A stretch of 64,000 nucleotides of DNA from Bdellovibrionales bacterium (GTDB taxonomy: Bacteria; Bdellovibrionota; Bdellovibrionia; Bdellovibrionales; UBA1609), in NCBI GenBank assembly GCA_027459485.1, contig DAIDIG010000007.1, positions 81,070-145,069 on the forward strand. The letters run 5' to 3'. A model generated the notes under the pieces. That model did not search any database, had not been told where the DNA came from, and saw only the letters and a program-made list of their open reading frames with translations. Below are positions 1-64,000 of this stretch, in pieces. Every line of letters begins with the position of its first letter. Position 1 is the first letter of the stretch. The position numbers and the translations under genes were made by a program.

Positions 1-1
1 T

Positions 2-145
2 ATTCAAAATGAGATCAATACAAATCTGCGAATGAAAAACATCCCGCGTGTTTCGATTTTACTTGATGAAGGACTTGAAAAGACACTGCGAATCGAAGCG
101 ACCCTCCGTGAGCTCGCTCGAGCGCGCGAGCAAGCTGAAGAGTAG
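2..145 (+). CDS. rbfA: ribosome-binding factor A, C-terminal fragment (gene begins upstream of window)
   Basis: Open frame from the window edge to TAG 143-145 reads ...NLRMKNIPRVSILLDEGLEKTLRIEATLRELARAREQAEE. This resembles the RbfA C-terminal pattern (R-x-x-P-x-L-x-F-x-x-D). It sits directly upstream of truB, as in the conserved rbfA-truB-rpsO-pnp order. Confidence 0.6.
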   Translation: MQNEINTNLRMKNIPRVSILLDEGLEKTLRIEATLRELARAREQAEE

Positions 146-156
146 GACGAGCGCTC

Positions 157-1110
157 ATGTTTAATGGTTTACTGCTTATCGACAAGCCAACCGGTCTCAC
201 AAGCCATGATGTAGTCAATCAAATCCGCAAAGTTTTCGGCACGCGCGAAGTGGGTCATGCTGGCACACTCGACCCTATGGCTTCGGGGTTACTTGTCTTG
301 CTCATGGGTGAGGCCACCAAAATTTCAGATCATGTCTTAAACGAAAATAAAAGCTATCGATTGGGCGTGCGTTTCGGCGTACGGACGGACACCCTGGATA
401 TGACCGGGCAAGTTTTGACTCACGAAGATGTGTTATTGTCGACCGATGACATTCGCTCTGTCGCACAAGAACTAGTGGGTTCATTTACGTGGACCGTGCC
501 CGCTTTTTCGGCGGTTAAGGTCAACGGCCAAAAGCTCTATCACGCGGCCCGGGCTCAAGAACCGGTCGAATTGCCACTTAAAGAAATGAATTTTTGGGGG
601 CTCGAAATCCTTGATGTGACCCATCAGGGTCTCAGTGCGAACATTTCATGTTCGAAGGGCAGTTACATTCGCAAATGGGCCAGTGAACTTGGCGAACGCC
701 TCGGGTGCGGTGGAGCGCTCGAGTCTCTCAGGCGTACCGCCTGCGAGCCCTATCAAGTTGGGCAAGCATTGACGCTTGAGCAGGCGGCCCAAATGGCTGA
801 TCAGCTGCGGGCTGCCGCTGAAATTGATAGCCCTGCCGTTATTCCGTTACGAAATACCCTTCGCGACTGGCGTACGGTATCGGTTAGGGGCCGGGATCTC
901 CGGCTTCTTTTAAATGGGCAGATCCCGCTCGATCTCGACCGCCGCTTGCTCCCCGAGAAAAGGCAGGCGGTTCAAGCTAATCAACCGGTTCGGATTAAAA
1001 TTTTGGATGGTGACAGCGGTGAAATGGTCGCGCTTCTCGAGGCTACCCCTGGTCGTGGATTAAAAATCGGCCGTATATTTAAGCTTGTCGAGGGCCGGCA
1101 AAATCAGTAA
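157..1110 (+). CDS. truB: tRNA pseudouridine(55) synthase TruB
   Basis: 317-aa ORF with LLLIDKPTGLTSHDVV and HAGTLDPMASGLL (TruB catalytic Asp motif). Synteny with rpsO-pnp. Confidence 0.95.
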   Translation: MFNGLLLIDKPTGLTSHDVVNQIRKVFGTREVGHAGTLDPMASGLLVLLMGEATKISDHVLNENKSYRLGVRFGVRTDTLDMTGQVLTHEDVLLSTDDIRSVAQELVGSFTWTVPAFSAVKVNGQKLYHAARAQEPVELPLKEMNFWGLEILDVTHQGLSANISCSKGSYIRKWASELGERLGCGGALESLRRTACEPYQVGQALTLEQAAQMADQLRAAAEIDSPAVIPLRNTLRDWRTVSVRGRDLRLLLNGQIPLDLDRRLLPEKRQAVQANQPVRIKILDGDSGEMVALLEATPGRGLKIGRIFKLVEGRQNQ

Positions 1111-1135
1111 AGTCGCGGCACTATAAGGAGCTAAA

Positions 1136-1405
1136 ATGGCGTTAACAAAAGCCGATAAGGAAAAGGTAGTTAAACAATTCCGCAAAGGTGAGCTCGACAC
1201 AGGTAGCTCAGAAGTTCAAATCGCGCTGTTGACGACGCGAATCAATCACTTGACTGAACATTTCAAAACTCACGACAAAGACCAGCACAGCCGTCGCGGG
1301 ATGTTCAAGTTGGTTTCACAGCGACGCAAACTCCTCAATTACGTTCGCAAAAACGATTCTAAAAAATATCTCAAACTTATTGAAGATCTCAGTCTTAGAA
1401 AGTAG
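1136..1405 (+). CDS. rpsO: 30S ribosomal protein S15
   Basis: 89-aa ORF with the typical S15 sequence (GSSEVQIALLTTRINHLTEHFKTHDKDQHSRRG). AAGGAG RBS 5 nt upstream. Confidence 0.95.
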   Translation: MALTKADKEKVVKQFRKGELDTGSSEVQIALLTTRINHLTEHFKTHDKDQHSRRGMFKLVSQRRKLLNYVRKNDSKKYLKLIEDLSLRK

Positions 1406-1411
1406 CGCCCG

Positions 1412-3520
1412 ATGAAAGAAACTGTATCTTTTGAAATCCAAGGGCGCACCGTTACGTTTGAAACGGGTCGGTTGGCTAAACAAGCGCACGGCGCAGTTTT
1501 GTGTACGTGCGGTGATAATATGGTGCTCGTTACTGCGGTTTCCGACCGATCGGGCGGCGATGCCGACTTTTTTCCGCTGACGGTTGAATATGCCGAGCGT
1601 TTTTATTCGACCGGCAAGGTGCCTGGTGGCTATTTTAAGCGCGAAGGGCGTCCGACAACGGATGCAATTTTGAACTGTCGTTTGATTGATCGTCCGCTGC
1701 GACCGTGCTTCCCTGAAGGATATAACTCCGACACGCAGGTAATTGCGACGATTTTGAGCTACGACGGCCAGTATCCGATCAATAACTTGGCCAGCATCGC
1801 GGCATCGGCTGCCTTTCATGTGAGCGATATTCCGTTCAACGGGCCAATTGCGACTGTGACCGTTGGCCGAGTAAAAGGTGAATGGATCGCGAACCCCACT
1901 CGTCAACAGATGGCCGAATCTGACCTGGACATCACCGTTGCCGGTACGAAAAACGGTATTTTGATGGTTGAAGGTGAAGCGAAATTTGTAACCGAAGCGG
2001 ACGTTCTCGCGGCACTTCGTTTCGCGCACGAGTCGCTACAACCGATCTTAAAAGCTCAAGATGAATTGAGAGCAAAGTCGGGTTCGGTGCCTAAGCGTGA
2101 ATTCACACCCGTTGAAATTGAGCCTCAGTTTCGCGCTATGACCGAAGCCTATCTGCGACCGTTGGTCGAAGGCGCTCTTTCGCAGCGACAAAAGCAGGTG
2201 CGATACGGCCAACTCGATGAAGCGATTCGCGCGGCGAAAGAAAAATTTATTCCGGAACAGCCGGCCGAGTTGCAAGAGCAAAGAACGAAAGAACTCACCA
2301 AAATTTTCGAAGATCTGAAATATCATGTGGCCCGTCGAATGATCATAGTTGACGGCGTCCGTATCGACGGTCGTGATACGAAGACCGTGCGCCCGATCAG
2401 TACGGAGGTTGGTTTACTCCCGCGCGCGCACGGATCGGGGCTCTTCACCCGCGGTGAAACGCAGGTCTTGGGTACGGTCACTCTCGGCACGGGCGACGAT
2501 GAACAGAAAATCGATGCGCTTGAAGGGCTCACGCTTAAGCGATTCATGCTCCACTATAACTTTCCACCCTATTGTGTGGGTGAAACCGGTCGCTTCGGGG
2601 GCCAAAGTCGCCGTGAAGTCGGCCACGGCAATTTGGCCGAGCGGGCACTAAAAATGGTGGCTCCCGATTATGACAAATTCCCTTATGTCTTGCGGGTCGT
2701 GAGCGAAGTATTCGAATCAAACGGTTCGAGTTCGATGGGCACGGTATGCGCCGGCACATTGGCCATGTTGGATGCTGGTATCCCTGTCAAGGGTAACGTC
2801 GCCGGTATCGCAATGGGCTTAATTACCGATGGTGGCAAATACGCGATTTTGACTGATATTTTAGGCGATGAAGATCATCTTGGCGATATGGATTTCAAAG
2901 TCGCCGGCACGCGCGACGGTATTACGGCACTCCAAATGGATATCAAAATTGATAGCCTGACTTTTGAAATCATGGAGAAGGCGCTGGCCCAAGCCCGCGA
3001 GGGTCGTCATCACATTTTAAATGAGATGGAAAAGACCATTCGGGCTCCACGCGGTAAGATTTCCGAATACGCGCCTCGTATCGAGACTATTCAGGTGAAA
3101 CCTGAGAAAGTTCGCGAAGTGATTGGCGCGGGCGGCAAAACAATTAAAGCGATTATCGAAGCGACGGGTGTAAAGATAAATATCGAGGACGACGGCAAAG
3201 TTCACATTGCGGCAGCTGACCCGGAAGCAACGAAAAAAGCCATTAAGATGATTCAAGACATTTGTGCCGAGGCGGAAGTCGGCAAAACCTATCACGGTAA
3301 AGTCGTCAAAATCGCTGATTTTGGGGCGTTTGTCGAAATTCTGCCGAATTTGAGCGGACTGCTTCATATTTCAGAAATCGCCCACGAACGTATTCGCAGC
3401 GTGACAGACGTCTTAAAAGAAGGCGACGCTGTCGACGTCAAGGTGCTTGAAGTCGATCGTTCGGGACGTATTAAACTCTCGCGAAAGGCATTGTTGGGAC
3501 GCGCGAATGTGAACGCCTAG
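1412..3520 (+). CDS. pnp: polyribonucleotide nucleotidyltransferase (PNPase)
   Basis: 702-aa ORF with two RNase PH-like halves, a KH region and a C-terminal S1 domain (GKVVKIADFGAFVEILPNLSGLLHISE). Follows rpsO. Confidence 0.97.
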   Translation: MKETVSFEIQGRTVTFETGRLAKQAHGAVLCTCGDNMVLVTAVSDRSGGDADFFPLTVEYAERFYSTGKVPGGYFKREGRPTTDAILNCRLIDRPLRPCFPEGYNSDTQVIATILSYDGQYPINNLASIAASAAFHVSDIPFNGPIATVTVGRVKGEWIANPTRQQMAESDLDITVAGTKNGILMVEGEAKFVTEADVLAALRFAHESLQPILKAQDELRAKSGSVPKREFTPVEIEPQFRAMTEAYLRPLVEGALSQRQKQVRYGQLDEAIRAAKEKFIPEQPAELQEQRTKELTKIFEDLKYHVARRMIIVDGVRIDGRDTKTVRPISTEVGLLPRAHGSGLFTRGETQVLGTVTLGTGDDEQKIDALEGLTLKRFMLHYNFPPYCVGETGRFGGQSRREVGHGNLAERALKMVAPDYDKFPYVLRVVSEVFESNGSSSMGTVCAGTLAMLDAGIPVKGNVAGIAMGLITDGGKYAILTDILGDEDHLGDMDFKVAGTRDGITALQMDIKIDSLTFEIMEKALAQAREGRHHILNEMEKTIRAPRGKISEYAPRIETIQVKPEKVREVIGAGGKTIKAIIEATGVKINIEDDGKVHIAAADPEATKKAIKMIQDICAEAEVGKTYHGKVVKIADFGAFVEILPNLSGLLHISEIAHERIRSVTDVLKEGDAVDVKVLEVDRSGRIKLSRKALLGRANVNA

Positions 3521-3525
3521 ATTAA

Positions 3526-4818
3526 GTGAAAGCGTTTGAGTTTGAACCTCTTTTTAACAAATCGATTTTAGATAACGGTGTTCGGATATTAACCGAACAC
3601 CATCCATCCAGCCGGGCGGTTTGTGCCGGGATTTTTGTCGACCAGGGCACGCGTGACGAGCCTGAGGATATCATCGGCGCCGCGCATTTCGTAGAGCACA
3701 TGGTTTTTAAAGGCACCGAGACGCGCGACGCGTACGAAATCGCGCGCAGCCTTGAAGCCGTGGGCGGCGAGCTCAATGCTTATACGACGCGCGAGCAAAC
3801 CTGCTTTCACGCGACCAGTTTGCGCGAGCACCTCACTCTAAGTCTTGACGTCCTCTCCGACCTCATGAGCAATGCGCAATTTGAAACGAATGACTTCAAA
3901 AAAGAACGCGACGTGATCATTCAAGAAATACATATGTCGCAGGACGAATACGACGATTACATTTTCGATTTGGTTTTTGAAAACGCGTACAAGGGCCATG
4001 AGCTTGGCCGTTCGATTCTGGGTACGCCTAAAACTCTTGAGCAAATCACTCGCCGCAAACTGATGGACTTTTATACGAGACGTTACCAAGGTCACAATAT
4101 GTTGGTCTGCGTGGCAGGTCACGTGAATCACGAAGAGGTAGTGCAGCTGATGTCGCGCACATTGAATCTGCGCCGGCGCACGGTTCTCGCACCCCCGAGA
4201 AAGCGGCCGGCATACCGTACATTCCAAAAAGTTTTGTCGCGATCTTCAGAGCAACTTCATGTGCTTGTGGCTCTGCCGTCCGTCTCAGTGAAAGATAAGC
4301 AAAGATTTGAATCGTATCTGGCAAATGCCGCACTTGGCGGGGGGATGACGTCGCGTCTATACCAGAAAGTACGTGAAAAACTCGGCATTGCTTACACTGT
4401 TTATAGCTATCTTCAGCCGTTTTACGACACCGGCATTCAGACGATTTATTCGGCGACTTCGCCGCGGCATATGAAAAGAATTTTGAGTGTGATTTTTCGC
4501 GAAATCGAGAGTCTCGCGCGGCGCGGTCTCACTCGTGCGGAGCTTGACTATTATCGAACGCAGGTCATCGGCGGACTCGTTTTAGAATCTGATGATATTG
4601 ATAACCGTATGAATGCAATTGGCTACAGCGAAATGATTTTTGGTGAAAACCGGACGGTTGACCAAACGATTCAAGAACTGCAAAAGGTTACGGTGGAGAG
4701 CATGAATGCGTACTTGAAAAAACACTTTGATATACAGCGAGCGAGCGCTATCCTAATCGGCGATATAAATGAAGACCGCGCGTCGAATTATCTGACCCGA
4801 AGTCTCGGCGGCGATTAA
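3526..4818 (+). CDS. M16 (pitrilysin) family zinc peptidase
   Basis: 430-aa ORF with a GTG start 5 nt after the pnp stop. Carries the inverted zinc motif HxxEH in AAHFVEHMVFKGT. Confidence 0.85.
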   Translation: MKAFEFEPLFNKSILDNGVRILTEHHPSSRAVCAGIFVDQGTRDEPEDIIGAAHFVEHMVFKGTETRDAYEIARSLEAVGGELNAYTTREQTCFHATSLREHLTLSLDVLSDLMSNAQFETNDFKKERDVIIQEIHMSQDEYDDYIFDLVFENAYKGHELGRSILGTPKTLEQITRRKLMDFYTRRYQGHNMLVCVAGHVNHEEVVQLMSRTLNLRRRTVLAPPRKRPAYRTFQKVLSRSSEQLHVLVALPSVSVKDKQRFESYLANAALGGGMTSRLYQKVREKLGIAYTVYSYLQPFYDTGIQTIYSATSPRHMKRILSVIFREIESLARRGLTRAELDYYRTQVIGGLVLESDDIDNRMNAIGYSEMIFGENRTVDQTIQELQKVTVESMNAYLKKHFDIQRASAILIGDINEDRASNYLTRSLGGD

Positions 4819-4844
4819 TTCGTTGCGATAGAAGGAGTTGAGAA

Positions 4845-5462
4845 ATGGAAACCACGCGTTTCACAGAACGAATCAGATCCGTCGCACAAGCAGTCGAAAA
4901 ATTTGTCGAGCATAACCTTATCGAAAAAGAACAACGTGACGAGAATTTGAAAAAGTTGGCGTTGGCCTTTGAGGCTCTTTTGCAGAAGCGGACGAGCGAT
5001 TTCGATATAGATACAACTGCGGTTCGCGTCGCGCTTAAAACCCACAAGCATTTCAAAGGTGACCTGCCGGCCTATCAGTCGCAACTTGCGGCGGGTATGG
5101 ATGTACGGGCTCAGCTTGATGAACCTATCGTGCTTCAGCCGGGGCAGCGGGCGCTTATCCCCACGGGGATTAGCGTTTCAATTCCGGCAGGGTATGAAAT
5201 CCAAGCGCGTCCGCGCAGTGGATGGGCCATTCGCGACGGCATCACGTTGTTGAATTCTCCCGGCACGATCGATGCCGACTATCGCGGTGAAATTAAAATT
5301 GTTTTGATCAATCACGGTCAGGCTCCCGTCGAAATCAATGATCAGGAGCGTATCGCCCAGCTTGTATTGACGACGGTATCGCGCATGCAGTTTGAACATG
5401 TGGATCAACTCGATGAAACGAATCGTGGCGGCGGCGGTTTCGGCAGCACTGGCCGGGCTTAG
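4845..5462 (+). CDS. dut: dUTP diphosphatase with about 55-aa N-terminal extension
   Basis: The C-terminal ~150 aa carry dUTPase motifs (AAGMDVRA, RPRSG, GTIDADYRGEI, ERIAQLV, RGGGGFGSTG). GAAGGAG RBS 7 nt before ATG 4845. Confidence 0.85.
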   Translation: METTRFTERIRSVAQAVEKFVEHNLIEKEQRDENLKKLALAFEALLQKRTSDFDIDTTAVRVALKTHKHFKGDLPAYQSQLAAGMDVRAQLDEPIVLQPGQRALIPTGISVSIPAGYEIQARPRSGWAIRDGITLLNSPGTIDADYRGEIKIVLINHGQAPVEINDQERIAQLVLTTVSRMQFEHVDQLDETNRGGGGFGSTGRA

Positions 5463-5489
5463 TGCGACTTGGCTGTGTGGCTTTCGAGG

Positions 5490-6125
5490 CTAGTGCTCAA
5501 GCTCTTGCTTGAGCACTTGAAGCGAAGCGGGCGTAGTTAAATTGCTTTTATACTTGTCTTTTTCGTGCTGAAAGTGCCACGACGAATAAAGCCAAAACAA
5601 TAAATACACCAAATAAATGGCAGCGACCATTTTACCGAACCGCTTACGGTCTACATTGAAATTGCCGGCAACGCCCTCGACGAGAAGAAGCCCGCTCAAG
5701 AACAGACCCGCGAGCGTGATCACGGGCAACCAATGACTGACAATTGAAAGAGCCATTGCTGGCACCGCGGCAAGAAGTACGAGAGTGAAAATTCGTCGAA
5801 TTAGTGGTTCGCGATCAAAAAAGAAAACTAGCACGTAGTAAACCATTCCGGTAACCAGCGTCGCGCTGATCACGGACATGATCGGCGCCACGATGAGGCC
5901 CGAAATAAATTGAGTGATATGCCCGCTCAATAACCCGCGAAGGGCGCCACATCCAGCAGCCATGATAATGTAGAAAACGACCAGAGCTTGCCAATCCCAA
6001 TCGGGAACTTTTTGAATGGAAACAATCGGGTTACGAATAAAACCCGACAGATAGCGAACTAAGTGGCCGAGCTTTTCGAGTTCGGGTTCGGAAGCCATTT
6101 GTTCAGATTTTTCGTCCATCGCCAT
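5490..6125 (-). CDS. multi-pass inner-membrane protein, function unknown (Yip1-like topology)
   Basis: 211-aa ORF with an acidic N-terminus followed by about 5 hydrophobic helices. No catalytic motif recognised. Confidence 0.55.
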   Translation of the reverse strand: MAMDEKSEQMASEPELEKLGHLVRYLSGFIRNPIVSIQKVPDWDWQALVVFYIIMAAGCGALRGLLSGHITQFISGLIVAPIMSVISATLVTGMVYYVLVFFFDREPLIRRIFTLVLLAAVPAMALSIVSHWLPVITLAGLFLSGLLLVEGVAGNFNVDRKRFGKMVAAIYLVYLLFWLYSSWHFQHEKDKYKSNLTTPASLQVLKQELEH

Positions 6126-6189
6126 GTTGCACGTCTCTGATGTTGGGCCTGCGGAAAACGGCCCGCACGTTTCGTTGTCCCAGACTTAA

Positions 6190-6858
6190 CTAAAAACTCC
6201 CGGCGAACATCAAGGTGCCGTCAACTGACCCTGCGTCCGCAGTTGTGTGTACCATTGGAGCCTCGTACGCTGCATCCACGCGTATTCCGAAACCAGATGT
6301 TACGTCAAAATTCAAGCCGCCGTCGAGCAACGACGCAGGTGTCGTATTTTCGCCGGCATAGGCGGTGGGCACTGAGCCCGAAATGTTCAAATACCGAGCC
6401 GTGAGCCCCGCAGCCACAATGAAATCAAGCGAACGTTGAATCGGCATTTCGTGTTGCACCAGTAGGCCGAATTCTTTCATATCGATTTGGGCTTGGCTGG
6501 AGTTGTACGGGTCAAACGAAGTGAGAGTGCCGACGGCCTGCCAGCTGGGTGAAAGCAGATCTATACCCAAGTTCACTTGATAGCCGTGAAGGTCGGCGCT
6601 CGAAGGTAAACCACGAGCTGACGCCAAATTTAAATGCGAAAGTACGGCGCCAAAGCCGGCATGAAATTGAATGCTGTCAAGAGGGTCGCTCTCCGGATGA
6701 AGTTGTGTTGCGGTCGTCGACTCGCCGGTGAGGTCTTTTACGATGGCATCGTAGCCGGTGTACTGTTGGTCGGCTCTGCTGAGCGAGGAGAACGAAATCG
6801 TGCAAATGACTGTCAACGTGAACAAAACTGGACGAATCGCCTGATTGCTCATTCGCAT
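6190..6858 (-). CDS. putative outer-membrane beta-barrel protein
   Basis: ORF-track start 6882 (GTG) trimmed to ATG 6858, which has AGGAG 6 nt upstream. Signal peptide ...ISFSSLSRA. Alternating beta-strand pattern and an aromatic terminus ...MFAGSF. Confidence 0.5.
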   Translation of the reverse strand: MRMSNQAIRPVLFTLTVICTISFSSLSRADQQYTGYDAIVKDLTGESTTATQLHPESDPLDSIQFHAGFGAVLSHLNLASARGLPSSADLHGYQVNLGIDLLSPSWQAVGTLTSFDPYNSSQAQIDMKEFGLLVQHEMPIQRSLDFIVAAGLTARYLNISGSVPTAYAGENTTPASLLDGGLNFDVTSGFGIRVDAAYEAPMVHTTADAGSVDGTLMFAGSF

Positions 6859-6981
6859 TTCATACTCCTGTATTTCAGACACAAGTGTAACAAAAAAAGG
6901 GTGAAACGCAAAAACTCGTCTTTTTTTTTGGATGGCTCCCTCTTAAAATAAAATGAGGCCTTGTCTTTAAAGAGGTGCGGC

Positions 6982-7419
6982 GTGAGTGTGAGCGAAAAAA
7001 TTTATTGCGCATTCTGCCGTCTCGGGCGACGAGTATATACGAAAAAGCGGATCACCTGGACGAATGTCGTGCTGGCGCTGTTATCCTCCGCAATTTTGAC
7101 TTTTGCATTTTGGCAAACTTGGGACCCACGCGGAATTTTCATTTTCGTGTTGTTTTTGGCCATGGCGGACATCTTCATACGAATTCGTTGGCGGATGGCG
7201 TTGCCATGCCCGCATTGCGGCTTTGACCCTCTTCTATACAAACGCAATCCGGATGAAGCTGCTCGGCGAGTCAAAATCCGCCTAGATATGGTCCGCCGAT
7301 CCGATGACTTTCTGTTTCGGTCGCAAAACCCTTTAGCCAATTTGCCCGCAGTTCGCGCTGACGATAAATTTTTTGCGCGTTCACCTTTGGGTGACAACCC
7401 CGCTGAAAAGAATCAATAA
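6982..7419 (+). CDS. small membrane protein with two CxxC pairs (zinc-ribbon-like)
   Basis: ORF trimmed to GTG 6982, which has AGAGG 6 nt upstream. CAFC and CPHC pairs flank two hydrophobic helices. Confidence 0.45.
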   Translation: MSVSEKIYCAFCRLGRRVYTKKRITWTNVVLALLSSAILTFAFWQTWDPRGIFIFVLFLAMADIFIRIRWRMALPCPHCGFDPLLYKRNPDEAARRVKIRLDMVRRSDDFLFRSQNPLANLPAVRADDKFFARSPLGDNPAEKNQ

Positions 7420-7457
7420 TAAACATGAAGGGGTGTTAGCTGAACGATTGCTAACGT

Positions 7458-8408
7458 GTGGTCATGACGGTTCTTTTTTTATTGTATGCGATGTGCGTTC
7501 GTCCTGCGTGGGCCCAAGGGGATTTTGCGCCTTACCAATCGCCGGGGCAACTGCATCATGTGCTGTCGCAAAAGGAGCAAAGCAAAGGAAAAGTAATGCG
7601 ACGTCGCCCGCGCGATACTGGGCAAAATGCTGTCGTAAAAACGGACGGAGCGGCGATTTATTTCGCACCGAATTTCGATGCTCCAGTCTTGGGATATCTT
7701 GATAGCGGCAAACGAATTCGTGTTTCAAAGATCATGTATCCAGGCATCGGCGGTCTCGGCGATTTTTACCGAGTTCACGTTGGGCATCATCGATTCGGCT
7801 ATATCACCGACACGGATATTATTCTTAGCCACCCGGCTCCAGGTGATGTTGTTAAAAACGGTCCACTCGACACAGACGATCAGAAAGATCAGGATTCTAC
7901 CGACCTTTATCTCAGCCGTTATGGCGGCCTGACGTATTACAATTACAATTTTTCGGAAAAAATAAGCGGAGGCGCGCGTTCGGCGCCGACGGCCATGTAC
8001 GGTTTCAAATTTACAGGTCCGACAAATTTGATGGGTGGGCTGCCGCTTGACTTCGATCTTTTGTTCACCTCTGTGCCGCCCTCATTTTATAACGACATTG
8101 CCAGCAGCACATCGGGGATGATGTTTATGGGCGATATGTTGGCGAATTTGCCTATCACGCAGAGTTCGCGTTTTTTATTCACTGTTGGGTTCGGTCTGAT
8201 GGCGCGATTTTCCGACTGGTCGGTACTCCTCAAAAACCGGCCTGATTTAGGTAAATTTGACTCGCAGGAATTGGCCATGGGCGTGCTTGGCGAACTCTCG
8301 GCGACGGCCCGCCTTAACAAAAAGTTCGCTCTTCGCGCGGACGCTCGCTATATTTATGAAAAAGAACGCTACGCGGGCATCGGCGCGGCGCTGTTATATC
8401 AATATTAG
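7458..8408 (+). CDS. secreted protein with SH3-like N-domain and beta-barrel-like C-terminal half
   Basis: 316-aa ORF with signal peptide ...CVRPAWA-QG. The segment AVVKTDGAAIYFAPNFDAPVLGYLDSGKRIRV resembles bacterial SH3 domains. Ends ...LLYQY. The start (GTG 7458 or ATG 7464) is uncertain. Confidence 0.5.
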   Translation: MVMTVLFLLYAMCVRPAWAQGDFAPYQSPGQLHHVLSQKEQSKGKVMRRRPRDTGQNAVVKTDGAAIYFAPNFDAPVLGYLDSGKRIRVSKIMYPGIGGLGDFYRVHVGHHRFGYITDTDIILSHPAPGDVVKNGPLDTDDQKDQDSTDLYLSRYGGLTYYNYNFSEKISGGARSAPTAMYGFKFTGPTNLMGGLPLDFDLLFTSVPPSFYNDIASSTSGMMFMGDMLANLPITQSSRFLFTVGFGLMARFSDWSVLLKNRPDLGKFDSQELAMGVLGELSATARLNKKFALRADARYIYEKERYAGIGAALLYQY

Positions 8409-8452
8409 ACCTTGCCAGACTTCTCCTAATTTGCCAGACAAAGTGAATACGT

Positions 8453-10210
8453 ATGTCGATTCAAATTCTCGATAATCAAGTCATTGATCAAATCGCAGCG
8501 GGCGAGGTGGTGGAGCGCCCAGCTCATTTGGTTAAAGAAATTGTCGAAAATGCTCTTGATGCCGGCGCCACCGAAATAACAGTCGATTTCAAAAATGGCG
8601 GTCGTACTGTTCGGGTTGAAGACAATGGCCATGGTATTGTCGCAGCCGAATTGCCTCTCGCCCTCGCCAGGCACGCGACAAGTAAAATCAAAAGCGTTCA
8701 TGACATCTGGCGCATTCAATCTTACGGGTTTCGCGGCGAAGCGCTGGCGAGTATCGCCGCGGTCAGCCGAATGACTTTGACCTCTCGGACTCGCCATGAA
8801 GACGTCGGGCATCGACTCATTGCTGAATACGGTCACGTGGGGCCTGTTCAACCAATCGGTGCGGCTATCGGTACGAGTATCGCCATCGAAGGCCTATTTG
8901 AAAACGTGCCGGCACGTTTAAAATTTTTAAAATCTGACACTGGTGAAGCCGCGGCCATCAAAACCCAAATGAAAGCTTTGGCGCTCGTGCGGCCCGATGT
9001 TTCGGTCCGCATCCGCCATGACGGCGAGTTTGCCGCTTATTGGCCGGCAGTTGAGAATTTTGCCCAACGTGTGAAACAGATTTTAAATGAAGACGAATTG
9101 TATGAGGGGAGAGCCGAGTTGGATGGAGTTCACGTTCACGCCGTTCTTTCGTCACCCGATCGAACGGTCGGCAATTCGCGGCAAATCTGGACACTGGTGC
9201 AACAGCGCTTTGTACAAGATCGGGGCATGCAGGCGGCGGTTCTCGATGCCTATCGTCAACTTCTCATGCATGGCGAATACCCGATTGCCGCCATCGACTT
9301 AAGATGCGACCCAGAGTTTGTCGATGTGAATGTCAGCCCGACCAAATCGCAAGTGAAGTTTCAAAACGCTTCTTTGGTGTTTCGCGCGGTCCATCGGGCC
9401 GTGCGTGACGTATTGGAAAAGGCCCCATGGCGGGTGAATCTGCTTACAACCGCAATAACCCCACCTTTGACACCAGCGCCGCCAATTGCGGTAGATGCGA
9501 CAGAGGCCGCTTGCGACCAACAAGAAAGTTTTGCGTTGAGTTCTGCGCCAGTTACGACGTCACTAGTGTCAGCGCACTCGCCTCAAGTGCGGCGGGTGGA
9601 GTCAACAACCCACGAACCAACAGTGTCATGGTCCGCGCTTGAGGTTCTGGGTCAGGCGAAGATGACCTACATTCTGACTCAGTCGAGAACCGCGGTCGTC
9701 ATTGTCGACCAACATGCGGCCCATGAAAGGATACTGTTTGAGCGGATTATGGTGGGTGTCAGGGTCGGTTCACTTGAAGTACAGAATTTTTTGCTGCCTC
9801 AAACGGTGGAGTTTTCAGAAGAGCTGGCTCATGAACTCATGAACGCGACAGAAGACTGGAACAAGCTCGGGTTTGTGCTCGAAATGACCGGCCCCACGCG
9901 AATTGCCATTCAAGCGGCTCCGGCCATTTTGCCGACCGAGCGACTGCCGGCACTACTTGAATCGATAGCCGATGAGCATGTGCGCCATGGCGGGAGCTTT
10001 CGTCTAGACAAAGCGCTTGGCGACGTGGTTGCGACCATGGCTTGCCATTCTGCCGTTCGCGCCGGCCAAATGTTGAGTATCGAAGAGATGCGGTCACTGC
10101 TCGCGCAAATGGACGAGTTCCCGCTCTCAAGTTTTTGCCCGCATGGGCGCCCGGTTTTTGTTGAGTATCCATTTCACAAGCTTGAGCGGGATTTCGGTCG
10201 AATTGTATGA
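8453..10210 (+). CDS. mutL: DNA mismatch repair protein MutL (endonuclease-type)
   Basis: GHKL ATPase motifs (EIVENALDAG, DNGHGI). DQHAAHERILFE matches the DQHA(X)2E(X)4E endonuclease motif. 585 aa. Confidence 0.93.
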   Translation: MSIQILDNQVIDQIAAGEVVERPAHLVKEIVENALDAGATEITVDFKNGGRTVRVEDNGHGIVAAELPLALARHATSKIKSVHDIWRIQSYGFRGEALASIAAVSRMTLTSRTRHEDVGHRLIAEYGHVGPVQPIGAAIGTSIAIEGLFENVPARLKFLKSDTGEAAAIKTQMKALALVRPDVSVRIRHDGEFAAYWPAVENFAQRVKQILNEDELYEGRAELDGVHVHAVLSSPDRTVGNSRQIWTLVQQRFVQDRGMQAAVLDAYRQLLMHGEYPIAAIDLRCDPEFVDVNVSPTKSQVKFQNASLVFRAVHRAVRDVLEKAPWRVNLLTTAITPPLTPAPPIAVDATEAACDQQESFALSSAPVTTSLVSAHSPQVRRVESTTHEPTVSWSALEVLGQAKMTYILTQSRTAVVIVDQHAAHERILFERIMVGVRVGSLEVQNFLLPQTVEFSEELAHELMNATEDWNKLGFVLEMTGPTRIAIQAAPAILPTERLPALLESIADEHVRHGGSFRLDKALGDVVATMACHSAVRAGQMLSIEEMRSLLAQMDEFPLSSFCPHGRPVFVEYPFHKLERDFGRIV

Positions 10211-11061
10211 TCACATTTGTTGTCGGAGCGACAGGGGCCGGCAAATCGGCCTGGGCCATGCGCGAAGCGGAGCGCGCGGGTGGTCTTATTTTGAATGCCG
10301 ATAGCGTTCAAGTGTACCGCTACTTCGATATCGGCTCGGCAAAACCGACCCTTGAAGACCGGGCGCGAGTCCGCCACGAACTTTACGACATTGTTTCTCC
10401 GGATGATGATTTTACAGCCGGCGAGTACCGGCGCGAGGCGCTGGCCGTGCTCGAGCGCGAGGCCGATCGCCGAGAAGTTTTTATCGTCGGGGGGAGCGGT
10501 TTTTACCTTCAGGCGCTCGAAAACGGAATGTATGACGTGCCCAAAATCGACGAAACGATCAGAGCGCGGGTGGCCGAATGGGAATCGTCGGGCGAAATGT
10601 GGGCTCAATTAAAAAAAGTGGACCCACCCTCGGCTGATCGATTGCCGGCAAAGGACTCGTATCGTGTGCGCCGGGCACTTGAGGCGACTCTCATGGCCGG
10701 GCGCCCTTGGTCTGAAATGTCGCGCGAAATCAAACATAGTCCTCATCGGCTTTCGGCGCGCTTTTCTATTCGAAAAATCGGTATTCAAACGGATCGCGAG
10801 CGGCTGCGAGACAGAATTGTTGAACGAACACGGCAAATGTTTGAGCGGGGGCTTCTCGATGAAGTTAAATCTCTCATTGACCGCGGCTATGAGGATGCAA
10901 AGCCGTTTAATTCAGTTGGATACATTGAATGCAAAGAATATCTCGCGGGGCGGCTACAACGGGCGGACCTCGAAAGCGCGATCGTTACAAGCACTATGCG
11001 ACTTGCCAAAAAACAAATGACTTGGTTTCGTCGCGACCAAGAAATAAACTGGCTACCATGA
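10207..11061 (+). CDS. miaA: tRNA dimethylallyltransferase
   Basis: P-loop GATGAGKS, then ILNADSVQVYRYFDIGSAKP. The start overlaps the mutL stop (ATGA). Confidence 0.93.
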   Translation: MITFVVGATGAGKSAWAMREAERAGGLILNADSVQVYRYFDIGSAKPTLEDRARVRHELYDIVSPDDDFTAGEYRREALAVLEREADRREVFIVGGSGFYLQALENGMYDVPKIDETIRARVAEWESSGEMWAQLKKVDPPSADRLPAKDSYRVRRALEATLMAGRPWSEMSREIKHSPHRLSARFSIRKIGIQTDRERLRDRIVERTRQMFERGLLDEVKSLIDRGYEDAKPFNSVGYIECKEYLAGRLQRADLESAIVTSTMRLAKKQMTWFRRDQEINWLP

Positions 11062-11933
11062 AAAGCATGACGGGTTATGGTGCGGTCGAGGGTCACGCCG
11101 CCGATGCGGAGTTCTCTATCGTGGTTAAGTCGGTGAACGGTCGCTTTCTCGAAACGCGTTTTCATTTGCCGCGTGAGTACTTCTCTCTCGAATCGCAGTT
11201 TAAAAAAGAAATCGCGGCTCTATTAGAACGCGGTACTGTTGACGTGTTCGTGTATCGTCGCGGCTCGGGGGACCTGAGTGTCAGGTTTAACAGTCAAAAT
11301 GCGAAAAAATGGATCAAAGCACATCGCCAAATGGCAAAGGCCCTTCACTTACCGCTCAATGAGAAAAATCTAGCTGAAAAAATTTCGAGCTTACCTCAAG
11401 TATTTGAAACCGGCGATCGTGCGAAGATCGCCGAGAGCGAGGTGCGAGCCGTCCTCAAGGCATTTCGTGCGGCTGTGACTTCGTGTTTACAAGAGCGCGC
11501 CCGCGAAGGGCGTTCTCTCTGTCGCCATCTCGAGTCGGTCTTGCAAAAACTGAAAAAAGTGGTGACGCAGATGGAACGCCTTCGCGAGTCTGCAAATCGG
11601 GACCTTGAAGCGAAGTTGCGCGAACGACTACGCAAAATTTCAAAAGAGTTTACGGCGGAGCCCGCACGTTTTGCCGATGAGCTGGTGTACTATCTCGATA
11701 AAAGCGACATCGGTGAAGAGCTCACGCGATTGGAAGAACATTTAGAAACATGTGCGAAGTCAGTTTCAAGCGGTGAAGTGAGCGGTAAGAAACTTGATTT
11801 CTACGGTCAGGAGCTATTGCGCGAAGTCAACACGATCGGCTCGAAGGCCAATCATGCCCAGTTGACCGAGCTTGTTGTCGAGGCCAAAAGTTTGATTGAG
11901 GCATTTAAAGAGCAGGTACAAAACGTTGAGTGA
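11058..11933 (+). CDS. yicC: YicC family protein
   Basis: ORF-track start 10929 lies inside miaA. ATG 11058 overlaps the miaA stop and gives MKSMTGYG, the typical YicC N-terminus. C-terminal EVNTIGSKAN motif. Confidence 0.85.
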   Translation: MKSMTGYGAVEGHAADAEFSIVVKSVNGRFLETRFHLPREYFSLESQFKKEIAALLERGTVDVFVYRRGSGDLSVRFNSQNAKKWIKAHRQMAKALHLPLNEKNLAEKISSLPQVFETGDRAKIAESEVRAVLKAFRAAVTSCLQERAREGRSLCRHLESVLQKLKKVVTQMERLRESANRDLEAKLRERLRKISKEFTAEPARFADELVYYLDKSDIGEELTRLEEHLETCAKSVSSGEVSGKKLDFYGQELLREVNTIGSKANHAQLTELVVEAKSLIEAFKEQVQNVE

Positions 11934-11961
11934 TCCGGTTACCATCCCAGGCGGAACCAAC

Positions 11962-12513
11962 ATGATCATTGTCGTCGGCCCATCGGGCGTCGGCAAATCG
12001 ACGCTCGTTGATCGCGCCAAAGCTGAATTCTCCCAGCTTTTTGACACGACGACATATACGACCCGCGCGATGCGCAAAGGCGAGAGTGAAGGCAACCCCT
12101 ATCACTTTGTGAGCGAAGAAAAATTTCGCGAGCTAATAGAGCAAGGTTTTTTTATCGAATGGGCGCACGTTCACAACAAGCTCTACGGTACGCCGAAACA
12201 TCAGATCGATGACGCGATTCAGTCGGGTCGAGTCGTGATTATGGACGTCGATATCCAAGGAGCCCGCACCTTTAAAGAAAAATACCCGGCTGCATTTTCA
12301 ATTTTTATCTTGCCGCCCTCGCTTGACGAATTGCGTCAAAGAATAAGTAAGCGAGACAAGATGGATGGAGGCGAACTTGATTTAAGGCTAGAGAATGCGC
12401 GTAAGGAGCTCGCTCAAGCAAAACAGTTCAATATTCAGATCGTCAATGCGGATTTTGGGCTTTGCTACGTTCAATTTAAAAAACTAATTGAAGAAATACT
12501 GAAGAATCGGTAG
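11962..12513 (+). CDS. gmk: guanylate kinase
   Basis: Trimmed to ATG 11962, giving [15 protein letters not shown] (P-loop). [19 protein letters not shown] signature. yicC-gmk-rpoZ-spoT synteny. Confidence 0.93.
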
Positions 12514-12544
12514 GTTAGCTACCTTTAATCGTAAGGAGGGTCGT

Positions 12545-12781
12545 ATGGCCCGAGTCACAGTCGAAGATTGCCTCGAAAAAGTAAACAACCGTTTTGGTCT
12601 GGTTATTTTGGTGGCGAAAAGAGCCAAACAGTTATTGAAGGGCGTAGAGCCGGTTGTAACCGCCAAGAGCAACAAATACATCGTGACGTCTTTACGTGAG
12701 GTTGCGGCTGGCAAAGTTTATTACGACGCTGCTTTGAGTGAAAATGCGGATAAACAGATCGAAGCGGATTTGAATCGCTGA
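12545..12781 (+). CDS. rpoZ: DNA-directed RNA polymerase subunit omega
   Basis: 78-aa [33 protein letters not shown]. Confidence 0.93.
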
Positions 12782-12850
12782 GGGTCGCGTTTCGAGACGA
12801 ATAGCGCTTCATTTTTGTGCAAAATCCGCCGATAGGTCCAGAACCAAACT

Positions 12851-15100
12851 ATGCAAACGGCGAAGATTTTTGCAGAAGCCATAGACGAAAAATCCCCTGA
12901 GACAATCGAAGATTTGATCGCTCGTGTTCGGGCTTACAACCCGCAGGCCGATTTCGCCACATTGAACCGCGCCTATGAGATTGCCCAAAAGGCACATGAA
13001 GGGCAGCTCCGCCGAAGCGGTGAACCCTATATTCTTCATCCTCTTGGAGTGGCAGGAATTTTGGCGGATCTCCATCTCGACGTCGCGAGCCTCGCGACCG
13101 GAATCTTACACGACGTGGTCGAAGACACGACGGTGAGCCTCGACGACATCGAACGCGATTTTGGCAAAACAATCGCCAGTCTTGTTGACGGGGTGACCAA
13201 GCTCTCTCAAATGAATTTTCGTCACACGCATGAAAAGCAAGGCGAGAATATTCGCAAAATGATCATTGCCATGGGCAAAGACGTGCGAGTGATTTTGGTT
13301 AAGCTTGCCGATCGACTGCATAATATGCGCACGCTCAACCATATGCCGCCCGAGAAACAGCGACGTATTGCTGAAGAAACGCTTGATATCTACTCACCGC
13401 TTGCCGGTCGCCTCGGTATCAGCTCGGTTAAAACCGAGCTTGAAGATCTCGGCTTTCGCTACACGAACCCAGAACAATATTATGACCTTGTTCAAACGGT
13501 GCAGAAAAAGAAAAAAGAGCGCGATGCGTATATTCAGGACGTGCGCGACATTCTTAGTAAAGAGATCAAGGCTCGCACGAACTTTCCGTTTGAGATTTCG
13601 GGCCGTTCGAAGCACCTCTATTCAATTTTTAAAAAAATGACGATGCGTAGCCTCGACTACGACCAAATTTACGATCTTCTCGCCTTCCGAGTCATCGTGA
13701 ATTCCGTGCCCGAGTGCTACGAGATTTTGGGGGTCGTCCACTCGATCTTTCGCCCGATCCCAGGCCGTTTCAAAGATTTCATCGCCATGCCTAAGGCGAA
13801 CAACTATCAAAGCTTGCACACCACGGTCGTCGGCCCCGGCGGTGAACGCATCGAAATTCAAATTCGCACCAACGAAATGCACCTCATCGCCGAGTGGGGT
13901 ATCGCCGCGCACTGGAAGTACAAAGAAGAGACGCGGGCCAACAACAACAACATCGAAAAGCTGGCGGTCGATAAATTCAATTGGCTGCGTGAACTCGTGT
14001 CATCGCACCAAGGTACGAACAGCTCCGATGAGTTTCTCGAGAACATCAAGCAGGATTTATTCGAAGGCGAAATTTACGTCTTCACGCCGAAGGGTGACGT
14101 GAAAGAATTGCCGGAGGGCGCGACCCCCGTCGATTTTGCCTTTTCGGTTCATACCGACGTCGGCATGCGCGTGGTGGCTGCGCGGGTGAACGGTCGAATC
14201 GTGACGCTGAAGCATAAACTTCGAAACGGCGACACTGTCGAAGTAATCACATCGAAGAATCAAACCCCAAATAAGGATTGGCTGAAAATCTGCGTCACCT
14301 CGCGGGCAAAATCGAAAATCCGTGCTTTTATAAAGACCGAACAGCGGCGCCGAGCCCAAGAACTTGGCAAAGAGATTCTCGAGCGCAGCTTTCGCAAAGA
14401 GAGTATCCCGCTTCAAAAATATTTCGAGGGCCCGCGTTTTGATAAACTTTTGAAAGACGAAGGTTGCACGAGCCTTGAAGATTTATACATCCGGGTGGGG
14501 TACGGTAAAATCACTCCGCAAAGAGTGATTGAAGCGATCGTCCCGGTCGAGAAAATGCCGAAGCCCGAAGCGGCGCCGACGGGCAAGTCCGATAACTTCT
14601 TAGCGCGCGCGTTCAAATCGGCGGTCGATCGCTCGCGCAAAGCTTCGTCTGTCATCAAGGTCGACGGCATGAACGATGTGCTCGTGCGATATGCGAAGTG
14701 TTGTATGCCGATCCCGGGCGATCCGATTCTGGGTTTTATATCGCGTGGGCGCGGTATTACGGTCCATCGGGCGGACTGCGAAAAGGCTTTTGAAATGGAT
14801 CAGGCGCGTGCGGTCGACGTTGAGTGGGCTCATGTTTCCGCCGAGTCGAAACCGGAACGCCAGGTGCGACTCCGCATTTTGAGCCAAGACAAACCCGGGC
14901 TCCTAAAAAGCATGAGTGAAGTGTTCGCGTCTCGGGGAGTGAACATTCTCAATGTTCAAGCGCGGACGTCGCGCGATATGCGGGCCGTTACGTTGTTCGA
15001 CATTCGCGTTCGCGATGCGCGGCAATTGAACGACGTCATGGTCGATCTGCAAAAGATCGCCGGCATCCTTGAAGTGTCGCGAACTTCACAAAACGATTAG
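12851..15100 (+). CDS. spoT: bifunctional (p)ppGpp synthetase/hydrolase (RelA/SpoT family)
   Basis: 749 aa with HD hydrolase motif (HDVVEDT), synthetase domain (YQSLHTTV, EIQIRT), and TGS and ACT-like C-terminal domains. Confidence 0.93.
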   Translation: MQTAKIFAEAIDEKSPETIEDLIARVRAYNPQADFATLNRAYEIAQKAHEGQLRRSGEPYILHPLGVAGILADLHLDVASLATGILHDVVEDTTVSLDDIERDFGKTIASLVDGVTKLSQMNFRHTHEKQGENIRKMIIAMGKDVRVILVKLADRLHNMRTLNHMPPEKQRRIAEETLDIYSPLAGRLGISSVKTELEDLGFRYTNPEQYYDLVQTVQKKKKERDAYIQDVRDILSKEIKARTNFPFEISGRSKHLYSIFKKMTMRSLDYDQIYDLLAFRVIVNSVPECYEILGVVHSIFRPIPGRFKDFIAMPKANNYQSLHTTVVGPGGERIEIQIRTNEMHLIAEWGIAAHWKYKEETRANNNNIEKLAVDKFNWLRELVSSHQGTNSSDEFLENIKQDLFEGEIYVFTPKGDVKELPEGATPVDFAFSVHTDVGMRVVAARVNGRIVTLKHKLRNGDTVEVITSKNQTPNKDWLKICVTSRAKSKIRAFIKTEQRRRAQELGKEILERSFRKESIPLQKYFEGPRFDKLLKDEGCTSLEDLYIRVGYGKITPQRVIEAIVPVEKMPKPEAAPTGKSDNFLARAFKSAVDRSRKASSVIKVDGMNDVLVRYAKCCMPIPGDPILGFISRGRGITVHRADCEKAFEMDQARAVDVEWAHVSAESKPERQVRLRILSQDKPGLLKSMSEVFASRGVNILNVQARTSRDMRAVTLFDIRVRDARQLNDVMVDLQKIAGILEVSRTSQND

Positions 15101-15148
15101 CGCGTTAGAATGTGCTCGAACGTTCATATGCTAGCGCTAAGGGGCGTG

Positions 15149-16036
15149 TTAAAACGTTTTGCCCCAGCCGACGTTCAGTGAAAGTTCGCTCGCGGTGACC
15201 GTTGATGAGGATGGGTAAATTAAATATTGCACCTCGACGGGGATATAAGGGTTGCCGACTCCATGATAGTGAAAGTCATAACCAGCCGCCAAAGCGTAGG
15301 CCGTGATCGTGGAGATCGAACTTGAAGAAAGTGCGGTCGAGGTTTTAGAAAGCGGAAACATCAAATCCACACCTACGCCGCCCCATAAATTGTTAAGGGT
15401 GAAACGCCCGAGAAGATCGGCTGATAAATAAGTGATTTCCGCCGTACACGCGGCATTGTTACAGAGGCTATTCGTAGCACCTGAGGTATTGAATTGATCA
15501 AACCCGGCCTCACCGCGAAATGAAAACCAGCTCAACAGGGGGTGGTCCATGTAACCCATGAGACGAAACCCCGTTCCGCTCAGAGAGACTTTGCTACTGT
15601 TGTTCAGCGTGACCGAAGCGCTTGAGGACGTGTATCCGAGCATCACACCATAACTCGTGCTTTTGGGGCCCATTGTGGTGCTTTCAGCTTGGTAAGGGCG
15701 CTGACGGTTCATCATGCGACGTTGTTTCATGGCCATGCGCCAGCGTTCGAACTGATCGTGCGGGAAGAGCACAACCGAGTACCCCTGCATGGGTCGTCCT
15801 TTGTAAACCGCTTCAGCAAACCGGCCCGCGACTTTCGTAACTTTGGCCAGTGCCCGTACATGGCCGCTGGCATCGCGAATTTTTAAAATGTCGCCGACAT
15901 TGAACATCGACCCGTCGAGCTGAATCAGTAACTTGTTGCCTTTGATAGCCCGAACTTGAGCGGCTCCCGCAAAAGCTGAAAACAAAAACAGCAAAATCGC
16001 AACAAACAAACTCAGCGATTTATGTTGACGGGCCAT
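15149..16036 (-). CDS. putative outer-membrane protein (small N-domain plus beta-barrel)
   Basis: ORF trimmed to ATG 16036, giving MARQHKSLSLFVAILLFLFSAFAGAAQV (signal peptide). Ser/Thr/Gly-rich beta-strand region ending ...GWGKTF. Confidence 0.55.
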   Translation of the reverse strand: MARQHKSLSLFVAILLFLFSAFAGAAQVRAIKGNKLLIQLDGSMFNVGDILKIRDASGHVRALAKVTKVAGRFAEAVYKGRPMQGYSVVLFPHDQFERWRMAMKQRRMMNRQRPYQAESTTMGPKSTSYGVMLGYTSSSASVTLNNSSKVSLSGTGFRLMGYMDHPLLSWFSFRGEAGFDQFNTSGATNSLCNNAACTAEITYLSADLLGRFTLNNLWGGVGVDLMFPLSKTSTALSSSSISTITAYALAAGYDFHYHGVGNPYIPVEVQYLIYPSSSTVTASELSLNVGWGKTF

Positions 16037-16502
16037 GAGCAACTCCCCCTTTTTGGTGTTGGACTTCGATGTTGAGGATCTGCGCGTGCCCGAGGTGTGC
16101 GGCCTTGGCGATGTCACGCGGCGTGATGGTTGACGCACGAACAGTTAAAAAACGAATTCTGCAACTGGCGTATTGACCGCTCAACATCACTTTTTCCATT
16201 GCGAGAATGACGGGCGACGACCGAACATCGATGAGCGTGGTGATGTCTTCTGACTCATAAGGTGTGGCGATGGCTTCCATCGGCTCGCGCAGAAAATTCG
16301 GAGATTGAGTAGTTACTGCGCAGCGATAGGCAAGAGTGCGATTGGCGTTGAGGCTGTAGGTGCCCACCACATCGTTTTCATTGTCTTCGATAGCTTTTCT
16401 ACCGGTGGATTCGTAAAGCGAGCAACCGGTCACAACGACAGCCGTCAAAAGACAAAATAAAAAAATGGTGTAGGGGGTTCGCCGAAATACATTCCGTAGC
16501 AT
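16020..16502 (-). CDS. putative lipoprotein
   Basis: From ATG 16502: MLRNVFRRTPYTIFLFCLLTAVVVTG-C (lipobox). The ORF-track start at 16550 is an alternative. The start region lies inside a perfect inverted repeat. Confidence 0.5.
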   Translation of the reverse strand: MLRNVFRRTPYTIFLFCLLTAVVVTGCSLYESTGRKAIEDNENDVVGTYSLNANRTLAYRCAVTTQSPNFLREPMEAIATPYESEDITTLIDVRSSPVILAMEKVMLSGQYASCRIRFLTVRASTITPRDIAKAAHLGHAQILNIEVQHQKGGVAHGPST

Positions 16503-16521
16503 ATTCAATATGCTACGGAAT
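16491..16521 (-). promoter_or_regulatory. perfect 14-bp inverted repeat (3-nt spacer) covering the lipoprotein start codon, downstream of ssb
   Basis: ATTCCGTAGCATAT-TCA-ATATGCTACGGAAT read directly. ATG 16502-16500 lies in one arm. Only a weak T-run follows on the minus strand. Confidence 0.45.
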
Positions 16522-16583
16522 AAATGCGTAAAAATAAAGTCTAGACACAAGTCGTGCGGGTGTTGCCCTCAATACATGTTCAG

Positions 16584-17006
16584 CTAAAACGGCAGTTCGT
16601 CGTCTGAATTGAATGTCGGTTCGGGGCCGAAGCTTTCAGATGATGAGGCATTGCTTTGCACATCACGTGATTCGTTCGCACCGCCTAAGAACTGTACGGT
16701 TTGTGCGACCACTTCGGTGGTGTAGCGCTTTTGCCCTTGAGCGTCTTCCCAAGACCGTGTTTGCAGGCGGCCTTCAATGTAAACTTGGCGCCCTTTTGCG
16801 AGATACTTGCCGCATAATTCAGCAAGTTTGCCCCAAACGACAACGCGGTGCCATTCGGTGCGTTCCTGCTTTTTGCCTTCGCGGTCCGTCCAGTTTTCGC
16901 TGGTCGCTAGGCGCAAATGGGCAACAGTTTGTTGTGCTGAGACGTTTTTGATTTCCGGGTCTGCGCCGAGGCGCCCGATGAGCATAACCTTATTGATCCC
17001 TGACAT
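16584..17006 (-). CDS. ssb: single-stranded DNA-binding protein
   Basis: OB-fold N-terminus [18 protein letters not shown] and acidic tail ending DDELPF. GGAGG RBS. Confidence 0.95.
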
Positions 17007-17038
17007 TTGATCCCTCCCATGTCAGGGGTTGTCTAACG

Positions 17039-18016
17039 CTAAAACGCGTTGGGGTCAATCGGGGATGGTGTCGGTGGGCTGCCAGCGCCTGTGCCAGTGA
17101 GTTTAAGGGCATAACGGGCGCCACTGGCAGTCAAAGTCTTATATTGATCAAAATTGAGTAAGCTTAACATACTGCCGAAATTTTTTTCGATCGTCGGGTC
17201 TAGGGTCAGATCGATATTGAACTGATAAGGTCCAACCGTCGTGTAGGTGTACCCCGCCTCTTTATTGATTTGCAGTTGCATCGTGCCTTTGATCCGCCCG
17301 AACACGTTATCGCCGGCCTTGCCGATAATACCATTCGTGATAGCGAGCTGCCCGCCATCGAGCTGGGCTTCGAGGTTGACTTGTGAAATGCGTGTATCCG
17401 GCAGCGTCAGTGCCATCAGGGCCGGCACCATACCCGAAGGTATGTGCAGTTTTTCGATTTGTATGGCCGCCGTACCGCTCGGTTGCGTAGCAAACGTGGG
17501 ATCGAAACTACCGTCGATATCCCCCTGTATTCGTCCATCTATTTTGATCGGAAGTTGTGCAAAAGCCGAAAGCCCTTTGAGGTCCAAATCATCGAGCGAT
17601 AAAGCAACCGTTTGCAAACGGACATTGTTGGTCTTATGGCCGACCCGATAATTGACAGAAAGCGAGCCTTTTAAAAAATCATCTACCGACGCGCTGAAAC
17701 CAGGGCTGAAAGTCAGAAGCCCCATCAGGTTTGGCGCCAAATAAATCTCGCCGGCATTGATAGTCGGCAGCATCGCGACATCCACCGACACTTTATTGAG
17801 ACGAAGCGAAGGCGGGAAGAAGCTAAGCCCCATATTGCGAAAATCGAGATACACACCTTGCTCTGCCGCTTTAGCCATCACAAGATCGGACAAATCGTCG
17901 TAAGGAAAAATGAGGACCGCGAAAAAGATTGCCGAAAAGAGAATAAAAAGAAGCAGTTTTTTCTTTTCGCGAAGAACATAAAAAATCGGCCTAAATATCG
18001 CTGCAATTGCGCCCAA
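17039..18016 (-). CDS. gspN: type II secretion system protein N-like
   Basis: 325-aa ORF directly after gspM with one N-terminal TM helix. The assignment is mainly positional (L-M-N order) and topological. Confidence 0.5.
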   Translation of the reverse strand: MGAIAAIFRPIFYVLREKKKLLLFILFSAIFFAVLIFPYDDLSDLVMAKAAEQGVYLDFRNMGLSFFPPSLRLNKVSVDVAMLPTINAGEIYLAPNLMGLLTFSPGFSASVDDFLKGSLSVNYRVGHKTNNVRLQTVALSLDDLDLKGLSAFAQLPIKIDGRIQGDIDGSFDPTFATQPSGTAAIQIEKLHIPSGMVPALMALTLPDTRISQVNLEAQLDGGQLAITNGIIGKAGDNVFGRIKGTMQLQINKEAGYTYTTVGPYQFNIDLTLDPTIEKNFGSMLSLLNFDQYKTLTASGARYALKLTGTGAGSPPTPSPIDPNAF

Positions 18017-18025
18017 TTCAATACC

Positions 18026-18757
18026 TCATTGCGATATGTCGCCCGGGTTAACATGCATCGGGTGCCCATGTTGCATTTGCTCTTTGCGAAATTTCGGTGG
18101 CTCACCCGGCATCGGGCGTTTGCCGCCTCCGCCGAAAGCCGATGGTAAACTGTAAACCGCAAGTTTATAGAGAACATCGAAATAATGCGGATCGGGTGTG
18201 CTCGCTGTCATCTCGAGCCCGACGAGTTTGACATTGGGGTTTTTGCTCTGAAGATCAGTGCCAATCTCGACGATCTGTTTAAGGTTTAATTTTTTTAGTT
18301 TTACGCCGACTCCGGTGACTTGCAGTTTACCGGCAGCGACGCCCGGGCCGAGATCGCTGAGATCGATGTCTGTTGTGCCGCCGTTTTGCTCCGGCAAGAG
18401 AGGGTAGGCCGCCAGCATTTCACTGACCTGACTTTTTAAATCGCCGGCATCGACAGTCCGGGGCATATTGAGCGATTCACCGGCGAGGCGATTCGCGCGT
18501 AGGAGTTCACGAATCAAATTGCGATTGGCGATGTATTGGTCGGTGTTATCCGATGAGCTAGAAAAATAAGAATAGGGGAACATAATCAGACCGGCCACGG
18601 CCAGCACGACGATTGCGGCGAGAAGGCCGCGCTGAGCATTCGGCGAAAGATTTTCGTAGCGCTCGCGCACATTGTTGTAAGCGGGCGACTCTTGAATTCG
18701 CCCCCACAATTCAATGGCATTCTCTTTGAGTTCATCTTTGAGATTTTCGAAGGCCAT
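18026..18757 (-). CDS. gspM: type II secretion system protein M-like
   Basis: 243 aa with a cytoplasmic N-terminus, one TM (LLAAIVVLAVAGLIMF) and a periplasmic domain. The call is positional. Gly/Pro-rich C-terminal tail. Confidence 0.5.
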   Translation of the reverse strand: MAFENLKDELKENAIELWGRIQESPAYNNVRERYENLSPNAQRGLLAAIVVLAVAGLIMFPYSYFSSSSDNTDQYIANRNLIRELLRANRLAGESLNMPRTVDAGDLKSQVSEMLAAYPLLPEQNGGTTDIDLSDLGPGVAAGKLQVTGVGVKLKKLNLKQIVEIGTDLQSKNPNVKLVGLEMTASTPDPHYFDVLYKLAVYSLPSAFGGGGKRPMPGEPPKFRKEQMQHGHPMHVNPGDISQ

Positions 18758-18759
18758 GG

Positions 18760-20439
18760 TCAGCCTCCCGACCGGCGCGAAACGCGCAAGCGGTAACGAA
18801 ACGCCTGATATCCGCGTTTTGTCGTCATCTGAACCGTCAGCCGATGTATTTTGCCATCACGGGCGAGAGCGCGTAAGGCTTGCTCCAAGTGCGCGATAAT
18901 CGACGAACTCGCGGCTTGACCTGTCATCACGACATCTTCGCCGTTGATGCGAAGATCCGCTATGTTGAGGCCTGATAAATTATGCTGCGGCCCGTATGAT
19001 TTACTCATCGGCTGAACGGCCGTCAGGCGCGTCATAACGTCTAACGCCGAGTTCATGCTTTGCAGGCTCTCGAGCATGTCGCGAAGTTTCGCCTTTTCAT
19101 TCTGATCGCGAATAAAATCGTGAATGGCGCGATTGGTGACGCGCGGACCTTTTGCGCCCATCACATTTTCGGCTTGCTGGTGGAGGGCCGCCGCACTCGC
19201 GTCAATGTTTGATGAAGTAAAATCGTCGCGCACAAACGACCAAATGCAGAGAACTAAAAACGCGGCGCTGGCCACTTTCATCGAGTGGCCCCAACGATCC
19301 CAGAATACTTGCAACGACTGGCTCTGTTTAGCAAATTCGCCGCGTAGCAAATTGAGCGGCGGGTTTTTGGGCCGTTTGATACCTTCAACGCCGAGGCCGA
19401 TCGCGGTCACGAACGCAACTTCACCGTTCGGGCTATGGCCGAAATCGAGCTGCGGGATCATGTCAAGCTTCGCAAGTCGATTCATTGCCACTTCAGTTTT
19501 TTGCGTGAGGTAAGGACCAAGGTTGCGCAGTTGGGACACTCCACCGACCAAGATCGCTTGTCGGTACTGAACTTTGTACAGACTCTTCAGTTCAAAAAGT
19601 GTCAGCTGAAGCTTTTGTGCAAAGTTATCGACTGCCGATTTAATGACTTCTGATAGCGCGACTTGCTCACGGCTTGCACCTTCATTGTTCATGAGGATGT
19701 AAGCCTTTTTCTTCAGCTCCTTCAGTGCTTCAAGATACGGGATGCTGTATCTTTGGGCGATGAGTTCGGCGAGGTCGCGGCCGCCCCAATCGATATGGCG
19801 CACATCGAGCAGATACCCGTCTTTGATGATGGCCACCGTCGAGCTGCGATGACCGATATTGATCGCAAGATCCACTTGCGAGGGTTCGGGAGTTTCCGGC
19901 GCCTCTGTCAGTGCTGGATAGGCCCATGGGGCTTCACGCCATTCCTCGAATAAGTTCGAGAAAGCAAAACCGTCGACGCTCACGATATCGACGGAGAGAC
20001 CGACATCTTCAACTCGCTTGAGAGTTTTGATCAGGTGTTCCTTCGGGCAAGCCACAGCCAATACTTCGGCTTTGTTGCCGATGAAGTGCGTGATCTTCGC
20101 GTCGAACACTGAATTTTCGGATGAGAACGGTATGTCGTCCTCGAGTTCGAACGGCAAACTTTTTAGAATTTTATGTCGTTCTTTAAATGGAAATTCACGA
20201 CGGCGCCAACTGACTTCGTATTGATGTGCGCCGATGACAAGGCTCGCGCCAGGTTCAATGTAGCGCGCGTGAACGTCACGCAGGATTTCAATGATTTCAA
20301 TCTGGGTGTCTTTATTCGGATCTTGGCTGAGGGGATATTCCGATGTCCCGATGCACTCGTACCCTCTATTGGTCGAGCGCACTTTAGCGACCTTGACGCT
20401 GTAGGTTCCGATATCAATCCCGACGCTGGTGGTGGCCAT
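18760..20439 (-). CDS. gspL: type II secretion system protein L-like with PilM/actin-like N-domain
   Basis: 559 aa. N-terminus VGIDIGTYSVKVAKV resembles PilM/FtsA-type ATPase folds. One central TM (AAFLVLCIWSFV) and a periplasmic C-domain. Precedes gspM. Confidence 0.65.
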   Translation of the reverse strand: MATTSVGIDIGTYSVKVAKVRSTNRGYECIGTSEYPLSQDPNKDTQIEIIEILRDVHARYIEPGASLVIGAHQYEVSWRRREFPFKERHKILKSLPFELEDDIPFSSENSVFDAKITHFIGNKAEVLAVACPKEHLIKTLKRVEDVGLSVDIVSVDGFAFSNLFEEWREAPWAYPALTEAPETPEPSQVDLAINIGHRSSTVAIIKDGYLLDVRHIDWGGRDLAELIAQRYSIPYLEALKELKKKAYILMNNEGASREQVALSEVIKSAVDNFAQKLQLTLFELKSLYKVQYRQAILVGGVSQLRNLGPYLTQKTEVAMNRLAKLDMIPQLDFGHSPNGEVAFVTAIGLGVEGIKRPKNPPLNLLRGEFAKQSQSLQVFWDRWGHSMKVASAAFLVLCIWSFVRDDFTSSNIDASAAALHQQAENVMGAKGPRVTNRAIHDFIRDQNEKAKLRDMLESLQSMNSALDVMTRLTAVQPMSKSYGPQHNLSGLNIADLRINGEDVVMTGQAASSSIIAHLEQALRALARDGKIHRLTVQMTTKRGYQAFRYRLRVSRRSGG

Positions 20440-20686
20440 ATAATTAAGTTTGAGAAATTACAAGGGGGCTGGCAAGAGCATATTTTATAGTCAACTCGAA
20501 GTTGCAGCTTGCTATTCTCGACATAGGTCCTGCTCGAATTGAATGGCTTTCTTGAGTCCCGGCAATTGAACTCTAACGACAGAAAAAAGTTCTTTAACAT
20601 CTTCAATCAGAGTTCATAACGAGACTAGCTGGGCATTGTAGGCGATGGTAATCAGCGCTTGAGACACAAGCCCAGGAGTAAAAAAA

Positions 20687-21493
20687 ATGACAAAACGATT
20701 TCGGGTGCTTCTTTCGGCGGGTGCTTTTCTCTTCGGGGTTGCGGATATGGATAAAAATGCCGCACGCGCGAATGAATGCGCCGATCAGCTGCGTGAGTTG
20801 ACAATGACTGTGCGCTCGACAGCCAGTCGGGGGTTACCTGTCGTGGCGGGACGCCTTTCGGAATTCGTGCAAGCTATGGGGCCAACCGATACAGTGGCTC
20901 TCAAGCTAACATTCGCCGGTGCGCGCTCGACTTATTTACGGGCTCGTCAAAAACTAAAGCAAAACAACGCGCATTTCATTCAAGAGGGTTTGCAAGAGTT
21001 CACCCCACTCAAGTCATTCTGGCAATCGCCTAAACTGAACCCATGGGGTACGGGCCGTCTGGATATTCGCGTGACCAAAGATGAAATGTTGGCATTGCGC
21101 CCGTTCATCGAATTGGCTGACGGCATCGAGCCGGTAGATGCGATCGGGCGCGAAGATGATCAGCACATTTTGCGCGGTGACTCGTCTTTCGAATCGCGTA
21201 TCGATCTTCATCAAATCAAATATTGGAGTTGGATGAATATACAATCGAATCGAGTTATCCGGGTTCAAACCGTTGTGAGTTACGACAAAGCGAAATTCAA
21301 AGCTATCGTCGCTAAAATCGATCAGGACGACAACGGTGTACGTGTCGTGCATTCGTTATTCGATCCGCTACTTTCGATCGGTTATTTAAGCCTCGAGGCG
21401 ACCGTGCAAGATTTAAAGCAAGTTGTCGAGTCGACACCAGAAATTCATCTCGTGCATGTGAGCTCGTCGCTCAATGCCGCTGATGAAACTTAA
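20687..21493 (+). CDS. hypothetical exported protein
   Basis: 268-aa ORF with AGGAG RBS 7 nt upstream. N-terminal signal-like segment MTKRFRVLLSAGAFLFGVA. No recognisable motif. Confidence 0.5.
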   Translation: MTKRFRVLLSAGAFLFGVADMDKNAARANECADQLRELTMTVRSTASRGLPVVAGRLSEFVQAMGPTDTVALKLTFAGARSTYLRARQKLKQNNAHFIQEGLQEFTPLKSFWQSPKLNPWGTGRLDIRVTKDEMLALRPFIELADGIEPVDAIGREDDQHILRGDSSFESRIDLHQIKYWSWMNIQSNRVIRVQTVVSYDKAKFKAIVAKIDQDDNGVRVVHSLFDPLLSIGYLSLEATVQDLKQVVESTPEIHLVHVSSSLNAADET

Positions 21494-22758
21494 CTCTCAT
21501 CCCACATAACGATGCGTGGTCGACCCGTCGGCGGCGGCAATTGATTCGTCGGTGGCGTACCAGGTGGCGTACCTGGCGGTTGACCCGGCATAGTTTGGTT
21601 AGGTGGCAAGGCATTCTGCGGCTGACCCGTGGCCTGTTGAACATTCTGATTGAGAATTGCTGCTTCTCGGCTTGCGACGGAATCCATGTCGAATGTTACG
21701 GCGGTGATCGTACGCTCGACATTTCGAAACGTACCGATGCTTGTGATGCGAAAATTGTATTCGGGGTTAAAGAGAAGCGGCATTTGATTTCGCTCCATGA
21801 CGGCGGTGTTGACACCGAGCCCTTGTAAAAACGAATAAAAATCTTGCATGTTTTGAAACGGGCCACCCAGCTGTTGGTTGTCGCGGCGATCCTCGATTTT
21901 TTTCACAATTGCGTCAGTAATTTGCGGGTCGAGCGCCTTTAATACGGCGGCATCGGCGTAATTGACATTTATACCCATGTCGCCGTAGACGGTGACGCGA
22001 TCTTTTAGCACGTTGTAAAAATCATCTTTCATGCCCGCGACCATGTGGAGTTCGCCCAATGTCTTGAACGGTGCATCGGGGGGCAGATGATAGTTATGAG
22101 CATCCTCGGGTTGTTTGTACATGCTTTGTTTGTCGCGACCGCCGACGCCGACGTTGCCGGGGCTCACCCAATCTTGAATGTTATCGATGAGGTCATTGAA
22201 ATTGTAATCACGATATTTTTTCTTGAATGCTCGATCGCTTTTGATTGAGTTCTGAAAAAGCTGAAGCAGTTGCGCGCGAGTCGCGGCAATAAGAGCCGCA
22301 TTGCCGCTGCCGAGCGAATTGAGGTCAATGCGGCCGCTTTCGCTTTCGATCGTCACCGAATATTGCGCATCCATCATCGAATCTTTCACCACACTGTTCA
22401 CGTCATCGCGAATAGATTTCGACATGTGCGGCATCATCGGCGGCCACGAAAAGGGCAGCTGCCAAATTTCGTCGAGAAGGCTCTGCTGTCCACTCAATTG
22501 CTGGCCATATTGCGCCAGAACTTTTCGATAAAGAAATATGCGAAAAAGGCTGATTTCGATTCCTGATTCGGCGGCATAGTAGGCTTTCAGTCGATTGATT
22601 TCTTGCGCCGACTGAATGTACCCGACTGATGTTTCATATGACACTTCAACGGCAATGGTGATCGTTAATATCATCGCGAAAATCGCGATGAGCATGGCGA
22701 TGCCGCGGCGATTATGCAGGTGACTAAGAAATTTGGTGAGCAATTTCGCTGCCATCAC
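21490..22758 (-). CDS. gspK: type II secretion system minor pseudopilin GspK
   Basis: N-terminus ...NRRGIAMLIAIFAMILTITIAV is GspK-like. 422 aa, overlaps the gspJ stop. Pro-rich C-terminal tail. Confidence 0.75.
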   Translation of the reverse strand: MMAAKLLTKFLSHLHNRRGIAMLIAIFAMILTITIAVEVSYETSVGYIQSAQEINRLKAYYAAESGIEISLFRIFLYRKVLAQYGQQLSGQQSLLDEIWQLPFSWPPMMPHMSKSIRDDVNSVVKDSMMDAQYSVTIESESGRIDLNSLGSGNAALIAATRAQLLQLFQNSIKSDRAFKKKYRDYNFNDLIDNIQDWVSPGNVGVGGRDKQSMYKQPEDAHNYHLPPDAPFKTLGELHMVAGMKDDFYNVLKDRVTVYGDMGINVNYADAAVLKALDPQITDAIVKKIEDRRDNQQLGGPFQNMQDFYSFLQGLGVNTAVMERNQMPLLFNPEYNFRITSIGTFRNVERTITAVTFDMDSVASREAAILNQNVQQATGQPQNALPPNQTMPGQPPGTPPGTPPTNQLPPPTGRPRIVMWDES

Positions 22759-23705
22759 ATCCCTCCTGGTCCGGGTGGCATTCCGGGCATCGTACCAGGC
22801 ATTCCGGGCATCGTACCAGGCATTCCGGGCACGCCTGGCATACCGGGCTGTCCCGGCACCCCCGGCTGGCCGGGCATATTCGGATTTTGTGGATTGGGCG
22901 GCAGATCATTCAAAAAGTGCGGGCTTGCCACAATTGTCATCGCCACTTCGCGTGGTGGGTCGGTGTGCCGGTCATAAATAGTGATGGTGGCCTCGACAGC
23001 CATGGGAAAATGCCCCTTCATGACTTGCTCGCCGTCGACAGAGTTCCACGAATCAACCCATTCTTTCTCGTGGCCAACCCCGAGATAACGGAATTTCAAA
23101 CTTTTCACGTCTTCAAGAATCGGCGTGGAATGGCCACCCTCCGTCACATCATCATCGATGTAGGGGCTCACACGTCGCCATAGACACTCGATGTTGGCAT
23201 CCGGATCTTCGAGGCTTGTGCATTTCGCGACATAATAGCCCACTTCGCATTGATCGCTCTCTTGGATGTCACGCTTGCTGCGATAGTTGTTAAGCGATGT
23301 GAAATTCAGCTTGTCGTGTTTACCGATGAATCTGGTGTAAATCGGTTCTTGCTTGAGTGCATATTGCTGCGGGTTCAACGCTGGCTGCTGTTGCGGTTGA
23401 TTAGGGAGTGCCGTATTCGGTTGATTCGGGTTCATCGCGGGCGGTTGTTGCGCCGTCTGTTGGCGCTCCTGTTGGGCTTCGTTGAATAATTCAATGTTAA
23501 TGTCGTGATAGTTGAAAGCTTTCTCGATGTCTTGCCTCATCAGCGCGAGCGCGTCGTGCAATGCTGTCGTGCGGTCGATGCGATCGTCGATTTTTTTACG
23601 GGCGCGAACACCTTGTTGAATCATGCGCGCCGTAAAAACTGAAATAAAGGCCATGATGACCGTCGCGATGAGAATTTCGAGAAGAGTAAAACCACGTGCT
23701 GCCAT
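22755..23705 (-). CDS. gspJ: type II secretion system minor pseudopilin GspJ-like
   Basis: Prepilin-type N-terminus MAARG-FTLLEILIATVIMAF. 316 aa with a Gln/Pro-rich insert and a Pro/Gly/Met-rich tail. Confidence 0.7.
   Translation of the reverse strand: MAARGFTLLEILIATVIMAFISVFTARMIQQGVRARKKIDDRIDRTTALHDALALMRQDIEKAFNYHDINIELFNEAQQERQQTAQQPPAMNPNQPNTALPNQPQQQPALNPQQYALKQEPIYTRFIGKHDKLNFTSLNNYRSKRDIQESDQCEVGYYVAKCTSLEDPDANIECLWRRVSPYIDDDVTEGGHSTPILEDVKSLKFRYLGVGHEKEWVDSWNSVDGEQVMKGHFPMAVEATITIYDRHTDPPREVAMTIVASPHFLNDLPPNPQNPNMPGQPGVPGQPGMPGVPGMPGTMPGMPGTMPGMPPGPGGM
22777..22831. repeat. 21-bp in-frame tandem repeat (about 2.6 copies) in the gspJ 3' end
   Basis: ggcattccgggcatcgtacca at 22777-22797 and 22798-22818, with a partial copy at 22819-22831. 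Encodes PGMPGTM heptads on the minus strand. Confidence 0.85.
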
Positions 23706-23722
23706 TGCTGCGTTTATCGCTC

Positions 23723-24211
23723 CTACATTCCGATAGTAATTGGATCGTCATAATCGACGATGTAATACGTCACCGAATACGACAGCTGTTTATTTTTAAT
23801 TCTCGCATACACGGTGACCGTTGCTTCAAGTATGGCCTTATTCATAATTTCGCGCATTTTTGTTAGCATGGTAACCAGCATTTGATTTGCACCGCCTTCT
23901 TGGGCTGCCATAATTGCGCCCAGATCGGGCAAGACAAATTTTTGCGTCGTGAACGTCCAACGGTACTGCGGGTATTCGTCGCCGAAATTACCTTCTTCGT
24001 CGTGAATCTCGTTGAATTTTTTCTTGCTGTTTTCAGCGTTAATTTCAGCGATTTTTCTCTGTAGAAGCTGGGCCACGTTGTCGTTCAAAGTCGACTTTCG
24101 CACGCGAAGCAGGTTGCCGCTCCACGCGGTCGAAAGCAAAACTCCGGCCGCCACAGTGACGATGAGAGCAATGAGCACTTCAAGTAAAGTGAAACCTTGA
24201 CGTCGATTCAT
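23723..24211 (-). CDS. gspI: type II secretion system minor pseudopilin GspI-like
   Basis: Prepilin-type N-terminus MNRRQG-FTLLEVLIALIV. 162 aa, in H-I-J-K order. Confidence 0.7.
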   Translation of the reverse strand: MNRRQGFTLLEVLIALIVTVAAGVLLSTAWSGNLLRVRKSTLNDNVAQLLQRKIAEINAENSKKKFNEIHDEEGNFGDEYPQYRWTFTTQKFVLPDLGAIMAAQEGGANQMLVTMLTKMREIMNKAILEATVTVYARIKNKQLSYSVTYYIVDYDDPITIGM

Positions 24212-24951
24212 CTCTTTTGCAGCTCCTCAATGTCCTTGAGGCTCTTGTTCTCAGTTAGTATGACCATACGACCGGTGAGCGGTTGAGTGACAAGCGTCCA
24301 TCTTATTTTACCGTAGTTCAAATGCACCGCCGCTTCATCCGAAAAGCCGCTCGGCAAAAAGTGGATGTAAACCACGCCTTTCGTAACGGGCTCGTCGAGA
24401 GTGCTTAGTTCAACGCTTTTAAGAATCAGTTGGCTCGGAAAGACGACGTGCTTTTGCGTGATCGACCGGTCAATAGTAAACTGCGGCGGCGGCAGTTTTT
24501 CGTCGTGGTCTTTGGCTTCTTTGCGAGCTCGGGCCTCGTCGGCTGGATTTTTCGGTGGTGATTCGGGATTATAGTTATTCAAGATGCTGCCGTGACCCTT
24601 TTCCACCCAATAGCTATCGAGGGGATTACCTTTGTCGTCTTCTTCCATATCGAAGACAATCCTGTACGTGGCATTTTCAAGTTTGGCGCGAAAGCGAAGT
24701 TCGCGAGAGAGCGTGCTGAGCTTGCGAATAATTGCCTTGGTTTGATTGGTGTGGCCGGCGATTCGGGGCAACGCGATCGCAACAATGAATGCCACGATCG
24801 TGATCGTGATCATCAGCTCAATCAGCGTGAAGCCAAAGCTGATGCCCGCTTTCAGCGATCCACTACTGGTCTTGATTGGTAATAACCCCGTTCGGCCCCG
24901 TCGCGCCGGCCTTACCTGTGGGGCCAAGGGATTCAAGTAAGTAATTGCCAT
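24208..24951 (-). CDS. gspH: type II secretion system pseudopilin GspH-like (start uncertain)
   Basis: Contains the prepilin motif G-FTLIELMITITIVAF. The ORF-track ATG 24951 overlaps gspG by 89 nt. A CTG at 24855 would give the leader MKAGISFG-FTLIEL. Confidence 0.65.
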   Translation of the reverse strand: MAITYLNPLAPQVRPARRGRTGLLPIKTSSGSLKAGISFGFTLIELMITITIVAFIVAIALPRIAGHTNQTKAIIRKLSTLSRELRFRAKLENATYRIVFDMEEDDKGNPLDSYWVEKGHGSILNNYNPESPPKNPADEARARKEAKDHDEKLPPPQFTIDRSITQKHVVFPSQLILKSVELSTLDEPVTKGVVYIHFLPSGFSDEAAVHLNYGKIRWTLVTQPLTGRMVILTENKSLKDIEELQKR

Positions 24952-25291
24952 TGTCTTGCAATTGGTAGACGAACGGATGGCCCCAGGGGTCGAGTGGATC
25001 TTTTTTTTCTATATACGGATCCGGCCCCCAGTTCTTGCAGGTGGAGTCGCCGCCGGGCGCCAGAGCATTTAGCCCCTGATCGGATGTCGGATAATGGCCG
25101 CAGTCCGTATAATACATATCGAGCGCTTTAGATAATTCACCGATTTGAATGCGCGCCTCTTTCAGTTTCGCCGATTTGAAACGCCCTAGCACTGCGTGGC
25201 CGAGAATTGCCATAAGACTCGCCAAGATGATCACAACGATCATGATTTCGAGCAGTGTCATACCGCGTTCGTTTTTTACTTTTTCGGTCAT
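24863..25291 (-). CDS. gspG: type II secretion system major pseudopilin GspG
   Basis: Trimmed to ATG 25291 with a GAGGGA RBS. MTEKVKNERG-MTLLEIMIVVIILA, then GspG core ...YPTSDQGLNALAP...DPWGHPFVY. Confidence 0.9.
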   Translation of the reverse strand: MTEKVKNERGMTLLEIMIVVIILASLMAILGHAVLGRFKSAKLKEARIQIGELSKALDMYYTDCGHYPTSDQGLNALAPGGDSTCKNWGPDPYIEKKDPLDPWGHPFVYQLQDNGNYLLESLGPTGKAGATGPNGVITNQDQ

Positions 25292-25349
25292 TATTTCCCT
25301 CATTGTTGTCGGATAGTTTAACTGGCCTATCAAGCCACTCGATTGTATT

Positions 25350-26573
25350 CTAGCCGCCTCCCAAGTTCAATAGTTCAAACATCGGCATCATAATCGAAAA
25401 AACGATAACGGCGATCACGCCGCCCATAATGACGATCATGAGAGGTTCCATCAATGACGCGAGGGAGTCGACCTCCACTTTAACTTGAAAATCGTACGAG
25501 TCGCTCACCTGTGTCAACATGGTTTCGAGCTCGCCGGTCTTTTCGCCAATATTGATCATGTGAATGACAAGTGGTGGGAATTGGCCCGATTTTTTAAGCG
25601 GCCCGGCGATCGATTCCCCTTCGCTGATATTGTCGCGTGCTTCATCTACGGCACGGGCGATGACTTCATTATTGACGACATTTCGTACAATGCCCATTGC
25701 GCCGAGCATCGGCACGCCTCCGGCAAGTAACGTTGCCAGCGTGCGCGTAAAACGCGAAACCGCGACTGTGCGCACGAGCTTACCGAAGATCGGGAATTTG
25801 AGCGAAACGGCATCCCACTGCACGGACCCGCCGGGTGAGCGCTTCCAAGCCAAAAAAATAAAAACGACGAGGCCGATCGCAATCAATAGCACGTACCAAT
25901 ACGCCAGCATAAAATCGCTGATTGCAAACACGGCTTGGCTGTACCAGGGTAAAACGAGCGACGGCTCTGACTGAAAGATCGCCATCACTTTGGGGATGAC
26001 AAACGTGAACAATACGGCGAGCAAGCCCGAAGAAATGAACAGCATTAAAACCGGATACACCATTGCGCCGCGAATTTTTGAGTTGAGTGCCGCTTGTGCT
26101 TCGGTGAACTCCGCTAGACGAATGAGAATCACGTCGAGCGTACCGGATGTTTCACCAGCTTCGCACATCGAAATGTAGATCTTGTTGAAAATCTTAGGGT
26201 ACTTCGCGATCGATTTGTGTAGGGTGGCGCCTTCGTTCACCATGCCTTTGATATCCGAAATCGCCTCTGACAGAGTTTCGTTTTGCACTTGCTCCGCAAC
26301 CGCCGACAAACTTTCGACAAGAGGTACGTTCGCTTTGAGAAGTGTGGCGAGCTGACGGGTCATCATCGAAAGATCTTGCACGCCCACGCGACGAGTAGAG
26401 CGGGCGCCCGTGCCTTTTACTTTTTTTGCTACCTTAGTTTTATCAGCAAGATCGACGACGTAAATGCCGTCCTTTTTCAGTTTCGCGCGCGCCGTCTTCG
26501 CACTGTCGCTGTCGATGGTGCCTTTAATGTTTCGGCCTTGGGCGTTTAGGCCCCTGTATTCAAAGATGGGCAT
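25350..26573 (-). CDS. gspF: type II secretion system inner-membrane platform protein GspF
   Basis: 407 aa. MPIFEYRGLNAQGRNIKGTIDS, duplicated GspF/PilC domains and 3 TM segments. Confidence 0.92.
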   Translation of the reverse strand: MPIFEYRGLNAQGRNIKGTIDSDSAKTARAKLKKDGIYVVDLADKTKVAKKVKGTGARSTRRVGVQDLSMMTRQLATLLKANVPLVESLSAVAEQVQNETLSEAISDIKGMVNEGATLHKSIAKYPKIFNKIYISMCEAGETSGTLDVILIRLAEFTEAQAALNSKIRGAMVYPVLMLFISSGLLAVLFTFVIPKVMAIFQSEPSLVLPWYSQAVFAISDFMLAYWYVLLIAIGLVVFIFLAWKRSPGGSVQWDAVSLKFPIFGKLVRTVAVSRFTRTLATLLAGGVPMLGAMGIVRNVVNNEVIARAVDEARDNISEGESIAGPLKKSGQFPPLVIHMINIGEKTGELETMLTQVSDSYDFQVKVEVDSLASLMEPLMIVIMGGVIAVIVFSIMMPMFELLNLGGG

Positions 26574-26611
26574 GATTTAAATATTTAAGCGCACTATTCG
26601 GGGGTTAGCAA

Positions 26612-28309
26612 CTACATGACCTGGTCATCTAATTGCGTGTTCGACAGAACTTCTTCGATAGTGGTGACGCCCGAGACGACTTTTTGAATCCCGTGATCGC
26701 GCATGGTCTCCATGCCGAATTGCAAAGCGGCCTTTTTAATCGAGCCCGCATCTTGGCGCTGCATGATGAGGCTGCGAATGTCTTCGTTCACGAGCAACAT
26801 TTCTTGAATAATAGTCCGGCCTAAATAGCCTTTTTGATTACATTCGTTGCAGCCGACCGCACGATAGCACTGGCCGTTTTTCAATTGCTCCCGTTTCATT
26901 TCGAGGCTCGCGAGTTCCACGTCTGTGGGGGTGTAAAGCTCCTTACAGTGGGGGCAGAGATTGCGCACGAGACGTTGCGCGATCACCCCCAAAAGAGACG
27001 TGGCGATCAAAAACGGTTCGCAGCCCATGTCGATCAAACGCGGGAACACGCCTGACGAATCGTTGGTGTGAATGGTCGAAAGCACCAAGTGACCTGTCAA
27101 CGAAGCGTTAATGGCGATTTCGGCCGTTTCTAAGTCGCGAATCTCACCGATCATGATGATGTCGGGGTCTTGACGAAGTATGGAGCGCAAACCGCTCGCA
27201 AACGTGAGTCCGATTTTCGAGTTCACTTGAATTTGCCCAATACCATGAATCCGTTGTTCGACAGGGTCTTCAACCGTGATGATGTTTTTGTCGACACTGT
27301 TGATTTTCGAAAGGCCCGCGTAAAGCGTTGTCGATTTACCGGAGCCGGTGGGGCCCGTGACAAGAATAATCCCGTACGTGTTTTGTAAGAGGCCGTCGAT
27401 TTTTTGCAAACTCTTTGGGCTAAACCCGAGTTGATCGAGTTCAAGCGTGACATTCGAGCGGTCTTGTAAACGCAACACGATGCGCTCGCCGAACGCCGTC
27501 GGCACAGTCGAAAGACGTACATCGATGTCTTTGCCCGCAAGCTTGAGCGGGATGCGACCGTCTTGCGGCAGACGCTTTTCAGCGATGTTCAAATTGCCCA
27601 TGACTTTAATACGCGACGTAATGGCGTTTTGCAGCTTTTTCGGTGGGCGAAAAATATCGAACAAAATACCGTCGATGCGAAACCGTACGACCATGTCTTT
27701 TTCATACGGTTCGATGTGAATATCCGACGCCTTTTCTTTGACGGCGCGAAATAAGAGCGTGTTGACGAGCTTAATGACCGGTGCCTCATCATCACCCGCT
27801 TCGAGAAGGTCGATGACCGGATCGTCGAGATCGTACTCTTCGCTGTCGATCTCGTCGAGACCTTCGAGCGCGGCCGTGCTCTTTTCGTAAACGCGGTTGA
27901 TCGCCTCTTGCAGCTTCACGCTTGTTGTCAGCAAAGGTTGAATTTTTTTATTGAAAAGGACCCGCATGTCGGTGAGCGCTCGATTGTTAAGAGGGTTTGT
28001 GGTGAGCACCGTCACTTTGTCATTTTCCATCTTAAAAGGCAGAACTTCTTGATTTTTGGCGTAGTTGATCGGGATGTCGCGCACGAGATCGACCGGGATG
28101 TCGTTAAACGGAATGTCTTTGATGAATTCCGACCCAATCGCTTTGCTCAAATCGGCGAGAGCGTCCTCAGCCGTCGTATACATGCGATTTTTGAACACGT
28201 GTTCAATGGCTTCGCCGCGATTATCGGGCAGCTGCAGAAGTGTTTTGAGTTCATCCTCGCTGATCGACGTACCTTTTACGATCAGCGAATCGAGTGTGGC
28301 GCCTGACAT
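26612..28309 (-). CDS. gspE: type II secretion system ATPase GspE
   Basis: 565 aa. Walker A GPTGSGKST, Asp and His boxes, tetracysteine CPHC...CNEC. Confidence 0.95.
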   Translation of the reverse strand: MSGATLDSLIVKGTSISEDELKTLLQLPDNRGEAIEHVFKNRMYTTAEDALADLSKAIGSEFIKDIPFNDIPVDLVRDIPINYAKNQEVLPFKMENDKVTVLTTNPLNNRALTDMRVLFNKKIQPLLTTSVKLQEAINRVYEKSTAALEGLDEIDSEEYDLDDPVIDLLEAGDDEAPVIKLVNTLLFRAVKEKASDIHIEPYEKDMVVRFRIDGILFDIFRPPKKLQNAITSRIKVMGNLNIAEKRLPQDGRIPLKLAGKDIDVRLSTVPTAFGERIVLRLQDRSNVTLELDQLGFSPKSLQKIDGLLQNTYGIILVTGPTGSGKSTTLYAGLSKINSVDKNIITVEDPVEQRIHGIGQIQVNSKIGLTFASGLRSILRQDPDIIMIGEIRDLETAEIAINASLTGHLVLSTIHTNDSSGVFPRLIDMGCEPFLIATSLLGVIAQRLVRNLCPHCKELYTPTDVELASLEMKREQLKNGQCYRAVGCNECNQKGYLGRTIIQEMLLVNEDIRSLIMQRQDAGSIKKAALQFGMETMRDHGIQKVVSGVTTIEEVLSNTQLDDQVM

Positions 28310-28517
28310 GAAAGTATTATACTCGAATCAGAGTGTGGCGCAAGTCAGGATGGCTTTGCATGCTTGGGTAAGACGCGCCAATTGCACCGCGCGCTCATCC
28401 GAAATCTCGTCGAAGCACAGGCGAAAAATGCAAATGTGCGAGTGATCTCGTGGGCCAATGTGGGCAATCATCTGACTCGCAGATGAAAAAATTCTTTCAG
28501 AGTCAACTGGCTTAAAA

Positions 28518-31043
28518 TCAATCGCCTTCTTCAACAGCACCGCCGTTATCGGCGTTGCTATTGTTTGTTCCGCTTTTGGGCGCGACCGATGCGCCGGGCC
28601 CGTTTAAGTCGCTCGATGAGTTATCCGGCTCCACGTCGTCTGGCGGCGCTTGATCGATCGGTTGGTCGGTGCCTGGTGCGGCATTCTCGTCTGGCACCGC
28701 ACTGCCGGATTTCTTCTCGTAGTTAGGCGATGAAGCATCGGCTCGTCGAGGGAGCTTGTCTAACTGAGCGCCGTACGGATCGCGGCCGTCTTCGTATTTT
28801 TTGATGAAATCGAGGCGTTCGCTGAGCTTGTCATCCATCACTTGGTGGCTGTCTTGTGCGTTTCGGATAATTCTGGGGGTGATGAAAATGAGAAGATCGT
28901 CTTTTTCTTTGGCTTTTTGATCGGATTTGAACAGCCAACCCAAAATCGGGATGTCTCCCAATATCGGCACTTTCGCCACGGTGTCGGAGTCTTTGTCTTG
29001 CATCAGACCGCCGATCACCGAAGTGTCGCCGCTATTGACGATAATCTGCGTGTTCACATCGCGCTTAGTGTACGACACGGCGTTGTTATTCAGAGTCGAA
29101 GCCGCAACTTGGGTGGGCGCCAGCTGCTCGATCTTGTTGTGAATCTTCAATCGCACGGTGTCGGTATCAGGGCTGATGTAAGGAGTCAGCTCCATTTTCA
29201 ACGTGAGGTCGTGTCGATCGATACTGTTGGTCGTTTGCCCGTTGTTGGCCGTCGATTCATTTGACGACACCGGTACGTTTTCACCGACTTCAATAGTGGC
29301 TTTCTCGTTGTCGATCGCCGTCAGCGTTGGGGCCGAAAGAATATTCGAATTCGTGGTCTTTTTAATCAAGTTGATCATCGATAAAAGGCTCGGCACTTGA
29401 ACGCCGCCCGCAAACGCGCCTGCCATCGGGTTAATCCCCGTCTGGCCGGGTACGCCGCCGACGCCGGGGTACCCACCGTAACCGCCGCCCATGCCGCCCA
29501 TCATCGATTCTAAAGCCATCGACTGAACCGTCACCATTGAGCCCGCGCCCCAGCCCAGATTTAAACCTTGATCCTGAGTCGGATCAAGAAGACTGACGGG
29601 GTTTGAATTCGTGACCAAGTCCCAGCGGCCGAGGCCGTTTGTGCCCGGTAGAAACTTGTAATAATTCACGCCCCAATTGTTGGCCTTTTGCGCGTCCATC
29701 TCCATGATGATCGCTTTCACAAAAACTTGGTCGCGAGGTATGTCGAGTTTTTGCAAAATATCTCGAACGACAACCCAATCCTGCCGAGCGGCTGTTACGA
29801 CGATGCTGTTCGTTTCTTTGTCGGCGGTGACTTTGACGTCAGAACCAAAAATCGGTTCGACCGGAGCGGCGGGGGCAGCCGCCGGCGCACCGAACGCTGG
29901 TTGAGTCGTGGCCTGCTGAGTGGCGGCTTGCTGTTCTTTCTTACTTTCTTGCGCGATGCCGTTCAGCACTTTGGCGATGTTTTCGGCCTCACCGAAGCGC
30001 ACGTAATAAACGTAAACGCCCGCACCTGCCGACGTGCGCATCGGGTAGTCGAGTTTATTTACGAGACCGCGAATGCGCGCAATGCCGGCGTCATTGCCGA
30101 CAACGATAATCGAGTTCGTACGTAAATCGGGGATGACCAGTTGATAACTTGCGGCACCTGAAGTCCCGCTGCCGGTCGGGGCACCGTACGGGCGAAATCT
30201 CGGGAAGCCCGGCGTGAACTGGTTTTGCTGATCTTGCCCCTTATTGATGATCTTACTGATCAAGTCAGAAATATCTTTGGCGCGGGCGTATCGAATCGGC
30301 ATCACCACTAATTTTTCTTCGAACCCGGGCACGTCGAGCTGGTTGATGATGTTTTCAATTCGGTCGATGTTCGAGCCCATGTCGGTAATGATGAGTGAGT
30401 TGGTCGGGGCATACGGCGTGATGTCGCCATTTTGATTGATCAACCCATGCAATGTTTTTTGCACGTCATCGGCGTTGATGTATTTGAGTTTGATGATGCG
30501 GGTGATGAGCTGGTCGGTGTGGGGAAAGTACGCGCCCGAATACGTATCAATGTTTTCTTTCGAAGCCGCTTGCAAGCTTCGGATCTTCAGAAAATCGCCG
30601 TCCGGGACGACCGTGTAATTGTTCATGGCGAGTGCTGTGAGAAACGCTTTGTACGCTTCGGCCACGGTGATGCGGCTCGGGGCAATGATCGAAATTTTAC
30701 CCGACACGCCTTTTTCAAGAATAAAATTCTTGCCGGTCAGTTTACTTATGGCTTTCACCACTTCGGCGATATCGGCGTTCGGATAGTCAAAACTTTCGAT
30801 CAGATTCGGAAAGTTCTTGTTCGTGATGTCTTCAGGCTGGGCGTGTTCGAAATCGACTTTGCCGTTGGCGGATTTCAAGCTTGTACCCGGTGGCAATGAG
30901 TTATTCGGTGCGGACGGGTTATCGACTTGAGCCGGGCGCCGGCGCTGCGCGTGGGCCGGTGTCGTGAAGAAATCCGCGCCGAATGCAAAGGCGATCGCGG
31001 CGAGGAAAATGGCAATCGGTTGGGGTGAGTTCTGTCGTTTCAT
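28518..31043 (-). CDS. gspD: type II secretion system secretin GspD
   Basis: Trimmed to ATG 31043 (MKRQNSPQPIAIFLAAIAFAFG, signal peptide). N0-N3 domains and secretin core (VPILGDIPILGWLFKS...LLIFITPRII). Gly-rich insert and a long acidic disordered tail. Confidence 0.93.
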   Translation of the reverse strand: MKRQNSPQPIAIFLAAIAFAFGADFFTTPAHAQRRRPAQVDNPSAPNNSLPPGTSLKSANGKVDFEHAQPEDITNKNFPNLIESFDYPNADIAEVVKAISKLTGKNFILEKGVSGKISIIAPSRITVAEAYKAFLTALAMNNYTVVPDGDFLKIRSLQAASKENIDTYSGAYFPHTDQLITRIIKLKYINADDVQKTLHGLINQNGDITPYAPTNSLIITDMGSNIDRIENIINQLDVPGFEEKLVVMPIRYARAKDISDLISKIINKGQDQQNQFTPGFPRFRPYGAPTGSGTSGAASYQLVIPDLRTNSIIVVGNDAGIARIRGLVNKLDYPMRTSAGAGVYVYYVRFGEAENIAKVLNGIAQESKKEQQAATQQATTQPAFGAPAAAPAAPVEPIFGSDVKVTADKETNSIVVTAARQDWVVVRDILQKLDIPRDQVFVKAIIMEMDAQKANNWGVNYYKFLPGTNGLGRWDLVTNSNPVSLLDPTQDQGLNLGWGAGSMVTVQSMALESMMGGMGGGYGGYPGVGGVPGQTGINPMAGAFAGGVQVPSLLSMINLIKKTTNSNILSAPTLTAIDNEKATIEVGENVPVSSNESTANNGQTTNSIDRHDLTLKMELTPYISPDTDTVRLKIHNKIEQLAPTQVAASTLNNNAVSYTKRDVNTQIIVNSGDTSVIGGLMQDKDSDTVAKVPILGDIPILGWLFKSDQKAKEKDDLLIFITPRIIRNAQDSHQVMDDKLSERLDFIKKYEDGRDPYGAQLDKLPRRADASSPNYEKKSGSAVPDENAAPGTDQPIDQAPPDDVEPDNSSSDLNGPGASVAPKSGTNNSNADNGGAVEEGD

Positions 31044-31088
31044 AGCACTCCTTTGCGAGCCAACTGTCATGAGTAGCAACCATGCACT

Positions 31089-32018
31089 CTATTGGACCGT
31101 ATAATTTAAATTCTGCTCTTGGCCGTCACGCTCAATTGTTAATTGCACCGACGACGAGTTTTTCAACAAATTGTACATTTCCATCGCTTTAGTGGGGCTG
31201 TTGACCGGTTCACCGTTAACGGATTTGATCATGTCACCCACTTTAAACCCAAGCTTCTCGTAAATGCTGCCGGGTTGAATGCCGACAAACTTGAATCCTT
31301 CGACGCTAATGCCGTCGGGCGAAAACACTGGCTCAACACGCGCTTGTTGTAAAAGTGAGGCGAGGTTCTTGGTCATATTCTTGACGTCGGTACGTCGCAG
31401 AGTGAAATTATTTTGGCCGTTTTGCTGCACGACTTGACCGGGCGCCGGAGCTGTCTCGACACCGAACTGAAGAATGGCGTCGTCGGGGATCTCGATATAC
31501 TCCATCCGGTTATTGTTGAGATTTAAAAAGGTAACTCGCTTGCGTTCAATTTTCGTGACGCGGGCCATGCCTTCAATCACGTCGTCGACCATATATGAGT
31601 TTGAAGTATTTTTGCTGGTGATGCTAATTGTGGCGATCGATTTTTTCGCATCGTAGTGAACAATGGTGCCGAGCAGCTGAAGCGGTAATTGCGACAACAC
31701 GGCGGGGCGTTCAAAATTGTTATTTTTACCAGACGCGAGTTCGGGCGGGATGAGCCCATCCTCATTAAAGATGTCGTGGCTCATGATCGGATCATAGTCG
31801 CCTAGGCTTTGTGTCGGCATCGAAGCGGCATGCGGAGGTCGCGCGGGCAAAGGCTTTGTGGGCAACATCATGGGACGAATCGCCAGGATGCCGAGATCGG
31901 CAACGGATAAGCCGATCAAAGCGCAAAGCGCCGCGACATAGTATTTTTCAAGCGGTGGTCGCGCAGACGCGCCACGAAATCGGGCTAAAACTTTTTGGCT
32001 TTTATCTAAGATGCTCAT
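31089..32018 (-). CDS. gspC: type II secretion system protein C-like (TM plus PDZ)
   Basis: 309 aa with one N-terminal TM and a C-terminal PDZ-like segment (GFKFVGIQPGSIYEKLGFKVGDMIKSVNGEPV). Immediately upstream of gspD. Confidence 0.7.
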   Translation of the reverse strand: MSILDKSQKVLARFRGASARPPLEKYYVAALCALIGLSVADLGILAIRPMMLPTKPLPARPPHAASMPTQSLGDYDPIMSHDIFNEDGLIPPELASGKNNNFERPAVLSQLPLQLLGTIVHYDAKKSIATISITSKNTSNSYMVDDVIEGMARVTKIERKRVTFLNLNNNRMEYIEIPDDAILQFGVETAPAPGQVVQQNGQNNFTLRRTDVKNMTKNLASLLQQARVEPVFSPDGISVEGFKFVGIQPGSIYEKLGFKVGDMIKSVNGEPVNSPTKAMEMYNLLKNSSSVQLTIERDGQEQNLNYTVQ

Positions 32019-32329
32019 TCGACGTGTGCCCCTGCAAAAAGTCTAACAGACCGCTTTCGGCTCGAGCAAAACCTAAATCGGGACTCGACTTTCGGCGTGT
32101 TGCCGGCGCTGAAATCGGCCGCTCACTCCATCAAACGAAGTTTGTGCAGAGCCAAATTTTCGTTATGACTACAATCGTTAATTTCACCGCACCGAAAACT
32201 TTTTTCAGCACAAAAACTGTAATCACCTTAAATTTCTTGCTCGATTGAAAATATGATCGTCCCCGAGAGGAATTGTTGAACGGCACAAGAATTGCTGTAT
32301 ATAGCGGTTAGGGAAAAAGGGGGGGGAGC

Positions 32330-33043
32330 ATGAGAAATGCTTTGGTGTTCGGGGGCGCCAATTCACTGGATTTCATCGACGTTCGTCTGGGCGTCATACG
32401 AATTCCAGAAGTTAGCTTAAAACTTCAAGAGGCACAGCAAATTTGGGATCGCCATCGAGACGATTCGTTCTGCTTTCATACGTATTTGATGTCCGACGAC
32501 GAGACGTTTTTTAATAATGTCGGGCTCAAAACGCTATGTTTGTCGATCGTGCAGCTGGGCCTTGTCGAAAGATATCGACGGTTGTTTCGAGCGCCGGACT
32601 GTTACATTGGCAATGTTCAAAGAGATTCGGCACTGCTTGTTCTATGCGGACGGCAATCGCTCGCGCAGTTGATCATGACAAGCACGGCAATGGGGATGCC
32701 GGAAGCCGCTGATGACGGCGTCATGCAGCTCAACGGTCAGGCTTTGCCACGGTATCAAACGTTCGAGCGAGTGATTGTCGGTGACGATGAGAACGAGCAT
32801 TTCATGGCCGTTCACGAACCGGAACTGAAACTGGCGACTGCGATTGAGCATGCCATTGATGAAAAGGGTGTGACGAAGATTGTGCATGTCGGTCCTGGCC
32901 AGTTGGAGCGATCGGTTTCGTTAGCGCTTGAACCACGTGAGATTTCAATTGTGGAGTCGATCGACGTAGACCCGATGCTCGGATGGTTCTGGCGTGACAT
33001 GCGATATGGAACATTGGGGCGCTCGGAACATAACGCAATCTGA
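32330..33043 (+). CDS. hypothetical protein, weak FabD-like acyltransferase resemblance without the nucleophile serine
   Basis: 237 aa. APDCYIGNVQRDSALLVLCG parallels FabD APAMMAGHSLGEYSALVCAG, and VHVGPGQL parallels FabD YEVGPGKVL. By-eye alignment only. Confidence 0.5.
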   Translation: MRNALVFGGANSLDFIDVRLGVIRIPEVSLKLQEAQQIWDRHRDDSFCFHTYLMSDDETFFNNVGLKTLCLSIVQLGLVERYRRLFRAPDCYIGNVQRDSALLVLCGRQSLAQLIMTSTAMGMPEAADDGVMQLNGQALPRYQTFERVIVGDDENEHFMAVHEPELKLATAIEHAIDEKGVTKIVHVGPGQLERSVSLALEPREISIVESIDVDPMLGWFWRDMRYGTLGRSEHNAI

Positions 33044-33049
33044 TCAAAA

Positions 33050-34558
33050 TCAGCTCACGAGGCGGAGAACCGGTTGCTTTCTTAGCAAATAGTTGCATGG
33101 AGAAGTGTACGGTTTTTCGCGCAAACGATTAAGATCGACTCCTAGCTGTTTGAGAAAGTGAACCAGCTTGGACGCTTGCTTAAAAGTGATGCGATCGAGA
33201 AATATTTTGCCTGAAGTGGTCTCCCAAAACGGACGATAGGAGCTGCCGCCTTTCGTCATAGCATATAATGTGCCGAGCGAGGTATGAATGATCGCGCCGC
33301 CCTCGTATCGAGCGCCGGGCAACCCGTCGATGGATTCGACTTGCAAAACGTCAACCGGTTGCAGGTGCCCCGGGGCGCCAATGAACATGCGATAACTTTC
33401 TGGCGAGCGCGAAAGTATGGCCGCATCGACATAGATAAATGTATTCGCGCCTTCTAATTTATAAATGTAAATCACGTGGCGAGTTTCAGGCATTGAGTGA
33501 AGCGTGACCGTACCGTTGCGCAGGCGATTTGTTAAAATGGTGCGCTCTTGGCTGCTGGCCTCACGCAAACAGCTCGATATATTAGAGGATTTCACGTGCA
33601 ATGCGCCGCTTTTGTCCAAATGCACCGTCACCATCCGATCGAGATCCTCAGGTACAGATGAAAACACATCGAGTTTCAATTCACTGTAGCGACAGTTCAT
33701 TTGCTTCGATTGTTCGCGCTTTGAATAAAACTGGTACATATCCGGGCGATCCAGATTGCCGAAAAAAAGCGGATGCCGACCTGTCAATGTGGTGGATGTA
33801 ACCATGTCGTCCGAACCGATAACCGCGACGTAGTTGCCCCGCCGGTCGGTCCACATTTGGCTAATAAAAAGATCGCGCGTGGAGCCGATCTTCGGAGGGG
33901 TTAAGCTATCGATATGGGTATTACTGTGAATGAGAGGATCATCGGCGATGTCACCATGAAAGCCCGCATACGCATTTGCCGCTTGCGGGAGTGCCATGCG
34001 AAGCGCCAGCATTTTGTTCGCAGCGGGTCTAAATTTCGCGAGAGCCCGTGTAGTTGGATCTAATGAGACCGATTCGACCTGAAACTGAAACGCTGTCTGA
34101 TTCAATTGCCTTGCGACGAAATCTGTGTCGGGTGTGAGGTTTGTTCGAGTCGAGTAGGCTGAGCGAATTTCAGCGCGTAATTGATCGATTGTTGAGCCCG
34201 TAGATTTAGTGTCAAGATTCACCCACCAATCTAATGGGTGCTCACCTTCGTTAGTGAAATATAGAAAGAGTATTCGGTAAGGTAAAGTGATTTTAAGGCG
34301 CACGCCGGTAACTCGAGTGTCCGCTGGTAACACGGCGACTGGGCGGTCGCCCAATTGATAATCTTGTTTATCATACCGAAAATATATAGTCGCTCGATAG
34401 CCATCGTCGAATTTTTCGACAGGATCTCGAATGATGTATTCAGGCGAGTCTGCCAGTGCGGAGCTCGAAACCGTGATAATTGCCGCAAGCGCCGCAAGTA
34501 GGAGACAAATCCAAGTCGCTTTCATTTCTGTTGTGCCTCGCGAGCCTTTTAGCATCAC
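33050..34558 (-). CDS. hypothetical secreted protein
   Basis: 502-aa ORF. The likely start is ATG 34525, giving MKATWICLLLAALAAIITVSSSALA (signal peptide). No recognisable motif. Confidence 0.55.
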   Translation of the reverse strand: MMLKGSRGTTEMKATWICLLLAALAAIITVSSSALADSPEYIIRDPVEKFDDGYRATIYFRYDKQDYQLGDRPVAVLPADTRVTGVRLKITLPYRILFLYFTNEGEHPLDWWVNLDTKSTGSTIDQLRAEIRSAYSTRTNLTPDTDFVARQLNQTAFQFQVESVSLDPTTRALAKFRPAANKMLALRMALPQAANAYAGFHGDIADDPLIHSNTHIDSLTPPKIGSTRDLFISQMWTDRRGNYVAVIGSDDMVTSTTLTGRHPLFFGNLDRPDMYQFYSKREQSKQMNCRYSELKLDVFSSVPEDLDRMVTVHLDKSGALHVKSSNISSCLREASSQERTILTNRLRNGTVTLHSMPETRHVIYIYKLEGANTFIYVDAAILSRSPESYRMFIGAPGHLQPVDVLQVESIDGLPGARYEGGAIIHTSLGTLYAMTKGGSSYRPFWETTSGKIFLDRITFKQASKLVHFLKQLGVDLNRLREKPYTSPCNYLLRKQPVLRLVS

Positions 34559-34678
34559 TGCGAGTCACTTGGGCATCATTTCGCTGTAAAAGAACCTTGA
34601 TATGCCCTGAACATGGAGTGGAACTGGAATTGCACAAGTCCAGTATCGATTGTCAGTATCAAAATGAAAGGAGACCCC

Positions 34679-35176
34679 ATGCTAATTTACGACGAGCTTC
34701 ACACCGATCATTTAAAAGTGCTTGGACTCATCGACGAACTTTTGGACCTACCGGACGACAGCGACGAGGAGTACCGCTCGAACCTCATTCGTGATATTCG
34801 GGATGAATTGATCCCCCATGCGCGAGCTGAAGAACGAATCCTCTACAACGCGATCAGGCGTCAACGCGAGGCTCCCCCTGGTATGATTCGATCCGCCTTT
34901 GAAGATCACTTCGAGGCCGAAACGCACCTCCGCAAACTTCAATTAGTTGATAAGGTGAACGGGAATTGGCGCGACGTAGCCGAGCGATTGCGCGACGCTC
35001 TGGCTCACCATATTCGCGAAGAAGAGACCCAAGTTTTTCCGGTCGCTATGGATTTGTTCTCCGAATCAGAGGCAAACCGGATGGGGCGCGAATTTGCCGA
35101 GTTAAAAGACGAGGTACGCGAAGAAGGCTTCATGAAAACGACACTCGACATGGTTGGCAATGTGCTTCGACCTTGA
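34679..35176 (+). CDS. hemerythrin HHE cation-binding domain protein
   Basis: Trimmed to ATG 34679 with an AGGAGA RBS. His/Glu ligand pattern (HTDH, HARAEE, EDHFEAE, HHIREEE). Confidence 0.8.
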   Translation: MLIYDELHTDHLKVLGLIDELLDLPDDSDEEYRSNLIRDIRDELIPHARAEERILYNAIRRQREAPPGMIRSAFEDHFEAETHLRKLQLVDKVNGNWRDVAERLRDALAHHIREEETQVFPVAMDLFSESEANRMGREFAELKDEVREEGFMKTTLDMVGNVLRP

Positions 35177-35208
35177 CCATTTAGCGGCGGCACCGTCAAA
35201 CTGGGGGG

Positions 35209-36042
35209 ATGAAGCCCCCCCGCTGGCGACGTGTGGTCGTCAAACTCGGCACTCAAGTTGTTGTTGAAAATTCGATTCGGTTCGCCACTGAACGCGTGTC
35301 GCAGATTGTAAATGAATTTTTGGGTGGGTGTGAGGAGCGCATCCTCGTTACGAGTGGTGCGGTGGGGCTCGGCCGAGCTGCACTCGGATTGGAACCTCGC
35401 CAAGTCCTGTCTCTGCCGCAAAAGCAAGCCTGCGCGGCGGTGGGGCAATCGAGACTTATCAACGAATACGATCGATTGCTCAGCTCAGAGAAAATTCGTG
35501 CGGCTCAGATACTGGTCACATCTGAAGATTTGGCCGACCCTCAAAAGTTTCACAATTTTTCAGAGACCTTGAATGAACTTTTGCGGGCGGGTGCATTCCC
35601 CATCATCAATGAAAATGATTCGGTATCGACAGCTGAACTTGAGCAGACCAAAGGTCAAAAAAGCGAAATTAGCTTTGGCGATAACGACCGACTGTCGGCT
35701 CTCATCGCAACGAAGGTTCAAGCCGATTTATTGGTGATTTTGTCCGACATCGATGGGTTTTATAAGACAAATCCAAAAGTCGACCCGCAAGCCGAGAAAT
35801 TGAAGCGAATCGATGACATTCGACAATTGGAGCATATTGAAGCGGGCGATTCTTCGGCGGGCGGCCGTGGCGGCGTGCGCACAAAAATTCAAGCGGTGCA
35901 GTTGGCCGCGCGAAACGGAGTTCACGCCGTTGTAGCGAGCGGGTTTCAAGTCGGCGTGCTGAAGCAAATTCTGTCGTCGCGTGAATGGAACGAGAATACC
36001 CCTTGTACTTGGGTCGTCGCCGATTCGAGATCAAAAGTATGA
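35209..36042 (+). CDS. proB: glutamate 5-kinase (short form, no PUA domain)
   Basis: VVVKLGT, VTSGAVGLG, AAVGQSRL, INENDSV and FGDNDRLSA motifs. 277 aa. Confidence 0.92.
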   Translation: MKPPRWRRVVVKLGTQVVVENSIRFATERVSQIVNEFLGGCEERILVTSGAVGLGRAALGLEPRQVLSLPQKQACAAVGQSRLINEYDRLLSSEKIRAAQILVTSEDLADPQKFHNFSETLNELLRAGAFPIINENDSVSTAELEQTKGQKSEISFGDNDRLSALIATKVQADLLVILSDIDGFYKTNPKVDPQAEKLKRIDDIRQLEHIEAGDSSAGGRGGVRTKIQAVQLAARNGVHAVVASGFQVGVLKQILSSREWNENTPCTWVVADSRSKV

Positions 36043-37328
36043 CGGATCGCCAAATGCAAGACCACATTCGGCGAGCTAAAGAGGCGGCTTGGGTCCTGGC
36101 AGGGCTGTCGTCGGTTCAGAAAAAGCGTGTGCTCAATCGATTCGCCGCGCTGATCTGGGCGGAGCGCGAAGCTTTGCTGCGCGCCAATTTTAAAGATTTG
36201 CGGCGAGCTGAAGGCACACTTTCAGGTTCGATGTTGGCACGCCTCAAATTTGACGAGGCAAAAGTCCGCGTGGTTTGTGAAGGCCTTCGCAATTTGGCGA
36301 AAGCTGCCGATCCCGTGCATCGCGTGCTCGATCGTTTCGAACTCGATCGCGGGCTTGTGCTCGAGAAACGGACCGTCCCGATCGGGGTTATTGCCGTAAT
36401 TTTTGAATCGCGGCCCGACGTTATTCCGCAGGTACTGTCGCTCATTTTAAAAAGCGGGAATGTCGCTTTGTTAAAAGGCGGGCGCGAAGCGCAATTCACC
36501 AATCAGGCTTTTTTGAAAATTGTTGAGCGGCTCAATCGCGAATTTAAATTTTTGCCGAATTCCTGGGCCCAACTGTTTTTCGAGCGTCGTGACGTTGACC
36601 TGATTCTGCGCCATCACGAATCCGTAAATTTGGTGATCCCGCGGGGTTCGAATGAGCTGGTACAAACAATTCAGCGCAAAACTAAGATCCCGGTGCTCGG
36701 TCATGCCGATGGAGTGTGCCATCTTTATTGGGATAAGTCGGCCGATTTTTCAGTGGTCCGCGAGGTCGTGATTGACGCAAAAACCCAATATCCCGCCGTC
36801 TGCAATGCTTTAGAAACTCTGATTGTTCATCGCTCTCGTTTGAAAGAATTGGACCGGCTAATCGTTGAGCTCAAAGATCGGGGAGTCCGCATATTCGGGG
36901 ATGGCGAGATCACGGCACCCCGGGTGAAAGATTGGCACACTGAATACGGCGATCTTTCATTAGCTGTGCGGGTTGTCAAATCAATTGATGAAGCCATTGC
37001 CCATATCAATAAATTTGGTTCACATCATACCGATGGAATTTTGACAAATGACAAACGGGCGCAAGAGGCGTTTTTATCAGCCGTTGATTCCGCTACTTTG
37101 ACAGTCAATGCGTCGACGCGTTTTGCCGATGGGTATCGCTTCGGCATGGGTGCTGAAGTTGGAATTTCTACCAATAAAATACACGCGCGCGGACCGGTCG
37201 GCGTCGAGGGTTTGGTCACTCATCAATTTATCTTGATGGGCCACGGCCACATTGTTCGCGATTATGTTGAGTCATCAGGAGTTCCTCCCGCTCGACGATT
37301 TACGCATCGAAAATTATTTGTTAAATGA
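36039..37328 (+). CDS. proA: glutamate-5-semialdehyde dehydrogenase
   Basis: Trimmed to ATG 36039, which overlaps the proB stop (ATGA). IFESRPDV, LLKGGREA, CNALETLIVH (catalytic Cys) and HTDGI motifs. Confidence 0.93.
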   Translation: MTDRQMQDHIRRAKEAAWVLAGLSSVQKKRVLNRFAALIWAEREALLRANFKDLRRAEGTLSGSMLARLKFDEAKVRVVCEGLRNLAKAADPVHRVLDRFELDRGLVLEKRTVPIGVIAVIFESRPDVIPQVLSLILKSGNVALLKGGREAQFTNQAFLKIVERLNREFKFLPNSWAQLFFERRDVDLILRHHESVNLVIPRGSNELVQTIQRKTKIPVLGHADGVCHLYWDKSADFSVVREVVIDAKTQYPAVCNALETLIVHRSRLKELDRLIVELKDRGVRIFGDGEITAPRVKDWHTEYGDLSLAVRVVKSIDEAIAHINKFGSHHTDGILTNDKRAQEAFLSAVDSATLTVNASTRFADGYRFGMGAEVGISTNKIHARGPVGVEGLVTHQFILMGHGHIVRDYVESSGVPPARRFTHRKLFVK

Positions 37329-37334
37329 ACCGAC

Positions 37335-47020: not shown

Positions 47021-47734
47021 GTGAAACGAAAAGTTTTAAAAAGTCGCGCGGCAAAAAAAACGAATTTAGTCGTGGTTGCTCACCCGGACGATGAAACCAT
47101 TTTCTTCGGTGGATTACTAATGGCCGAACGGCGCCATGGCTGGCACGTGATTTGTGTAACCGACGGCAACGCCGACGGCCGTGGTATTGATCGACATGAA
47201 CAATTCGCACGCGCCTGCGAGGCTTTTGGCGTCAAACATTTTGATTTTTTCGATTTACCCGATCGGTACGAAATGCGCTTGAAGCAAGAAATATTGCGCG
47301 AGCGGTTAAATCGTTGGCGCGAACATTATGGCATACGCACGGTTTACACCCATGGTCCAATCGGCGAATACGGTCATCCCCACCATCAGGATGTGTCGCT
47401 GGCTGTGCATGAGGTGTTTGCCGGTACTTGCGATGTTTTTGGCGTGGCCTACAATTGTCTACCGAGTCGCATTGTGAAGCTATCGGCGCGGCAATTTGAT
47501 AAAAAGACAGACGTGCTCTCCAACATATATTTCGGTGAAACATCGCGCTTTATTCAAATATTGCCGGCCACGGATGTCGAAATGTTCGCTCAATTCGCAT
47601 TGCCCGAAGTTCGGGATTTACACAAGTACTTGTCTCAAGGCGATCCGATCCCGACGACCCATCTTAATAAGTATAAGTGGTTTTATCCGTATCTATCTGT
47701 CTTTCGCGACACAATGATCAAGCGGCCGTTTTAA
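47021..47734 (+). CDS. PIG-L (LmbE-like) family deacetylase
   Basis: VVAHPDDETIFFGG and HPHH metal-binding motifs. The start is GTG 47021, or possibly GTG 47072. Confidence 0.8.
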   Translation: MKRKVLKSRAAKKTNLVVVAHPDDETIFFGGLLMAERRHGWHVICVTDGNADGRGIDRHEQFARACEAFGVKHFDFFDLPDRYEMRLKQEILRERLNRWREHYGIRTVYTHGPIGEYGHPHHQDVSLAVHEVFAGTCDVFGVAYNCLPSRIVKLSARQFDKKTDVLSNIYFGETSRFIQILPATDVEMFAQFALPEVRDLHKYLSQGDPIPTTHLNKYKWFYPYLSVFRDTMIKRPF

Positions 47735-47833
47735 TTGTTCAGAGCGGGCCGTTTCAGCTCGATCCGTTCTGAGACAAAAAATATTTGTCATTTATATTAC
47801 TAAATATTTTTAGGTTTTATCCGATATTAGTCT

Positions 47834-48592
47834 ATGGACTTAAGACTGGTTGTGCTGGATTATCCGAAGCTCGTCCTCAATCGCGAAGTCGTTCGTAAGA
47901 TTTTCAGTGATTTAACTCTAGCGAAGCAGCAGAACTTTGAACGAGCGTCAGAGACGTACGTGAGCATGGGTCCGCTCGATATGATCAGCACCCATTGTTT
48001 AATGTACGATCAAAGTGAATTGTATACGCCAAAAATCGTCGGTGGCATTCGCGCGTGCTGGGGCAACAGGGCGCGCTATCATAGACTTCGTCTGCCCATT
48101 GAAGATTACATTACCTCCGCCCCCATCGAATACCGCAAATCCTTTGAAAGATTTCGGGCGGAGCGGCCGACACTCGTCGATGTCAATGCCGGGTTTGCCG
48201 ACCCCGATTATACGTTTGCAAAAACCGGCGTCAAAATCACCGAAATGCTATACTTTGCTCTGGTGCAATTCATAGTCAGAAAGGGTTTTGATCATTGGGT
48301 TGGCGCCACGAACGAAAAGTTCAAAGCGTCTCGATGGGCCCAGCTGACAGGTACGAGCCAAGATGGCATGATTTTTACCCATCCGCTTGTACAGGATCCG
48401 CATAAGCTTCTATTAATGGAAACGCTCAATTACGACTGGCTTTGGGATTGTTCGCAACGATACGCCGACGTCATTAGCGATCGCCTGGAGATTTTGCCCC
48501 TAGAGTATCCGAATAAGGAAACAGTAATATCTGTCGCAGAAGCCAACAGGCTCATCGATGATAAACATGGGCTTCTAAAAGCAGCTGCTTAA
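47834..48592 (+). CDS. hypothetical protein (weak GNAT-fold / LuxI-like N-acyltransferase resemblance)
   Basis: 252-aa ORF with no SD. By-eye resemblance only, in RKIFSD..., KIVGGIRA and ITEMLYFALVQFIVRKGFDHWVGATNEKFKASRW. Confidence 0.45.
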   Translation: MDLRLVVLDYPKLVLNREVVRKIFSDLTLAKQQNFERASETYVSMGPLDMISTHCLMYDQSELYTPKIVGGIRACWGNRARYHRLRLPIEDYITSAPIEYRKSFERFRAERPTLVDVNAGFADPDYTFAKTGVKITEMLYFALVQFIVRKGFDHWVGATNEKFKASRWAQLTGTSQDGMIFTHPLVQDPHKLLLMETLNYDWLWDCSQRYADVISDRLEILPLEYPNKETVISVAEANRLIDDKHGLLKAAA

Positions 48593-49453
48593 GTGGAGAT
48601 TCTCGCTGTATTCGGCTTCATACACAGATGAATCGTAACCGCTCTGTATGCATTGTAACACCTGCATTTCAAGCGGCGGTAAACCGCATAGAGTCACCAT
48701 GTCGCCGAACACTTTTGACCGGTAGTGGTAAAGTTCTTTTGAACCGTAGTGCGGGTCTTTGGTTGCTTCGATGAGTTTTTCCGTCGGTTTTGATATGATG
48801 CGAACTTTGTCAGGATAGATCTCAAATTTATACGTGAAATTTTCATCAAACGACGCAGTCGACTCGGCGATAACTTGAAACGCATCTTTATATCGATTGC
48901 ATTTGTGAAATAGGCGTCGGCCATTCGGGTCTTCTTCCGTTGTCAGAAACATGCATTTCGACAAAATTCGAATGTTGTCTACAGAATTGCCCAAGGCGAT
49001 ATATTCGCGCAAAAGATCTTCAAAGAACAAAATGCTGATTCTGTTTTGCGTACTTCGAAAATAGTCAGGGTGAACACCCAATTTAAACAAAATACCCTTT
49101 GTTAAAAAGGCCCCGTAGCGCAATTCTAAAAACTCAACGATATGCTTGGACGACATCGTATAGCTTAAAGGCGATTCGAGGTATTTTGGGTTAATGCGCT
49201 CGGGGTAATCCATGATGCCCGTGTCGACCGTAGATTTCAAAATGCGACCGTAGACGAGATCGTCATCCGATGCTCCTACGGTCCACACGAGATTTCGTAT
49301 TTTCGAAAGGGGTAGCGAGAGGCTACGATCCGACCACCAATCCAGACACTCGGCATATGAAATGTCTAGTTTCTCGGCCAATTTTCTAAGTGGCACTCCG
49401 TGCTCAAGGGTGAGACGGCGCAGGCCGAGATTGAGGTCGCGCCTTGTTTCCAT
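48575..49453 (-). CDS. HTH (XRE-like) regulator with ~210-aa unknown C-terminal domain
   Basis: N-terminus LGLRRLTLEHGVPLRKLAEKLDISYAECLDWW is an HTH pattern. AGGA RBS. Starts 8 nt after the upstream XRE gene. Confidence 0.55.
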   Translation of the reverse strand: METRRDLNLGLRRLTLEHGVPLRKLAEKLDISYAECLDWWSDRSLSLPLSKIRNLVWTVGASDDDLVYGRILKSTVDTGIMDYPERINPKYLESPLSYTMSSKHIVEFLELRYGAFLTKGILFKLGVHPDYFRSTQNRISILFFEDLLREYIALGNSVDNIRILSKCMFLTTEEDPNGRRLFHKCNRYKDAFQVIAESTASFDENFTYKFEIYPDKVRIISKPTEKLIEATKDPHYGSKELYHYRSKVFGDMVTLCGLPPLEMQVLQCIQSGYDSSVYEAEYSENLHLSSCF

Positions 49454-49461
49454 AAAATTTC

Positions 49462-49746
49462 CTAAACAGCCCGGCGATGATGCTTCACGGATTTAAAAAG
49501 TCGCTCAACATCGTCTTCGGCGCTCAACCGGTAAATCTTGCGAAAGCGATTTTGATCTAAACTCAAGATACCAATAGTTTTAATCAGCATTGGCTCGGGC
49601 ATCATGACGTGCCCTTTTTCGATTTTGCCCAAAAACTGAGCCGAGCAGCGCAAGCTCTTGGCAAGTGTCGTTTGAGTCATATTGATACTACGTCGACGCT
49701 CGAGAATGTACGAGCCAAGCATTTCTGCCAATAAAGAATGTCTCAT
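49462..49746 (-). CDS. XRE family transcriptional regulator
   Basis: 94 aa. LERRRSINMTQTTLAKSLRCSAQFLGKIEKG is a classic XRE HTH. AAGGAAGG RBS. Confidence 0.7.
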   Translation of the reverse strand: MRHSLLAEMLGSYILERRRSINMTQTTLAKSLRCSAQFLGKIEKGHVMMPEPMLIKTIGILSLDQNRFRKIYRLSAEDDVERLFKSVKHHRRAV

Positions 49747-49908
49747 GTTAATTGCCTTCCTTTGTTGTGGTTGTTGATATTTTGAAGCCTAATATACTCT
49801 ATGGTGCATGCTGACGCAATAGAACATCTTTAGGCAGCTTTTCTTTTCGAGTGTCACCGTTCAGTGAATATTAAATTGAGTAAGTTTATCTAAAGATTTG
49901 CAAAGGAA

Positions 49909-50799
49909 GTGACGAAAAAAAGCCATATGACCAAAAACTATACAGAAACCTATAAACGTAATTGGCCGATGATCCCGCACAATTTGCAAGAAAAGTTCAG
50001 CCAGCTTCGCGTTGCGGTCGCTGGATGTGGCTCAACCGGCGGCGCATTTATAGATGGACTGCTCAGGTTGGGGATTCAACATTATCACCTGACCGATACC
50101 GGCTCGTATGAACTCAACAATTTGAACCGGCAGTTCGTATTTCTCGGCGACCTCAATGTGAATAAGGCGGTTACTCACAAGAAACGGATTTTGGCCTTGA
50201 ACCCGCAGTCAAGCATTCGAGTATGGGAAGAAGGGCTGACATTGAATAATGTCTATGAGTTTGTGACAGAATGCGATTTTGTCTTTGATGCCGTTGATGT
50301 GACAACGAAGAGTGGAATGGCGATGAAATTGCGCTTACATGAAGTGCTTCATGAAAAAAATATACCGACTGGTTCGGCGCTCGACTTGGGCTTTACACAA
50401 TGGTTACAGAGTTACAATTACCATATGAATGAAGATGTGTTGAAGGGGCGTTTAGCTCGAGCGCGGGCCTGCCGGCACCCCTTGGCGGCATTAATTGAAG
50501 GGTTCGCGTCAATTGACGAATTGCCGCTCGAAATTGCCGAAGAGCTTGTTCGCCTATTTGAAAGTCCTCAAGAGAGCGCTTGTCAGCTCGCGTGTGCCTG
50601 CTTTCAATTGTCCGCAATGGTGACACCGTATATGATTAAGTTTGTGTCGACGGGGCAACTCCCTCAGCTGGTTACGATGGATGTCTTAGCGCCTTTTATA
50701 TCCAAAGCCGAAGGTCACGACCGTTTTAAAAAAACGAGGGCCGCGCATCGTCGTTTGGCGGAGCTAATCGAAAATGAGCGAAAGGTTTTGGCGGCATGA
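49909..50799 (+). CDS. ThiF/MoeB/HesA (E1-like) family adenylyltransferase
   Basis: VAVAGCGSTGGAFIDGL (GxGxxG), LTDTGSYELNNLNRQ (SNLNRQ-type motif) and DFVFDAVD. The start is GTG 49909 or ATG 49924. Confidence 0.8.
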   Translation: MTKKSHMTKNYTETYKRNWPMIPHNLQEKFSQLRVAVAGCGSTGGAFIDGLLRLGIQHYHLTDTGSYELNNLNRQFVFLGDLNVNKAVTHKKRILALNPQSSIRVWEEGLTLNNVYEFVTECDFVFDAVDVTTKSGMAMKLRLHEVLHEKNIPTGSALDLGFTQWLQSYNYHMNEDVLKGRLARARACRHPLAALIEGFASIDELPLEIAEELVRLFESPQESACQLACACFQLSAMVTPYMIKFVSTGQLPQLVTMDVLAPFISKAEGHDRFKKTRAAHRRLAELIENERKVLAA

Positions 50800-51599
50800 A
50801 CGGGGCCTATTTTTTTCTGCATTATGGCCCCGGAGGTAATTGCGATGCCGAACGCGCGTACTTCAAGAACGCGTCGGTGAGATTGCATTTTTGGGATCAA
50901 CCAGCGGCACGAACTTTTGACGAGCTGAACGAAGCCGTTACGTCGGAGTTCGCCCGGTTTGTAGCGACTCATAAGTGCCTAGGGATTGTCGGTCACAGTT
51001 TTGGTTGCGATCTCGCGATGAATTTGGCGAACCAACAAGCTAAAATTGGGTTGCGCGTGCCGGTAATTTTAGTGGCGCCAATACCCAATCTCATCTCTGC
51101 CTTTGAAAATTTGGCGCGTTGTTCTGCAAAGCAAAAAGACATGAAGGCAGATTTGCGCCAGACCATCATCGAAAAGTTGCGTGCCCTTTCAACTTCACGG
51201 GGCGAACGTCAAGTTTTATGGGACCTCGTTTTTACTATCTACGGCTATCCGAATGTAGGGCGGTTATTTTGGTATAGCGACCAGGCGTTTCTAACATTTG
51301 CCCAAAATGCGCGCGCCTATCGCGCTGTCGATTTGACAACTTGGCAAAACGTGCTTTCTGATTACATCAGTAATCATGAGCCAGCGCTTTCAAGAACAAA
51401 ATTAGCATTAACCGGCGATATGACGAAGGTATGTCTGGGCAGTGCCGACCCTTATCTCGATGACGCGATGGGCGCCTCGTTTTGGAGCCAACTGATCAAG
51501 AAGGACAACGTCTTAAATTTCACCGATGCCGCTCATTACGCGCACCTCGAAAAAATTGGCGACTTCATTAAGTTTCTAACCGCAACCGACGACAAGTAA
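50796..51599 (+). CDS. alpha/beta hydrolase
   Basis: 267 aa. HYGPGG oxyanion-like motif and nucleophile elbow G-H-S-F-G. The start overlaps the ThiF stop (ATGA). Confidence 0.7.
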   Translation: MNGAYFFLHYGPGGNCDAERAYFKNASVRLHFWDQPAARTFDELNEAVTSEFARFVATHKCLGIVGHSFGCDLAMNLANQQAKIGLRVPVILVAPIPNLISAFENLARCSAKQKDMKADLRQTIIEKLRALSTSRGERQVLWDLVFTIYGYPNVGRLFWYSDQAFLTFAQNARAYRAVDLTTWQNVLSDYISNHEPALSRTKLALTGDMTKVCLGSADPYLDDAMGASFWSQLIKKDNVLNFTDAAHYAHLEKIGDFIKFLTATDDK

Positions 51600-51666
51600 T
51601 CGCCGAAAAAATCGGCGGCGCATAGGGTGTCGCTGATTCGTGGCGCAACAAAATCGGAGGTTCTAG

Positions 51667-52065
51667 GTGAAGTCACGCACGTTCAATTATGCGGGTAAGA
51701 AGCTGAAAGCTTACTACAAAACTGCGGGCAAAGGTTACGAAGTGGGTGTTTGCCACGGCACAAAAACTCTCTTTGTGGGCAATTTCATTCACGCGAATGA
51801 AGCCACGAACTGGTACAATTTAATGGGCAAAGAAATTCACCGGTTCAGCCGCAAATTTCAAGGCTGGAATGCCGAACCCACGCGCTTTCATTGGAAGTTC
51901 GTGAGCAACACTCTCTATAAACACTATTACGATTTTCTCAACCGGTGCTTTGGCCAACATACAAAAAACTTTCATCGCGAATTCAACAAAAATGTTAAGA
52001 CTTTTCAACGAATGAAGCGCGAATGGAGCCCACGCGAGGTGGCTTACACTCGCCGCGCGGCCTAG
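51667..52065 (+). CDS. hypothetical basic, aromatic-rich protein
   Basis: 132-aa ORF with a GTG start and GGAGG 6 nt upstream. Many K/R/F/Y/W/H residues. No motif recognised. Confidence 0.5.
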   Translation: MKSRTFNYAGKKLKAYYKTAGKGYEVGVCHGTKTLFVGNFIHANEATNWYNLMGKEIHRFSRKFQGWNAEPTRFHWKFVSNTLYKHYYDFLNRCFGQHTKNFHREFNKNVKTFQRMKREWSPREVAYTRRAA

Positions 52066-52076
52066 TTCTAGAAAAT

Positions 52077-52125
52077 ACGTGCATCGGACCTCGATTGAAC
52101 CTAGTATCGACCGATGCACGTTTTT
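52077..52125 (+). terminator. intrinsic-terminator-like hairpin after the 132-aa ORF, overlapping the kefC start codon
   Basis: ACGTGCATCGG (52077-52087) pairs perfectly with CCGATGCACGT (52111-52121), with an inner TCGA/TCGA pair, followed by a T-run to 52125. Begins 12 nt after the stop at 52063-52065. Confidence 0.5.
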
Positions 52126-53871
52126 CTGATTGAAACGATTGTTATATTCGCCTCGGCCGTTGTGCTCGTGCCGATCGCGCGGCGGGCCGGTCTCGGCTCT
52201 GAATTCGGTTATCTGATCGGCGGCGTTCTTATCGGGCCGCATGTTTTTGCGCTTGTACACGATCCAAAATTAATTTTATCTGTGTCACAAGTCGGTGTCG
52301 TCCTCATGTTATTTATAATCGGGTTGAGTCTCGATTTTTCGCGACTGTGGAGACTTCGGCGCGCGGTGTTGCTTGTGGGCGGCGGTCAGGTTCTCGTATG
52401 TGGCACGTGTCTCGCTTTCATATCGGCCGCGCACGGTACAACAGCTGCGGTTTCGGTGATCGTCGGCGTGACGCTCGCTTTTTCATCAACGGCTTTCACT
52501 TTGCAACTCCTTAAGGCGTCGAACGAACTGAAAACTGAATATGGTGAAGCGGCGTTTTCGGTCCTACTATTTCAGGATCTTGTCGCGGTACCGCTTTTGG
52601 CGATTCTACCGCTTTTTTCGAAAGGGGTGGGCTCATTTAACTGGCTGTCAGGCGCTTACTCGGTCGGTCTGATTGCGGCGGTCATCGTCGGCGGGCGCTA
52701 TTTTCTGCGGCCATTTTTTCGAGTTATCGCCCGCGAGCGCTCGAAAGAACTCTTCACAATGGCGAGTCTTTTGATCATCATCGGCGTAGCCAGTGTGATG
52801 GAGTGGGGCGGCCTTTCAATGGGGCTCGGCGCATTCATGGCGGGTGTGCTGTTTGCCGACTCCGAATATCGTCACGAACTCGAGATGGATATCGAACCGT
52901 TCAAGGGCATTCTTCTCGGCTTGTTTTTTATCGCAATCGGCATGAGCGTGCAATTGCCGCTCGTATGGCAACATCCGTACATCGTGATTGGCATCACGGG
53001 CGGGGTCATCGTAACGAAATTTGTCGGTACGTATCTGGTCGGGCGATTGGCCAAGATGAGCGGGCGGTCGGCGCGCAATTTGGCGTTTGCCACGGTCGAA
53101 GGCGGGGAGTTTGCGTTTGTTATTTTCGCGCAGGCGGCGGCGCTCGCCTTGATCCCACAGCGAACAGCCGACTTTTATATTGTGTCGATTTCAGCTTCGA
53201 TGTTGCTGGCGCCGATTTTGTGGCGACTCAATCACTGGCTTTTTCGCGAGCACGCCCCGATGCGGCCGGAATTTGATAAAACACCAGATGAAGCGGCTCC
53301 GCGTGTTATTGTGGCCGGGTTCGGTCGAGTCGGGCAAATCGCCGGCCGACTCTTACGCGTAAGCAAAGTTCCTTTCACCGCGCTCGAATTGAATCCGGAC
53401 CAGGTCACTTTAATTCGCCGCTTTGGCGCCACGATTTTTTACGGCGACGCTTCGAGGCTCGATCTTCTCGAGAGCGCCGGCGCCCGAACCGCCCAGGTCT
53501 TTTTTCTAGCGGTTGGCGACTACGACGCATCCATGCGGATTGTTGACATCGTGCAGAGGAATTTTCCGCATTTGCGCATCATCGCGCGCGCCCGCAATCG
53601 CAGGCACGCACTCGATCTAATGGAGAAAAAGGTTGAACTCATTTATCGAGAGACTCTGGCCTCGAGTCTTGAAATGGCCGAAGTAATGTTTTTGCAACTC
53701 GGTTTCGACGGTGATCGCGTCGAACGCATGATGAAGGTGTTTCGCCAGCACGACGAACAAGTTTTGCGGGAACAGTTTCGCGTGCGCCGGCACGAAGATC
53801 TGTTTTTTTCGGCCGGCCGTGAAGCTCATCGTCAACTCGAGGAACTCCTCTCGACCGACAAGCAGATTTAA
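52114..53871 (+). CDS. kefC: CPA2 family cation:proton antiporter with TrkA-N domain (KefB/KefC-like)
   Basis: 585 aa. The N-terminus aligns with KefC (FASAVVLVPIARRAGLGSEFGYLIGGVLIGP). 12-13 TM helices. Rossmann motif VIVAGFGRVGQ. Confidence 0.88.
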   Translation: MHVFLIETIVIFASAVVLVPIARRAGLGSEFGYLIGGVLIGPHVFALVHDPKLILSVSQVGVVLMLFIIGLSLDFSRLWRLRRAVLLVGGGQVLVCGTCLAFISAAHGTTAAVSVIVGVTLAFSSTAFTLQLLKASNELKTEYGEAAFSVLLFQDLVAVPLLAILPLFSKGVGSFNWLSGAYSVGLIAAVIVGGRYFLRPFFRVIARERSKELFTMASLLIIIGVASVMEWGGLSMGLGAFMAGVLFADSEYRHELEMDIEPFKGILLGLFFIAIGMSVQLPLVWQHPYIVIGITGGVIVTKFVGTYLVGRLAKMSGRSARNLAFATVEGGEFAFVIFAQAAALALIPQRTADFYIVSISASMLLAPILWRLNHWLFREHAPMRPEFDKTPDEAAPRVIVAGFGRVGQIAGRLLRVSKVPFTALELNPDQVTLIRRFGATIFYGDASRLDLLESAGARTAQVFFLAVGDYDASMRIVDIVQRNFPHLRIIARARNRRHALDLMEKKVELIYRETLASSLEMAEVMFLQLGFDGDRVERMMKVFRQHDEQVLREQFRVRRHEDLFFSAGREAHRQLEELLSTDKQI

Positions 53872-53905
53872 TAGGCAACGGATTGGTTTATGTGTCGCGT
53901 GCCCG

Positions 53906-54685
53906 TCAAATAGGCCATTGTGCGCGGTAGGCGTACAGGGCAATACTCGTGGCGGCAACTGCGTTGAGCGAGTCCATCCCGGGCTTCATTGGTATCGCGA
54001 GGCAGCGTTCGTTCGCAACAGCGTCGGGGATGCCGAGCCCTTCTTCTCCGATCAAAAGCCGAAAGTCGCGCGTGAATCTATGCTTTGAAATATCGCCGCC
54101 ACGTTTGTCGAGCGCCCAGAAAGCAGACTGCGGCCCGTTGGCGAGTTCTTCAATTGACGGCCCAATCGAAAGCCGCAATCGAAGTGCCGAGCCGCTCGAA
54201 GCGCGCAGAACTTTCGACAAGAAAGGATTTGCACACTCCTTTAGCAATACGACGTGTTCGACTGAAAACGCTTCGGCGGATCGCAACGCCGCTCCCAAAT
54301 TGAGAGGGTTCGCAAGCGCTAGGAGCAGTTCTAAATTTTGCGGCGGTTGGCTGAGGTTCGCTACCGGCAATTCAGGCGCAGCCCCCCAAAGGAGCGGAAA
54401 GTGCGTGCCATGCGCGTCCAACTGTTTGAACAGTGAATTTGGTAATTCAATGACGTTGATGTTGCTCGCGCCGTTTTGAGCCGCGACAAGAATTTGTTCG
54501 CACGCATCGCGATAGGCTTCGGTCGAGATCAGGGCTTTCACTTCACCCGCCGGCTGCTCGAGAAATTCCGGCACGAGTTTTCGCCCCGCAAGCAAATATT
54601 CGCCGTGCTTTCTCACTCCGCTGGCTTCGAGTAACGTCAGGAGCCGGCGATAGGTTGGGTTGTCTGAGCTTGTGATGTTTTTCAT
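53906..54685 (-). CDS. TrmH/SpoU family RNA 2'-O-methyltransferase
   Basis: C-terminal SpoU motifs LLIGEEGLGI and LAIPMKPGMDSLNAVAATSIALY. Confidence 0.85.
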   Translation of the reverse strand: MKNITSSDNPTYRRLLTLLEASGVRKHGEYLLAGRKLVPEFLEQPAGEVKALISTEAYRDACEQILVAAQNGASNINVIELPNSLFKQLDAHGTHFPLLWGAAPELPVANLSQPPQNLELLLALANPLNLGAALRSAEAFSVEHVVLLKECANPFLSKVLRASSGSALRLRLSIGPSIEELANGPQSAFWALDKRGGDISKHRFTRDFRLLIGEEGLGIPDAVANERCLAIPMKPGMDSLNAVAATSIALYAYRAQWPI

Positions 54686-54905
54686 TGGTCCTTCAGTGAT
54701 GAGATCATAAATCTTTTATTTCTTTAGCTCGAACAAATCAAACCGTACCCTTGCCCTTTGTGTCGGTTTATTAAAGCGTTATCCTCAATGTTCAAGCAAA
54801 GCAAAATGCATCGAGTTTGCTTTGCGCGCTTGGGGGCGTAAACCCCAACCCACGCGGTGCCAAAACCAGTTGTTTTCATTCAGAAAATCGGCCACAATAT
54901 CGCAC

Positions 54906-55940
54906 ATGGAAAAATCCGAAATCGTACAATCGGCCAAAAGCATCGAAAAGCAGGCGATCACCGAGTTTTCGAACGCACCAAGCAGTCGCGACCTGTACGA
55001 TTTAAAGGTGAAATATCTCGGCAAGCAGGGCGCCCTTTCAATGTTGATGCGAGAGCTCGGTAAACTGGGCGCCGGCGATCGCCCCGCCGTCGGGCAGATG
55101 TTCAACGAAGTGAAAAATCGACTAGAAGACGCCTACGCTAGGCGCGAAACGGAACTAAAAACGCAAGAAGTGAACGCCGCGATTGAGCGTGAAAAGCTCG
55201 ATCTCACTTTGCCTGGGCCTAAAATCGCGTCGGGCGCCGCGCACCCAATTTCGCTCGTCATCTCGCAAATCGTTGAGATACTCGGGCGCATCGGTTACAG
55301 CGTGCGGCAGGGGCCGCTGATCGAAAGCGATCGCCATAATTTTACGGCGCTCAACATCCCCGAAGACCACCCGTCGCGAGATTTACAAGACACATTTTAT
55401 ATCGACGATCGGCATGTCCTACGAACCCACACCAGTCCCGTACAAGTGCGCACGATGGAAAATGAAAAACCGCCGCTTCGAATCCTCGCCCCGGGCTCCG
55501 TTTTTCGCTGTGACAGCGATGCTTCACATTCGCCGAATTTTCATCAAATCGAAGGTCTTCTCATCGACCAGAAGGTTTCAATGGCGGATTTGCGCGGCAC
55601 CATTTCGTATTTCGTCGATGAATTTTTCGGGCCGGGTCTGAAAAAACGATTTCGCCCGAGTTTTTTTCCGTTCACTGAGCCGTCGGCTGAAGTCGATTGC
55701 TCGTGCCCAATATGCCGAGGCAAGGGCTGTCGCATGTGCAAACAGTCGGGTTGGATCGAAATCGGCGGCTCGGGTCTTGTAAATCCGAAAGTGATTCAAG
55801 CGTGTGGTCTTAACCCTGATGAGTGGCAAGGTTTCGCCTTTGGTTTCGGTGTCGAGCGAATGGCGATTATCAAGTACGCAGTCGATGATATTCGGCTGTT
55901 CAGCGAAAACGACTTGAGATTTCTGGAGCAATTCCAATGA
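54906..55940 (+). CDS. pheS: phenylalanine--tRNA ligase alpha subunit
   Basis: Trimmed to ATG 54906 ([16 protein letters not shown]...). Class II motifs ([26 protein letters not shown]). Confidence 0.95.
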
Positions 55941-58441
55941 AAATATCGCTGAATTGGGTCAATGAATTTGTCGACATCACAGACTACTTTGCAAAACCGC
56001 GAGAGTTGGCCGACGCGCTAGTGGCGGCAGGCCTTGAGGTTGAGCAAATCGACAATCCCGGCGAGGGGTTTCATCATGTGGTCGTCGGCCATATCGTTGA
56101 ACTAGGCCGCCATCCTAACGCGGATAAATTGACGCTTTGCCAAGTCGACACCGGTGAAAAAATGCGCCGGCAGATCGTCTGCGGAGCTAAGAATCACAAA
56201 CAAGGTGACAAAGTGGTCGTCGCGATCCCGGGGGCCGTGCTGCCAGGCGACTTCGCGATTAAAATTTCAAAAATTCGCGATGTCGAAAGTCAGGGGATGC
56301 TGTGCTCTGAATCCGAGCTGGCTTTTAAAGAAAAAAGCGAAGGCATTCTTATTTTACCGGCCGATGCTCCGATCGGTGAACCCTTCGCAAAATATTGGGG
56401 GCTCGACGACGTCGTATTCGAGATTTCAATCACTCCCAACCGCGCCGATTGTTTAAGTCACTTGGGTTTGGCTCGCGAAATCGCGTGCGTGCTCAATCGT
56501 CCGCTTCGGTCGGCATCTGAATCTAAAAGGGCGGCCGCTAAATCCGCGCATGACGCCGCGGCTAAGGCGAGAAAAAATGCGGTGGCGGTCAACGTTCGCG
56601 ATTCAAATCTCTGCCAGCGCTACTGCGGCCGGTCCGTTTTCGGTGTCAAAGTCGGCCCGAGCCCGGCGTGGATGAAGCGCCGCCTCGAGTCGCTCGGGGT
56701 GAACTCCGTCAATAACGTGGTCGACGTGACCAATTACGTGATGCTCGAACGTGGCCAGCCGTTGCACGCGTTTGATTTGGCTTGTCTACGAGGCGAAAAA
56801 ACGGGTTCACCTCAGATAATCGTGACGCGCGCGCAAAGCGGCGAAAAATTCAAAACCTTCGACGGAACGGAATTGACGTTAACGGGCGAGGAGCTGACCA
56901 TTCGCGATGCCGATCGCGCTGTCGCCCTCGCAGGTGTCATCGGCGGCCCGAACTCCGGCGTGAGCGAGACGACCCAAGACGTTTTTCTCGAAGCCGCATA
57001 TTTTTCGCCGAAAGGCGTGCGACGCACCTCGCGTGCGCACGCGCTTGAGACGGATTCGTCGTACCGCTTCGCTCGGGGGGTCGATATCGAAGCCACGCTC
57101 GAAGCGATGAATCGCGCGTGTGATCTGTTTCACGATTTAGCGGGTGGCACGCCTTCTTCCGATTTTGTCGATGTTTACCCGAACCCGGCGAGGCGCCCTT
57201 CGATTGTTGTACGGTATGAAAACCTGTCGCAGCGTCTCGGTTACTCCGTCGACAAAGCCGATTTGGGCAAAATTCTCGAACGACTTCAGTGTACGGTTAA
57301 AGAAAAGGGGCAAAATGAAATAACGGTTGAGCCGCCGTCGTTTCGCGTCGATCTCGAAATTGAAATGGACATCGTTGAAGAGTACGGGCGGTTGAACGGT
57401 TACGACAAAATCCCCGAGACATTTCCGGTCTTATGCGAGCGCCCGACCGATCATGCTAAAAGCTATCGGAGCGAATTCGTCGTGCGCGAACAATTGGTGC
57501 GCGAAGGGTTTTTTGAGGCGCGCAATTACGCTTTTTTAAATCCCAGGTGGCAAAGCGAATTTGTCGATGTCGCCCGGTTCGGTAAAATGGGGCTCGCACT
57601 TGACGGCGAACCGGTGAACGTGCGCAATCCGCTCAGCGAAGAAACAAGCGTCATGCGCATGAGTTTGATTCCGGGTTTGATACACAATTTGCTTCACAAT
57701 GAACATCGGGGAGTTTCTCACGGCCGCCTATTTGAAATAGGTCGCGTGTTCGTGAAATCAGCCGACGCCAAGGCTGCCGATGTCGAATCGCTCGCGGGGT
57801 TTCGCGAGCCGCACCGCTTGGCAATGCTTGCGTGGGGCTACGAGCGTGGACTTTGGCAGAAGTCGGATCACCCGGCGGTTTTTGATCTGAAAGCGGCGAT
57901 TGAATCGCTCATCGGTCATCTGAATGGTCGGGTTGAAATTCAAAAATGGCAGGGTGAGGCGAATCCGCCGGCGTTTTTGCACCCGGGCCAAACCGCCACC
58001 GTGTTTTACGAAGGGCGTACGATCGGCTTTCTGGGCAGCCTTCATCCGATGCTGCGCGAGCTTCACAAAATCCGTTCGGATGCCGCGATCGCCGAGCTCG
58101 ATGTCACCGCCCTCATGCGCGGGCAGCCGCGGGTCGCGAAGATCAAATCGATTTCGAAATTCCCGTCTGTTGAACGCGATTTTTCTTTGGTTGTGCGCGA
58201 TTCGGTTACCGCCGGTGAGCTTGTCAAAGAAGCGGAAAAGGCGGTGGGGCCGCTCCTGCAAGCGGTTGAAGTCTTTGACGTGTTTCGCGGGGCAGGAGTA
58301 CCGGAAGGATGTCAATCGGTTTCGATTCGCCTTGTACTTCAGGATTTGAATGCAACCTTGACCGAAGAGACCTTGAAAACGACTACGCAGACGGTTTTGC
58401 AGCGACTTGGCCAAAAATTTGACGCCAAAGTACGGACTTGA
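55937..58441 (+). CDS. pheT: phenylalanine--tRNA ligase beta subunit
   Basis: 834 aa. [12 protein letters not shown], tRNA-binding domain, and B3/4, B5 and FDX-ACB domains. The start overlaps the pheS stop (ATGA). Confidence 0.95.
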
Positions 58442-58484
58442 TAGCCTATTATGTGTCACATTGACGTGACAGCGGGGGGCCATT

Positions 58485-58829
58485 ATGGCGAACGAAAAGG
58501 CGGCGGCTGAAAAATCGACCGTAACAAAAGCCGATATAGTAGAAAAAGTTTATCAAAAAATCGGATTTTCAAAAAAAGAGGCGTCGGAGCTTGTGGAGAT
58601 GGTTTTTGATCAACTCAAAAACACATTGATCGCGGGCGAGAAAGTCAAGATTTCGGGCTTCGGCAATTTTCTGGTGCGAGCAAAGAACGAGCGTGTCGGG
58701 CGCAACCCGCAGACAGGTGAGCAAATCAAGATTTCAGCCCGTCGTGTGCTGACGTTTCGGCCGAGCCAAGTCCTCAAAGGCATTTTGAACGGCGAAGATA
58801 TTTCGAATATCAAGGAAGACGACGAATGA
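58485..58829 (+). CDS. ihfA: integration host factor subunit alpha (HU/IHF family)
   Basis: [37 protein letters not shown]. pheST-ihfA synteny. Confidence 0.85.
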
Positions 58830-59332
58830 GCGAAGATTCAGTTTTCGAAGTCTTTAACGAAAAAAGATTTGCTCCGTCGCTGTGCGATTTTTCGGCCACG
58901 CTTTTTGATAATCAATTGCAGCGCGAACTTGCCGGCATCCCCGACAAGCTTGCGTTTAAAATCGGTGAAGTCGCCGACATCGCGGGAGTTAAAGCCTACG
59001 TTTTACGATATTGGGAGACGGAGTTCGATCAGTTGGCTCCGCAAAAATCTAGTAAAAACCAGCGCGTCTACTTGAAACGCGACGTCGAAATTGTGCTCAT
59101 GATAAAAAAGCTGTTATACCGCGATCGATTTTCAATCGAAGGAGCGCGGGTTGCATTGAGCCGCTTGAAGCGCGATTTGAAACATATCAAGTCGACAGGT
59201 ATCGACGAGGCGCACGCCATAGACCCGGCAAATGGGGCCGACCGCCTCCATGAAATTCGCCCGATGCTCGAAGATCTAATTTTGCATGTGGCCACCCTGA
59301 AACAGCTGGTCAGCCCCCGAGGGCAGTGCTAA
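58826..59332 (+). CDS. MerR family transcriptional regulator
   Basis: [24 protein letters not shown]...[11 protein letters not shown] pattern. Overlaps the ihfA stop. Confidence 0.85.
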
Positions 59333-59341
59333 AAGGGGCGA

Positions 59342-59369
59342 GCGGGGGCCCCCGCCACCGACGCTTTTT
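59342..59369 (+). terminator. weak terminator candidate after the merR-family gene
   Basis: GCGGGGGCCCCCGC palindrome (59342-59355), then TTTTT at 59365-59369. The 9-nt gap between stem and T-run is not ideal. Confidence 0.3.
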
Positions 59370-59399
59370 GGTAACAATAGCGCGTCAGATACAAATTTT

Positions 59400-59476
59400 C
59401 CGACCGTGGCTCAGCCCGGTAGAGCGCTTGCTTGGGGTGCAAGAGGTCGTGGGTTCAAATCCCGCCGGTCGGACCA
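59400..59476 (+). tRNA. tRNA-Pro (anticodon GGG), CCA encoded
   Basis: Hand-folded cloverleaf: acceptor CCGACCG/CGGTCGG, D arm GCTC-AGCCCGGTA-GAGC, anticodon arm CTTGC-TTGGGGT-GCAAG, T arm GTGGG-TTCAAAT-CCCGC, discriminator A, CCA. 77 nt, with the C1:G72 pair typical of bacterial tRNA-Pro. Confidence 0.92.
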
Positions 59477-59588
59477 ACCGAAAATCCCCCCGCATACTTC
59501 GTTGCTCCTCAATATGTAGTCAGGGGTTCTTCGTCAGGTTGGCACGGACCGAGATCTACGCCCTATAACTCAATGATCTTCGAAAAAG

Positions 59589-62027
59589 CTACTGCAACTG
59601 GCAATAGAATTTAGCATTCACGGTCGTAAATGCACCGGCCGTTACGTTGAACTGGACGGGTTCTTCGACAAACAATGTCGGCGTGCCCGTTGCTCCCGGT
59701 AAACTAATCGAGTTGTTACCTGGCAAGATTTCATACGAAGAACCGTCGTTCGCGCTCGGCATGAGGCCGACTTGATCGGGCGTCGGCGTGGCACCCGGGC
59801 TCGTGAGCGTATTCGCGGTCAAGTTCATGAATTGGTCCAGATAGCTGACCGTATTGGTAGCGGTATCTGAACTCGCGCAGGCCGGATAATTCGCGCCGCC
59901 GCAAAGTTGGATCATGAAGTTGTACGTACCCGTAGGAGTGAAACTGCTGGTGATCGCTCCCGCCGAATTTGTCACGTTACAATTCGATTTCTGAGCGTCG
60001 TACGTCATCACGACATTCGCGCCAGCCGTCGGGGCTGGCGTCGCCACGTCGGTCGGAGTAAAATTAGCGCAAGTCGGGGCGCTGCCGCGCAAGCAGCGAT
60101 TGCCACCATTGTTGTTGGGGTCGCACAGACCGTACATATCAACGCCGGTCTTCGTGCCGAAGTAAACGTTACCATTGAATACGACGGGGCTTACGTGCTT
60201 GGTCGCGCCATTCGCTTGATCGCTCGGGTTTGCCGTGCAGTCGCCTGCGGTTTTGTCGCTGCTGAACAAAAAGCCGTTATCATGATATCCGCTTTTGTCG
60301 ACATAATTCGGGTCGTAGTACATATGGTTAGCATCGAACGCGTACAAAATGGCTTCATCTTGGCCGCTCGGGGCAAATTCGCGGTTCGTGTCAACAAACC
60401 ACAAAATCGCGTTCGGGTAAGCTCCCGGTTTTGTATTCGCTGAAATTGTCGGCGTGCCGCCCGGCCAACCGAATAGCCAGTTCGAGCGATCCGCTGGCTG
60501 CAGGATATTCGCTGTCGTCGGAGTATATGAGGGAGGCACAACTTGGCCATTCGTCAATTGGTACGAGCGAATGTGATCGCCGACGGGCGCATAATAGATG
60601 CGGCCGTTATAATAGGCGGGGCTCGAATAAATCCCATCATTGCCATTGTTGAAAATTCCATTTTGTGCATACGGTTGGCCGTTTAAGTTAAAAGATTGCA
60701 CGATGTTTTGAAAATGACTTGCCAGCGCGTTGTACCCGCCCAAACGATCGCGATTGAGCAAATAAACTTGCCCGCTTTTACCACCGGCCACAAGAAGGTG
60801 GGTGATTCCTGGCTGATCGGGGATCACCATTACCCCACCCGAGCCTACATCGAGGTCAATTTGAATCGTGTTCATATTGATTTGATCAAACGGTGTAAAA
60901 AAACTCGTTTGTTGTAAATCGCCGCCCGAAAGAGCGAATTTCAAAATGCTGCAGCCGAAATTCAATTGGCCGTCGAAGGCGCCGTTGCCGGTCGAGACGT
61001 AAATGTTGCCGTTCGGCCCGATCGCCGGAGCGCCACCGAGCGCCCATATGCCGGCTTGGCCACCGGTCTGAGTGGTTTCGTGTGAACCAGTTTGAACAAG
61101 TTTATTGTTCTGAACGGAATAAACTAGCAGTAAACCGCTATAAGGGCCTTCGTCGCAACTGGAAGAAAAGGGAATGATCACTTGCGCATTGCCGTTGGCA
61201 TCGGTCTCAAGCGCCAAGCCTTCATGCTGTGTCGAGTGCAGGGCATCTAAGCCTTGCGGCAGCTGAATTTGCACGGGGCCGCCGAATTTTTCGGTTCCGG
61301 TCTTAATATCAAGAGCGTGAAGCATCAGTCTGTATTTCAAATTGAGTTCAGCTTCGGTCGGATTTTGAGGTAGATTCACCGTCGTGTCTTTCGTTACCGT
61401 CACGACGTAAAGCGTGTCGGTCGTCGGGTCTATCACGGGTGTGGAGTTGATGCCGATCGTGCTACCCGGGTATGGCGCGATGTCAGGGCACTGCACGTCC
61501 GCCGTGCTCGCGCCTTGGCCCGAGGGCCCCATGCCCGTCAGGGCCTGGCTGTGAGGGTTCGGTTGCCATGTGCCGTAAGCGGTCAGAGTCTGAGTGAAGT
61601 GATCCACCCAAATCGGAGAAGGTGCCTGACCCTGTACTTGGGGCCCCGATGCATCGTACGCGTAGACAGAATCACCTTCAGTCGAAACGTAGATCATGTT
61701 CAGCGGCTGGGCAGAGCCGGGGACTAGCACATTGGTAACATAAAGAGGCTGGGCGTACACATACGCGTCAGTTGGGAATTCGGTGATTTTGCCGAAAGTC
61801 GCCGCCTGCACGTTTTGGTGAGTCAGAATTATTTCGTTTGGGTCGAAGTTAGTGCGATAATTATCATAGCTGCGCGTGAACATGCCTGTATGCGAAGTAA
61901 TAGGTGGGGGAGCGCCGGATCCGCTGGAGTTGCCGCCATCTGGTTTCGCACCGTTGTGACCCAAAGCCGGCCAAGTGATCAGCAAAATGAGAAACACAAG
62001 AATGTCTCGTGTGAATCGGTCGAGCAT
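59589..62027 (-). CDS. secreted beta-propeller repeat protein (PQQ/BamB-like blades) with Cys-containing C-terminal region
   Basis: 812 aa with a signal-like N-terminus. Recurrent blade motifs (IYVSTEGDSVYAYDASG, LYVVTV, GNIYVSTGNGAF, GQVYLLNRDRLGG, GRIYYAPVGDHIRSY, AILYAFDANH, GNVYFGTKTG). AAGGA RBS. Confidence 0.6.
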   Translation of the reverse strand: MLDRFTRDILVFLILLITWPALGHNGAKPDGGNSSGSGAPPPITSHTGMFTRSYDNYRTNFDPNEIILTHQNVQAATFGKITEFPTDAYVYAQPLYVTNVLVPGSAQPLNMIYVSTEGDSVYAYDASGPQVQGQAPSPIWVDHFTQTLTAYGTWQPNPHSQALTGMGPSGQGASTADVQCPDIAPYPGSTIGINSTPVIDPTTDTLYVVTVTKDTTVNLPQNPTEAELNLKYRLMLHALDIKTGTEKFGGPVQIQLPQGLDALHSTQHEGLALETDANGNAQVIIPFSSSCDEGPYSGLLLVYSVQNNKLVQTGSHETTQTGGQAGIWALGGAPAIGPNGNIYVSTGNGAFDGQLNFGCSILKFALSGGDLQQTSFFTPFDQINMNTIQIDLDVGSGGVMVIPDQPGITHLLVAGGKSGQVYLLNRDRLGGYNALASHFQNIVQSFNLNGQPYAQNGIFNNGNDGIYSSPAYYNGRIYYAPVGDHIRSYQLTNGQVVPPSYTPTTANILQPADRSNWLFGWPGGTPTISANTKPGAYPNAILWFVDTNREFAPSGQDEAILYAFDANHMYYDPNYVDKSGYHDNGFLFSSDKTAGDCTANPSDQANGATKHVSPVVFNGNVYFGTKTGVDMYGLCDPNNNGGNRCLRGSAPTCANFTPTDVATPAPTAGANVVMTYDAQKSNCNVTNSAGAITSSFTPTGTYNFMIQLCGGANYPACASSDTATNTVSYLDQFMNLTANTLTSPGATPTPDQVGLMPSANDGSSYEILPGNNSISLPGATGTPTLFVEEPVQFNVTAGAFTTVNAKFYCQLQ

Positions 62028-62154
62028 TTATTTTTTCCTTTGTGGAATTTGGACCGAATGGTACAGAATTTCACAAAAATTTTCGACTGTTAAAAATTTA
62101 ACAGGCCGGTGAATTTTTTCATGGGGTAATTGGGTTTAAAAACTGGAGCCGGGT

Positions 62155-63633
62155 TTGCACTTGCGGATCAGAATGTTTTTAAAAGAATCAGAGCAGCATC
62201 TGGCCACCTTTTGTCTGTCAAAGTTTTTGTCAGTTTTGACGATTTGTGCGGTTCTGACCGGATCATCTCAGGCTTTTGCCGACCGCGCGCTCCATTGGGT
62301 GAATCCAATTGATCGTTATTCAGTCGCATGCAAGATGAAAGTTTTGCGCAAACTCGGATGGTCGATTCGAGTGAATCCGAATGCTATAGAGCCGCAGCTT
62401 TCACATGACCCCGCTTGTTATCAAGCTACCCAGTCCACGACATGGCGCCCGCACAACGTGTTGGTTTTATCGCCGGCTCAAATGGCCCAGCTCGGCGGCA
62501 AGGTCAAGACCAATTCGTATGGCCCCGCCGTGCTCGACGGAGTAGAGGCGCTTGATTTAGCCCTTCACGCTGACGGGAGCCGCTGTCTGTTCCAGCAAAA
62601 ATACAACCGTGCTGTGCGAAGCGCGATCGGGTGGTTGAGTTCGGATCATCTGTTTCAATTTCCGCTCTGGACAAACAAAGATATTTGGATTTCATCGATG
62701 TATTGGCATCGCGTTGGCTGTGTGACTCCGCACGGTAATGGTGGGTCGAATATCTGCTATATGCCCGAGCAAGGTCATGTTTCACAGGCAATTGAAGAGT
62801 TGCAATATGAGCCTGTGCTTGCCGATTGCAATATGGCGGTCGACATTGCTGAATATCTAGCCATAGATCGCGTGTTTGGCTCGCAAACGGCTGCGGCGTT
62901 TGGCGATTATCCGTGGAGGCCTAACAGCGAGAGCCCAGTGTTAAATGCGCGGTTTTATATTGGCCCTGACGAGTACAAATCAACCAGCGTTTTGATGGGC
63001 AAGTACACGGCTGAAACTTTCGAAGGTCCCGACGGGCAGATCATGTACGATTGGTCGGGGCTTGCGCGGGCGTCGCTCGGGCCGCAGGCGCTGATCGGGT
63101 CAATGGGTGAAATTGAACACGTTAACGGCCCAAAATTTCTAGATGACTTAAACAATCAAGCCGAGAATTTTATAATCGACAATATTGGTGACAATGCCGT
63201 TCGGGCTCTGCAATCCATGGGCGGCATAAAAGGTTTCGATGCGAACCTAATCAAAATTTGGCAACTGGCCGAACAAATTCAAAGTGAAATTGGTCCTGCG
63301 GGGCGCGCGTATTTGCGGGGCCTTGTGAAGGTGAACGGCAACCCATTCCCGACGAGCGGTATGCCGCTGGCGCTAAGAATTACTTCAGGGCTCTCTGGTG
63401 ATTTGGCGAAAAATTATGTCGAGTTATCAAAATTGCTCCGCGATCCATTTTTGCAAGAAACGAGACTTTACGTTCATCCTTTGGGGGTGAATTCGATCGC
63501 CTACTATCTGGCCCGTCTTGCAGTTCAGAACCCGAGAACTCCCTATAAGATTCGTTTTACTTACGACACCATTCATGGCGAAATCTTCAACCGCTGGATC
63601 ATAACCCAACTCAACCGGTGCGACGCAAAATAA
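62155..63633 (+). CDS. hypothetical secreted protein
   Basis: 492-aa ORF. TTG 62155 has GGAG 6 nt upstream, and ATG 62173 is an alternative. Signal-like LSVLTICAVLTGSSQAFA. No motif recognised. Confidence 0.55.
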   Translation: MHLRIRMFLKESEQHLATFCLSKFLSVLTICAVLTGSSQAFADRALHWVNPIDRYSVACKMKVLRKLGWSIRVNPNAIEPQLSHDPACYQATQSTTWRPHNVLVLSPAQMAQLGGKVKTNSYGPAVLDGVEALDLALHADGSRCLFQQKYNRAVRSAIGWLSSDHLFQFPLWTNKDIWISSMYWHRVGCVTPHGNGGSNICYMPEQGHVSQAIEELQYEPVLADCNMAVDIAEYLAIDRVFGSQTAAAFGDYPWRPNSESPVLNARFYIGPDEYKSTSVLMGKYTAETFEGPDGQIMYDWSGLARASLGPQALIGSMGEIEHVNGPKFLDDLNNQAENFIIDNIGDNAVRALQSMGGIKGFDANLIKIWQLAEQIQSEIGPAGRAYLRGLVKVNGNPFPTSGMPLALRITSGLSGDLAKNYVELSKLLRDPFLQETRLYVHPLGVNSIAYYLARLAVQNPRTPYKIRFTYDTIHGEIFNRWIITQLNRCDAK

Positions 63634-63872
63634 CCGTGTCGCGCCTCGTAACAGTACCGATACACTAACGCGGCACTTCCCAACCTTACCGATGTAACGG
63701 ATGTGAGTCTTTTACTTGTCACTCGATTGTATTTGAATGAACAATATGCAAAACAATAATCTGCGAGTAGGGGCTCGTGACAATTTGCTGGTTTGAATAG
63801 AGTCAAACTTCATAACAGTATAGCAGCGCGGATCGGCGAAAGCATTGAGTTCACGCGCGAAAGGGGGATTAG

Positions 63873-64000
63873 ATGAAAGGGTTTAAAAAAATGTGGGTGA
63901 CGGCGGGGCTTGGAGTTGCGGCTCTCGCTCTGTCGGCATGCGGCGGCGGAGGTGGCGGTAGCAGCGTTTGGACTCCCGTGATCATCGTGCACAACGGATA
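63873..64000 (+). CDS. putative lipoprotein, 5' fragment (runs off window)
   Basis: AAGGGGGA RBS, then ATG 63873. MKGFKKMWVTAGLGVAALALSA-CGGGGGGS is a lipobox followed by a Gly linker. The frame stays open to the window end. Confidence 0.5.
   Translation, partial: MKGFKKMWVTAGLGVAALALSACGGGGGGSSVWTPVIIVHNG

Follow-up and report, generated by a model that had tools for sequence, protein, structure and literature searches.

A ThiF-like enzyme linked to a predicted LuxI/FeeM-fold acyltransferase in a candidate lipo-amino-acid cassette of a Bdellovibrionales bacterium

ThiF-like enzymes acting on small molecules

Among ThiF-like enzymes, a small-molecule substrate is so far known only for the oxazolone synthetases, according to a 2025 review (PMC12596934). 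They belong to the OxzA-OxzB system of Pseudoalteromonas rubra and to the TyzA-TyzB-TyzC and TrzA-TrzS systems of Mycobacterium tuberculosis, which give rise to N-acyl oxazolones (tyrazolone/tryptazolone), and in which the partner of the cyclase is an N-acyl amino acid synthase (PMC10404671, PMC12856293). In the case of TrzS, cyclisation takes place before oxidation, so the saturated ring is a genuine product of the ThiF step.

In the 64,000-nucleotide stretch of Bdellovibrionales DNA analysed here (the window), a gene encoding a ThiF-like enzyme (hereafter ThiF) is surrounded by genes for a predicted acyltransferase (P252), a hydrolase, two regulators (P292 and HTH94) and a small basic protein (ORF132). 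The association of ThiF with a conserved LuxI/FeeM-type partner, a hydrolase and two regulators points to the synthesis and sensing of a lipo-amino acid, resembling the known oxazolone pathways, and we put the probability that positions 47834-52065 form a single cassette for the production and sensing of a small lipid-like molecule at roughly 0.55. By analogy, the pairing of ThiF with P252 would follow the scheme published for oxazolone biosynthesis (OxzAB, TyzABC, TrzAS). The cassette and these pathways alike lack a Ubl, an E2 and a catalytic Cys, and both have a synthase adjacent to the cyclase, of FeeM/LuxI fold in those pathways and of a predicted FeeM/LuxI fold in the case of P252. A further likeness is the presence of MMPL genes at some loci, with mmpL9 lying beside tyz and an MMPL gene lying downstream of ThiF and P252 in gammaproteobacteria.

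The cassette is nevertheless different from the published oxazolone pathways. Every characterised pathway has a flavin oxidase of the nitroreductase superfamily, whereas the cassette has none, either fused or adjacent, and no nitroreductase or flavin-dependent oxidase was found among the conserved neighbour families of ThiF. A saturated oxazolone would be labile without the oxidase, and this speaks against the proposed pathway. The Rv1355c-family (TrzS) model gave ThiF a score of 49 bits, where 476 are required for that two-domain protein. In addition, an obligatory hydrolase beside ThiF, of the Ser-Asp-His or another kind, and the dedicated HTH regulators, of XRE and V4R-like type, are features of the cassette, and P252 shows no detectable sequence similarity to FeeM/LuxI models, carries a K-K-A-A end and is found in a different lineage, the Bdellovibrionota.

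The closest solved structure to ThiF is AclA from Tenacibaculum discolor (PDB 9EGB/9EGC/9EGD, released August 2025), which is of similar size and likewise has no extra domains. A structural comparison of ThiF with 9EGB gave a Foldseek E of 8e-15 and a TM of 0.71/0.82 at ~20% identity, and the ThiF family profile matched 9EGB over its full length (E 1e-23, residues 4-255), including the C-terminal half with an invariant Gln. The aclA gene adjoins genes for a LuxR-type regulator and for a small protein that weakly matches FeeM and Autoind_synth. In contrast to the cassette, the regulator is of the LuxR/GerE type rather than XRE, the two aclA loci inspected have no neighbouring hydrolase gene, and the partner acyltransferase belongs to a different family of 201-227 aa that lacks the AA tail. 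With 1334 matches at <=1e-10, AclA also represents a large family that is strongly conserved among Flavobacteriaceae.

Gene content and conservation of the cassette

Table 1. Positions of the cassette genes and associated elements within the window.
Feature	Positions	Strand	Remarks
P252, predicted N-acyltransferase of LuxI/FeeM (N-acyl amino acid synthase) fold	47834..48592	+	252 aa; ends ...GLLKAAA
P292, XRE-type HTH regulator with a ~200-aa, weakly V4R-like C-terminal domain	48575..49453	-	292 aa; candidate ligand sensor
HTH94, small XRE-family HTH protein	49462..49746	-	first gene of operon divergent from ThiF; HTH_3, TIGR03070
Candidate ThiF-operon promoter, TTGTTG-16 nt-TATACT	49771..49798	+	inside divergent control region 49747-49926
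ThiF-like adenylating enzyme, predicted ATP-dependent cyclase	49927..50799	+	290 aa; PF00899 E 8e-25
Alpha/beta-fold serine hydrolase	50796..51599	+	267 aa; ATGA overlap with ThiF, translationally coupled
Inverted repeat CGCCGAAAAAATCGGCG	51601..51617	.	between hydrolase and ORF132; no T-run on + strand
ORF132, basic, aromatic-rich	51667..52065	+	132 aa; ends ...YTRRAA; lineage-restricted accessory gene

We determined the conservation of the cassette across 29 Bdellovibrionota loci that carry ThiF. P252 was linked to ThiF in 23 of the 29 loci and P292 in 22, while a small HTH gene adjoined ThiF in 14. The first-pass annotation had described ThiF as a stand-alone enzyme without a partner, a description that does not hold given its linkage to P252, and had seen in the divergent genes no more than an XRE-HTH operon, overlooking the 252-aa gene that lies beyond them. 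ThiF and P252 are also adjacent in Photobacterium, Aeromonadaceae and Pokkaliibacter, and in these three gammaproteobacterial loci P252 is found directly downstream of ThiF and is followed by a gene for an MMPL lipid exporter. More distant ThiF homologs have lipid genes as neighbours, encoding acyl-CoA dehydrogenase, SCP2, esterase and MBL-fold hydrolase. Three well-covered loci with ThiF and a hydrolase (L017, L022 and L030) have no P252 within 8 kb, indicating that a strict dependence of ThiF on P252 may not hold.

The sequence of P252 had no match in Pfam, NCBIfam or the PDB. PF00765 (Autoind_synth) was matched by 0 of 23 P252 family members, and a single member gave a weak Acetyltransf_5 match (E 0.024). 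Of 1.84 billion representatives, 83 belong to this family, making it a rare one. The AF2 model of P252 (pLDDT 89.5) had EsaI, MesI, RpaI, BjaI and FeeM as its top Foldseek matches in the PDB (E 1e-5 to 1e-4, probability 1.0), with moderate TM-scores of 0.45-0.62, and on the strength of this model P252 is predicted to be an N-acyltransferase of the LuxI/FeeM fold. The structural neighbours reported for TyzA, AHL synthases and FeeM, are the same (PMC10404671).

For ThiF, the mechanical open reading frame (49909-50799, + strand, 296 aa) begins at a GTG that is not conserved in the closely related loci L005 and L006, whereas the ATG at 49927 is kept in relatives and is the start used by database entry P0001. 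With this start, the spacer to the divergent gene measures ~180 nt instead of the 163 nt given previously. The ThiF domain begins at about residue 10 of 290, and the AF2 model (pLDDT 94.5) has a ThiF fold. As had been noted for the first two motifs, GCGSTGG (GxGxxG) and NLNRQ are intact, and together with NKA, DAVDVT and the ATP and Mg residues they are invariant across 33 homologs. Alignment of these homologs revealed no conserved CxxC pair or catalytic Cys, and ThiF is a single-domain protein in which no RRE, E2 or rhodanese domain was found. Since all adenylation residues are kept in the absence of a conserved Cys, a Zn CxxC, an RRE, an E2 and a rhodanese domain, ThiF looks like an adenylating cyclase rather than an E1.

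Generic similarity to ThiF, MoeB and TcdA models, and the JGI annotation of some homologs as t6A dehydratase, could suggest that ThiF is a divergent member of one of these groups with a sulfur-carrier or cofactor role, in which case its ThiS/MoaD or tRNA substrate would be encoded elsewhere and the adjacent hydrolase would be incidental. We consider this highly improbable. No NCBIfam equivalog cutoff was reached (best PRK08223, with 81 of the 266 bits required), and the scores lay far under the cutoffs for TIGR02356 (ThiF; 60 against 275), TIGR02355 (MoeB; 29 against 377) and the TcdA model NF011696 (36 against 304, the profile match covering the N-terminal half only). A sulfur-carrier role is further opposed by the missing Zn CxxC and conserved Cys, by a neighbourhood that is kept across phyla without thiamine or Moco genes, and by the sporadic distribution of the ThiF family, which is found mostly in Bdellovibrionota and is not universal. 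In addition, the window contains no GG-ended ORF of 50-130 aa, in agreement with the first-pass annotation, which had seen no thiS/moaD-like protein. ThiF does not look like an enzyme of the ThiS/MoaD, E1-E2-JAB or RiPP type, and in this respect the interpretation given in that annotation holds.

A peptide substrate was also weighed, given that most characterised ThiF-like enzymes of secondary metabolism use peptides (review PMC12596934) and that MccB and PaaA are among the PDB matches of ThiF. In such a RiPP-type pathway, ThiF would modify an unannotated short precursor peptide (cf. MccB, PaaA, GrcB, EnfB) and the hydrolase would act as a leader peptidase. This appears very unlikely. The N-terminal RRE/peptide clamp is absent from the 290-aa ThiF, the sole small ORF in the ThiF leader (10 aa, 49802) is conserved in neither L005 nor L006, and the recurrent neighbours are lipid-type enzymes. 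Clustering of neighbours over 80 loci yielded no conserved family of small ORFs, at an ORF minimum of 60 aa that leaves short precursor peptides undetectable.

The hydrolase alone matched Pfam weakly (Thioesterase and Ser_hydrolase at E 1e-3), but its family profile is clear and upholds the earlier assignment to the alpha/beta hydrolases, with Abhydrolase_1 scores of up to 2.7e-10 and Abhydrolase_1/6 matches in 8-10 of 15 members. In the PDB, its closest counterparts are proteins related to proline iminopeptidase, one of which the profile matched at 1.8e-11, and meta-cleavage-product hydrolases. Ser68 in an HSFG elbow, Asp218 and His247 are invariant in the family, and the hydrolase carries an oxyanion motif, HxGPG. 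The ATGA overlap with ThiF reported at 50796 was also found (50796-50799). In 26 of the 29 Bdellovibrionota loci, ThiF has a hydrolase gene no more than 245 bp away, which is of the alpha/beta type in 19 and is replaced by that of an unrelated PF00756 esterase in 7 more. Non-homologous hydrolases (alpha/beta, PF00756 esterase, MBL) fill the slot beside ThiF, and the retention of this slot despite the change of fold argues for a hydrolytic step within the pathway.

The P292 gene is convergent with that of P252, with an overlap of 18 nt. While P292 from the window had no Pfam match by itself, its family profile matched XRE HTH proteins in the PDB (DdrOC, 5e-9), and HTH_3/HTH_19 was detected at 1e-11 to 1e-12 in 6 of 24 family members. 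V4R matches, all sub-threshold (best 2.4e-5), occurred in 4 members of a distant subgroup and always at the C-terminal end, and residues 62-290 of the window P292 align with two of these V4R-matching members. HTH94 fell just short of the Pfam cutoff for HTH_3 (E 1.5e-4) and matched TIGR03070 at 1.8e-6. P292 is likely the sensor of the cassette product, which would make P252 and P292 a convergent synthase-receptor pair similar to luxI/luxR. P252 shares its predicted fold with LuxI and FeeM. As in LuxI/LuxR pairs, the predicted synthase is encoded beside a ligand-type transcription factor, here by convergent and overlapping genes, and the position of HTH94 between the synthase and receptor modules recalls that of rsaL between lasR and lasI. 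Unlike LuxR, the putative receptor of the cassette combines an HTH-XRE with a V4R-like domain instead of an autoinducer-binding domain with GerE, and the cassette differs further in its additional ThiF and hydrolase steps and in a P252 without the Autoind_synth signature.

Within the divergent control region, the hexamers of the candidate promoter are located where the first-pass annotation had placed them, and both boxes are kept in L005 and L006 (GTTGTT and ATATAC, plus a downstream GACGCAATAGA box). The candidate -35 TTGTTG agrees with TTGACA at 3/6 positions only, and the site is therefore under the threshold of the consensus scan and was not listed by it. An Rfam scan of 47000-53000 revealed no RNA element.

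Downstream of the hydrolase, ORF132 begins with a GTG that is preceded at 7 nt by GGAGG, matching the strong RBS described for it. Its identity is 89% in L005 and 76% in L006, where it occupies the same position, compared with 74% and 65% for ThiF, and it is absent from every other locus. No match was found in Pfam, NCBIfam or PADLOC. Of the proposed trio of ThiF, hydrolase and ORF132, it is accordingly the ThiF-hydrolase pair that is broadly conserved, ORF132 being restricted to the closest relatives.

We also rejected the possibility that the cassette is a defence system, as the only PADLOC matches were to the generic E1 fold of Cap2 models and the other cassette genes gave none. The reported lack of an E2 or JAB partner as in CBASS or Bil systems was borne out, none being present in the 29 loci, and neither these loci nor their neighbours held a DUB, a Ubl or a CD-NTase target as in the E1-E2-JAB systems (CBASS Cap2/Cap3, Bil, Bub).

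The C-terminal tail of P252

The extreme C-terminus of the P252 family is conserved: of 76 full-length members, 42 end in AA and 64 in two small residues, and the conserved K-K-A-A end comes after a variable linker. The window has 56 ORFs of >=100 aa, of which only three end in AA, and these (P252, ThiF and ORF132) all belong to the cassette. An unrelated 447-aa protein that is encoded upstream of ThiF in Actinomycetota and Chloroflexota often ends in ...RRAA, or has AA 2-3 residues from its end. The ThiF family ancestrally acts on protein C-termini, and an X-Ala-COOH end is chemically equivalent to an N-acyl-alanine. These points favour a model in which ThiF adenylates the K-K-A-A end of P252, and perhaps the ends of ORF132 and ThiF itself, so priming or conjugating the synthase, with the hydrolase as the enzyme of transfer or reversal. 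We regard this model as rather unlikely, in view of a ThiF without an E2 domain or a conserved Cys and of the ThiF-hydrolase pairs that occur without P252. Moreover, the tails of gammaproteobacterial P252 proteins deviate (..NVA, ..HAI, ..PCS), no tail of this kind is seen in the FeeM-like protein encoded beside AclA, and the C-terminal segment of P252 is modelled as a helix (pLDDT 78-90) and not as a free tail. ThiF has its AA tail only in its closest relatives, which is better explained by a shared degron. ClpX recognition motifs, including ssrA (..LAA) and MuA (..RRKKAI), have similar basic-then-small C-termini.

The tail model invites comparison with type II CBASS, in which Cap2 (E1-E2) acts on the C-terminus of the CD-NTase. 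In both cases an E1-like domain is encoded beside a signal synthase with a conserved small-residue C-terminus, but the cassette lacks the E2 domain, catalytic Cys, JAB protease, nucleotidyltransferase and effector. That ThiF might be a Ubl-less, E2-less E1 that turns the tail of P252, and possibly that of ORF132, into a C-terminal oxazolone or conjugate, with the hydrolase as transferase or eraser, is in our estimate improbable. It would amount to a switch on a signal synthase that works by activating a protein tail, comparable to the priming of CD-NTases by Cap2 but made of other components.

The AA tail is not common to TrzA, which ends in ..AGAEQ and ..TAAGQ according to primer sequences in the trz supplement. 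The 447-aa actinobacterial partner had no match in Pfam, NCBIfam or PDB sequence searches. As no significant match emerged when the P252 family was compared by hhalign with the 447-aa family and with the FeeM-like protein of flavobacteria, we do not claim homology of P252 with either.

Proposed pathway and its significance

Weighed against protein tagging, and by analogy with the described systems, we lean towards a small cyclised lipo-amino acid as the most likely product of the ThiF/P252/hydrolase/regulator cassette, and the small-molecule substrate linked to the hydrolase that the first-pass annotation had suggested is consistent with the evidence. Judging from its fold, P252 would N-acylate an amino acid, giving an amide with a free alpha-carboxylate. 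In line with the chemistry of its family and the published homologous logic, ThiF would then adenylate this carboxylate with ATP, and an internal nucleophile would displace AMP. Attack by the amide oxygen would produce a 5(4H)-oxazolone, as for TyzB, OxzB and TrzS, and for TcdA on t6A, while attack by a side-chain OH, SH or NH would produce a lactone or lactam. The ThiF step would involve no thioester, sulfur transfer or protein conjugation. Subsequently, the Ser-Asp-His hydrolase may open the activated ring, for turnover, epimerisation or transfer to an acceptor, or may trim the product. Finally, P292 and HTH94 would control the divergent promoters, with the V4R-like domain of P292 serving in small-molecule binding.

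If this is correct, the small-molecule class of ThiF-like enzymes widens to include a stand-alone clade that is associated with acyltransferases of the LuxI/FeeM fold, with hydrolases and lipid exporters, and with ligand-type regulators. This clade ranges across Bdellovibrionota, gammaproteobacteria and, via AclA, Flavobacteriaceae. Separately, the K-K-A-A end of P252 gives an entry to studying whether a signal synthase is subject to regulated proteolysis or to activation of its tail. The cassette would also represent an unrecognised signal family of ATP-cyclised lipo-amino acids, here without the oxidase that stabilises the known oxazolones. To our knowledge, no self-produced diffusible signal has been established in predatory bacteria, and the convergent synthase-receptor layout of P252 and P292 offers a directly testable signal candidate in these organisms.

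The ThiF enzyme and its neighbours

The first-pass annotation had described an E1-like adenylating enzyme (ThiF) with intact GxGxxG and NLNRQ motifs, its stop codon overlapping the start of an alpha/beta hydrolase gene as ATGA, and both the family assignment and the overlap held up. The ATG at 49927, which is kept in the two closest relatives and is also the start of the database protein P0001, gives a protein of 290 aa that matches the Pfam ThiF family (E 8e-25), and its GCGSTGG, NLNRQ, NKA and DAVDVT motifs are all invariant among 33 ThiF homologs. Apart from the glycine-loop Cys, we found no conserved Cys in ThiF, nor any CxxC pair, and RRE, E2, rhodanese and nitroreductase domains were likewise not found in it. 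A sulfur-carrier or tRNA role for ThiF is very unlikely: besides lacking these cysteines, the protein reaches none of the NCBIfam equivalog cutoffs for ThiF, MoeB, TcdA, MoeZ and UbaA, and no ORF of 50-130 aa with a GG end is present in the whole 64-kb window, in agreement with the annotated absence of a thiS/moaD-like partner. A RiPP role is unlikely because ThiF has no clamp domain and a conserved small ORF in the leader is also absent, the one found there not being conserved.

We gathered ThiF homologs with 80 genomic loci, clustered all neighbouring ORFs and counted occurrences over 29 non-redundant Bdellovibrionota loci. P252, a predicted N-acyltransferase, neighboured ThiF in 23 of the 29 loci, the XRE regulator P292 in 22 and a small XRE HTH gene (HTH94 in the window) in 14. 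The reading of ThiF as a stand-alone enzyme is therefore revised: no Ubl machinery accompanies it and its substrate is probably a small molecule, as had been suggested, but ThiF is not partnerless. The proposed trio of ThiF, hydrolase and ORF132 was recovered in part. A hydrolase of the window type lay at most 245 bp from ThiF in 19/29 loci, while ORF132 (a 132-aa ORF whose predicted strong RBS is indeed present) was restricted to the two nearest relatives, where it is conserved at 89% and 76%, above the conservation of ThiF itself. At seven of the 29 loci an unrelated PF00756 esterase occupied the position of the hydrolase, and in a Spirochaetota genome ThiF was adjoined by an MBL-fold hydrolase.

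The candidate -35 and -10 hexamers proposed upstream of ThiF are in place and kept in both nearest relatives, although the site is too weak for a consensus scan. An inverted repeat, GC-rich and perfect over 6 bp (CGCCGAAAAAATCGGCG), separates the hydrolase stop codon from ORF132; no T-run follows it on the + strand. The cassette has a G+C content of 0.45-0.48 (48001-52000), lower than the 0.50-0.55 or so in the rest of the window, and is flanked by a PIG-L deacetylase gene on one side and by a KefB-like antiporter and pheST on the other. Homologs of an upstream response-regulator-GGDEF-like gene (cluster c5) occur near the cassette in 16 loci, a recurrence that may merely reflect the abundance of the domain. 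Some Bdellovibrionota loci (L010 and L027) have P252 as two paralogs and P292 as two tandem paralogs around a single ThiF. In the proteome of Bdellovibrio bacteriovorus HD100, Bd2354, a "THIF family protein", is about 2-fold (log2) up in growth inside prey (PMC12546842).

Coordinates of the cassette and nearby features in the window
Feature	Position (strand)	Detail
Response-regulator-GGDEF-like gene	43678-44592	
P252	47834-48592 (+)	252 aa
P252 C-terminus	48580-48592	..LLKAAA
P292	48575-49453 (-)	292 aa
HTH94	49462-49746 (-)	C-terminus ..HRRAV
Candidate -35 hexamer	49771-49776	TTGTTG
Candidate -10 hexamer	49793-49798	TATACT
ThiF-family mechanical ORF	49909-50799 (+)	
ThiF C-terminus	50788-50796	..RKVLAA
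Hydrolase	50796-51599 (+)	267 aa
Inverted repeat	51601-51617	
ORF132	51667-52065 (+)	GGAGG RBS
ORF132 C-terminus	52054-52062	..YTRRAA

P252, P292 and related ThiF cassettes

P252 has no sequence match in Pfam, NCBIfam or the PDB, and it belongs to a rare family that counts 83 representatives among 1.84 billion. An AlphaFold model with 11 homologs as input was confident (pLDDT 89.5), and its best PDB matches were the AHL synthases EsaI, MesI, RpaI and BjaI together with the N-acyl amino acid synthase FeeM (E 1e-5 to 1e-4, probability 1.0). The family forms two subgroups sharing about 15-20% identity, both of which retain the AA terminus. At the level of its family, P292 belongs to the XRE-type HTH proteins (DdrOC, 5e-9; HTH_3/HTH_19, to 1e-12). 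Members of a distant P292 subgroup show sub-threshold C-terminal matches to V4R, for which small-molecule binding is predicted, and the window P292 aligns with them over that region.

The closest solved structure to ThiF is AclA of Tenacibaculum discolor (9EGB; profile E 1e-23 over the full length; Foldseek E 8e-15, TM 0.71/0.82), whose entry is described as "in complex with substrate". AclA-type genes are abundant in Flavobacteriaceae, and at two such loci (L085:309-2614, L086:6001-8398) a convergent LuxR/GerE regulator of 252 aa comes after the AclA gene, as does a protein of 201-227 aa that carries a IWHIGRFAIKKG motif and weakly matches FeeM (1e-3) and Autoind_synth (1e-2). Beyond these genes lie a PPTase and a large NRPS in L085, and two roughly 50-aa ORFs and a C39-peptidase ABC transporter in L086.

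The gene order in Photobacterium, Aeromonadaceae and Pokkaliibacter is ThiF, P252, MMPL-family exporter. At loci of three gammaproteobacteria (L042:9590-12142, L058:7541-10084, L066:9666-12236), a transporter of the MMPL/RND type (850 aa), which includes a sterol-sensing-like domain, follows ThiF and the P252 homolog, paralleling the mmpL9 gene that adjoins the tyz genes of M. tuberculosis. In Actinomycetota, Chloroflexota, Dormibacterota and Bacillota (L032-L084; for example L084:5522-6865 and L043:6634-7977), a protein of 447 aa comes before the ThiF homolog; it has no Pfam or PDB match, carries a WELARFV-type motif and often ends in ..ERRAA or shows an AA pair two to three residues short of its end. 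Acyl-CoA dehydrogenase and SCP2 genes often lie upstream, and after ThiF come an af470-like monooxygenase and a membrane-like protein of 185 aa; together these genes appear to make up a distinct ThiF cassette, as yet uncharacterised.

Shared AA C-termini

The most interesting alternative is that ThiF may instead act on protein C-termini by tail adenylation. Among the 56 ORFs of the window that reach 100 aa, no more than three have an AA end, and these are the cassette genes P252, ThiF and ORF132; the probability that all three would fall among the five cassette ORFs of that size by chance is 3.6e-4. The P252 family has the consensus end L-[KR]-[K/x]-A-A, with AA in 42 and a small-small pair in 64 of 76 full-length members, and the actinobacterial 447-aa partner often terminates in RRAA. 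We nevertheless prefer to explain these tails by a shared degron of the ClpXP type, because ThiF's own tail is limited to close relatives, because some ThiF-hydrolase pairs lack P252, and because the basic-then-small ends presumably resemble known ClpX motifs.

A proposed pathway

Oxazolone synthesis is the sole small-molecule chemistry known for ThiF-like enzymes, according to a 2025 review (PMC12596934). OxzA, an N-acyltransferase, and OxzB, a ThiF-nitroreductase, yield tyrazolones (bioRxiv 10.1101/2020.06.11.147165), and TrzA and TrzS yield tryptazolones, with desaturation obligatorily after cyclisation (PMC12856293). These pathways share an acyltransferase-plus-ThiF core with the window cassette, which, in contrast to them, has no oxidase and has an additional hydrolase and dedicated regulators. 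The hydrolase is an alpha/beta-fold serine hydrolase with invariant Ser68, Asp218 and His247; its family matches Abhydrolase_1/6, and the family profile matches proline-iminopeptidase-related proteins and meta-cleavage-product hydrolases in the PDB.

We propose that P252 would make an N-acyl amino acid, whose carboxylate ThiF would adenylate so that an internal nucleophile could close the ring, giving an oxazolone, or else a lactone or lactam where the side chain allows it. The hydrolase would then open or transfer the activated ring; a part in ring opening is supported by the non-homologous hydrolases that fill the position adjoining ThiF and by the modification, presumably chemical, of tryptazolone rings by methanol, ethanol and acid reported in the tryptazolone supplement. 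P292 would serve as the sensor of the product, with HTH94 as its co-regulator.
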